DNA from: Elusimicrobiales bacterium
GTDB taxonomy: Bacteria > Elusimicrobiota > Elusimicrobia > Elusimicrobiales > UBA9959
Reading direction: 5' to 3'
Length of the DNA: 45,935 nt
NCBI GenBank assembly: GCA_049972095.1
Contig: JBMFKQ010000010.1
Coordinates: 1-45,935, forward strand
Below the pieces are notes generated by a model. That model was not told where the DNA came from. It was given only the letters and a program-made list of their open reading frames with translations, and did not search any database. The translations under genes were made by a program, and so were the position numbers. Shown here piece by piece: positions 1 through 45,935 of the stretch; position 1 is the stretch's first letter, and each line of letters opens with the position of its first letter.

Positions 1-105
1 GGTAGGTTGAAGATATTTAAGAACAAGCTTATCAAAAATAGCACCTAATCCCCAACAAGATATAGCGGCTGCAAGATATAACATAATCTGTGTTGAGATC
101 TTCAT
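1..105 (-). CDS. EamA/DMT-family transporter, N-terminal part (runs off the window)
   Basis: Manual translation MKISTQIMLYLAAAISCWGLGAIFDKLVLKYLQPT has the 'WGxxxxxxK' EamA-type first helix. Its ATG overlaps the upstream TGA (ATGA at 102-105). Confidence 0.6.
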   Translation of the reverse strand, partial: MKISTQIMLYLAAAISCWGLGAIFDKLVLKYLQPT

Positions 106-1277
106 GGTGGCGGAAGCTGTGTTGCAAGGTATTTTTTTAGGTTAAAAGGGCTTTTAATATTCTCTTCTATATAGTCCTTAAAACCCCAGTTATCAGGATA
201 TGAAAGAGCCTTTTTATACATCGTAACAGCCATATCCCTCTCACCTTTAAGATCATAAATATTTCCCATCCTGACCAAGGCCCATACAGCCCATCTTGTT
301 GGCTTCCCTTCCTTTTCTATAAACTCAGATGCTTTTTTAAAATAATCATAAGCCATATCAAGTTCACCTTTTACCATATAAAGTGTTCCAAGAGAAAGAT
401 ATATTCTTGGATAGTACTTTGGATAATAGCTTTCAACACCTCTTTCAATCCTTGAAAGATATTCTTTCATCTCTTTCTCAGCCTCATCATACATCTTTGC
501 CTCATAGAGAGAGACTATAAGCACAAACTGCATTTGAGCAAGCTGAGGATATCTTTTGACAAGCTGTCTTGAATACTCAACGGCTAAAGATGGATTTGAG
601 TATTTGCTGTCTGTTTGTGTGAGTATCTCTATTAGAAGAAGCTGTGCTGCTGTTTTATTGAAATAGCCTTTATCAGCACATAATCTTAAATACTCTATAC
701 CACGCCTTGGATTTCCACTTATAAGAAACACTGAAAGTATTTTTATAATGGATGGAAGGGTTCCTGCTGAATACTCCCATAGTCCAAGTCCAAGATATGC
801 ATCATAAAGCTGTGGATCCATCTCAAGTGCCTTTCTCATATTTGAAACAGCCCTTCTGCCAGCAAAATATGCCTTTATCCATTTATGCTGAGTAAGGTAT
901 AACCTTGCTAAAAGCCCATATGTGCCACCAAGACACATCATTGCATATGCGTCAGAAGGGTTTTTCTCAACCCATCTTTTACCATCCTCTATGGCTTTTT
1001 CAGTAAGCCTGTGATACTCTTCATATAGGCTGAAATCTGTTTGCTCATCAAGATACTCAAACTCAGCCCACTTAGACATTGCTATACCAAAGCTTCCAAA
1101 AGGATGCCCAGGATACTCTTTTGATATCTGCTCAAATATCTCTCTTGCCTTAAAAGGCTTTATTGAATAGATGTAGTCTATACCTTTATAACCAAGCTCT
1201 ATAAGCTTAGGGTTATGCGCTGTGTTGAACTGAGATATAGCTAAAGTGGATAAGATTAGAATTTGAGATAAAATCAT
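102..1277 (-). CDS. Tetratricopeptide repeat protein, probably exported
   Basis: Hydrophobic N-terminus and multiple TPR-like helices (ALEMDPQLYDAYLGLG, LSLGTLYMVKGELDMAYDYFKKA, MGNIYDLKGERDMAVTMYKKAL). Confidence 0.75.
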   Translation of the reverse strand: MILSQILILSTLAISQFNTAHNPKLIELGYKGIDYIYSIKPFKAREIFEQISKEYPGHPFGSFGIAMSKWAEFEYLDEQTDFSLYEEYHRLTEKAIEDGKRWVEKNPSDAYAMMCLGGTYGLLARLYLTQHKWIKAYFAGRRAVSNMRKALEMDPQLYDAYLGLGLWEYSAGTLPSIIKILSVFLISGNPRRGIEYLRLCADKGYFNKTAAQLLLIEILTQTDSKYSNPSLAVEYSRQLVKRYPQLAQMQFVLIVSLYEAKMYDEAEKEMKEYLSRIERGVESYYPKYYPRIYLSLGTLYMVKGELDMAYDYFKKASEFIEKEGKPTRWAVWALVRMGNIYDLKGERDMAVTMYKKALSYPDNWGFKDYIEENIKSPFNLKKYLATQLPPP

Positions 1278-2551
1278 ATTCTATCAAAACCAGTATACCT
1301 CCTTAAAGCATCAGGAATGGTTACAGAGCCATCAGAGTTCTGATAGTTTTCAAGAATTGCTGCAAATGTCCTTCCAACAGCAAGCCCTGAACCATTTAGA
1401 GTGTGAAGATATTCTATCTTACCATCAGCCCTTCTGTATCTTGCATTCATCCTTCTTGCCTGAAAATCCTTACAGTTTGAGCAGGATGATATTTCACGGA
1501 ATCTATTTTCAGAAGGCATCCAAACCTCTATATCATATGTCTTTGATGACGCAAAACCAACATCATTGCTGCAAAGCTGAACCACCCGGTAAGGAAGCTC
1601 AAGAATCTCAAGCACCCTTCTTGCATGAAGTGTCATCTTTTCAAGTGTTTCATCTGATTTGTCTGGTGTTGTTATCCAAACAAGCTCAACCTTATTGAAC
1701 TGGTGATTTCTTATAAGACCCTTTGTATCTTTACCATAGCTTCCTGCTTCCTGTCTAAAGCATGCTGTATAGGCTGTAAGCTGCCAGGGGAGTTCATCCT
1801 CACTAAGTATCTTTCCTGCACATAGATTTGTAAGTGGGACCTCGGCTGTGGGTATTAAAAAAAACTCAGGCTGGCCACAAACTTTATAAAGCTCATCCTC
1901 AAATTTAGGAAGCTGACCAGTGCCTGTCATTGTTTTTCTGTTGACAAGAAAGGGTGGAAAGATCTCAGTATAGCCGTGCTCAAGTGTGTGAAGATCAAGC
2001 ATAAAGTTTATGATAGCTCTTTCAAGCCTTGCACCTTTCCCTACAAGAAGCGGAAATCTTGAACCGCTTAGCTCAGAAGCAGTATCAAAATCAAGGATAT
2101 TAAGTCTTTCTCCTATCTCCCAGTGAGAAAGAGGCTTAAAATCAAAATCCCTTCTTTTAGAAACATCCTCATAAACCACTACATTATCCTCATCACTCTT
2201 TCCATAAGGAACAGATGGATCTAATATATTAGGTATGCTTAAAAGAAGATTTAAAACCTCATCATCAAGAACCTTTATCTCATCCTCAATAACAGAAATC
2301 TGAGCCTTAAGTGAGTTTGCCTCATCTATAAGATCTTTTGGCAATTCTTGATTGTTTTTTTTTATTATCCCTATTTTTTTTGCTATCTCATTTTTTTTAT
2401 GATTCAAATCCTCAAGAATCTTTTTTTTGTCAACCCTTGCTTTATCCTTCTCAACAAGAGTTCTAAATGTATCAAGATATCTTCCACCTCTTTTTATTAT
2501 TGAATCCTCAATCACCGATGGATTTCTTCTTAAAAGCTTTATATCTATCAT
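1274..2551 (-). CDS. serS: Serine--tRNA ligase
   Basis: N-terminal coiled coil, LIPTAEVPL, CFRQEAG, HQFNKVE, EISSCSNC, HTLNGSGLAVGRT motifs. Confidence 0.98.
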   Translation of the reverse strand: MIDIKLLRRNPSVIEDSIIKRGGRYLDTFRTLVEKDKARVDKKKILEDLNHKKNEIAKKIGIIKKNNQELPKDLIDEANSLKAQISVIEDEIKVLDDEVLNLLLSIPNILDPSVPYGKSDEDNVVVYEDVSKRRDFDFKPLSHWEIGERLNILDFDTASELSGSRFPLLVGKGARLERAIINFMLDLHTLEHGYTEIFPPFLVNRKTMTGTGQLPKFEDELYKVCGQPEFFLIPTAEVPLTNLCAGKILSEDELPWQLTAYTACFRQEAGSYGKDTKGLIRNHQFNKVELVWITTPDKSDETLEKMTLHARRVLEILELPYRVVQLCSNDVGFASSKTYDIEVWMPSENRFREISSCSNCKDFQARRMNARYRRADGKIEYLHTLNGSGLAVGRTFAAILENYQNSDGSVTIPDALRRYTGFDRI

Positions 2552-2572
2552 AAAATCCCCTTATAATTAAAT

Positions 2573-3043
2573 TCAGTCTTCAATTATAAATGACATATTT
2601 TTGAAAAGCATCTCCTCATTCTTCTTGGGCTCTTTCATTATCTCAACTTTAAGATTAACAGGTTTATAAGATAGCTTTTTGTATCTTAAAATATCATTAA
2701 AAATCTTCTTTATGTCATATATATAAAAATTTTTGGATGAATTTCTTTTGACATCACTAGCCCTAAGTGATGATGCAATGATGCTGACAGTTTCAAATGT
2801 TGTAGAGCTTTTTTCAAGCTCAAGCCTAAGCGAATATCTCATAACCACAGCACCCATATCATAATTTGTTGAGTTTATAAGCCTTACTACAATTCTGTAA
2901 TCTTTATTTTTGGACAATCTAAAAGCATCAACCTTCACATAAGATGTTTTTGATGGGATCTTTGATTCATTTTTTTCAAGCCAAATGTCAATAGTCTGTG
3001 ATGATGCAAAAAGGCAAAAAATAAAAAATAAAAAACTTATCAT
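2573..3043 (-). CDS. Hypothetical exported protein
   Basis: 156 aa ORF with a signal-peptide-like N-terminus and no recognisable motif. Confidence 0.6.
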   Translation of the reverse strand: MISFLFFIFCLFASSQTIDIWLEKNESKIPSKTSYVKVDAFRLSKNKDYRIVVRLINSTNYDMGAVVMRYSLRLELEKSSTTFETVSIIASSLRASDVKRNSSKNFYIYDIKKIFNDILRYKKLSYKPVNLKVEIMKEPKKNEEMLFKNMSFIIED

Positions 3044-3071
3044 TCCATTTCCTAAAATGAATTTTAAAAGC

Positions 3072-3112
3072 AGCCTTTTAGATTATATTTGTAAACAAAT
3101 ATCCTTAAGGCT
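3072..3112 (-). terminator. Imperfect hairpin downstream of ahcY, possible intrinsic terminator
   Basis: AGCCTT...AAGGCT outer arms and perfect inner arms ATATTTGT-AA-ACAAATAT, followed on the minus strand by GCTTTT. Confidence 0.4.
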
Positions 3113-3128
3113 ATTAAACCCTCCCTTT

Positions 3129-4388
3129 TTATGTTCCCTCCTGCCAGCTTTTTAAGTATCTTTTCTGCTCATCTGTAAGCGCATCTATTTTGATACCCAT
3201 TGACTTAAGTTTAAGTCTTGCTATCTCTCTGTCTATATCTTGAGGAAGTATATATACATCATTATTCAGCCTATCAGAGTTTTTAACAAGATATTCACAT
3301 GCAAGCGATTGATTTGCAAAAGACATATCCATAACCGATGAAGGATGCCCCTCTGCAGCACTTAGATTAACAAGCCTTCCATCAGCAAGAAGATATATGG
3401 ATTTTCCACCAACCTTATATTCATCAACAAACTCTCTTACCTTTCTCTTTTTTTCTGCTATCTCATTAAGTGCCTTTATGTTTATCTCAACATTGAAATG
3501 ACCACTGTTTGCAATTATAGCACCATTCTTCATAAGCAAAAAATGCCTCTTATCTATAACATTAATATCGCCTGTAACCGTTACAAAGATATCACCTATC
3601 CTTGCTGCATCATCCATACTCATAACCATATATCCATCCATAACAGCCTCAAGAGCCTTTATCTCATCAACCTCTGTTACTATCACATTTGCCCCAAGCC
3701 CTTTTGCCCTTGCAGCAACACCCCTTCCACACCAGCCATATCCACAGACAACAAAATTCTTTCCAGCTAAAAGGATATTTGTTGCTCTCAATATACCATC
3801 AATAGTGGATTGTCCAGTTCCATATCTGTTATCAAAAAGATGTTTTGTCATTGAGTCATTAACAGCAATAACAGGATATCTGAGCATCCCCTCCTTCTTA
3901 AGGGCTCTAATCCTTATAACACCCGTTGTTGTCTCCTCAGTCCCACCAATTATCCTAAAATCAATCTTATCCCAGCTCTTATGTATAGTTGATATAACAT
4001 CCGCCCCATCATCCATAGTTATCAAAGGCTTATGCGCAACAGCAGCATTTATATGTGAGTAATATCTTTTATTATCCTCACCCTTTATTGCATAAACCTT
4101 TATACCAAAATCCTTAACAAGTGATGCAGCTACATCATCCTGAGTTGAAAGAGGATTTGATGCACAAAGGCATACATCAGCACCACCCTTTTTTAGAGCT
4201 ATAACAAGATTTGCTGTTTCTGCGGTGACATGAAGACAGCATGAGATCCTTATTCCCCTAAGGGGTTTTTCTTTTTCAAATCTTTTCCCTATAAGATCAA
4301 GCACAGGCATATCCTTCCTAGCCCAATCTATTTTCTTCCTTCCCTCTTTATAAAAAGAGATATCTTTTATATCACAGCTAACAGGCAC
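3129..4388 (-). CDS. ahcY: Adenosylhomocysteinase
   Basis: [65 protein letters not shown] motifs. Confidence 0.98.
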
Positions 4389-4403
4389 TAAAACCTCCTT
4401 TTT

Positions 4404-5594
4404 TTAACAAGCAATTTGATTCTTTTTACCAGCAAAAATCTCTATCTTATCCTTTTTTTCCCAGCTAAACTCATTAAGCTCCCTTCCGAAATGTCCATAA
4501 GCAGCTGTCTTTCTGTATATAGGTCTTATTAGATCAAGAGCTTCTATTATACCCCATGGTGTTAAATCAAAATTTTTCTTAACAATCTTGACAAGCTCAT
4601 CATCGCTTATAAGTCCTGTGCCATATGTATCAATATAAAGTCCAACAGGCTCTTTAATCCCTATGGCATATGCTATCTGAACACTACACTCCTTTGCTGC
4701 ACCACTAGCAACTATATTCTTTGCTATATACCTTGCCATATAAGATGCAGATCTATCAACCTTTGTCGGATCCTTACCTGAAAAAGCCCCACCTCCATGA
4801 GGTGCAACTCCACCATATGTATCAACTATTATTTTTCTGCCTGTCATTCCTGTATCTGACTGTGGACCACCAATGACAAATTTACCTGTAGGATTTATGA
4901 ATATCTTTGTTTTTGGATCCATAAGCCCTGTTGGTTTTAAAACATAATCTATAACGGCCTCTTTTATCTCATCCCATGCCTTTTTTGTTATCTTCTTACC
5001 AGTGTTATCAAGGATAGTATCTAAATGATGAGCTGATAAAACCACAGCCTCTATTCTAAAAGGCTTGCCATCACGATATTCAACTGTAACCTGAGATTTT
5101 CCATCAGGACCAAGATAATCAAGAATCTTTTTCTCCCTAACCTCCTTAAGTCTTAGAGTAAGCTTGTGAGCAAGCATTATTGGGAGAGGCATAAGCTGAG
5201 GTGTCTCATCACAGGCATATCCAATCATAAGCCCTTGATCACCTGCACCACCCCTGTTAACACCCTGTGCTATATCAGGCGACTGCCTTCCTATTGCATT
5301 GAGCACAGCACAGTTTTCATAGTTAAACCCATATCTATTATCTGTATAGCCTATCTCCTTTACAACCTTCCTCACAAGATCTTCAACATCAATCCATATC
5401 TTTGTTGTTATCTCACCACCGACTATAACCATACCTCTTGTTATAAATGTTTCACAGGCTACTCTTGCATTTTTAGGATCCGGATCATTCCTGTAAATCT
5501 CATCAAGAATTGCATCTGATATCTGATCACACACTTTATCAGGATGACCCTCAGTAACTGATTCTGATGTTATAAGTTTGTTTTTTCTATCCAT
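4404..5594 (-). CDS. metK: S-adenosylmethionine synthetase
   Basis: [45 protein letters not shown] motifs. Start moved to ATG 5594 behind the GGAGGTG SD at 5601-5607. Confidence 0.98.
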
Positions 5595-5613
5595 AAATAA
5601 CACCTCCATTTAA

Positions 5614-7044
5614 TTAAATAGAGCCCAAAACAAGATCCTTTGCAAATGAGATGAGTTTTTTTGTGTTGCTCTTAGAATCCGCCTCAGCATATATTCTTAG
5701 AAGAGGCTCTGTGCCGCTTGGTCTTGCAAGAAACCACCAATCATTGTCAAGTATAACCTTTATCCCATCAAGGGTTATAACCTCTGCAATCTTATAGGAG
5801 ATAATATTCTTTGGAAGTCTTGATTTTATCTTTACAGCAAAATGATACTTTGATGGTATTACTTTTGAAAGTGTTATATCCTCTCTTATAAAGCATGAAC
5901 TTCCATACTTGGCTAAAAGCTGCTCAACTATCTGACTAAGCTTTTTCTTTCTAAAAGAAATTATTTCACAAAGCATCATCATACTAACAAATCCGTCTCT
6001 CTCTGGGATGTTTCCCTTCCATGAATATCCACCTGATTCCTCAGCCCCAAAAAGTGTGTCTCCTTCAGCCATCCTATCAGCTATATATTTAAAACCAACA
6101 GGAGTAAATTCAAAGATTAAATTTTTCTCACTTGCGATTCTTCTTGTAAGAAAACCAAGAGAAACAGCTTGAACGACCTTTCCCTTCATACCACGAAGAT
6201 TAACAAGATAATCCAAAAAAAGTGGAGCAACAATTGTTGGTGGAAGATAATTGCCCTTTTCATCAACACATGCAAACCTATCTCCATCACCATCTAATGC
6301 AAGGCCACATACTGCATTATTTTCAACAACAGCTTTTTTAAGAGCCTTAAGCTTATCCTCTTTCGGCTCAGGAGCTGATATCTCGCCAAAAAGCGGATCT
6401 CTTTTTGTTCTTATCATAATTACATTCTGTAGACCTTTAAAAATCATCTGTGCAATATCAGCTGATGAACCATACATAAAATCAACAACGATCTTGCCAT
6501 TTATTGAACTAACTATTTTCTTTATATCAAACCTGCTATTTAGATATCTTACATAGTTTTCTCTCAGATCAGCCTCGTGTATTTCTCTATTTAGATTTCT
6601 TGAAACCCTTACATTTTTGTTGTTTTCTATATAAAGCTCAAGCTCGGATGTGAATGAGGGGAGAACACTTCTACCCAAATGCTTGATCTTCACGCCATTG
6701 TAAAGAAAGCCGTTGTGGCTTGCAGTGATCATAACACCGTAGTTGTAGTCGGTGGTGGTAAGATAACTAACCATTGGAGTGGTGATTGGTGTCTTTGAAA
6801 CAACACATTCAAAATCGTTATTTACAAGCACAGCAGCAAACTCCTTTGCAAATCTCTCTGAAAGAAATCTTCTATCATAACCAATGAATATCTTTATCTT
6901 TGATTCCTTACCTCCCTTATAAGCAAGGAGATCTGCAAAACCCTGTGCAATTCTTCTGATGTTATCATATGTAAAGTCCAGGGCTATAATACCTCTAAAC
7001 CCATCAGTTCCAAACGAAAGCTTTTTAGAGGTTTCAAGCATCAT
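5614..7044 (-). CDS. Phosphoglucomutase/phosphomannomutase family protein
   Basis: FGTDGFRG, TASHN, DGDGDR, GAEESGG, RPSGTEP motifs. Confidence 0.93.
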   Translation of the reverse strand: MMLETSKKLSFGTDGFRGIIALDFTYDNIRRIAQGFADLLAYKGGKESKIKIFIGYDRRFLSERFAKEFAAVLVNNDFECVVSKTPITTPMVSYLTTTDYNYGVMITASHNGFLYNGVKIKHLGRSVLPSFTSELELYIENNKNVRVSRNLNREIHEADLRENYVRYLNSRFDIKKIVSSINGKIVVDFMYGSSADIAQMIFKGLQNVIMIRTKRDPLFGEISAPEPKEDKLKALKKAVVENNAVCGLALDGDGDRFACVDEKGNYLPPTIVAPLFLDYLVNLRGMKGKVVQAVSLGFLTRRIASEKNLIFEFTPVGFKYIADRMAEGDTLFGAEESGGYSWKGNIPERDGFVSMMMLCEIISFRKKKLSQIVEQLLAKYGSSCFIREDITLSKVIPSKYHFAVKIKSRLPKNIISYKIAEVITLDGIKVILDNDWWFLARPSGTEPLLRIYAEADSKSNTKKLISFAKDLVLGSI

Positions 7045-7131
7045 AAACTCTCCCTATAAAAAATTTCCTGCATAAAACAATTTTACAAAATATTTTATCA
7101 TTTTCTTTTTCAAAAATAGTAAAATATAACT

Positions 7132-7539
7132 ATGGTCAAGATTGTAAAACAATATACTGTGTTTCTTCCAAACAAACCAGGTGCTCTTCATTCATTTATT
7201 GAACTTTTTGCCAATGAAGGGATCAACATAATAGGAATCTCTTCAGAGATACATGATGAATCAGGAATAGTAAAGATAGCCATAGATTCAGACAAAAAAC
7301 TCAGCTATATATTAACAAGAGCAGGTTTTACAACTCTTGAAACAAATATGATCTCTATAACCATTCCCGATAAACCTGGTGAGCTTATTAAACTAACAAA
7401 AATACTTTCAGACAACAACATAAACATAACAACAATATACGGAACATCATCAGGGCATCCTTCAAGAATTCTTATAAATGTTTCAGAACCTCAAAAAGCA
7501 TTTCAGCTTCTTAAAGAAATTTATCAGAAAGAAGACTGA
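7132..7539 (+). CDS. Tandem ACT-domain protein
   Basis: Two ACT repeats (VFLPNKPGAL...GINI and IPDKPGELIKLTKILSDNNINI). Confidence 0.85.
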   Translation: MVKIVKQYTVFLPNKPGALHSFIELFANEGINIIGISSEIHDESGIVKIAIDSDKKLSYILTRAGFTTLETNMISITIPDKPGELIKLTKILSDNNINITTIYGTSSGHPSRILINVSEPQKAFQLLKEIYQKED

Positions 7540-9207
7540 CTAACTTCTTCTTTTATCAATCACATAAGCACTTGTGCCAAATGCCTTTGCAGCTTTTTTC
7601 AGCTCGCTTCCTATATGGCTTACCTGAGCATATGATGTTATTGGTTTATAGAGGTTATGAACTATCCCTATCGCTATACCCATAAGTGGAAACTGAGTAA
7701 TATTCCCTTGTCTGTCACGCGTGACTATAAAACCCCTTTTTCTATCATCATCGTTATAAAATGATGGGACTATCTGATTAAAATTATTTATTATTCTTTT
7801 TGCTATATCCTCAGCCTTTTCTGCTGATGTTAAAACTATGAAATCATCGCCGCCTATATGCCCTATAAAATCACCAGAATTTGGAGCAGGCATAAGGGTA
7901 TTTACAATTATGCTTGCAACTGTTTTAATAACATTATCGCCAGCCTCAAAACCATAAACATCGTTGTAGGCTTTAAAGTTATTCAAGTCAATATAGAGAA
8001 CAGCAAACTTCTCCTTCTTCTCAATGGCCTTTTCTATTCTTAGCTGTATTGATGGATTTCCAGGCAATTTCGAAAGAGGGTTTGAGTCAAGAACCTGTTT
8101 GTTTCTCCTTATTATCATCTTTAATCTTGCAACAAGCTCATCAGTGTCAACAGGTTTTGTCAAATAATCATCTATACCCATAAGAAGTCCCTTTATCTTT
8201 GCCTGCTTATCAGATTTAGCTGTTACTATTATTATCGGTATATTAGAGTAAACCGGATTATTCTTTATCTCAGCTGCAACCTCAAGACCATTTTTAACAG
8301 GCATATCATAATCAAGTATAAGGATATCTGGATTAAACTGGTATGTCTTCTCAACAGCCTCTTTCCCATCAACGGCTGTAAGAACACTAAAGCCAGCTCT
8401 CTCTATCACCTCTTTTATAAGAATGAGAAGATCCAATTGATCCTCAGCAAAAAGAACCTTTGGTCTTTCATCATCTTTTAAAAAGCATTCAGATATAACA
8501 CTGTCAATAGTCTGTTTTATCTCTCGGGGTGTGAGATCCCTTGATATATATTCAGGATATCCTGTTGCAGTTTGAAATTGTCTAAATGAATCAAATGAAA
8601 GTGCTGTTATTACAATAACAGGTATTGAGGCTGTTTTTTTATCCTTTTCAAGCTCAATAAGTAGCTCAAAGCCATCTTTTTCAGGCATTATAAGGTCAAG
8701 AAATATAAGCCCAATCTCTTGAGATTTTATTATCTCTAAGGCATCAACAGATCTATTTATAACAGTAACTTTATAATTGAGCGATTTCAAAAAAGCTGAC
8801 ATAAGCTCTGCAAACTCCTCATCGTCATCTACAACTGCTATATGATCAGGGTGAGGAGGGTTTAGCTCAATAAGTTTTTTAAGCTTCTCAAAATCAACAG
8901 GCTTTGTTATACATCCATTTACAATCGCAGAGTTGCCGGCTACAAAATCTATCTTTTTGCTCTGCGACATAATCAGTATTTTTTTATCTGAAAGATTTGG
9001 ATCACTTTTAAGCATACTTACAACATCCTCAAATACTGGCATAATTGAAATTATATCTATTATTATTAACTCGGGCTCGAACTCTTTAAGCTCATTGATT
9101 AGCCTTTGAGAGTATGAAAGAAGCTTAACATTATAAGAAACATCAAGGGCATCTATTATCTTTTCATTAAGCACAAGATCATCACTTACAACAGCAATCT
9201 TTATCAT
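7540..9207 (-). CDS. Response regulator diguanylate cyclase (3 x REC + GGDEF domain)
   Basis: Three receiver domains followed by NPLSKLPGN, DLNNFKAYNDVYG and GHIGGDDF. Confidence 0.9.
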   Translation of the reverse strand: MIKIAVVSDDLVLNEKIIDALDVSYNVKLLSYSQRLINELKEFEPELIIIDIISIMPVFEDVVSMLKSDPNLSDKKILIMSQSKKIDFVAGNSAIVNGCITKPVDFEKLKKLIELNPPHPDHIAVVDDDEEFAELMSAFLKSLNYKVTVINRSVDALEIIKSQEIGLIFLDLIMPEKDGFELLIELEKDKKTASIPVIVITALSFDSFRQFQTATGYPEYISRDLTPREIKQTIDSVISECFLKDDERPKVLFAEDQLDLLILIKEVIERAGFSVLTAVDGKEAVEKTYQFNPDILILDYDMPVKNGLEVAAEIKNNPVYSNIPIIIVTAKSDKQAKIKGLLMGIDDYLTKPVDTDELVARLKMIIRRNKQVLDSNPLSKLPGNPSIQLRIEKAIEKKEKFAVLYIDLNNFKAYNDVYGFEAGDNVIKTVASIIVNTLMPAPNSGDFIGHIGGDDFIVLTSAEKAEDIAKRIINNFNQIVPSFYNDDDRKRGFIVTRDRQGNITQFPLMGIAIGIVHNLYKPITSYAQVSHIGSELKKAAKAFGTSAYVIDKRRS

Positions 9208-9269
9208 AAGATAATTTTAATAAATTCTGGGTAGAGATAAAAAATATTAGATTTCAGACTCTTTTAAGG

Positions 9270-9818
9270 TTAAGGAGGATTAACAATTCTTATCTGGACA
9301 AAGCTATCATAATGTGTTGGGGTGTAAAAGATATCCTTCCCCCCACCTATAACTATCCTTTCCGGTCCTCTTGAACCATATGATGGATATGCACTAAATT
9401 GAGTTTCTCCTACATAAAACTGGCTTGCTGCATCTTTAGGAACTATAAGGGTATATTCTCTGTAATATCCCTTTGGCATTGGAGGAAGCTTTCCCTCTTT
9501 GTTGTTAAAAACCTGTCCATCCTCTTTAAAAGGAAGTTTTTCACAATTAACTATCTTTTCTATAAGCTTTATTATTGCATCCCTTCTTTTTGAGTCAGAT
9601 ATTTTAGGGATGATATCGCTGCCAACACTTAATCCCTCATTTGGATAAGGGCATGCCTTTATATTAGTTGAAATATCAATTGAGAAATTAATCTTTGAGA
9701 TATCAATTGAAACGCCTTTAAAATCAGGTATAGTAAAATCAGTTTTAATTTTCTGTTGAGAGTATAAAAAACCATTAAGTGCTAATCCAAGAAAGACTAA
9801 AAAATTAATTTTCTTCAT
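9270..9818 (-). CDS. Secreted guanyl-specific ribonuclease (RNase Sa/N1/barnase family)
   Basis: DGQVFNNKEGKLP, YYREYT, RGPERIV, FYTPTHYDSF motifs. Signal peptide from MKKINF (ATG 9818). Confidence 0.88.
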   Translation of the reverse strand: MKKINFLVFLGLALNGFLYSQQKIKTDFTIPDFKGVSIDISKINFSIDISTNIKACPYPNEGLSVGSDIIPKISDSKRRDAIIKLIEKIVNCEKLPFKEDGQVFNNKEGKLPPMPKGYYREYTLIVPKDAASQFYVGETQFSAYPSYGSRGPERIVIGGGKDIFYTPTHYDSFVQIRIVNPP

Positions 9819-9966
9819 ATTATTATTATACATTAATGAACATAAAAATACAAGTACCAAATGTCCTATATCTTTAAGAGCTTAGCAGAATAATTAAGAC
9901 AACTGTGCTAATTCATCTATAAATAGAATGTGATGTAAATTAAGGGAGGAAAAATTTAAAACTATA

Positions 9967-10902
9967 CTATATTTTTAACTCTTTTTTAAAATATTCAAGA
10001 GTTTTTTTAAGCCCTTCATCAAGGCTTACCCTTGGCTGCCAACCAAGTTTTGTTTTTGCAATGGTTATATCAGGTCTTCTAACCCTTGGGTCATCAACAG
10101 GAAGGGGTTTAAAAACTATCTTTGAGTTGCTTTTTGCAATCCTTTTTATTCTTTCCGCAAGCTCAAGAAGTGTTATCTCACAAGGATTTCCTAAATTCAC
10201 TGGATAATTTATATCACTCATCAAAAGCTTATATACTCCCTCAACAAGGTCAGAAACATAGCAAAGACTCCTTGTTTGCTTCCCATTACCATATACTGTT
10301 ATTGGTTTTCCTTTGATAGCCTGAGTCATAAAATTAGGAATAGCCCTTCCATCATCTATTCTCATATTCGGCCCGTATGTATTAAATATCCTTGCAATTC
10401 TTATAGGCATTTTATGGTATCTATGGTATGCCATAGTTAGTGCTTCCGCAAACCTTTTCGCCTCATCATAAACACCCCTTGGTCCTATTGGATTTACATT
10501 GCCCCAGTAAGACTCTGGCTGAGGATTTACAAGCGGATCACCATAGACCTCAGATGTTGAGGCGAGCATAAATATTGCCTTTTTTTCCTTTGCAAAGCCA
10601 AGTGCTTTGTGAGTGCCAAGAGCACCAACCTTGAGGGTTGGTATAGGATACTTCAAATAATCCTTTGGGCTTGCAGGACTTGCAAAATGAAGTATTGCAT
10701 CAACCTTACCTGAAACATATATATAGTTTGTGACATCATATTTTATAAACTCAAACTTTTGAGTTTTAAAAAGATCCTCAACATTCTTTAAACTTCCTGT
10801 TATAAGATTGTCAATTGCTATGACATAATGAGCTTTATTTATCAGATACCTTGCTATATGACTTCCAAGAAAACCACATCCACCTGTTATAACTATCCTC
10901 AT
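9967..10902 (-). CDS. UDP-glucuronic acid decarboxylase (UDP-xylose synthase), SDR family
   Basis: [50 protein letters not shown] motifs. Confidence 0.92.
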
Positions 10903-12233
10903 TATGGCCTTCCAACAGATATATAAGTAAAACCAAGTTTTCTAATCCTATCGGGATCATAAAGGTTTCTTCCATCTATAATGAGAGGGTGATTGGCAAG
11001 TTTTTTTATCCTTTCAAAATCAAGGTCTTTAAATTCATCCCACTCTGTAACAAGGCATATACAATCAGTAGCTTTAATACAATCATAGGGATTTTCTGCA
11101 TAATATATACTTTTGCCAAAAATTTTTTTTGCATTTTCCATAGCGACAGGATCATAAGCCTTTATTTTTGCTCCAAGATTTAGCAGTTTGTTTATTATAT
11201 CAATTGAAGGAGCAAACCTCATGTCATCAGTCTTTGGTTTAAATGCAAGACCAAGTATGCTTATATTTTTGCCATCAACATTCCACAACTCCTCTTCAAC
11301 CTTTCTAACCATCCAGTTTTTTTGTCCTTCATTTATGTTTTTTACCTCTTTAAGCAAAGCAAACTCATATCCAACCTTTTTGCTAAGCCAGTAAAACGCC
11401 TCAAGATCCTTTGGAAAACAAAAACCACCAAAACCAATACCGGCCTTTAAAAAGTCAGACCCTATTCTTTTATCAAGTCCCATACCCTTTGCAACAAGCT
11501 CAACATTTGCACCAGTTTTTTCACATATATTTGCAACAGCATTTATAAAAGAGATCTTTGTAGAAAGAAATGAGTTTGATGCATGCTTTATAAGCTCAGC
11601 GCTTTTAACATCACAGACAAGAATTGGGTATTTTGAAAGTGGCTTATATATATCAAGCATAAGATTCTTTGCCCTTTGGCTGTTTACACCTATAACTATT
11701 CTGTCTGGTTTTAAAAAATCATTTATTGCAACGCCTTCCCTCAAAAACTCAGGGTTTGAGCAGACATCAAATGGAATATTATTCTTATTGTATTTTTTTA
11801 CTGTTTTTTCAATCCACAAACATGTCTCAACAGGCACAGTTGATTTTTCAACTATCACAGTATAATCCTTCATATTCTTTGCAATCTCTGCTGAAACCTT
11901 CTCAACAGCACTTAAATCCGCAGATCCATCCTCCCTTGGAGGAGTGCCAACAGCGATAAAAACTGCCTCTGCATTCTTACCTTCCCATTCCATAGCCTGT
12001 TTTATTGATGTTGTAAAAAAAAGCCTTTTTGCTTTAACATTTTTTTTAACAAGATCTTCAAGACCTTCTTCATATATTGGCATTTTGAGCTTTTGAAGCA
12101 TCTTTATCTTCTCTTCGTTATTATCAACGCAAACAACCCTGTGCCCCATCTCACTCAAACAGGCACCGCTTACAAGCCCAACATAGCCAGTTCCAATCAT
12201 TACTATACTAACGCTCCGGCCCTTACTCATCAA
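10902..12233 (-). CDS. ugd: UDP-glucose 6-dehydrogenase
   Basis: [44 protein letters not shown] motifs. Confidence 0.95.
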
Positions 12234-12260
12234 ACCCTCCCATCCTGCTTTTCCAAGCCC

Positions 12261-13415
12261 CTAAGCAGCTTTTTCACTTACAAGCTCATATGCCCTTTTC
12301 TTTTCGGCCTTTGATAGAAAGTATATTGCAATAAAAATGAAGAGAAGAGCAACCCAGTCTTCCGGCTTTGGTGGTTTGAAACCCATATCCTTAAAGAATA
12401 TATACACAAGTAGTGTAGAAACAGTGCCGGCAATAAGTGATGATATTCTGTTTACAAGCCCGGCAAATGTTGCAGTTCTTCCTTTAAACATAAAGAGGAA
12501 AACTGAAAAAAATGCCGCTGCACCAAAAGGAAAACCGCTTAAAACTATCAAAAACCATTTATCAGGAATATTGTCAAAAGCAAACTTAAACTGATAAACA
12601 AATGTCTTAGTATAGTTAGGCAGGGAAAAATTAACCTCTGAAAAATGGTAATATAAAAAACCTGCGATAACTATAAAAAGTGTGCTTGAGATTTGCTCTA
12701 TTGCAAAAAAACCTTTTGTATCATAAATAGCTCCCTTAGGTCTTGTGTTTTTGTAATAGTTCATTATATAGAGCCTTATTGAATATGAGATCAGATAAAA
12801 TGTAAGTATGGTCATTGCAGCAGAATTGTGTATAAAATCAAAATCTCCCGGCTTTGTTTCAAAAAAAGAAATATTTTCTATTCCCAAAAAACCACCTCCC
12901 AACCTTACCTTGATAAAAAGTTGAATACTTAATGCAAGTATTGCAAAAATAGCTCCAACATTTTCCTGCCAATAAACCCTTTTTTTAAGTATTCCCTGCC
13001 ATATCTGAATCTGATCAATTATTCTGCTTATTATTATTATGCTTGCCCTCATTATTACCATTGCAACCATAACTGATATAGGAAGTGTGTACATAAGTGT
13101 AGTTGTTGGTATAATTATTGCAGTACATATCCCTGAGGGTATTATGTATAAAAATTCCTTTGGCATTTCTATTCCAAGAAACTTTATGTAGCTTGATGAC
13201 CTAAACCTGTACCACCTCCACACTATTACAACAAGGTTGCATATCAGCATTCCTCCAATTGTATTATAAACTGTGAAAACAGTTCCACCAACTTCATAAG
13301 ATTTCTCCATCACCTTAGTAAGCATTGTATATACTACATAAAGCACAAAATAAGAAAATGAATATTGAATCAAACGTTCAGTCGAACCATCCTCTGTTTT
13401 ACCAAAAATTCCCAT
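12261..13415 (-). CDS. Polytopic membrane protein of unknown function (about 10 TM)
   Basis: Repeated hydrophobic helices, no motif confidently recognised. Confidence 0.7.
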   Translation of the reverse strand: MGIFGKTEDGSTERLIQYSFSYFVLYVVYTMLTKVMEKSYEVGGTVFTVYNTIGGMLICNLVVIVWRWYRFRSSSYIKFLGIEMPKEFLYIIPSGICTAIIIPTTTLMYTLPISVMVAMVIMRASIIIISRIIDQIQIWQGILKKRVYWQENVGAIFAILALSIQLFIKVRLGGGFLGIENISFFETKPGDFDFIHNSAAMTILTFYLISYSIRLYIMNYYKNTRPKGAIYDTKGFFAIEQISSTLFIVIAGFLYYHFSEVNFSLPNYTKTFVYQFKFAFDNIPDKWFLIVLSGFPFGAAAFFSVFLFMFKGRTATFAGLVNRISSLIAGTVSTLLVYIFFKDMGFKPPKPEDWVALLFIFIAIYFLSKAEKKRAYELVSEKAA

Positions 13416-13417
13416 AT

Positions 13418-13819
13418 CTACTCCCTATCCTTAACAGGATATTTAGATGTTATCCTTTTTATCCTATCTGCAAGATCTGTAACATCAAACGGTTTTATCA
13501 CATAATCCACTGCTCCAAAAAGAAGGGCATCATTTAATGTTGCAGCATCAGAAAGACCACTTACAGCTACAACCGGAACCTTTCCAAGCCTTTCATTACT
13601 TTTTATATCTCTTATAAATGTTATACCATCAAGATGTGGCATCATTATATCCATAAGTATTATATCTGGGATTTCATTCTCTTTTATATTTTCAAGATAT
13701 TCCTTTGCTTTCTTAGGCTCATCAAAAACAATAACATCAAACTCAAGAAGCCCTGTTTTATACATATCAACTATTGCCTCATCATCATCAACAGCAACAA
13801 CCTTTATCTTCTTTTCCAT
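13418..13819 (-). CDS. Single-domain response regulator
   Basis: VDDD, MDIMMPHLDG, VSG and KPF receiver motifs. Confidence 0.92.
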   Translation of the reverse strand: MEKKIKVVAVDDDEAIVDMYKTGLLEFDVIVFDEPKKAKEYLENIKENEIPDIILMDIMMPHLDGITFIRDIKSNERLGKVPVVAVSGLSDAATLNDALLFGAVDYVIKPFDVTDLADRIKRITSKYPVKDRE

Positions 13820-13856
13820 ATACCTTTATTTTACATAAATTTTATAAAATTTAGTT

Positions 13857-14120
13857 ATGAATTTATTGGATCATCAAATTAAAAAACTCAGAAAGGAAAT
13901 AGACATAATTGACAAGAAGATAATAATGCTTTTAGATGAAAGATTTGAGATTGTAAAGAGAATTGGTGTTATAAAAAAAAGATTAAAACTTCCAATAACA
14001 GACAAAAAAAGGGAAAAAGAAATTTTAACAAAGGTTAATAAAATCTCATTCAACTACTCAAAACAGATAACTAAGCTCTACACTCATATAATAAAGCTAT
14101 CCAAGGGGATTGAGAGATGA
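13857..14120 (+). CDS. Chorismate mutase (AroQ class)
   Basis: LRKEIDIID...LLDERF...IGVIK...D.KRE pattern. Confidence 0.9.
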   Translation: MNLLDHQIKKLRKEIDIIDKKIIMLLDERFEIVKRIGVIKKRLKLPITDKKREKEILTKVNKISFNYSKQITKLYTHIIKLSKGIER

Positions 14121-15058
14121 GAATATACTTTAAAGCTAAATCTGATGAAATAGTAAATGCAATTAAAAAAATGTTTAGATGTAGGATAAAACTCAAGGAT
14201 AAGTTTATTGAGATTGATGGTTTTAAGAAAGGGTATATATACAACTATATACCAAGGATAAAAGCCCTTTATGGCGTAAGTAAGATAGAAACCAAATATG
14301 ATGAGATAATGCCGATCATATCAGGTAAAAATTTTTATTTTACATCACCATTGAATACTAAGAAAAAAATAATAATAGCAGGGCCATGTGTAATACACGA
14401 TTTCGATGAGTTTGAAAGAACAGTCACTAAACTAAAAAATCTAAATGTTTATGCTATAAGAACACCACTTTTTAAACCACGAACCTCACCATACAGCTGG
14501 GAGGGTTTTGGACTAAATGGGTTGAAAAAGCTGTTAGAGATAAAAAAGAAGATATCCTTTATATCCGTGATGGAAATACTTGATCCAAGAATAATAGAAA
14601 AAGTTAGCAATGTCTGTGATATAATCCAGATAGGTGCAAGAAATATGAGAAACTACCAGCTTCTTAAAGAAGCAGCCAGAAGCAAAAAGACTCTGCTTAT
14701 TAAAAGGCATCCACATTCCTCAGTTACCGAATTTCTTTTTTCAGCAGAGTATATTGCAAAATATGGATGTAGTAAAATCATTTTATGCGAAAGAGGGGAT
14801 TATTTTTCTGATGATATATCATCTATAAACCTTGAAATTATTAAAGAGATCAAAAAACACTTCAAAATTCCAATAATAGCAGATGTTAGTCACTCTGCAA
14901 AAGATAGAAAAATTGTTTTTGATTTTGCATTAAAATCATGGGAAATATCAGATGGCATAATGATTGAGGTTATGGAAAATCCCCACAATTCTCCAACAGA
15001 TACAAAACAGATAATATCCATAGATGAGTTTAAAAGACTTATTGAAAGTCTTAAATGA
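14117..15058 (+). CDS. aroF: DAHP synthase, class I-beta, with N-terminal regulatory-like domain
   Basis: IAGPC, FKPRTSPY, QIGARNM, LIKR, LCERG, DVSH, DGIMIEV motifs. Position in the aro operon. Confidence 0.85.
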   Translation: MRIYFKAKSDEIVNAIKKMFRCRIKLKDKFIEIDGFKKGYIYNYIPRIKALYGVSKIETKYDEIMPIISGKNFYFTSPLNTKKKIIIAGPCVIHDFDEFERTVTKLKNLNVYAIRTPLFKPRTSPYSWEGFGLNGLKKLLEIKKKISFISVMEILDPRIIEKVSNVCDIIQIGARNMRNYQLLKEAARSKKTLLIKRHPHSSVTEFLFSAEYIAKYGCSKIILCERGDYFSDDISSINLEIIKEIKKHFKIPIIADVSHSAKDRKIVFDFALKSWEISDGIMIEVMENPHNSPTDTKQIISIDEFKRLIESLK

Positions 15059-15852
15059 AAATAGCACTTGTAGGAAATCCACTTAGATTGTCATTATCTC
15101 ATATTCTTTATGCTTTAATTAGTGAGATGATAGGTGAAAAAATTGACTTTTTTAAGTTAGAAACAGAAAACCCTTTCAAAGCCTTAGAGTTTATTAAACA
15201 AGAAAAAATGAATGGATTTTTCATCACCATGCCATATAAAAGAACCTTTCTCTCAATGTTTTACGAAGACGAATATGTAAAAAAAGCAATGAATATAAAC
15301 TGTGTTAGAATTGATGATGAGAAATTTTTTGCCACAAATACAGATCTTATTGCCCTTGAGAAGATGATGGAGATTAAAGGAATAGACCCATCAGGTAGAA
15401 AATGCTTGATAATTGGAAATGGCTGTGCTGCAATGACATCAATAGCAATTGTCTCAAAACTAAAAGCAGCAGAGATAATCTTGATAGCTCGTAATCATAA
15501 AAAAACAGAGGAACTAAAAAAGTTATTTAAAGAAATACCACTCATTGAAATTGAACCAGCTTTTAACATAAAAACAGATATACTTATAAACGCAACCCCT
15601 CTTGGGATGTATGATGAGTTTAGTGAAAATCTAAGAATTATCTATAACTCAGTTATAGATTTTGCATATAAAGAAGATGAGACCAAAATTATAAAAAAAG
15701 CTATAGAAGAGTCAAAAAGATTTATATCTGGAAAAGAATTGCTTGTTATGCAGGCTCTTTATGGGCTTAAACATATATCAGCTAAAAATTTCATAGATAT
15801 CTATAATGAACTATATCCAAGATTTATAAAAAGGATAAAGGAGAGCAAATGA
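15055..15852 (+). CDS. aroE: Shikimate dehydrogenase
   Basis: GNP...SLS, TMPYK, NTD, IGNG.AA, INATPLGM, G...LV.QA motifs. Confidence 0.85.
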   Translation: MKIALVGNPLRLSLSHILYALISEMIGEKIDFFKLETENPFKALEFIKQEKMNGFFITMPYKRTFLSMFYEDEYVKKAMNINCVRIDDEKFFATNTDLIALEKMMEIKGIDPSGRKCLIIGNGCAAMTSIAIVSKLKAAEIILIARNHKKTEELKKLFKEIPLIEIEPAFNIKTDILINATPLGMYDEFSENLRIIYNSVIDFAYKEDETKIIKKAIEESKRFISGKELLVMQALYGLKHISAKNFIDIYNELYPRFIKRIKESK

Positions 15853-16796
15853 ACTATCTAACCGCAGGAGAATCTCATAGTAAATATATTATGGCAATAT
15901 TAAATGGCTTTCCACAAGGACTTAAGATAGATGAAGAGTATATCTCAAAAAACCTTAAAAAAAGAAGAGAACTGCCTGGAAGAAGTAAAAGGCAGGAGGT
16001 TGAAAAAGATGAGTTTGAGATAATCTCAGGGCTATCAAACGGAAAAACCACAGGTATGCCAATTGGAATAATAATAAAGAATAATAAAAATGAAAGATAT
16101 CCAAATAACTTCATCCCCTTACATGGCGAAAGATATGGTGCAATTAAATACCTAAACAAGGATTATGCATCTTATAGAGAAAGGTTATCACAGAGAGAAA
16201 CTGCTGCAAGAGTTTCTATCTTTTCTTTCCCAAGAAAGATGTTAGAGGAACTTGGAATAAAAATACACTCAGGGGTTACAAGCTGTTATGGGGAAAAAAA
16301 AGCACGAGAGTTTAAAAAAATAATTGAAAGATTCAAAATTGAGGGTGATAGTTTTGGTGGGGTATTCGAGGTTAGGATAAAAAATCTTGTACCTGGAATT
16401 GGCGGATTTGCACAAGGGTTGGACAGACTTCAATCAAAACTTTCAAATATGCTTTTCAGTATAGGGTCAATAAAAGGAGTTGAGTTTGGTGCAGGTTTTA
16501 ACATAGAAAGATACACAACAACCCAGATTCTAAAAAAACCACAGCTACTTGGAGGTATTGAAGGTGGGGTATCAAGGGGAGATGATATAGTAATAAGATG
16601 TGTCACAAGACCCCTTGCCGCTGCAAGAAGGATATCCACAGAGAGCACAAGTGATATCACATCAGTTTTTACAGCAGCATTTATATCAGAGTTTCTTGTT
16701 GCCTATGTTATAGCAGATGAGATAATATCAAAGTTCGGCTCAGATGTATTTGATGAGATAAAAGATGCCTATAAGAGATATTTAAAACGAATATGA
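15849..16796 (+). CDS. aroC: Chorismate synthase (divergent, short)
   Basis: TAGESH, GKTTGMPI, RETAARV, GDSFGG, IKGVEFGAGF, GGIEGG.S.G motifs. Confidence 0.88.
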   Translation: MNYLTAGESHSKYIMAILNGFPQGLKIDEEYISKNLKKRRELPGRSKRQEVEKDEFEIISGLSNGKTTGMPIGIIIKNNKNERYPNNFIPLHGERYGAIKYLNKDYASYRERLSQRETAARVSIFSFPRKMLEELGIKIHSGVTSCYGEKKAREFKKIIERFKIEGDSFGGVFEVRIKNLVPGIGGFAQGLDRLQSKLSNMLFSIGSIKGVEFGAGFNIERYTTTQILKKPQLLGGIEGGVSRGDDIVIRCVTRPLAAARRISTESTSDITSVFTAAFISEFLVAYVIADEIISKFGSDVFDEIKDAYKRYLKRI

Positions 16797-17290
16797 AGAT
16801 AGTCATATATGGTTTTATGGCTAGTGGTAAAACAACCATAGGCAGGCTCGTTGCAAAAAAGCTTAAACTTCCCTTCTACGACACAGATATTATTTTTGAA
16901 AAAAAATATAAGACACCTGTTTACAAATTTATAAAGGGAGAATCTATCAAAAGATTTAGGGAGATTGAGAAAAAGATATTTTTAAAACTCCTTGAAATAA
17001 AAAAAGATTGTGTTATATCCGTAGGTGGTGGGATCTTTCCAAGAGGCAAAAAAAACATCATCGAAATATTTATTGATACACCATACACATTACTGAAAAA
17101 GAGATTTTCAAAGGCAAAAAAAACAAGACCACTCCTTGAACAAAAGAACTCGGATATAAGAAAACTATATCTTTCAAGGATCAGAAAATATAAAAAGGCA
17201 AGATTTAAAATCACCGAAGAAAACTCTTTTAATGCTGCCAGAAAAATAGTGAAAATCTATTATGATGAGAAAAATAAAAATAAAGAATGA
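16793..17290 (+). CDS. aroK: Shikimate kinase
   Basis: GFMASGKTTIG P-loop, DTD, FREIE, GGG, RPLL. Confidence 0.92.
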   Translation: MKIVIYGFMASGKTTIGRLVAKKLKLPFYDTDIIFEKKYKTPVYKFIKGESIKRFREIEKKIFLKLLEIKKDCVISVGGGIFPRGKKNIIEIFIDTPYTLLKKRFSKAKKTRPLLEQKNSDIRKLYLSRIRKYKKARFKITEENSFNAARKIVKIYYDEKNKNKE

Positions 17291-18296
17291 AATCCCTTCA
17301 TATATTATATGGGGAGATTCAAATAAACTACTAAGAAAAATAAGAAATGAAAAAAAACTTCTTATCTTTGATAGAAATGCTTCACTTGGTTTTGTAAATG
17401 GGTTTAGATATGCCCTTGGACTTACAGAATATCAAAAGAACACAAGTCTTTTTGAAAAAATAATAAACTTTTTTTACAAAACTAAATTAAACAGGAAGGA
17501 TATTGTAGTCTGCGCTGGTGGAGGGCTTTTAAGTGATGTCTGTGGATTTGCAACTTCAGTGTGGATGAGAGGAGTTGATTTCATAATAATCCCAACAACA
17601 CTTTTATCACAGATTGACGCATCTGTTGGTGGTAAGACTGCAATAAACTTTAAGGATAAGAAAAATCTTATTGGAAGCTTTCATTTTCCCAAATATGTCA
17701 TAATTGACCCTCAACTTACATTATCTCAAAACTATAATGATTATATTCAAGCCTTCGGCGAGATTTTTAAGTATATCATTATATCTGATGAAAAAACATC
17801 AAGAAGAATAATAGATCTAATTGATGGAGTCATAGAAAGGAAGGTTAAAAGCATTAAAAACTGCTCAAGATTATGTGTTGATTTTAAACTAAAAATTATT
17901 GAAAAGGATCCATTTGATAAAAAAGGCATAAGAGAGATTTTAAACTTTGGTCACACAATTGCTCATGCTCTTGAGATGCTTTCAACAATTCCTCATGGTG
18001 ATGCGGTTCTTTGTGGGTGTATCTTTGAGCTTATGCTTTCTCAAAAACTTGGCTATATAAAAAAAGAGAAAAATCAAAAATTCTTTGAACTTCTAAGATA
18101 TAGAGATGTTGATGAGAAAATTAAAAATATAAACTTTAAAAGGATACTTGAGAAAATTGAATATGACAAGAAAAACTCATCATCAAAAAACAGCTTTCTT
18201 ATAATAACAAATAGAGGAATAAAAAAGATAGTTGATGTTGAGGATAGAATACTTTATGAAATATGGAGAAGATTATGCGAAAAAAGATACTTATAA
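17262..18296 (+). CDS. aroB: 3-dehydroquinate synthase
   Basis: GGG...D..GF, RG...IPTTLLSQIDASVGGKTAIN, KNLIGSF, LNFGHTIAHALE, HGDAV. Confidence 0.95.
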   Translation: MMRKIKIKNEIPSYIIWGDSNKLLRKIRNEKKLLIFDRNASLGFVNGFRYALGLTEYQKNTSLFEKIINFFYKTKLNRKDIVVCAGGGLLSDVCGFATSVWMRGVDFIIIPTTLLSQIDASVGGKTAINFKDKKNLIGSFHFPKYVIIDPQLTLSQNYNDYIQAFGEIFKYIIISDEKTSRRIIDLIDGVIERKVKSIKNCSRLCVDFKLKIIEKDPFDKKGIREILNFGHTIAHALEMLSTIPHGDAVLCGCIFELMLSQKLGYIKKEKNQKFFELLRYRDVDEKIKNINFKRILEKIEYDKKNSSSKNSFLIITNRGIKKIVDVEDRILYEIWRRLCEKRYL

Positions 18297-18706
18297 TACA
18301 TGGACCAAATCTTCATCTTCTTGGAATAAGGGAAAAAGAGATATATGGCAATATTACGCTTGATGAACTTAACAGAAAAATAAAAGATTATGCCAAGAAA
18401 AAAGGTGTTTTACTAAAGATATTTCAGGAAAACTGTGAAGGCAGGATAATAGAGATAATCACAAGACACATAGGAAGGGTTGATTTTCTGATAATAAACC
18501 CTGGTGCTTTAACCCACTACAGCTATGTTTTAAGGGACTGCATAAAAGGGTGTATGATACCGACAGTTGAGGTGCATTTATCAAATATAACAAAAAGAGA
18601 GAGCTTTAGAAAAAGATCAGTTATAAAAGATGTATGCATAGCACAGATATATGGATATGGTATTGATTCTTATCTCAAAGCAATAGACCTATGCCTTCTA
18701 AAATAA
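18275..18706 (+). CDS. aroQ: Type II 3-dehydroquinate dehydratase
   Basis: HGPNL.LLG.RE...YG, INPGALTHYS..LRD, EVHLSN...RE.FR. Start placed at ATG 18275 after GGAGAAG. Confidence 0.95.
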   Translation: MRKKILIIHGPNLHLLGIREKEIYGNITLDELNRKIKDYAKKKGVLLKIFQENCEGRIIEIITRHIGRVDFLIINPGALTHYSYVLRDCIKGCMIPTVEVHLSNITKRESFRKRSVIKDVCIAQIYGYGIDSYLKAIDLCLLK

Positions 18707-19920
18707 TATATACCCCCCCACCAGATAAATCAATAACAATAAGATGCCTTGTCATTGCATCACTTGTTGGTAAAAAAATAAATATTAAAAATCCTCTTTA
18801 TTGCAGTGATACACTCTATACAATAAAAAACCTTGAAAAGCTTGGTTGTTGTGTTAGAAAAAATAAAAGTTCAATAACTATAAAAGGACCTGGGCTTTAT
18901 GGTTATAGAAAAAATATTGTTATAGATGTGGGTGAATCCGCACTTTTTTTAAGGCTTATACTTGCGGTTCTTCTAAATCAAAACTCAAGATATATAATCA
19001 AAGGCAGAAAAACAATTCTTAGAAGAGATTTCTCAGATACATTGATACCTTTAATAAAACTTGGTGCAAAAATTAAACATAATAACTATCATCTTCCATT
19101 TAAGATATATCCTTCAAACCTAAAGAATGAAAGTTTTAAAACCACATCCGCTCAGACAAAATCAATGCTTATGATGCTTTCACTCTACAAAAAAGGGATA
19201 AAAATTAAAGAGGATAAAAAAACAAGAGACCATACAGAGAATATAATGAGATATATGGGAGTAGAGATAAAGGAAAAAAATTGCTGGATAGAGATAGAAG
19301 GCAATCTCAAGAAAAGAAATCTTGAGGTTTGTGGAGATTTTTCATCAGCAGCACCATTTATTGTCATATCAGTTATTAAAAAGCTGTCAATAAAAATAAA
19401 AAACTGCATAATAAATACAAAAAGGATTGGACTTCTAAGATTAATAGAAAATATGGGGGTAGAGGTTATATTTAAAAATACGAAAGAGGTTATGAATGAA
19501 AAGGTTTCAGATATCATAATAAATCCACCTCAAATTCTTAAAAGTGCTGTTGTAAAGGATATTACCGATATGATAGATGAGTTTATGCTTGCAGCAATTC
19601 TTCTTTCATATGCTCTGGGAAAAAGCACTCTTTATGTTGAAAAGACTCTTTCAAATAAGGAGTCAGACAGGATATTACTAACGATTGAGATACTCAAAAA
19701 AATGAATACTTTTAAAAAATATGACAGTAAAAAAATAGAGATAGTTGGAGGAAATCCACAAAAAATTAAATTCATAGACACACATTCTGATCACAGAGCT
19801 GCTATGGCTGGCGGTGTTCTTAAAATCATCAATAACCCCTCAATAAAGATTTCAGATACTAAATGTGTTTCAAAAACATATCCTAATTTTTGGAAGGATA
19901 TCAAAAGATATTTCTGTTAA
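18691..19920 (+). CDS. aroA: 3-phosphoshikimate 1-carboxyvinyltransferase (class II-type EPSP synthase)
   Basis: DKSI, SAQTKS, RDHTE, GDFSSAA, IDE, KESDR, DHR..M, TYP.F motifs. Confidence 0.9.
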   Translation: MPSKIIYTPPPDKSITIRCLVIASLVGKKINIKNPLYCSDTLYTIKNLEKLGCCVRKNKSSITIKGPGLYGYRKNIVIDVGESALFLRLILAVLLNQNSRYIIKGRKTILRRDFSDTLIPLIKLGAKIKHNNYHLPFKIYPSNLKNESFKTTSAQTKSMLMMLSLYKKGIKIKEDKKTRDHTENIMRYMGVEIKEKNCWIEIEGNLKKRNLEVCGDFSSAAPFIVISVIKKLSIKIKNCIINTKRIGLLRLIENMGVEVIFKNTKEVMNEKVSDIIINPPQILKSAVVKDITDMIDEFMLAAILLSYALGKSTLYVEKTLSNKESDRILLTIEILKKMNTFKKYDSKKIEIVGGNPQKIKFIDTHSDHRAAMAGGVLKIINNPSIKISDTKCVSKTYPNFWKDIKRYFC

Positions 19921-19942
19921 AATATGCTCAAAGAAGAAAAGT

Positions 19943-21043
19943 TTAATGGTGTGAAAGCAACTCAAAAGCCTTCATAACAGCAACATCACAATCTATAACA
20001 TAATTGACAGAATATTTTTTATATCCAGTATAACTTACATTTACATCTGGGGCTATTCCATCATCCATATCCTTACCTGATGGTGGATAAAGCTTTGCTA
20101 TGGTTATTTGAGCAGCAGCATTATGTGCAAGCTTAAACATCTTTGTTATATAAATATTACCAGATGTCTTTTCTCCAACGACAAAAGCACCCCACTCTTT
20201 AAGACTCTGGGCAATTATCTCCCCAAGAAGAGATGTTTTTTTATCAACAACAACACTAACATCCATATTCTTAAAAGGGGATTGTGAAACATCAAATTTT
20301 CTTGAATAGCCCTCCTTTGATGATCTTATAAAATAGTTTTTTGAATCCTTTGAAAAATATGAAATTATATTTGCTACCTCATCATAATTTCCAGCAGATA
20401 CATCCCTTAAATCAATAATGAGTTTCTTTACACCTCTATTTATTAAATTCATTACATTGTTTTTAAAATAGGTTGAAGAATTCTTTGAAAGTGATACTAT
20501 GTTTATATACGCTGTATCACTGTCAAGCATCATACTCCACACAAAAGGAAATACATTCATCTCCTTTTTTACAACAAGCCTCCAATCAGCCCTCCCATCA
20601 TTATAGGATAAGAGTAAGCTTTCCTTCTTTGATATATATTCAGCTAAGCGACAAGGATCTGGATCAGGTGAAGCATCATCTATTTTTTTTAGAATGCCAT
20701 TTTTAAGACCTGCTTCATAAGCTATAGTATAATCAAAAACCTTTGCAATAAGATATCTATCTTTATCCTTTTTAAGAACAAAAGGATAGTAAAAAACCTT
20801 TTCATTTCTAAATCCATTCTTTTCCCTCACCTTTTTACCTTTAAGATAAACTATCTCAAAATTTTTGTCTATCTTTTTTATAGCAGAGGGCCCTTCATCA
20901 ACAAGTCTTTTAACCTCATCCTGAGAAAGAGAATAATATGAATGATTAAGAAGAGCAACAGTAAGTTGATTTTTATCATAACCCTTCTTTTGACAGGAAA
21001 AAACTAAAAAAAAACAAGCAAGAACAACTGCTTTCTTTCTCAT
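19943..21043 (-). CDS. S41 (CtpA-like) peptidase-family lipoprotein, catalytic residues apparently absent
   Basis: Lipobox LVFSC, PDZ-like segment (AYEAGLK), LIIDLR, VVGEKT.G, P.G...GI.PD. Confidence 0.75.
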   Translation of the reverse strand: MRKKAVVLACFFLVFSCQKKGYDKNQLTVALLNHSYYSLSQDEVKRLVDEGPSAIKKIDKNFEIVYLKGKKVREKNGFRNEKVFYYPFVLKKDKDRYLIAKVFDYTIAYEAGLKNGILKKIDDASPDPDPCRLAEYISKKESLLLSYNDGRADWRLVVKKEMNVFPFVWSMMLDSDTAYINIVSLSKNSSTYFKNNVMNLINRGVKKLIIDLRDVSAGNYDEVANIISYFSKDSKNYFIRSSKEGYSRKFDVSQSPFKNMDVSVVVDKKTSLLGEIIAQSLKEWGAFVVGEKTSGNIYITKMFKLAHNAAAQITIAKLYPPSGKDMDDGIAPDVNVSYTGYKKYSVNYVIDCDVAVMKAFELLSHH

Positions 21044-21070
21044 AATCAAATTATATAAAAGTTGAATGGA

Positions 21071-22393
21071 TTATACGAAATATATATCCGCAGGACAGCT
21101 TGGTGCAGCACCGGGCAAAAGACATGCCCCAATATTTGGATCCTCACATCCAAGAATCTTACCAGTGTTTGGATCAAATATGTGAATTACACCATCATTT
21201 CCCTCTACTCTTATATATCCATACTCATCTGTTTTGATTTCTTGTGTCCCATTACCAAGAACTGGGGGATCAGAGGGGTTTGCTATGATATTACCATTAG
21301 GGCTTGTCGCAGTATCTGGCTTCTGTGGATTTACTGAATATGAGTTATTGTCAATATCCTGCTCATTTAGATTCTGATTGAAAAGGGGATTTATATTAAA
21401 GAGGTTAGTTAAAAGATTGTTGTCTTTCATCTGGTTATATTGATCACTCATATCATTTCCTTCATCATCAGAAGAAAGCCCGGGCACATCAGAATCCTTA
21501 AGTGATTTCATGCTCTCAGAATCAAGTGCAGGGTCTTTTAAAAATGCAGGTATAGAGTTTGGGTTTATTCTGTCAAGGCTTGCCCTTAGCTTTTCGTCAT
21601 ACTCAAGCGTTTGTTTTATGTCAGGGGTATAATCAAAAGATTTTGATGTCCATGCCCTTGCTGTATCATTTGACGCATCCCTTGCGGCCATAATTGTTGT
21701 CTTGAATGCTGATTTAAGAAGACTCATTGCTGTTTTAGTTTCATCAGTTTTTTTATCATTGGATATACCAACTGTGGCTTTTGTCTCACCTATCTTAACC
21801 TTTGGTGATGAATATGAATCAAACCTTGAAAGAGATGTTTTTGAAACGCTGTTTTCAGAAATCTGACTGCTCACTGGAGCAAGATCACTCTCAAGACTAT
21901 TCTTTTTATAACCTTCCCTATAGGCATAGGCAAGATATGATGATGCAGTTTTTTTTATAGCACCTTCTGCATTATCTGGGCTGTTGGAAGCTTTGTCAAA
22001 ATTAGAAGTCTCTTCATATGCTGCTTCATCATCTATCTTGTCCGATTCTGATAAGTTTGATGAGCTGGATTTAGCTTCATTATGCTTTGATGTTATTAAA
22101 GAAGAAACTGTATATTTAAGCTTCTCTATAAGTGAGAAACTTAGTTTTGATGATGAAGATGAAAGCTGTGAATATCTTTTACCACCAGCAAGTTTTTCAG
22201 CCTCACTTGTTAGAATCAGATATGAAGTAATGCCAACAAAGAGAAAGAAAAGTATAAGCAGAAAAAACCTATATCTCAACACCTTTTTAAAAGAAAAATT
22301 CTCAACCACACTATAAATACCTCTATCCTCCTCTCTTTCCTTCTCACCTCTCATAAACTCCTCCCTTACATAAAAAAAACCTTTCTTTTTCAA
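21071..22393 (-). CDS. Hypothetical membrane-anchored protein with Ser/Asn-rich linkers
   Basis: TTG start with GAGGTG SD, one TM helix, low-complexity region, C-terminal three-Cys module. Confidence 0.7.
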   Translation of the reverse strand: MKKKGFFYVREEFMRGEKEREEDRGIYSVVENFSFKKVLRYRFFLLILFFLFVGITSYLILTSEAEKLAGGKRYSQLSSSSSKLSFSLIEKLKYTVSSLITSKHNEAKSSSSNLSESDKIDDEAAYEETSNFDKASNSPDNAEGAIKKTASSYLAYAYREGYKKNSLESDLAPVSSQISENSVSKTSLSRFDSYSSPKVKIGETKATVGISNDKKTDETKTAMSLLKSAFKTTIMAARDASNDTARAWTSKSFDYTPDIKQTLEYDEKLRASLDRINPNSIPAFLKDPALDSESMKSLKDSDVPGLSSDDEGNDMSDQYNQMKDNNLLTNLFNINPLFNQNLNEQDIDNNSYSVNPQKPDTATSPNGNIIANPSDPPVLGNGTQEIKTDEYGYIRVEGNDGVIHIFDPNTGKILGCEDPNIGACLLPGAAPSCPADIYFV

Positions 22394-22430
22394 AGAACAC
22401 CTCTAAAAGCGTCTTTGAATACCTAATTAT

Positions 22431-22458
22431 GTTATAGCAGAAAAAAATGAAAAGTCAA
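22431..22458 (-). promoter_or_regulatory. Sigma70-type promoter for the 21071..22393 gene
   Basis: TTGACT-N16-TATAAC with an extended -10 TG, about 40 nt upstream of the TTG start. Confidence 0.6.
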
Positions 22459-22478
22459 GCCTATGTGAGGTGACAATC

Positions 22479-23429
22479 TTATATACCTCTGGTCAAACCA
22501 AGCTCTTTGGCCAGTTTTATTGCCTTTTGATAATCACTGGCAATAGAATCATTTAACTCGGGATACTTAAATGCCTGGCCGCATGCGCGATATTGGGACA
22601 TTATATTAACATAGCTATTAACTGAAATCTCCTTAGCGATGAACTCCAAAACCTTTTGGCTACCAGCCAGATTATTTGGCAAAACCAAATGCCTGATCAA
22701 CAGACCTCTTTGAGCAATTCCCCTATCATCCAATTTTAAATCTCCAACCTGACGATGCATCTCCTTTATGGCCTGTTTGGCTTGTTCAAAATAATCTGGT
22801 GCATCTGAATATTTTCGCGCTGGTTCTGAATCACTATATTTTAGATCTGGCATATAAATATCAATTATTCCATCTAAAATTTTTATTACCTCAACATTTT
22901 CATAGCCACCACAATTCCAGACTAATGGCAGCTTTAATCCTTTCTTTGTTGCCAAATACACTGCCTTAACTATTTGAGGAGTAAAATGGGTGGGACTAAC
23001 AAAATTTATATTATGGCATCCACGGTTTTGAAGCTCAATCATCATCTCAGCTAATCTCTCAATTGAAACCTCTTGACCTATTCCCAGATGACTGATCTCG
23101 TAGTTCTGACAATAGACACAACCTAAATTGCAATTAGTAAAAAAGATTGTTCCAGAGCCCCCACGGAGAGAAACTCCAAATCTATCAGCAATAAAAAGGG
23201 AAATAGATCTACCCACTAAGGGCTCTTCCTCTCCAAAATGTGGGTGATAGCTATAGACCATTAGCTTGATAGTTGATCGACAAAATCCTTTTTCTCCCTT
23301 TAGTCTATTTTTATGGCATCTTCTTGGACAAAGCTCACAGTTTTCAAGGATTTTAAAAAGCCTTTCAATCCTTTCACTAAACTCTCTTTCAGATAAACTT
23401 AGATAAGCTGGTAAAAATTTCATGCTCAT
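22479..23429 (-). CDS. Radical SAM protein, PflX-like family
   Basis: N-terminal CELCPRRC...G.C, H.GEE, GSGTIFF, CNLGCVYC (CxxxCxxC), HNINFVSP, DIYMPDLKY, IRHLVLP. Start placed after the OPT stop. Confidence 0.9.
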   Translation of the reverse strand: MSMKFLPAYLSLSEREFSERIERLFKILENCELCPRRCHKNRLKGEKGFCRSTIKLMVYSYHPHFGEEEPLVGRSISLFIADRFGVSLRGGSGTIFFTNCNLGCVYCQNYEISHLGIGQEVSIERLAEMMIELQNRGCHNINFVSPTHFTPQIVKAVYLATKKGLKLPLVWNCGGYENVEVIKILDGIIDIYMPDLKYSDSEPARKYSDAPDYFEQAKQAIKEMHRQVGDLKLDDRGIAQRGLLIRHLVLPNNLAGSQKVLEFIAKEISVNSYVNIMSQYRACGQAFKYPELNDSIASDYQKAIKLAKELGLTRGI

Positions 23430-23433
23430 ATCA

Positions 23434-25614
23434 TTACGAAACTTCTTCTTTTTTTGCTGTTCTGTAAAGAAGCCACACAATAACAAAATAAAATAATGTT
23501 GCAATCAAAGCCTCAAAAAATTGATTTCCAACCTCAGGATCTCTTACAACAAGATGCCTGCTTATCCCTGCAACAGTAAGAGCGGCTATAAAAATTCCCA
23601 TAAGTGCATCACCTGCAATAAGTCCCGATGAAAAAAGTGCACCTTTATCCTCTTCATCTTTTATAGCTTTATCTCTCTTTACAAGCCACGCTATAAACCC
23701 ACCAACAACAATCATAGGCCAGTTTGTTATAGGGAGATAAAGACCTATTGAAAATGCAAGGGCAGAGACTCCAATCATCTCACATATAAGCCCTATCGCT
23801 CCACCCAAAAGAAGTAAAAGCCAAGGTAAATTGCCGCCTGTCGCACCCTCAACAAGCTTTGCCATAAGCTGTGCCTGAGGTGCCTCAAGAGGATTTGGAT
23901 GCTGGGGTGTAGGGCTGCCAAAACCATAAGCCCAGTAAAGAAGAAGCAGAATAAAGCCAGATCTAACACTTGAAACAAGAAGTCCTAAAACTTGAGCAAG
24001 CTCTATCTTCCAGGGTGTTGCACCTATAAGGGCTCCAGTCTTTAGGTCCTGCGAAAGATCGCCTGATGTTGATATAGCTATACATACAACAGCCCCTGCT
24101 ATTATCGCACTCATTTTAACTGTTGCAGGGTTATGAGATAAGAATATAAAAGAAAGGGTTAGAAAAAGAAGAGCTGTTATTGTCATTCCCGAAACAGGTT
24201 GATTTGTTGTTCCTATAAGACCAACCATTCTGGCACTTACAGCAACAAAAAAACCTGCAAACAAAACAACAAGAAAAGCCTCAACAAAACTGAGATCAAA
24301 AACAGGCAAAAGCCAAAGGATAAGGAAAAGAACAACAATAATAAAGATAACAATTGTAAGAGGGACATCCTGTTCAAACCTCAAAAATCTTTTAGAGATC
24401 TTTGCTGAATTTAAAGCAACAATATGAAAAAGATATCCAAGTATCAAAGCACCAATCCCACCCATAATAAAAACCCTAACAAAAATACCAAAAAACAACC
24501 TTATGAAATTACCAAGTGATTGTGGTCCAAGATAAATCGGTGATTCAAATGCAAACATACCAATAAGTGCACCAAGTATCCCTGCTGAAATTACTATGGA
24601 TCTATGTTCGTAATCCTTTAAAAAACTCTCACTACCTGTAATATCTGAACCATCTTCTCTTTTTGAGCCAACAAGCGCTTTAAAGGTATATTTTATTGAT
24701 GAGATAATATCACTGAGTGATTTAATTATACTTATCAATCCTCCAAAAGCAACCCCTCCTGCTCCTATGTATTTTACATAGGTTGCTCTAAGCTGATCTG
24801 TTGTCATATCAGAAACAGCAATGTTTCCGGGAGGTATTATATTCGCTTGAGCAAATGCATTTATAAGAGGTATTATAACCCAATAACCAAAAGCCCCTCC
24901 AGCAAACATAACAAAAGCAATTCTAAGTCCAACAAGATATCCCACACCAACAAAGAGGGGAGATAGCTCATATCCAAAACCAGCCTTATTAAGCGATGGA
25001 AAACTCCACATAAAATAGTCCTTAAAAAGTTTCATTGCACCTGTCAGAAACTTAAAAATACCACCAACAAGAATACCAAAAAAAACAGGCTTTGCACTCT
25101 TTCCCCCCTTATCTCCAGCAATAAGAACACGAGCACAAGCTGTGCCTTCGGGAAAAGGAAGATTCTTATGCTCTCTAACAACAAGAGAGTGTCTTAAAGG
25201 TATCATCATCATAAGTCCAAGAATCCCACCAACAGCTCCAAGAATAAAAACTGTTGAGTTTTTAAACTCCCCACCAAGAAAAAGTATTGCAGGAACTGTA
25301 AATATTATTGCGGCGGCTGTTGACTCACCTATTGAAGCAAAGGCATGAACTATATTGTTTTCAAGAATTGTTGCATTTCTTTTGAAAAACCTTGGAAGAA
25401 TTATCCTTAAAACAGTCATAGATATTATTGCTGATGGTATTGAGGCAGAGACTGTCATACCAATTTTAAGACCGAGATATGCATTTGCAGCATTAAAAAT
25501 AACAGAAAGAATAAGACCCAGTATCGCAGCCTGAATAGTAAACTCAGATATCCTGAATGTATCATCAATATATGGTTTAAACTCATAGCCACTCTTTTTA
25601 AGCCTATCATCCAT
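23434..25614 (-). CDS. OPT-family oligopeptide transporter
   Basis: NAYLGLKIGMTVSASIP, ENNIV, LPFPEGTACA, PVSGMTI, QDLKTGALIGATP, APQA.LM, SGLIAG motifs. Confidence 0.95.
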   Translation of the reverse strand: MDDRLKKSGYEFKPYIDDTFRISEFTIQAAILGLILSVIFNAANAYLGLKIGMTVSASIPSAIISMTVLRIILPRFFKRNATILENNIVHAFASIGESTAAAIIFTVPAILFLGGEFKNSTVFILGAVGGILGLMMMIPLRHSLVVREHKNLPFPEGTACARVLIAGDKGGKSAKPVFFGILVGGIFKFLTGAMKLFKDYFMWSFPSLNKAGFGYELSPLFVGVGYLVGLRIAFVMFAGGAFGYWVIIPLINAFAQANIIPPGNIAVSDMTTDQLRATYVKYIGAGGVAFGGLISIIKSLSDIISSIKYTFKALVGSKREDGSDITGSESFLKDYEHRSIVISAGILGALIGMFAFESPIYLGPQSLGNFIRLFFGIFVRVFIMGGIGALILGYLFHIVALNSAKISKRFLRFEQDVPLTIVIFIIVVLFLILWLLPVFDLSFVEAFLVVLFAGFFVAVSARMVGLIGTTNQPVSGMTITALLFLTLSFIFLSHNPATVKMSAIIAGAVVCIAISTSGDLSQDLKTGALIGATPWKIELAQVLGLLVSSVRSGFILLLLYWAYGFGSPTPQHPNPLEAPQAQLMAKLVEGATGGNLPWLLLLLGGAIGLICEMIGVSALAFSIGLYLPITNWPMIVVGGFIAWLVKRDKAIKDEEDKGALFSSGLIAGDALMGIFIAALTVAGISRHLVVRDPEVGNQFFEALIATLFYFVIVWLLYRTAKKEEVS

Positions 25615-25742
25615 AAATCCCCCTCATTTATTCATCATATTCAAATACTTCAAACTTCACAAAATAAGATTAATCATACTGATATTTTACAAATCTTTGG
25701 CTTAAATCTTGTGGTAAATTCTTTTAGATTACCTATGAAAAT

Positions 25743-26402
25743 TCACTGTTTTGATCTTAGTGATTCAATTTTTGACTCAAAAAATTTTTTCGAACCGCTG
25801 TTCTGTTCATTTTTGTAGAGAAACTCATAATCAGCTAATGCTTTTTTATAATCCCCTTTTAGCTCATAAATTGATGCCCTTTCAAATATAAGCGAATCAC
25901 TCTCTGGATCCATATTTATAGCTTTGTTTATATTCTCCAAAGCACTATCAATCTCCCCAATTTTTTTATAATATTCAGACATATACTGGTAGTACTCACT
26001 ATCCCTTTTGCCCATCTCAAAAGCCTTATCAAAATCAAGTTTTGCTTTTTCATACTCTTCCTTCTCTAAATAAAGTATCCCTCTTACTAAATAAATATCA
26101 GGATGTTGCCCAAACTCCTTTAGAAGCTCATTAATCTTTCTCTCTGCATCATCATATTTAAACCTATATATATCAAGCTTGATGGATGAAATATCAGCTT
26201 GAAAACTAAGCTCTTCTGCCTGCTTTTTTAACTCAATTGCCTCCTTTAAAATATCCCTTTTAAGGTTAGCTGTAGATTTTAATAAATCATAGCTATCTGT
26301 CTTTAATGTTGTAGCATTAGATTTATTAGTTTCTTTAGAAACCTTCCCTTTACATGAGATCAAAACTCCAAAAGAAACAACACATAAAATAAATAATTTC
26401 AT
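25743..26402 (-). CDS. TPR-repeat lipoprotein
   Basis: Lipobox LISC and three TPR-like repeats. Confidence 0.8.
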   Translation of the reverse strand: MKLFILCVVSFGVLISCKGKVSKETNKSNATTLKTDSYDLLKSTANLKRDILKEAIELKKQAEELSFQADISSIKLDIYRFKYDDAERKINELLKEFGQHPDIYLVRGILYLEKEEYEKAKLDFDKAFEMGKRDSEYYQYMSEYYKKIGEIDSALENINKAINMDPESDSLIFERASIYELKGDYKKALADYEFLYKNEQNSGSKKFFESKIESLRSKQ

Positions 26403-26445
26403 CTCACCCCCTTATTGATAAAAATTATATCATTTTCAAGACAAA

Positions 26446-28473
26446 TCAGTAGTCTCTTTCTTCATAAAATCTTCTCCAGGGTCTAAATTCTTTGTCTATC
26501 TCATTATCTATAACATCTTTTCTATATGGGTCATTCATCTTCATTGTTATATAAAAGAAAAACTCAGTGCTATTCTTTCTTGTCCTCAAAGCAAATTTTG
26601 TATTGAAGTCATGGAACTCCTTATTAATAGCAAAGCTCTTCTCATAAAATTTGAATGCCATATCCTTTGAAAAATCAACATAATACCTAAAACCAAACTC
26701 ACCATACCAGCCTTTTTGAGGCAGTGGATTGTAGCCAAAAATAGCAGATATAAGAAATCTACTTTTATTTGTATCATAGTTTGCAAAGCCAACAGTTAGA
26801 TAGTTTTTCTCCAGGTTTGTCATCATATTTGTGATGAATGCCTTATGCCCTTCGTTTATGCTATAAATCTCTTTAAAATAAAGCTCATAGTTATAATATG
26901 ATGTATAACATTCAAAGGAAAAGGGATTGAGTCTTTGTAAAAAACTTCTTCGAACATTGTAGTGTTTGAGATCATAATCAGTTTTTATATTTACATACTG
27001 ATGTATATCCTTTATCCAAAAAACATCTAAACCAATTGCGTTTTCTTCACTTCCTCTATCCATTGAGTTTTTATCAAGAGAAAATCTATTTATACTGCTT
27101 CTGAATCTTGCGCTGTATCCGGTATTTATAGTTACACCTCTATATGAATAACGCAGTGATGTTGTAAGTGAATATCTTGCAATATTTATATTTGATGTAT
27201 GCGATGAGGTTGAGTAGTCTGTGATATAGTTTAGCATGGCTGAGGTGTATGATGAAAAATTCTTTGAAATCTTAAATGAGTTGTAAAGCGAGTAGTTCAA
27301 AGTTGAATGTCGTTGAAAATATGTCCTATCAATTCTTCTGTTCTGTGCAGATATGTAGATGCTATGAGAAAAAGGAAGGAAAGAAATCTTTCTTGTTAGC
27401 ATTTGATATTCAAGCATTGGTAAGACCTCATTATACTTAAAAAATGAAGATGAGCTTGAATAATATATAACATAAGAGCCAGCCCGCATATAATAGAGAG
27501 GAGTTCTGTAAGTTAAAGCCAGATCCCACTGCCTTGTGTTTGATACAACAAAAGGGTTTGATCTAAAATATCTGTTATTAAACTCAGGATCTGATGGGAG
27601 CCTTAAAAAACTCTGTATATAGAGGTTTGACAGGTTAGATGAATATATATTCTTCCATCCACCCCCATTCATACCCCAGTATATTGGTGATCTTCCATAT
27701 TCATCTATTCGGTAATATGATATATTAAACTTAAAATCATCAGGTTTATAGCCAAAAAACTCTCCACCACTACCAAAACCCTTTTTAGAATAGTAATCAA
27801 GATATCCTCTTATTTTAAGGTATCTTGATAATCTATATGTATAGTTTGATTTTATGTAAAGACCATTTCTATCATCATAACCCGGATAAAACTGGCTTAT
27901 AAGAGGAGTTCCTTCACCAAGCGGTTTATATAGAAATGGAATATAAAAAACAGGAAAACTTCCTATAAAAAGTATATTATTGTATGAGAGAAAGTATCTT
28001 TTAGGGGAAAGGATAATCTTTGATGATGAGATTCTATAGTGTGGAGGCTGCATATTACAGGTTGTTAGATAACTGTGGTTATAGACAAACTTATCCTTTG
28101 AAATATAGGCTTTTTTCCCCTTTATTATAAACCTGTCATACATTGAATAGGTGTTGTCAAGAATACCGCTGGCAGTATCAAGATTATAACTGCCATGTGA
28201 ACCTGATATATATGCAGAGGATGTTTCAATTGTAAAAGATGAGAATGTTATATCAGAGGATGAGAGATTCATAAAAGCATGCTCTGTTTTTATTTTTACA
28301 ACAACATTATCAGATTTATCAAGAATATTTATAATAGCATTTGTTGATATCTCAACACTTGACTCACAAGCTCTGTAGACAGCATGATCTGAGACAAACT
28401 CTGCTTTTTCAATTTCATAGTTATGTTTTTCATAAGAAAGCAAAGACAAAGAAAAAAAAAGAAAAAAACTCAT
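26446..28473 (-). CDS. lptD: LptD-like LPS-assembly outer-membrane protein
   Basis: TTC...PHY.I, PVFYIPF, PGY....G motifs of LptD/OstA, followed by a long aromatic-rich beta-barrel-like region. Confidence 0.7.
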   Translation of the reverse strand: MSFFLFFSLSLLSYEKHNYEIEKAEFVSDHAVYRACESSVEISTNAIINILDKSDNVVVKIKTEHAFMNLSSSDITFSSFTIETSSAYISGSHGSYNLDTASGILDNTYSMYDRFIIKGKKAYISKDKFVYNHSYLTTCNMQPPHYRISSSKIILSPKRYFLSYNNILFIGSFPVFYIPFLYKPLGEGTPLISQFYPGYDDRNGLYIKSNYTYRLSRYLKIRGYLDYYSKKGFGSGGEFFGYKPDDFKFNISYYRIDEYGRSPIYWGMNGGGWKNIYSSNLSNLYIQSFLRLPSDPEFNNRYFRSNPFVVSNTRQWDLALTYRTPLYYMRAGSYVIYYSSSSSFFKYNEVLPMLEYQMLTRKISFLPFSHSIYISAQNRRIDRTYFQRHSTLNYSLYNSFKISKNFSSYTSAMLNYITDYSTSSHTSNINIARYSLTTSLRYSYRGVTINTGYSARFRSSINRFSLDKNSMDRGSEENAIGLDVFWIKDIHQYVNIKTDYDLKHYNVRRSFLQRLNPFSFECYTSYYNYELYFKEIYSINEGHKAFITNMMTNLEKNYLTVGFANYDTNKSRFLISAIFGYNPLPQKGWYGEFGFRYYVDFSKDMAFKFYEKSFAINKEFHDFNTKFALRTRKNSTEFFFYITMKMNDPYRKDVIDNEIDKEFRPWRRFYEERDY

Positions 28474-29373
28474 AACTCTTGCATAGCAAAATCAGCGCAA
28501 CCAAGAACACCAACAGCTTTTGTTGATGTTATATGAATCTTGATGGATTCAATAGGCTTTCTCATCTTATAAGCTTTAAGGGTTTTCATAATACCATCCT
28601 TAAAAAACTCATAAGCTCTTGAAAGCCCTCCTGTAATAACAACAACCTCAGGATTAAAACTAACAGCAACATTACCTATACCATAACCAAGATGTCTTCC
28701 ATATTCAAACCATATCTTCTTTGCTATGCTATCTCCATTTTTTGCAAGCATATAAACTGCCCGTGGAGTTATCTTCTGTCTATCTATTCCTTTTATCCTT
28801 AAAGCCATATCGCAAACCCTTCTGGCTGAGCAGTACGCTTCAAAGACACCCCCTGTTTCCACAAGCACACCTAAGCCCTCCATATTTTATAACAATATGT
28901 CCAAACTCCCCTGCTGTTGTTGTTGAACCCTTGTAAAGCTTGCCATCAATTATAACACCGCCACCAACACCAGTGCCAAGAGTAAAACCTACAACATTTC
29001 TATATCTTTTACCAAGCTCAAAAACATAAGCACCCCAAATAGCCATATTTGCATCATTTTCAACCCTGACCTCAATACCACATCTCTTCTCTATATCAGA
29101 CTTTATGTTTTTGTCTTTCCATCCACAAAGGTTTGGTGCAAATCTAAGCACTCCTTTATCAGAATCAATATCACCGGCAACTGCAAAGGATACTTTTGAA
29201 GCCCTGTAGTTTTTAATGAGCTTTAAAAGAATCTTGCTTATTTTGAAAATAAAACCTTCATATCCATTTGAAAGAGGAGTTAGTATACTTTGGGAATAGA
29301 GAATTTTTCTATCTCTATCAACAACAGCAATCTTTGTCTTTGTCCCACCCACATCAACCCCTATTCCTCTCAT
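28470..29373 (-). CDS. ROK-family sugar kinase (glucokinase-like), split by a +1 frameshift at 28840-28845; about 300 aa if joined
   Basis: ORF1 has GVDVGGTK, ENDAN, TLGTGVGGG, GEFGH...CACGNRGCL*. The +1 frame continues EAYCS...NPEVVVITGGLS...GVLG. The joined sequence restores the canonical CxCGxxGCLE motif. Confidence 0.92.
28839..28854 (-). promoter_or_regulatory. Candidate RF2-type +1 ribosomal frameshift cassette (AGGGGG-TGT-CTT-TGA-A)
   Basis: Internal SD-like AGGGGG, 3-nt spacer, then CTT TGA, exactly at the point where the ROK reading frame shifts +1. Confidence 0.5.
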
Positions 29374-30661
29374 AAAAATCCTCCATTCTTTTTGTCATAA
29401 GCTCTATTATTTCAGAAACAAGGTAAAACGAGCCTGTAACACAAACATTATCAGATACTCTTAGTGCAAACTCAAAAGCAGCCTTTGAGCTATCAACAAC
29501 GCTTACATCCACATCCTTTTTATACTCCATATACATATTAGCTATCAAATAAGGGGAAAGCTTTTTTGGATTGTCAACCATCGTTATAATAACCCTGTCA
29601 AAAAATGATGTATCTGCAATATTCTTTATTACTGTTTTGTAGTCCTTATTTGAAAAAATAGAGAAAACAAGAGTCCATCTCTTTTCATCAAAACCAAAAA
29701 AACGCATATTCTCAATCAAAACCCTAATTGCACCGGGATTATGTGCTCCATCAAGCACAACAATTTTATCAGCCTCATCGCTTATTCTTACAATCTGAAA
29801 CCTTCCTTCTATATCTGTGTTTTCAATCATCCTATAAAATTTCTCTAACTCAATATTTAGCCCTATCATCTCAAGTCCCCTAATAACCATACTCAGGTTT
29901 ATTGGCTGTTTAACACCCACAGGAATCATCTTAAATCTTTTCAAATTTCTTTTGTCCTCTAAAACCATTCTGTAATCCTCATCAAGACCTTTTATATCAA
30001 AAAAATTTTCAACCTTAAAAATCATCCCACCACGCTGTGATGCCACTTTCTTTACAACCTCAAGCTGTTCCTCCATCATCTCACCCACAACACAGATAGA
30101 ATCTTTTTTTATTATACCAGCCTTCTGAAAGGCTATATCATTTAAGGTTGGTCCAAGCATATTCATATGATCATAATCAATCGATGTTATAAAACACAGC
30201 TCTGCGTCAACAACATTCGTTGTGTCATAAAGCCCACCAATCCCAACCTCAATAACGCTGAAATCAACATTCTGCTCTTCAAAATACTTAAGCATAATAA
30301 GTGTCACTATCTCAAAAAAACTCAGATGCTCATCAAAAGATGTAACATAATCATAAAGCCTTACAAAGTCCTGCTCTGATATGTTCTTGCCGTTTATCTT
30401 TATCCTTTCAGTAAGACCTCTTATATGGGGGGATGTATAAAGCCCAACCTTTTTATTCAAAGACATAAGCGCGATAGAGCAAAGATATGCAACAGAGCCT
30501 TTCCCATTTGTCCCTGTTATATGAATAACCCTTCCTATTCTTTTGTGAGGATTTCCAATCCTTTCAAGTATCTTGAATATATGTTGAAGGCCATTTTTCT
30601 TAACAAGTGAATGTTTGGTGTATAAAATCTGCTCAATCTCTTTAAACCTTCCATCGTGCAT
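29354..30661 (-). CDS. folC: Folylpolyglutamate synthase/dihydrofolate synthase
   Basis: HITGTNGKGS, YTSPH...ERI, EVGIGG.YDTTN, DH...LG, KAGIIK, DGAHN, TGSFYLV. Confidence 0.95.
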   Translation of the reverse strand: MHDGRFKEIEQILYTKHSLVKKNGLQHIFKILERIGNPHKRIGRVIHITGTNGKGSVAYLCSIALMSLNKKVGLYTSPHIRGLTERIKINGKNISEQDFVRLYDYVTSFDEHLSFFEIVTLIMLKYFEEQNVDFSVIEVGIGGLYDTTNVVDAELCFITSIDYDHMNMLGPTLNDIAFQKAGIIKKDSICVVGEMMEEQLEVVKKVASQRGGMIFKVENFFDIKGLDEDYRMVLEDKRNLKRFKMIPVGVKQPINLSMVIRGLEMIGLNIELEKFYRMIENTDIEGRFQIVRISDEADKIVVLDGAHNPGAIRVLIENMRFFGFDEKRWTLVFSIFSNKDYKTVIKNIADTSFFDRVIITMVDNPKKLSPYLIANMYMEYKKDVDVSVVDSSKAAFEFALRVSDNVCVTGSFYLVSEIIELMTKRMEDFYERNRG

Positions 30662-30667
30662 AACGCT

Positions 30668-31918
30668 TTATTCCTCTTCTCTTCTTATCTTTACTCCAAT
30701 AGATTTAAGCTTCTCATCAAGCCTTTCATAGCCTCTATCTATGTGGTAAACTCTTCTTATCTTTGAAACCCCATGTGCAGCACATGCAGCTAAAACAAGC
30801 CCTGCACCTGCTCTAAGATCACTAACCATAACCGTTGCACCCATCAACCTTTTAACACCATTAACATAAGCCCTACCTCCCAAAACCTTTATATCAGCAC
30901 CCATCCTTAAAAGCTCAGGGACATGCATAAATCTGTTTTCAAATATCTTTTCATTTATAACAGATCTCCCATTTGCATAGCACATATATGCCATCCATTG
31001 AGCCTGAAGATCAGTTGGAAAGCCTGGGTATGGTTTGGTAGTTATACTGACAGGTTTTATATCTCTAACTTTTTTAACCCTTATAGAGTTTTCATCCATA
31101 CTAATATCTGCTCCACTTTTAGAAAGTTTTCTTAAAACACATAAGATATTATCTTTATAGGCATCTTTTATGACAAGCTCTCCACACATTGCAGCAAGAA
31201 TAGCAAATGTTGATGCCTCTATTCTATCAGGAATAACCGAGTGAGAAAAACCTTTTAATTTTTTTGCCCCTCTTATTTTTATAATATCAGTTCCATCACC
31301 ACTTATCTTTGCGCCCATCTTTCTCAAAACATCCGCAAGGTCAGATATCTCTGGTTCTTTTGCAGCATTTTCAATAACAGTTACATCATCTATAAGAGAT
31401 GCTGCCATCATTATATTCTCAGTCGCACCAACGCTTGGAAATCTAAATCTTATATAAGCCCCTTTTAGTTTTTTTGCTCTCATTACAACATAACCCTGCT
31501 CAAGTCTCACATCAGCACCAAGTCTTCTAAAGCCTTCAAGATGTATATCTATTGGCCTTACGCCTATTTCACAACCGCCCGGCATTGAAAATCTAACCTT
31601 TTTAAATCTTGCAAGCATAGGTCCTGCAATAAGAACTGATGCCCTCATTTTTCTAACAAGATCATAAGGTGCCTCAGTCAGTATGTCTTTATTCTCAGAT
31701 ACCTCAAATCTATTAAATCCAAAAAAACACTCTTTACCGCAGTAAGAAAGAAGCTCATAAGTAGTTTTTATATCCACAAGTTCAGGCACATTTTCCACAA
31801 CACATTTTTCATCGCTAAGCATTGTGGCAAAAAGCACTGGAAGGCTTGAATTTTTTGAACCACTGACTTTTATCTCGCCGCATACTTTGGAAGGACCTTC
31901 AATTATAAAACAATCCAT
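30668..31918 (-). CDS. murA: UDP-N-acetylglucosamine 1-carboxyvinyltransferase
   Basis: SGSKN, KMRAS, PGGCEIGVRPID.H, SVGATEN, PDRIEA, PGFPTDLQ, DLRAG, DRGY. Confidence 0.98.
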   Translation of the reverse strand: MDCFIIEGPSKVCGEIKVSGSKNSSLPVLFATMLSDEKCVVENVPELVDIKTTYELLSYCGKECFFGFNRFEVSENKDILTEAPYDLVRKMRASVLIAGPMLARFKKVRFSMPGGCEIGVRPIDIHLEGFRRLGADVRLEQGYVVMRAKKLKGAYIRFRFPSVGATENIMMAASLIDDVTVIENAAKEPEISDLADVLRKMGAKISGDGTDIIKIRGAKKLKGFSHSVIPDRIEASTFAILAAMCGELVIKDAYKDNILCVLRKLSKSGADISMDENSIRVKKVRDIKPVSITTKPYPGFPTDLQAQWMAYMCYANGRSVINEKIFENRFMHVPELLRMGADIKVLGGRAYVNGVKRLMGATVMVSDLRAGAGLVLAACAAHGVSKIRRVYHIDRGYERLDEKLKSIGVKIRREEE

Positions 31919-32739
31919 TAAACTACCACCTTTACAAATCTATCTTTACCGCTCATATCCTTTATTATCTCAAAATTATTAAACCTCATAAATATCTCTG
32001 TTATCTTTTGAGTGTAATACTCACCTATCTCACACAAAAAAACACCACCCTTTTTCATAACCATCTCAATATTTGATGCAATATATCTTATCATACGAAG
32101 CCCATCCTTACCACTTACAACAGATGATACAGGCTCTTTCTTCACCTCATCATCAAGCATATCATACATATCTTGAGGAATATATGGTGGATTTGAAACA
32201 ACAACATCAAATCTTATATCCAAAGCATCTATTTTGGAGGAGAGAATTGGAATGTAGTTTGATAGAGAAAATCTTTTAGAGTTTTCAACCATAACTGAAT
32301 ATGCCTTCTTTGATCTTTCTATACCATAAACTGTTGCATTTGGATTTTTAATGGCTATGTAAATACCAATAGCGCCACTGCCTGCACAGAAATCAAGAAG
32401 AGTTGGTCTTGAAAATCTTTGAGTTTGGCTTAGAGCTATTAGAGTAAGCTCTTCTGTCTCTGGCCTTGGAACAAAAACCCCTTTTTTTATGAAGAGATCA
32501 ATATCAAGAAACCTATGTCTTGAAAGAATCCAAGAGAGAGGAATGTGTTTTATTCTTTGGCAAACAGATTCTTGAAGTTTTTCTATCTTTTTATCATCTA
32601 TATCTCTGTCAGGCTGAGTCCAGAGAGAAAACCTTGGTAGTTCACACACCTCACTCAAGATAATATCAAACTCTTTTTCTTTGCCTTTTAGTTTCTCTAT
32701 ATCGCATTTGAAACTTTCAAATATCTCAAAGACTTTCAT
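31918..32739 (-). CDS. prmC: Release factor glutamine methyltransferase (HemK)
   Basis: [26 protein letters not shown]...G.DGL motifs. Directly follows prfA. Confidence 0.95.
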
Positions 32740-33793
32740 TTTGAGCCAGTGCCACCCTTATGTCCTCTATCATCTTCTGCATTTTACCTTCCATTACCTC
32801 GTCAATATTAAACCATGAGATATTAACCCTATGATCCGTAATACGGTTTTGAGGAAAATTATATGTCCTTATTTTCTCTGCTCTCTGTCCACTTCCAACC
32901 TGGCTTTTTCTCTGCAAATAAACAGTCTTTAAGAGCTTTAAATCTTCAACCTCTTTAAGCTTTGCGCACAGAAGCTTCATTGCCCTATCTTTATTTTGAA
33001 ACTGTGATCTTTCTTGTTGACATTGAACAACTATGCCTGTTGGTATATGTGTTATTCTAACAGCAGTTTCAACCTTATTAACATTTTGCCCACCATGTCC
33101 GCTTGCACGATATGTATCTATCTTTATATCAGATGGGTTTATTCTAATCTCATTTGCCTCAGCCTCACATAAAACAGCAACAGTAATCGTAGATGTATGT
33201 ATCCTTCCACTAGCCTCAGTGCGTGGGATCCTTTGAACCCTATGAACACCTGCCTCATATTTAAACCACCAAAATGGCTTATTACCAGATATATGTATCA
33301 CGGCTGTTTTTACGCCCTTAAGATCACTTGGCGAAATATCCTCCACATTTACACTCATATTAAGACTTTGAGCAAATTTCATATATGCCCTCAAAAGCTC
33401 TGATGCAAAAAGGCAAGCTTCCTCTCCTCCAACCCCTGCTCTAACCTCAAGATATATATTCTTTTCATCCCTCTCATCCTTTGGAAGTGTTTTAAGCAAT
33501 AATTGAGTTTCATATTCACTAATCCTTTTCTCAAGCTCTTCAATCTCAGCCTTAGCAAGCTCTTTAAGCTCAAGATCTTTTGATAAGTTTAAGATCTCTC
33601 TATTATGCTCTATATTTTCAACAGCACTAAGATATTTCCTATAAACATCGGTTATCTCCTTAACCTCAGTATATCTTTTCATCATAGCAGTATAATTTTC
33701 AATCTGAGAATGATTGGAAACAGAAATCTTTTTTTCAATCTCATAATATTCTTTTTCAATTTCTTTAAGCTTTTCTTCAAGTTTTTTATTCAT
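32726..33793 (-). CDS. prfA: Peptide chain release factor 1
   Basis: [18 protein letters not shown] (PxT, RF1-specific), [19 protein letters not shown]. Confidence 0.97.
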
Positions 33794-33798
33794 AAAAT

Positions 33799-33830
33799 AA
33801 AAAAGCCGGATAGAGATTTATATATCCGGC
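33799..33830 (-). terminator. Intrinsic terminator after rpmE
   Basis: GCCGGATA-N10-TATCCGGC stem followed by TTTTTT on the minus strand. Confidence 0.8.
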
Positions 33831-33848
33831 CTTAATATAATAAACATT

Positions 33849-34205
33849 CTACTTGGCTTTTTTCTTATCCTTATCACCCTTGGTTCTTCTTTCAACCTTC
33901 TTAACCTCTACCTTTACACCGGTTGGCGTAGCTTTTCTGTGAGCAGGTGTAACCTTCGGCATCTTAACCTTTGCTTTTGATCTTGTCTTTGAGATTGTGC
34001 TAACATCAACAGAAGAGTATTTCTTTTTGAACCTTTCAACCCTTCCTTCTGTATCCACTATCTTGTGCTTTCCTGTATAGAACGGATGACAGTTTGAGCA
34101 TATCTCAACCTTTATTGAATCCTTGGTTGATCTTGTAAGAAAACTATTGCCACATGCACATACAACCTCGCATAAGCCATAGTTTGGATGTATTTTATCT
34201 TTCAT
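33849..34205 (-). CDS. rpmE: 50S ribosomal protein L31 (Zn-binding type) with Lys-rich C-terminal extension
   Basis: [33 protein letters not shown] 34205 follows the GAAGGAG SD. Confidence 0.95.
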
Positions 34206-34295
34206 AGATACTCCTTCTACAAACACAAACCAACTACAATTATTCCTTTTTCTTTCAATATATTTTAGCATATTTATTGCTATAATTTATTTGAA

Positions 34296-36194
34296 ATGAT
34301 AAACATTGTTGTTTATGGATTTACATCATTCATATCTCAGATACTTCTAATAAGAGAAATCATAGCAGATTTTGGAGCTGATGAAATAATCATTGCATTT
34401 GCAACAGGGATGTGGATAATAACAACAAGCCTTGGGGTTTATATCCAAAGCAAAATACTCAAATATAATGAAAAAATAATCCCATTTTTTCACTCCATAT
34501 CAGCATTTCTAATAACTGCCCAGATAATAGTCATAAGAGCAACAAAAAAATTCCTCTCCCCCCTTGGCGAGTCTATAGACCCATTAACAAAATCTGCTAT
34601 TGTGTTAATATCAATATCAATCTACACAATCATATCAGGAGTTTATTTTTCAGTATCAGCAAAGGAGAATGAATATAAAAAGACTAAAACTGTATTCGTT
34701 TATGATAGCGTCGGCTTTGGAGTTGGAGCAGTTTTATCATATCTAATGATATCACACATCAAGCTTAACAATATTATACTCCTGGTAGCAGTTATAAACC
34801 TTATAGTTCTTGTTAAAAAATTTCCGTTGAAATATTCTTTTTATTTGCTATCCTCTGTGCTAATAATCATACCTCTAAACAATCTAAAATTAAACACAAA
34901 AAACAGATATGAAATATTTTCCACTGACTCACATTATGGAAGAATAAGAGTATTTTCAAACGCCTCATCAAACTACATATACTACGACTCATCCTACATA
35001 TACGGTCCACAGGACAGAGATTTTGTAGAAAGAAAGGTGATGGCAGGATCTCTTTTTATGGATGATGTAAAAACCTCAGCATGTCTTTCGGAAAGCCTGT
35101 TTTTCTGCAGCATACTTAGTGAAAAATCAAATTCAGATGTGATATATATAAACAGTGATTTAGATTTTTTTAAAATTCAAAAAAGATTTTATGCTATTGA
35201 CACAAACATAAAAACTGAGTTTAAAAACCCTATCCATTTCCTTAAGAAAAACTCATCAAAATTCAGCTCATTTATAATTGATAAATCTCTTCCAAAAACT
35301 CTGTCAGAGAGTATTATCTTTAGCTCAAGATTTATAAGGATGATAAAAGAATCCTTAGATAAGGATGGAAGACTTATAATCTTTATTTCATATCCACAAT
35401 CACCAAACAGATATGAAAAAACTGTTGTAGAAAATCTCTACTCAGAGATCAAAAAAAACTTTATATCATCCATTATATACTACGACGATTTTTTAATGAT
35501 TGTAGCATCTGATAGAAAAACTCTAAAAGCCTTACCAAAAAATGAGTATGAAAAGTTTTATTCTGAATATCTTAAAGAAAGAGAAAAAACAGCCAAGTTT
35601 GAACCATCAAAAAAATATCTCTCTGCATATCTTCTTTCAATCCTCTCGGATATATCAAAGCACATGCAAAACCTCAATCTTTCTGAAAAAAATTTAGTCC
35701 TCATATTTTATCTCCTTTTAGCAACAGTAATATATCTTCTCATAAAAACACCATATAATACAAGAGTTATGATAACCTCATCCTTCATATCCCTCTCATG
35801 TGAGATATCAGCTATCATATTTCACCAAATAGAAAGTGGATACATATACAGGGATATATCACTGATTCTATTTTCCGTTATGATAGGACTTTCAATAGGC
35901 ACACATTTAAAACTAAAACAGATTATTGCTCTCTTCATATCCGCGCTAATGTTTGCCTCAATGCCATTTCTTAAAAACCTATTTTTGATGATACCAGCTC
36001 TATTTATATCCGCAGCAATGAATGGCTCTATCTTTGCAGGGATATCAGAGAGAGAGGGGGTTAAAACATATCTCTATGATCTTATGGGTGCCTTCTTATC
36101 AACAGTTGTGTCAGTTATGTTTTTTATGATCACTACAAACCTTACAAACTTCCTTCTTTTTGCTATAGCTGTTTTTCTGATCCTCAAAAAATGA
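34296..36194 (+). CDS. Membrane protein of the fused membrane/spermidine-synthase-like family (degenerate)
   Basis: N-terminal 'GF.S...Q..L.RE' TM block, DS.YGRI, F....K..L..DG central domain, C-terminal TM block with 'Y..DL.GA'. Confidence 0.6.
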   Translation: MINIVVYGFTSFISQILLIREIIADFGADEIIIAFATGMWIITTSLGVYIQSKILKYNEKIIPFFHSISAFLITAQIIVIRATKKFLSPLGESIDPLTKSAIVLISISIYTIISGVYFSVSAKENEYKKTKTVFVYDSVGFGVGAVLSYLMISHIKLNNIILLVAVINLIVLVKKFPLKYSFYLLSSVLIIIPLNNLKLNTKNRYEIFSTDSHYGRIRVFSNASSNYIYYDSSYIYGPQDRDFVERKVMAGSLFMDDVKTSACLSESLFFCSILSEKSNSDVIYINSDLDFFKIQKRFYAIDTNIKTEFKNPIHFLKKNSSKFSSFIIDKSLPKTLSESIIFSSRFIRMIKESLDKDGRLIIFISYPQSPNRYEKTVVENLYSEIKKNFISSIIYYDDFLMIVASDRKTLKALPKNEYEKFYSEYLKEREKTAKFEPSKKYLSAYLLSILSDISKHMQNLNLSEKNLVLIFYLLLATVIYLLIKTPYNTRVMITSSFISLSCEISAIIFHQIESGYIYRDISLILFSVMIGLSIGTHLKLKQIIALFISALMFASMPFLKNLFLMIPALFISAAMNGSIFAGISEREGVKTYLYDLMGAFLSTVVSVMFFMITTNLTNFLLFAIAVFLILKK

Positions 36195-36965
36195 GTAGAT
36201 GAGCATTCTTAAATAATCATAATCCCTAAGAGAAAAACCAAAAAGATATGTTGGAACCTTCTTATATATTCTTTCAGCAAGCAAAAAGATTCTTTTAGAA
36301 GTCTCACTGCTTGAAAAGTTGATGATAGTCTTCATAATATTCTTAAAATAAAAGGCTTGTGATACAGTTTTAAGATTCACATCCCTTGATTTTTTCAAAA
36401 AAAAGACTCCTGTTAGTTTTCCACTGAGGTTTTTACAAGCAGGCTTTTTAAAACCTCCCCAGAAAGGTGTAGAAAAGAGATAAAAAACATCCCTTTTTCT
36501 TACAACAGCACATATCTCATCACTCATTATCTCAAAATCCCCACAAAGCATTGTTGATAATGTTGTTTTACCAGAACCGCTTTTGCCAGGAAATAAAATG
36601 GAATAGCCTTTATGAAAAATACCTGCAGAATGAATCAAAAAATCACCTGAAGTCATAAGTTTTTGAGAAATGAAAATTCTTAAAAAATTTTCAAAAAAAT
36701 AGATGTTTTCTTTTATAAAAAGATTTCCAGATAAAGGTGATGTTTGCTCAAAAATAAATCCTTCACCACATATAATAAGGGGCTCTCTTTTAATATATAT
36801 CTTTCTTAAAATAACCTCTGATATCTGATAAAGGTTTACAGTAAATTGACTTTTATCTGTTAGAAAACCAAAATATCTCTCTTTAATTTTCTTATAAAAT
36901 AGAACACTCTTTTTATCAAACACAAAAGATATAGAAATTTGAGCAATCTCAATAGATAATTTCAT
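36111..36965 (-). CDS. HPr-kinase-related P-loop protein (ScmC/HprK-related type)
   Basis: LIHSAG, F.GKSGSGKTTL, SDE, TPFWG motifs. Confidence 0.7.
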   Translation of the reverse strand: MKLSIEIAQISISFVFDKKSVLFYKKIKERYFGFLTDKSQFTVNLYQISEVILRKIYIKREPLIICGEGFIFEQTSPLSGNLFIKENIYFFENFLRIFISQKLMTSGDFLIHSAGIFHKGYSILFPGKSGSGKTTLSTMLCGDFEIMSDEICAVVRKRDVFYLFSTPFWGGFKKPACKNLSGKLTGVFFLKKSRDVNLKTVSQAFYFKNIMKTIINFSSSETSKRIFLLAERIYKKVPTYLFGFSLRDYDYLRMLIYSFFEDQKNSYSKKKEVCKVCSDHKKHN

Positions 36966-38023
36966 ATCCTTTTCACCACAACCTTCACAATCTCACCTTG
37001 TGATAAAAATCTCATCTGAGGACCCCAGACACTTGCTCCACTGCTCACATAAATAACTGAATTTTTTCTTTCATATTTACCACAGAAGTAAGGATAGAAG
37101 ATCTTAATAAAGATATGAAATGGAAATATCTGACCGCAGTGAGTATGACCGCTAAGCATAAAAACATCATATTCATTAGAAATCTCTTTAAAATAAAGTG
37201 GCTGATGAGAAATTATTATATTGAAATAACCTTCTTTATAATTCTTTCCAATAAATGATTTAACATCATCAAAAAGAAGTCCTCTTGTATGTATATCATC
37301 AATACCTATTAGATTAAGCTGCCCATAAGATAAAGAGTTTGAGGTTATATCCTTAAAATTCATCATCTCTATATCTTTTTTGCTTTTATCTATACCATAG
37401 TAATACTCATGATTACCCATTACAAAAAAAACTTTTTTATTGGATATATTTTTTAAGCATTGACTCATTCTAAAACCTGGGTCAAAGAGATCCCCACCTA
37501 TAACAATAAACTCCCCGCTACCTTCATTTAGTTTCTTCATAATCCTACAAAACATACTTCTTTTGAAAGGAAAATCAATATGAAGATCAGAGATAAAATA
37601 AAACACATAATCTCTGCTAATTTTATTAGACTCAACAACGATTTCTTTTTCTTCCGGAAACTTTAAAGATGAAACAACTGAATAAATAACAATTAACATT
37701 GAAAGCACACAGGCAGAATAAAACAAATATTTGAAGTTAATCTTCAAAAAAATTCCAATAAAATCAACCAAAGAAAAAACAAATGCTGTAACTAAAACAA
37801 ATCCCATCCACATAAAAGCCGCAAGATAAAAATAACTTAAGATATCTTTATAGAAAACCCCTCTCATAAAAACAATACTGATAGATAAAAGACACATTGA
37901 AAGAAAAAACAGTCTTATCTTACTCTGTTCAAAAGCATATCTTGATATAAAATTTGCAATATAAAGATGAAGGCAAACATAAAAAAATGAGAATATAACA
38001 AAGACAATAAAAAATTTTTTCAT
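36962..38023 (-). CDS. Membrane-anchored metallophosphoesterase (YkuE-like)
   Basis: N-terminal TMs followed by SDLH, GGDLFD, GNHEYY, SHQP, SGHTH.GQ. Confidence 0.9.
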   Translation of the reverse strand: MKKFFIVFVIFSFFYVCLHLYIANFISRYAFEQSKIRLFFLSMCLLSISIVFMRGVFYKDILSYFYLAAFMWMGFVLVTAFVFSLVDFIGIFLKINFKYLFYSACVLSMLIVIYSVVSSLKFPEEKEIVVESNKISRDYVFYFISDLHIDFPFKRSMFCRIMKKLNEGSGEFIVIGGDLFDPGFRMSQCLKNISNKKVFFVMGNHEYYYGIDKSKKDIEMMNFKDITSNSLSYGQLNLIGIDDIHTRGLLFDDVKSFIGKNYKEGYFNIIISHQPLYFKEISNEYDVFMLSGHTHCGQIFPFHIFIKIFYPYFCGKYERKNSVIYVSSGASVWGPQMRFLSQGEIVKVVVKRI

Positions 38024-38694
38024 AACCATTTAACGGACTCTGGTCCACAGTTCATAAGAAGATCAAGAGCACTCATATTCTCAACAAAACCCTTATAAAC
38101 CTGAGGATATGGTTTTATCTCAAAATTCTGCCAAACAATCTCTATCTTATGTAGTTTAAAAAGCGATTCATCAAGATAATACTTTGCTCCAATTCCAGAC
38201 AAATAAACATCTGCACCAAGCTTGAGACATATCTCAAGTAATCTCTGATTTGAAGTAGTCTTTATATCAAGCTCGGATGAAAAAACAAATTTGTTTTTTA
38301 TATCAAAATGCTTTCTAAAAAAATGAATCAGTCCCATTGACAGATCAATCATCTTTGAGTAATCCTTTGAATATATATCCTCTATCTTGCTGAAGTAATC
38401 ATTGAAATATTTTGCTTTTGAATAATTTATCTTTATCGCCTTGAGATGCTCTGTCTTCCAGTCAACGGTATTGTTTATCTCAACCTCATTTATCTTCTGA
38501 TAAAATCTTCCCTTAGTTATAACAGGAAGGGTTAGATACTGCCAGCCATCTACGGTCCTTATTTTGTTTCTGTTTTGAAACTCTCTTTTAACATACTGAA
38601 CATCATCAAGAAACACAAAAACATCACAGTCTTTCATCTTTGAAAAGTATCTTAATCCAGGCATAAAATGAATCTGATGGGCTGCAATTATCAT
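38020..38694 (-). CDS. WbqC-family protein
   Basis: HQ..F.P...YF.K, LDDVQY, NRNKI, YLSG.GA..YL, S.LDLL.N.G. Confidence 0.9.
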   Translation of the reverse strand: MIIAAHQIHFMPGLRYFSKMKDCDVFVFLDDVQYVKREFQNRNKIRTVDGWQYLTLPVITKGRFYQKINEVEINNTVDWKTEHLKAIKINYSKAKYFNDYFSKIEDIYSKDYSKMIDLSMGLIHFFRKHFDIKNKFVFSSELDIKTTSNQRLLEICLKLGADVYLSGIGAKYYLDESLFKLHKIEIVWQNFEIKPYPQVYKGFVENMSALDLLMNCGPESVKWL

Positions 38695-38697
38695 AAA

Positions 38698-39834
38698 CTA
38701 AAGAATAGATTTGTAAAGCTTAGTATAGAGGTATAAACATCTTTCAAAAGAATATTTTTTAAAACCATCTACGCTTTCATTTACCATAATGTATGATTCT
38801 TTTCCCATATTATACCTAAGCTCAACATCCCGGGCAAGCTTAATTATAGCCAAGGCAAAGGCATATACATCCTTTGGTTTTACAAGAAATCCGTTTATGC
38901 CATCTCTAACAAGATCTCTAATGCCGCATACATCTGATGCTATGATAGGTTTTGATAGAAGCTCTGCAATAATAATGGTTCTGCCAAGTCCCTCATTTAA
39001 AGACGGCTGCAGATATATATCCATTATGTTTATCCAGTCATAAACATTTGTCTGCCAACCCACCAAAACAAAATTTTTTTCTATCCCTAATTTTTTCACT
39101 TCATCCTCAATCTTCTTTCTGTTCTTACCATCACCCACAAGTATGAAAAAAATATCAGAATATTTTTTAAGGACCTGCCCAGCTGCAAGAACAAAATATA
39201 TATCCCCCTTAATATCCTCAAGCCTCATAACACTCCCAACAATAATCTTATTATCCTCTATATTAAGTTTTCTTCTTAAATCCTTTTCCTTTATCTCAAA
39301 TCTGTAATCTATCCCGCTTGGAATAACAACCCATTTATCCTGCTTTCCAACACCATATTCTAAGCTTTCCTTCCTTTCATTTTCTGTAAGTGCAACAAGA
39401 ACATCTGTTATAATAGATGTAACCCTTTCAATTAAAACAAAAAGATAGCTTTTAAATCTTCCAAAATATCCATAAAATATATGACCATGTGGAGTGTGAA
39501 TAATCTTAAGATTTCTCTTAAATACCATTCTATATAACCAACAAGCCCATCTACCAATAAAACCAGCCTTTGATGTATGTGTATGAACTATATCAGGCTT
39601 TTCTTTTATAAGAATCAAAAGAATTTTTAAAAAACTCAAAAAATCCTTTATTGGATTTATATCCCTCTCAAAAGTCTTTATATAATAAGACACAAAAGGA
39701 AAGACAAGTCTTTGCTTTGCTCCATAAATTAAAACAACATCAAAACCTTTTTTAAAAAGCGCAGTTGAGAGATCAATCACATTTTCGCTCGAGCCACCCT
39801 TATCAACTCGTGTTATAAGCTGAATAATCTTCAT
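38698..39834 (-). CDS. Glycosyltransferase family 4
   Basis: HTHTSKAG, HTPHGH, PSLNEGLG...AE, G.NG.L. Confidence 0.92.
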   Translation of the reverse strand: MKIIQLITRVDKGGSSENVIDLSTALFKKGFDVVLIYGAKQRLVFPFVSYYIKTFERDINPIKDFLSFLKILLILIKEKPDIVHTHTSKAGFIGRWACWLYRMVFKRNLKIIHTPHGHIFYGYFGRFKSYLFVLIERVTSIITDVLVALTENERKESLEYGVGKQDKWVVIPSGIDYRFEIKEKDLRRKLNIEDNKIIVGSVMRLEDIKGDIYFVLAAGQVLKKYSDIFFILVGDGKNRKKIEDEVKKLGIEKNFVLVGWQTNVYDWINIMDIYLQPSLNEGLGRTIIIAELLSKPIIASDVCGIRDLVRDGINGFLVKPKDVYAFALAIIKLARDVELRYNMGKESYIMVNESVDGFKKYSFERCLYLYTKLYKSIL

Positions 39835-40271
39835 CTTTTCCTCACAGCAAAAACCATAAATGATGGAGAGATTAGAATATGTTTTAGGCTTAGTTTAAAA
39901 AATAAAAGCGAGATAAAATAATAAACCTTCTTAATAAAACCAAGAAAAGATGAAAAAGAGAATTGTTTGTAGGGGTCTCCTTTAGTAAGATCTAGATACA
40001 CATCTTCTATTTCAAAATCATATTTAGAAAGAAGTATTACAATAGATTTGTATGTAAAACCACAACTTACAAACACACCAGGTGATTTAATCAAGAATGA
40101 AAAAAAATTAAGATATTTGTAAGCAAATCTATGAAAGGATGCGTTTTTTGTTCTGATAATAATAATTGGTAGAATAATGAAAATCAGATACATAAAAACC
40201 ACACTCTTACAAACCTCAATAAATCCACCTTTTTTTACCTTCTGTGACGAACATATAGGACATTTTTTCAT
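39831..40271 (-). pseudogene. Probable internally deleted class I SAM-dependent methyltransferase
   Basis: N-terminal CPIC zinc-ribbon start joined to a methyltransferase-like C-terminal part (IIIRTKNASF...GFT.KS...LL.K..FE). No GxGxG core. Confidence 0.45.
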
Positions 40272-41227
40272 ACCAATAACCCAAATATACTATTGTAATC
40301 AAACTCACCAATACAATAGAAAATACTATCACAGCGATATGGTTTATAACCCTTTGAGAAATCAAAATCAGAAGGAAGGATCACAAAGGTTTTTTTATTT
40401 AAAAGGGATGCAATGTGCACAGTTGCAGAATCTACGGTTAGGACCATTAAAGATTTCTCAATCATAAAAATCCAATCATCAAATTCTTTAATTAATAGGA
40501 TTTTGTCTTTAGCAATAGGTTTTAGATTATTGAACAGCCTGTTAAAATAATCCATATCAGCAGGGAAGATTGCAAATAAACTGTTTTTATCTACTTCAGT
40601 AACTCTATTTAATAGATCTGACCATAAACCTTCACAAAACATCTTTTTAGTAGAATTTGAGAAAGGATTAACAAAGATTATCCTCCTCCCAGAAACTTCT
40701 TTATACTTCTCCATAACTTTTGTTTTATCATACCAGAGAATTTCTGAAAATGAAGTTTCAGTTTCATCATATATACCAAGAGTTTTGAATATCTCGCCAT
40801 ATTTAAGATATACGCTTTCATCATTTTTTAAAAGAAAATCTTTATTATATATTCTAAATCTCTCTTCTCTTCTTACTCCGTATGTTTTTATCCTACCCCA
40901 TAATGAAATAAATCTAATAAAAAAATACATCTTCACATCTCCTAAAAGATTATAGGTTGGAAAGGTGTTTATAATAAGATCATAGTCTTCTTCTCTGATT
41001 CTTAAGATCTTCTCAAAGAGATCTAAACTGAATACTACATTTTCACCTCTTGTTCTCATACAAAAAACCTGTCTCACATAAGGACATCTTTTAGCATAAT
41101 CATAAACCCTATCAGAGACCATCAAATCAACTACATAATCTGGCTTTTGTTTTTTTGTAAAATAAAGCCATCTGATAATCTCAAAAAAATCACCTATTCC
41201 AGCGGCATTTATAATTAGAAATTTCAT
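40268..41227 (-). CDS. Glycosyltransferase family 9 (heptosyltransferase-like)
   Basis: GIGD, CPYV, NPFS....K, TVDS..VHIA..L. Confidence 0.85.
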   Translation of the reverse strand: MKFLIINAAGIGDFFEIIRWLYFTKKQKPDYVVDLMVSDRVYDYAKRCPYVRQVFCMRTRGENVVFSLDLFEKILRIREEDYDLIINTFPTYNLLGDVKMYFFIRFISLWGRIKTYGVRREERFRIYNKDFLLKNDESVYLKYGEIFKTLGIYDETETSFSEILWYDKTKVMEKYKEVSGRRIIFVNPFSNSTKKMFCEGLWSDLLNRVTEVDKNSLFAIFPADMDYFNRLFNNLKPIAKDKILLIKEFDDWIFMIEKSLMVLTVDSATVHIASLLNKKTFVILPSDFDFSKGYKPYRCDSIFYCIGEFDYNSIFGLLV

Positions 41228-42282
41228 AAACTATCTAAAACTGATTTTATGTTATTTAAAAAAATATCAATGCTAAATCTTCTTAGATCAGTTTTACCTT
41301 CTGGAAATATCTTATTCTCAAGAACACCAACAATCTTATCTTTAATATCATATGGGTTATAAGGATTACAATAAACAACACCATCACCAAGTATCTCCGG
41401 CATGCTTGATAGGTTAGATGACACTACCTTTGCACCACATGAAATAGCCTCAAGGGGAGGATAGCCAAAACCCTCATAAACCGAAGGAAAAACAAAAAGA
41501 GAACAACCAGAATAAAGCGCTGGCAAATCCTCATCATCAACCCTTTCTATTACAAAAGCAGATTGATACTCCTTCTTTTTATCCTTAAAACCAGCAAGGA
41601 TAAGTTTATATCTCCACTTCATTTTTTCATCCAATAAGGTATATGCTTTATAAAGGACTTTGACATTCTTATGAAAAGAGTTGTTGCCAACATAAAGTAT
41701 ATATTCTCTATCAACTGAGTATTTTTTCTTTACCCTTTCTATATCACTCCTACTCTGTGGTTTAAATTTTTCATCGATCGGTAGATAAACAACCTTAATC
41801 TTTGAATCATTAATATTAAAAAAATTCTGTATATCCTTTTTCGTATGCTCAGATGATGTTATTATACAGTTAACCTTTGATGTAAAAAATTTTATAAAGC
41901 TTCTAATATATAACTGATTTTTAAGCTGGCTTTTATAAGGCTCAACAGATAGGTATATAAGATCAAAGATACAAGCAACAGTTTTAACTCCTGCAAAAAC
42001 AGGATATTTGTAATAAGGCGAAAAATATATATCAGGATTTATTTTCTTTATAGCCTTATGAAGCTTAAACTGTTCATAAAAGGGTGGCAGGAAATCATTT
42101 ATAATTATCTTTTCGCAGTTTTCTAATCCCCCCCTCTCAAAATCAGTTTTTTTATTTCCCAAAAGAACAAAATCGTAATCTTTAAAATAATCCTTATTTT
42201 TAAGAATGCTTAAAACAAACCTTCCAATGCCGCTATGCTTTTTCTTCTCAATCTCCCTTACATCAAAAAGTATCCTTCTCAT
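41224..42282 (-). CDS. Glycosyltransferase family 4 (MtfB/WbaZ-like)
   Basis: SGIGR, YVG....HKN, FVFPSVYEGFGYPPLEA, S..SMPE. Confidence 0.92.
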   Translation of the reverse strand: MRRILFDVREIEKKKHSGIGRFVLSILKNKDYFKDYDFVLLGNKKTDFERGGLENCEKIIINDFLPPFYEQFKLHKAIKKINPDIYFSPYYKYPVFAGVKTVACIFDLIYLSVEPYKSQLKNQLYIRSFIKFFTSKVNCIITSSEHTKKDIQNFFNINDSKIKVVYLPIDEKFKPQSRSDIERVKKKYSVDREYILYVGNNSFHKNVKVLYKAYTLLDEKMKWRYKLILAGFKDKKKEYQSAFVIERVDDEDLPALYSGCSLFVFPSVYEGFGYPPLEAISCGAKVVSSNLSSMPEILGDGVVYCNPYNPYDIKDKIVGVLENKIFPEGKTDLRRFSIDIFLNNIKSVLDSL

Positions 42283-43709
42283 ATAAGAAAAACAGAATCA
42301 TCCCCTTCATATCTAAACATAATTATATAATTATCAGCAACCTTATACTCTTTAAATCCAACCTTCATTTTCTTAAGCCTCATAACGAGTATATCATAAA
42401 CATAGGAAAGATTGAAAGGTATTATAAAGCATTTGTCTTTAGAGTTTTTTAGATTTTGATAATAATGAGGAGTTCTATCATAAAAACCCATACGATCATT
42501 CATCCTTGGAGAAACTATTATATTTTCATTAGAAAGAAATGTTATAGGATATGCAGTCCAGTAGTCACTGTAACAATGTTTAATCTGTTTTTCATTAAGG
42601 AAATCAACAAGTGAGTTAAAATCTGGATAAGTTATATCTTTAATGAATGTAGAAAAGTTATAAGTTGATATAATAACAAATACAGATGACAACAATAACC
42701 TTGCTTTTATATCTTTCAAACACTCAAAGGATAGCGTTACTAACCCAATAGATCCATAAAAAAATGGCATAAGGTATCTTGTTTTTCTAACCCCGGGGGA
42801 AAAATAAAAAATAAGTGATACGATAAAAAGTGTTAAAAAAAGTTTTCTGCTGAATGAATACCTACGAAAATAAAGCAAGATGATAAGGGAAAAAAAGACC
42901 GTTAAAATAAATGACAAACCAAAAGTATTAAAGATATTCTTAAATAGCATTACAAAATTAACACTTCCTTTTATACCACCTATAACTATCCCACCCAACC
43001 TTCCAACTGTTGCAAAATCATTTAGAAGATTGTATAAAATGAGCGGTAAAAGTCCAAGAACAAAACCAATCTCAAACCATATTCTATTTTTAAATTCTTT
43101 TAAAAATTTTACAGACAAAACAAGAGATGTTAAAAAAAATGGTATAAAAAGCGGTTGATGATAAAGACCAAAGCCATTTAAAAAACCTGATAGAAAAATT
43201 AATCTCTTTGAATTGTTTCCATTATAAATTTTCTTAACTATATAGAATAATGCAAAACCAATTGTAAAACATTCAAGATAAGAAGGGTATAAAAAATCAT
43301 ATTTGAAAGGCATAATCATAAAAAGTGGAATAAGAGATCTTATAGGATAGTTAAAAAGAAGTGAAAAAAACATAACACCTATAACTTCCCACAGCATCAT
43401 AGTAATTTTTAGAAGTATAGGTTTAAAACCAAATACCTTTATAAAGATAGCAAAGATATAAGATGATATGGTTCCAGAATAATATGCATACCACATAAAA
43501 ACTGGAAAATCCTTTCCCTCGGATATATACTTGCCCATAAGCCCAAATACCGCTTCATCTGCATCAAAAGGGGCAGGAAATTTAATAACAAAAATCAATC
43601 TTGATAATATGAAAACAAAAATGGAAAACAAAAACACCCTATTATTTATCCAATTGAGTATATTCTTTTCTTCATCTTTGGTAGCGATAACTACTGATAT
43701 TTTTGCCAT
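42279..43709 (-). CDS. ArnT/PMT-like (GT-C) polytopic membrane glycosyltransferase with a GT2-derived N-terminus
   Basis: First loop FDADEAVFGLM, many TMs, RYL.P, DYW.AY...FLS.E. Confidence 0.7.
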   Translation of the reverse strand: MAKISVVIATKDEEKNILNWINNRVFLFSIFVFILSRLIFVIKFPAPFDADEAVFGLMGKYISEGKDFPVFMWYAYYSGTISSYIFAIFIKVFGFKPILLKITMMLWEVIGVMFFSLLFNYPIRSLIPLFMIMPFKYDFLYPSYLECFTIGFALFYIVKKIYNGNNSKRLIFLSGFLNGFGLYHQPLFIPFFLTSLVLSVKFLKEFKNRIWFEIGFVLGLLPLILYNLLNDFATVGRLGGIVIGGIKGSVNFVMLFKNIFNTFGLSFILTVFFSLIILLYFRRYSFSRKLFLTLFIVSLIFYFSPGVRKTRYLMPFFYGSIGLVTLSFECLKDIKARLLLSSVFVIISTYNFSTFIKDITYPDFNSLVDFLNEKQIKHCYSDYWTAYPITFLSNENIIVSPRMNDRMGFYDRTPHYYQNLKNSKDKCFIIPFNLSYVYDILVMRLKKMKVGFKEYKVADNYIIMFRYEGDDSVFLI

Positions 43710-43831
43710 TTTATAAGCTCTTCATATAAATCTTCTACTGCCTTAATTTGCACTGTTAAATTGAATCTTTTATCTATTTTTTCTCTTGCGTTTTTAGATA
43801 TCTCATCTTTCAACATTTTTAGTTTTCTCAT
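43691..43831 (-). pseudogene. C-terminal remnant of a GT4 glycosyltransferase (46 aa)
   Basis: Manual translation MRKLKMLKDEISKNAREKIDKRFNLTVQIKAVEDLYEELIKWQKYQ resembles the C-terminus of 44623..45678. Confidence 0.65.
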
Positions 43832-43855
43832 GTTCCCGTCTACCAATTCTGATTT

Positions 43856-44626
43856 TCATTGTTTTTGTAATTCCCATAATTTTACATAAGTTATAAAAAT
43901 CGTAAGGGCAGAAGAAAAGCTTATGAAGAAACCCCGAAAGCCATCCCGATATCCTTTCCAAAAAAAATATTTACGAAGAAACCAAAAAATAGGCTTTATC
44001 AGAAAGTAAATGAAGAAATTATATTTATTCAATCTTACTCCATGAATGTATTCTTGCTTGGCTAAACAGGAGGTATAGAAATTGAATTTTTCAAAGTATT
44101 GATTAAGACTGGTGTAGCTATAATGTAAAATGGGATTTTTTAGATACCCCACACGTTCTCTATCCGCTATTTGCGGTGTGCCATGAAAATCTTCTGCCAA
44201 TAGTGGCCACCTCGTAACACCCTTTCGAAATAATCTTATAATGTAATCGGGATACCAACCACATCCTTTTATCCACCTTCCTAAAAAGAAATTCTTGCGA
44301 TTAAGATAGTATCCAAGCATCTTCTCATTCTTAATAGCCTCTTTGATCTCGTAAGCTAACTCTGGTGTAATAACTTCATCAGCATCTAAACTCAAAATCC
44401 AATCTCCATTTGCTTTTTCAATAGCAAGATTTTTATTTTTATGAAAATCTCCTTCACTATCTTGAATGAAGACTTTGGAAGTATAATGCTTGGCAATGTC
44501 AACAGTCCTGTCAGAGCTTACATCATCTACTATAATAATCTCATCCGCCCATTTCACACTCTCTAAACATTTCTTTATGTTTTTTTCTTCATTTTTTGTA
44601 GCAATGACTACTGATATCTTTTTCAT
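43856..44626 (-). CDS. Glycosyltransferase family 2 (WaaE/KdtX-like LPS core glycosyltransferase)
   Basis: ISVVIATKNEEKNI..CL.SV.WADEII.VD..S.D.T, WILSLDADE, WYPD...RLF, GY.DG..GF. Confidence 0.92.
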   Translation of the reverse strand: MKKISVVIATKNEEKNIKKCLESVKWADEIIIVDDVSSDRTVDIAKHYTSKVFIQDSEGDFHKNKNLAIEKANGDWILSLDADEVITPELAYEIKEAIKNEKMLGYYLNRKNFFLGRWIKGCGWYPDYIIRLFRKGVTRWPLLAEDFHGTPQIADRERVGYLKNPILHYSYTSLNQYFEKFNFYTSCLAKQEYIHGVRLNKYNFFIYFLIKPIFWFLRKYFFWKGYRDGFRGFFISFSSALTIFITYVKLWELQKQ

Positions 44627-45678
44627 TTCATCATCTGTTCATATAAAATTTCTATTGTTTTAACTTGTTGGATTATATTAAATTTTTCTATTACTTTTTC
44701 CCTTGCATTTTTACCAATTCTCTTCCTTAATTTGTCATCTTCTATAACCTCAATAAGAATTTTTGCAATTTCTCTTGCATCTGAATTAACCAAAAACCCG
44801 TCGATACGATTTTCAATAATTTCTTTTGGTCCACCTAAATTTGTTGTAATTACAACTTTTCCACATGCCATTGCTTCTATTATTGTTCTGCCGAATGGTT
44901 CAGGTTCAATTGATGGATTTACAATCACATCACACAAATTTATAATTTGAGGAATATCATCTCTAAAACCGGTAAAGATAACATTCTCCTCCAAACCCAG
45001 TTTTATTGACAGTTTTACTAATTCTTCCTTATATTTTTCTTCTCCTGTTCCTACAACCAAAAAGACAATTGTATTACCAAACTTATCTTTAACTATTCTT
45101 GCTGCTTCTAAAAACATTCTATGCCCTTTCCAAGGCTCAAGACGAGAGATTATGCCTACAATTTTAGAGTTTTCATTTATATTAAACTCTTTATACAAAT
45201 ATTCAATATCAAGCCCAGGTCTAAATTTTTCTGTATCCACAGCGTTATAAATTTTAATAACCTTCTCCTTAAAATTCAGAAATTTTTCACCAACAGTATC
45301 TGAAATAACAACAATTTTTGTTGAAAGTTTTGCAATAAATCTTTCTTTGCAACCAGCAGTATCTAAAGTTCTATTATGCCAGATGAATGGTATTTGTAAA
45401 ATTTTTGAAATCAACGCAGAAAAAAAGGTGTATTTTGTAGTTGCAGAATTACAATGTATTATATCTGGTTTAAATTTTTTTATTTTATAAAACAAATTAC
45501 TTAAAGGAACAACCTCAACATCAATGTTTTCATTTTTAAGCCAATCTAAAAATTCACATTTATACGGCAAAAATACTTTTATTTCAAATTTATCTTTTAA
45601 ATTTTTCAAAATATAAAACAAACTAACCTGACCGCCGCCTGGCGGGTCAATCGGTGTGTCAATATACAAAATTTTCAT
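44623..45678 (-). CDS. Glycosyltransferase family 4
   Basis: GGGQ, RLEPWKG, PS..PEPFGRTIIEAMACG, GG..EI. Confidence 0.92.
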   Translation of the reverse strand: MKILYIDTPIDPPGGGQVSLFYILKNLKDKFEIKVFLPYKCEFLDWLKNENIDVEVVPLSNLFYKIKKFKPDIIHCNSATTKYTFFSALISKILQIPFIWHNRTLDTAGCKERFIAKLSTKIVVISDTVGEKFLNFKEKVIKIYNAVDTEKFRPGLDIEYLYKEFNINENSKIVGIISRLEPWKGHRMFLEAARIVKDKFGNTIVFLVVGTGEEKYKEELVKLSIKLGLEENVIFTGFRDDIPQIINLCDVIVNPSIEPEPFGRTIIEAMACGKVVITTNLGGPKEIIENRIDGFLVNSDAREIAKILIEVIEDDKLRKRIGKNAREKVIEKFNIIQQVKTIEILYEQMMK

Positions 45679-45935
45679 AAAATATTACTTCCGCATACTC
45701 TAATAATCCTTCCAAAATCGAACATAATATCAGCAGTTAGTTTAATAAACGGAAAAATAAAAAAGGTAAAAAAACTTTTTGCTATTGAAAAATTATATAA
45801 TTTAAAGTATTTAAACATAAATTGTGTTTTTAACATTTGTAAAAAATACCATATAAAAACTGCTATTGGTAAAATTAACCAACTAAAAATAAAACTTATC
45901 ACCATGATGAATAAAACTTTTAATATAATTGATGT
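45675..45935 (-). CDS. C-terminal hydrophobic end of a CDS entering from outside the window (possibly GT2)
   Basis: The frame is open to the window edge. Hydrophobic helices, ATGA overlap with the next gene. Confidence 0.55.
   Translation of the reverse strand, partial: TSIILKVLFIMVISFIFSWLILPIAVFIWYFLQMLKTQFMFKYFKLYNFSIAKSFFTFFIFPFIKLTADIMFDFGRIIRVCGSNIL

Follow-up and report, generated by a model that had tools for sequence, protein, structure and literature searches.

The closest described counterpart of the site reported here is the +1 frameshift signal of prfB, the gene for release factor RF2. In a survey that covered over 12,000 genomes, the passages on this motif give a consensus of AGGGGG with CTTT 3 nt downstream and TGA as the stop in 98.6% of motifs, and describe the C after the stop as highly conserved (PMC12421855). 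In E. coli K-12 prfB (b2891), fetched for comparison, the signal reads AGG GGG TAT CTT TGA C. A GeneTack survey of 1106 genomes, in its passages on the CTT_TGA_C motif, names it for prfB only (PMC3711429). A second kind of precedent is "corrective" frameshifting, under which, in the sections of the source concerned, indels are kept in small genomes when they are partly compensated, with mitochondria and insect endosymbionts as examples (PMC5009743).

The window analysed here is a stretch of 45,935 nt (contig JBMFKQ010000010.1) from an Elusimicrobiales genome of 1.44 Mb, assembled in 58 contigs and 96.5% complete. Within it, a gene of the ROK sugar kinase family is interrupted on the minus strand by a premature TGA whose surroundings closely resemble the prfB signal.

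Structure of the interrupted ROK kinase gene

At the break the minus strand reads GGA AAC AGG GGG TGT CTT TGA AGC GTA CTG C, with AGG at 28854-28852, GGG at 28851-28849, TGT at 28848-28846, CTT at 28845-28843 and TGA at 28842-28840. The features of the locus are as follows.

28840..29373, minus strand: ORF1, 177 codons, the N-terminal ROK part with the premature TGA, ending EFGHIVIKYGGLRCACGNRGCL and then stop
29379..29384, minus strand: ribosome-binding site GGAGGA, read from the sequence, 5 nt before the ATG at 29373-29371
28849..28854, minus strand: internal Shine-Dalgarno (SD)-like AGGGGG, which encodes Arg-Gly in the zinc motif and lies 3 nt upstream of CTT; the same in E. coli prfB
28846..28848, minus strand: spacer and E-site codon TGT (Cys), which is TAT in E. 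coli prfB and TGC in metagenome run X2
28842..28845, minus strand: slippery CTT_T, made up of the Leu codon CTT (28845-28843) and the extra T (28842)
28840..28842, minus strand: premature in-frame TGA, from the T inserted before the Glu codon GAA; the next base is A
28470..28841, minus strand: +1-frame remainder, EAYCSARRVC…FAMQEL, 123 codons and stop
28470..28473, minus strand: ATGA overlap, in which the stop of the +1-frame remainder meets the start of the gene downstream (26446..28473, 675 aa)

ORF1 includes the ATP-binding N-domain together with the zinc ligands (His/Cys), and its C-terminal end reads CACGNRGCL before the stop, while the +1-frame remainder is open as far as its own stop at 28470-28472, with no further stop or frame break on the way. 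A +1 step at the break joins the two through GCLEAYC and restores a ROK kinase of 300 aa. The halves match complementary ranges of the Pfam ROK profile (PF00480), positions 2-175 of 294 for ORF1 (E 1.2e-45) and 191-293 for the second half, or 175-293 when the longer ORF is used for the latter. Membership in the ROK family is thus given by a full-length profile match, including the GH…CxCGxxGCxE zinc motif, that is summed over both halves. In the alignment, the His and all three Cys fall in near-invariant columns, as does the E-A-Y of the +1 frame. The locus should be annotated as one frameshifted ROK kinase and not as two genes. Two other in-frame CTTT words are present in the gene. The TGA at 28840 may also lower translation of the next gene (26446..28473) through loss of coupling at the ATGA overlap.

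Compared with the E. coli prfB signal, the ROK site (AGG GGG TGT CTT TGA A) is identical at 14 of 16 bases. An in-frame TGA, a CTT_T directly before it and AGGGGG 3 nt upstream of CTT are all found, whereas the base after the stop (28839) is A and not C, and the break with its signal is not conserved among orthologues. The exact string AGGGGGNNNCTTTGA was found once in the 1.44 Mb genome, at the ROK site, and among the 36 CTT-TGA ends of frames of at least 100 codons in this genome, AGGGGG stands at the correct spacing in none but ROK. Several of the CTT-TGA ends that lead into long +1 frames carry an ATG at or beside the stop and seem to be ordinary gene junctions. The initial annotation, made from the letters of the window, had described a ROK kinase split into two otherwise intact ORFs, a protein of about 300 aa with GNRGCL-EAYC restored by a +1 shift, a 14/16 match to prfB with the SD at the exact spacing, an A in place of C after UGA, and an unshifted product that keeps the His/Cys zinc ligands and stops just before the conserved Glu; the fetched prfB sequence, the profile ranges and the alignment bear it out in all of this anatomy.

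A split gene of this kind might in principle encode a two-piece enzyme, with a C-terminal part made by internal initiation that joins the 177-aa fragment. A start for such a part would be provided by the in-frame ATG at 28808-28806, which has AGAAGGG 8 nt upstream. The fragment begun at 28808, however, would be missing EAYCSARRVCD and with it the conserved Glu-Ala-Tyr; no SD precedes the other in-frame ATG (28883), and no relative is split. We know of no example of a split ROK kinase, and this explanation is hardly credible.

Reality and age of the extra T

The extra T is real DNA and not an assembly slip of one record alone. The stretch is present in two runs labelled hot springs metagenome (X1 and X2, from studies dated 2017 and 2024), so that the extra base suspected at 28840-28845 is present, at contig level, in two studies. 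In X2, which comes from a separate study, a contig of 418 bases spans 28531-28948 with 0 gaps and one substitution, and it carries the extra T. The substitution, 28846 A>G on the plus strand, changes TGT to TGC in the spacer codon and is synonymous. Two other runs, X3 and X4, gave no contig over the stretch. As the X2 contig has both the extra T and a distinguishing substitution, the insertion is shared by a second strain that differs slightly from the first, and the two T-bearing strains differ at 1 position in about 1070 covered bases (~0.1%).

A sequencing or assembly error, or a minority allele in a population in which most cells have an intact CTTGAA, would gain some room from the nature of these records: X1 and X2 are contigs (word depths of 8.8 and 4.9), in which minority alleles are invisible and rare variants are dropped; the X1 contig is identical to the window and may be its own source; and the exact 177-aa product, which is on record in NCBI, Logan and ENA (3 contigs), possibly derives from one data set throughout. 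Against this stand the X2 contig of an independent study, which has the same T with 0 gaps and a substitution 4 nt away, the shortness of the three-T run, which is not an error-prone homopolymer, and the small number of frame breaks genome-wide. We consider an artefact or minority allele very improbable.

The ROK gene is present in 40 of the 41 genomes of the order (the window's own genome, G000, being counted), including genomes of 1.2-1.7 Mb, and the relatives' open frames are 313-754 aa long. A frame break at GC[LM]E was sought in the loci of 27 relatives and none was found; the DNA is continuous, with CTT, CTG, CTC, TTG or ATG followed directly by GAA or GAG. At locus L021 the motif pattern was unmatched, yet it lies within an open frame of 358 aa. 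In the genome of the same genus (67% identity), the site reads AGA GGG AGT TTA GAA and the frame is continuous, running to the contig end. The synonymous codons of the SD vary, with AGA GGG in the same genus and TAC GGA, AAA GGC and others elsewhere. In a collection of 5.8 billion proteins, the nearest sequences have 77% and 70% identity and are both full-length at 300 aa, and the search found no sequence between 100% and 77% identity. A scan of metagenome contigs for diverged strains bearing the break gave 9 loci at 34-52% identity, none of them close. A pattern scan with one genome per species, a collection that may leave out the window's own genome, gave 23 loci. Thirteen of them are ROK genes with an in-frame, intact AGG GGG TGY CTT GAR GCN TA, and none of these 13, which have the pre-cassette codons, contains the T insertion; the 6 loci with an extra base include no ROK gene. 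Judged by these comparisons, the insertion is young and lineage-specific, and we hold with considerable confidence that the mutation is both real and young and does not represent an evolved, conserved signal.

The initial annotation had further proposed that kinase synthesis may be gated by the efficiency of UGA termination. As an evolved programmed +1 frameshift, the cassette would be kept by selection, and kinase synthesis would follow the activity of RF2 or the efficiency with which UGA terminates. The RF2 signal is indeed present in all its core elements and at exact spacing, and the allele occurs in the two studies (2017, 2024), where a synonymous change within the cassette has not disrupted it; the strains are nevertheless only ~0.1% apart, too close for persistence to show selection. 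The proposal is opposed by the absence of the break from relatives and from the 13 pre-cassette ROK genes, by SD codons that are not conserved at synonymous positions, and by a lineage whose prfB lacks the prototype signal throughout the order. A stop in mid-gene (codon 177 of 300) would also turn the non-shift product into a wasteful large fragment, 41% of long ORFs end in TGA, and a second core gene, aspartate-semialdehyde-dehydrogenase-like (asd-like), is broken at a site with no signal. The GeneTack survey likewise, as far as its passages on CTT_TGA_C extend over the 1106 genomes, names prfB alone (PMC3711429). The orthologue alignment that had been put forward as a check for a conserved break and AGGGGG gave continuous relatives with varying SD codons, in line with the annotation's own caveat that one T inserted into conserved R-G-C-L-E codons could produce the site. 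An evolved signal is accordingly given very little weight here.

Origin of the resemblance

The relatives point to an ancestral ...R-G-C-L-E... with CTT GAA. Since one T before GAA gives rise to the TGA as well as to the slippery CTTT, AGGGGG alone pre-existed, as the Arg-Gly codons of the CxCGxxGCLE zinc motif. The codon usage of this genome predicts AGG GGG TGY CTT for 2.7% of R-G-C-L motifs, and these codons stand intact in the 13 other ROK genes. These points favour the explanation that the locus is a plain young pseudogene, in which the kinase became dispensable or drift in a small population carried the mutation to high frequency, the likeness to prfB is a coincidence of motif codons and inserted T, and any slippage would be too infrequent to count. 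That the break is lineage-specific and non-recurrent, and that CTTT and TGA are direct by-products of a T before GAA, is what such a pseudogene would present.

A genome-wide count weighs on the other side. The 1.29 Mb of long ORFs hold 5268 in-frame CTT-GA/AA sites, and a strong SD hexamer lies 3 nt before CTT-GA/AA at only 6 other in-frame sites, with AGGGGG in none. With so few SD-spaced sites, a random one-base insertion would create a site of this type with a chance of ~4e-6, and the chance that one of ~3 random indels hits such a site is ~1e-5 per genome, which argues against mere coincidence.

Translation machinery of the host

A tRNA-Leu(GAG) is present in the genome. SD cores precede 37% of long ORFs, compared with 7% in a control window; the 16S gene is absent from the assembly, and the anti-SD is deduced from this enrichment before starts only. 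TGA is the stop of 456 of 1116 long ORFs (41%). Read-through or reassignment of UGA was rejected as an explanation, in view of this use of TGA as a stop, of a 0 frame that meets TAG 19 codons after the TGA, and of a search of the genome in which no UGA suppressor tRNA or tRNA-Sec was found. Transcriptional slippage at the ROK site was also rejected, because a run of three T would be too short.

RF2 is encoded by a single ORF of 376 aa with SPF and GGQ motifs and without an internal stop (G000:C20:28171-29223, L031), and prfB is free of an internal stop in every over-cut-off match of the order (40 of 41 genomes, G000-G040). The unbroken prfB across the order indicates a lineage without the prototype frameshift. 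The genome has 34% GC and yet 41% TGA stops, with the prfB motif absent; this combination fits the link between motif loss and high TGA use given in the cited part of the large prfB survey, and not the link with high GC published alongside (PMC12421855).

High TGA use and an unregulated prfB point to efficient termination, which would favour the pseudogene. In the experiments quoted from the same survey, however, motif-less M. smegmatis shifted 6.6% on the prfB motif, compared with 52.7% in B. subtilis (PMC12421855), so that the same cassette shifts measurably even in a poor shifter, a point that weighs against the pseudogene. The value for M. smegmatis argues at the same time for a low efficiency here, and the A after the stop argues the same way.

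Gene content, decay and other broken genes

The interrupted gene is the only ROK/glucokinase-family match of the genome, with a sugar specificity predicted by family only, and genes for both PGI and PFK are present. As the sole candidate hexokinase in a genome that retains PGI and PFK, and as a gene that 40 of the order's 41 genomes retain, those of 1.2-1.7 Mb included, it would not readily be taken for a dispensable gene. The only PGI-family match (G000:C26:7324-7932, L102) covers positions 99-309 of 486 of its profile within an open frame of 1049 aa, an indication that the phosphoglucose isomerase is fused or atypical.

The downstream half of the ROK gene keeps every near-invariant residue, and its C/N identity ratio over ten homologues is 0.79, compared with 0.82 +/- 0.09 in 45 intact pairs. 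No second lesion, neither stop nor indel, was found in the gene downstream of the break, which speaks against a pseudogene; with strains only ~0.1% apart, an intact downstream frame is nevertheless expected even in a dead gene, and this decay test has low power.

Other split genes were surveyed among same-strand neighbouring ORFs in different frames, of which 17 + 54 = 71 of 1018 pairs were selected by two criteria and scanned with Pfam; the sensitivity of the filter was 63% on simulated indels, and a first filter, which gave 268 pairs, mostly ATGA-type overlaps, was discarded. Two of the 71 pairs are split genes, namely ROK as the positive control and the asd-like gene, which corresponds to ~3 frame-split genes in the genome. 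The asd-like gene (G000:C13:36567-37575, L084) is thus a second frame-broken core gene. Its N-domain ORF ends ...PLVIPEINR and stop (AAT AGG TGA), and the +1 frame continues IGELITEKTKLIAGPNC. The gene is continuous in 13 relatives (342-415 aa), which read PEIN-G/A/S..., so that the break corresponds to one extra A, at AAT [A] GGT GAG. No SD or slippery codon was found at this break, and it follows that this assembly does contain uncompensated breaks of core genes. The frame would be regained here too by a +1 step at AGG-UGA, at the cost of one altered residue.

A carbamoyltransferase remnant of the aspartate/ornithine type is also present (G000:C37:2115-2501, L094), with the N-domain only (profile 37-148 of 148) and no C-domain recognised downstream. 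The genome, at 1.44 Mb, is small compared with the 1.6-3.5 Mb of its family, and a small genome with an asd-like break and such a remnant is a setting in which a ROK pseudogene would be at home. Elsewhere, a 411-aa ORF (G000:C42:7588-8823, L157) contains an RF-1 domain (ArfB/ICT1-like, profile 5-86 of 116) together with both FolD domains in one frame, and represents either a fusion of an unusual kind or a pair of genes that no stop separates.

At both the ROK gene (CTT TGA) and the asd-like gene (AGG TGA; L084 330-339), the 0 frame meets its TGA no more than one codon away from the insertion. In simulation this geometry arises with 14% of random indels, or ~2% for both genes, and with n=2 it may be chance. 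A lineage whose ribosomes often shift +1 at UGA would let core-gene insertions survive when a stop arises at the insertion; ROK would then be a newborn RF2-type signal outside prfB, with a glucokinase output dependent on RF2 in a lineage without prfB autoregulation. This broader idea appears improbable.

Corrective shifting as the preferred explanation

In our preferred explanation, which we put forward tentatively and with somewhat less than even confidence, low-level corrective +1 shifting takes place at the ROK site and some enzyme is made. A recent insertion of one T at the Leu-Glu junction, between CTT and GAA, split the only ROK gene, and its outcome, by accident, is a complete RF2-type +1 shift site. 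With the ribosome stalled at UGA, tRNA-Leu(GAG) sitting on CUU and the anti-SD bound to AGGGGG, a minority of ribosomes may slip from CUU to UUU and then read GAA GCG TAC. The shifted ribosomes would make the 300-aa kinase in its ancestral form, unaltered at every residue, and the majority would terminate and release the 177-aa fragment. This would amount to the correction of an indel, probably an inefficient one, rather than to a regulatory circuit shaped by evolution.

Corrective shifting is favoured by a complete, properly spaced cassette, by the presence in the host of tRNA-Leu(GAG), RF2 and SD-led initiation, by a core single-copy gene and by the very low probability of a neutral coincidence. 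It is disfavoured by the lack of conservation or recurrence, by an RF2 demand that is probably high, by the poorer stop context and by the uncompensated asd-like break. On this balance the ROK site seems mechanistically competent and low-level corrective shifting is plausible, and that shifting occurs at all, and would then supply enough enzyme to be of use, is our inference. A plain pseudogene comes close to it in likelihood and is to be taken as a serious alternative.

If the shift works, the locus would be a natural example of a complete RF2-type +1 signal born in one mutational step in an ordinary metabolic gene, and it would show how recoding sites are born and why some frameshift alleles of needed genes escape purifying selection. 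If it fails, the locus serves as a caution that conserved R-G-C-L-E codons and one inserted base can mimic a textbook recoding signal; given such mimicry, resemblance without conservation is no evidence of programmed frameshifting.

Comparison with known systems

The E. coli prfB signal and the ROK site have in common the AGGGGG SD, the 3-nt spacer, the CUU_U P-site codon and UGA, and at the ROK site, as in prfB, the functional protein is predicted to be encoded in the +1 frame. They differ in position, codon 177 of 300 at the ROK site and about codon 26 in prfB, and in the base after the stop, which is a conserved C in prfB and A in ROK. The ROK gene encodes a sugar kinase, so that, unlike in prfB, there is no autoregulatory loop. 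The site is found in no orthologue, and prfB itself is unbroken in the host and in its order.

Outside prfB, the E. coli genes yehP, nuoE, pepP and cheA, found with FSscan, show +1 shifting in reporters from local features of the SD and the E, P and A sites, and the CCC_TGA cases pheL, yjeF, ykgD and yrhB likewise gave measurable +1 shifting, in the parts of that study relevant here (PMC2790909). In those genes the normal product is that of the unshifted frame, whereas in the ROK gene a shift would be needed for the enzyme.

Ordinary young frameshift pseudogenes, with one-base indels in short runs, are like the ROK break in being lineage-specific, single events without conservation, and the asd-like gene is a second example from the same genome. 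The ROK break differs from them in coinciding with a full, spaced shift signal, as would ~4e-6 of random insertions.

Precedents for the proposed rescue are the "pseudo-pseudogenes" treated in the consulted sections of PMC5009743, in which single-base insertions in mitochondrial genes are read by +1 shifting, and genes of Buchnera and Blochmannia are rescued by poly(A) slippage. Those cases differ from the putative one at the ROK site in being long conserved or experimentally shown; the endosymbiont cases also act at the transcript level and at long A runs, in place of the RF2-type SD and stop of ROK (PMC5009743). The ROK site is nevertheless like the cases described there in combining a one-base insertion with an otherwise conserved and probably needed gene in a small genome, in having a non-shift product that would be useless, and in a putative rescue that would serve no evolved regulatory purpose (PMC5009743).
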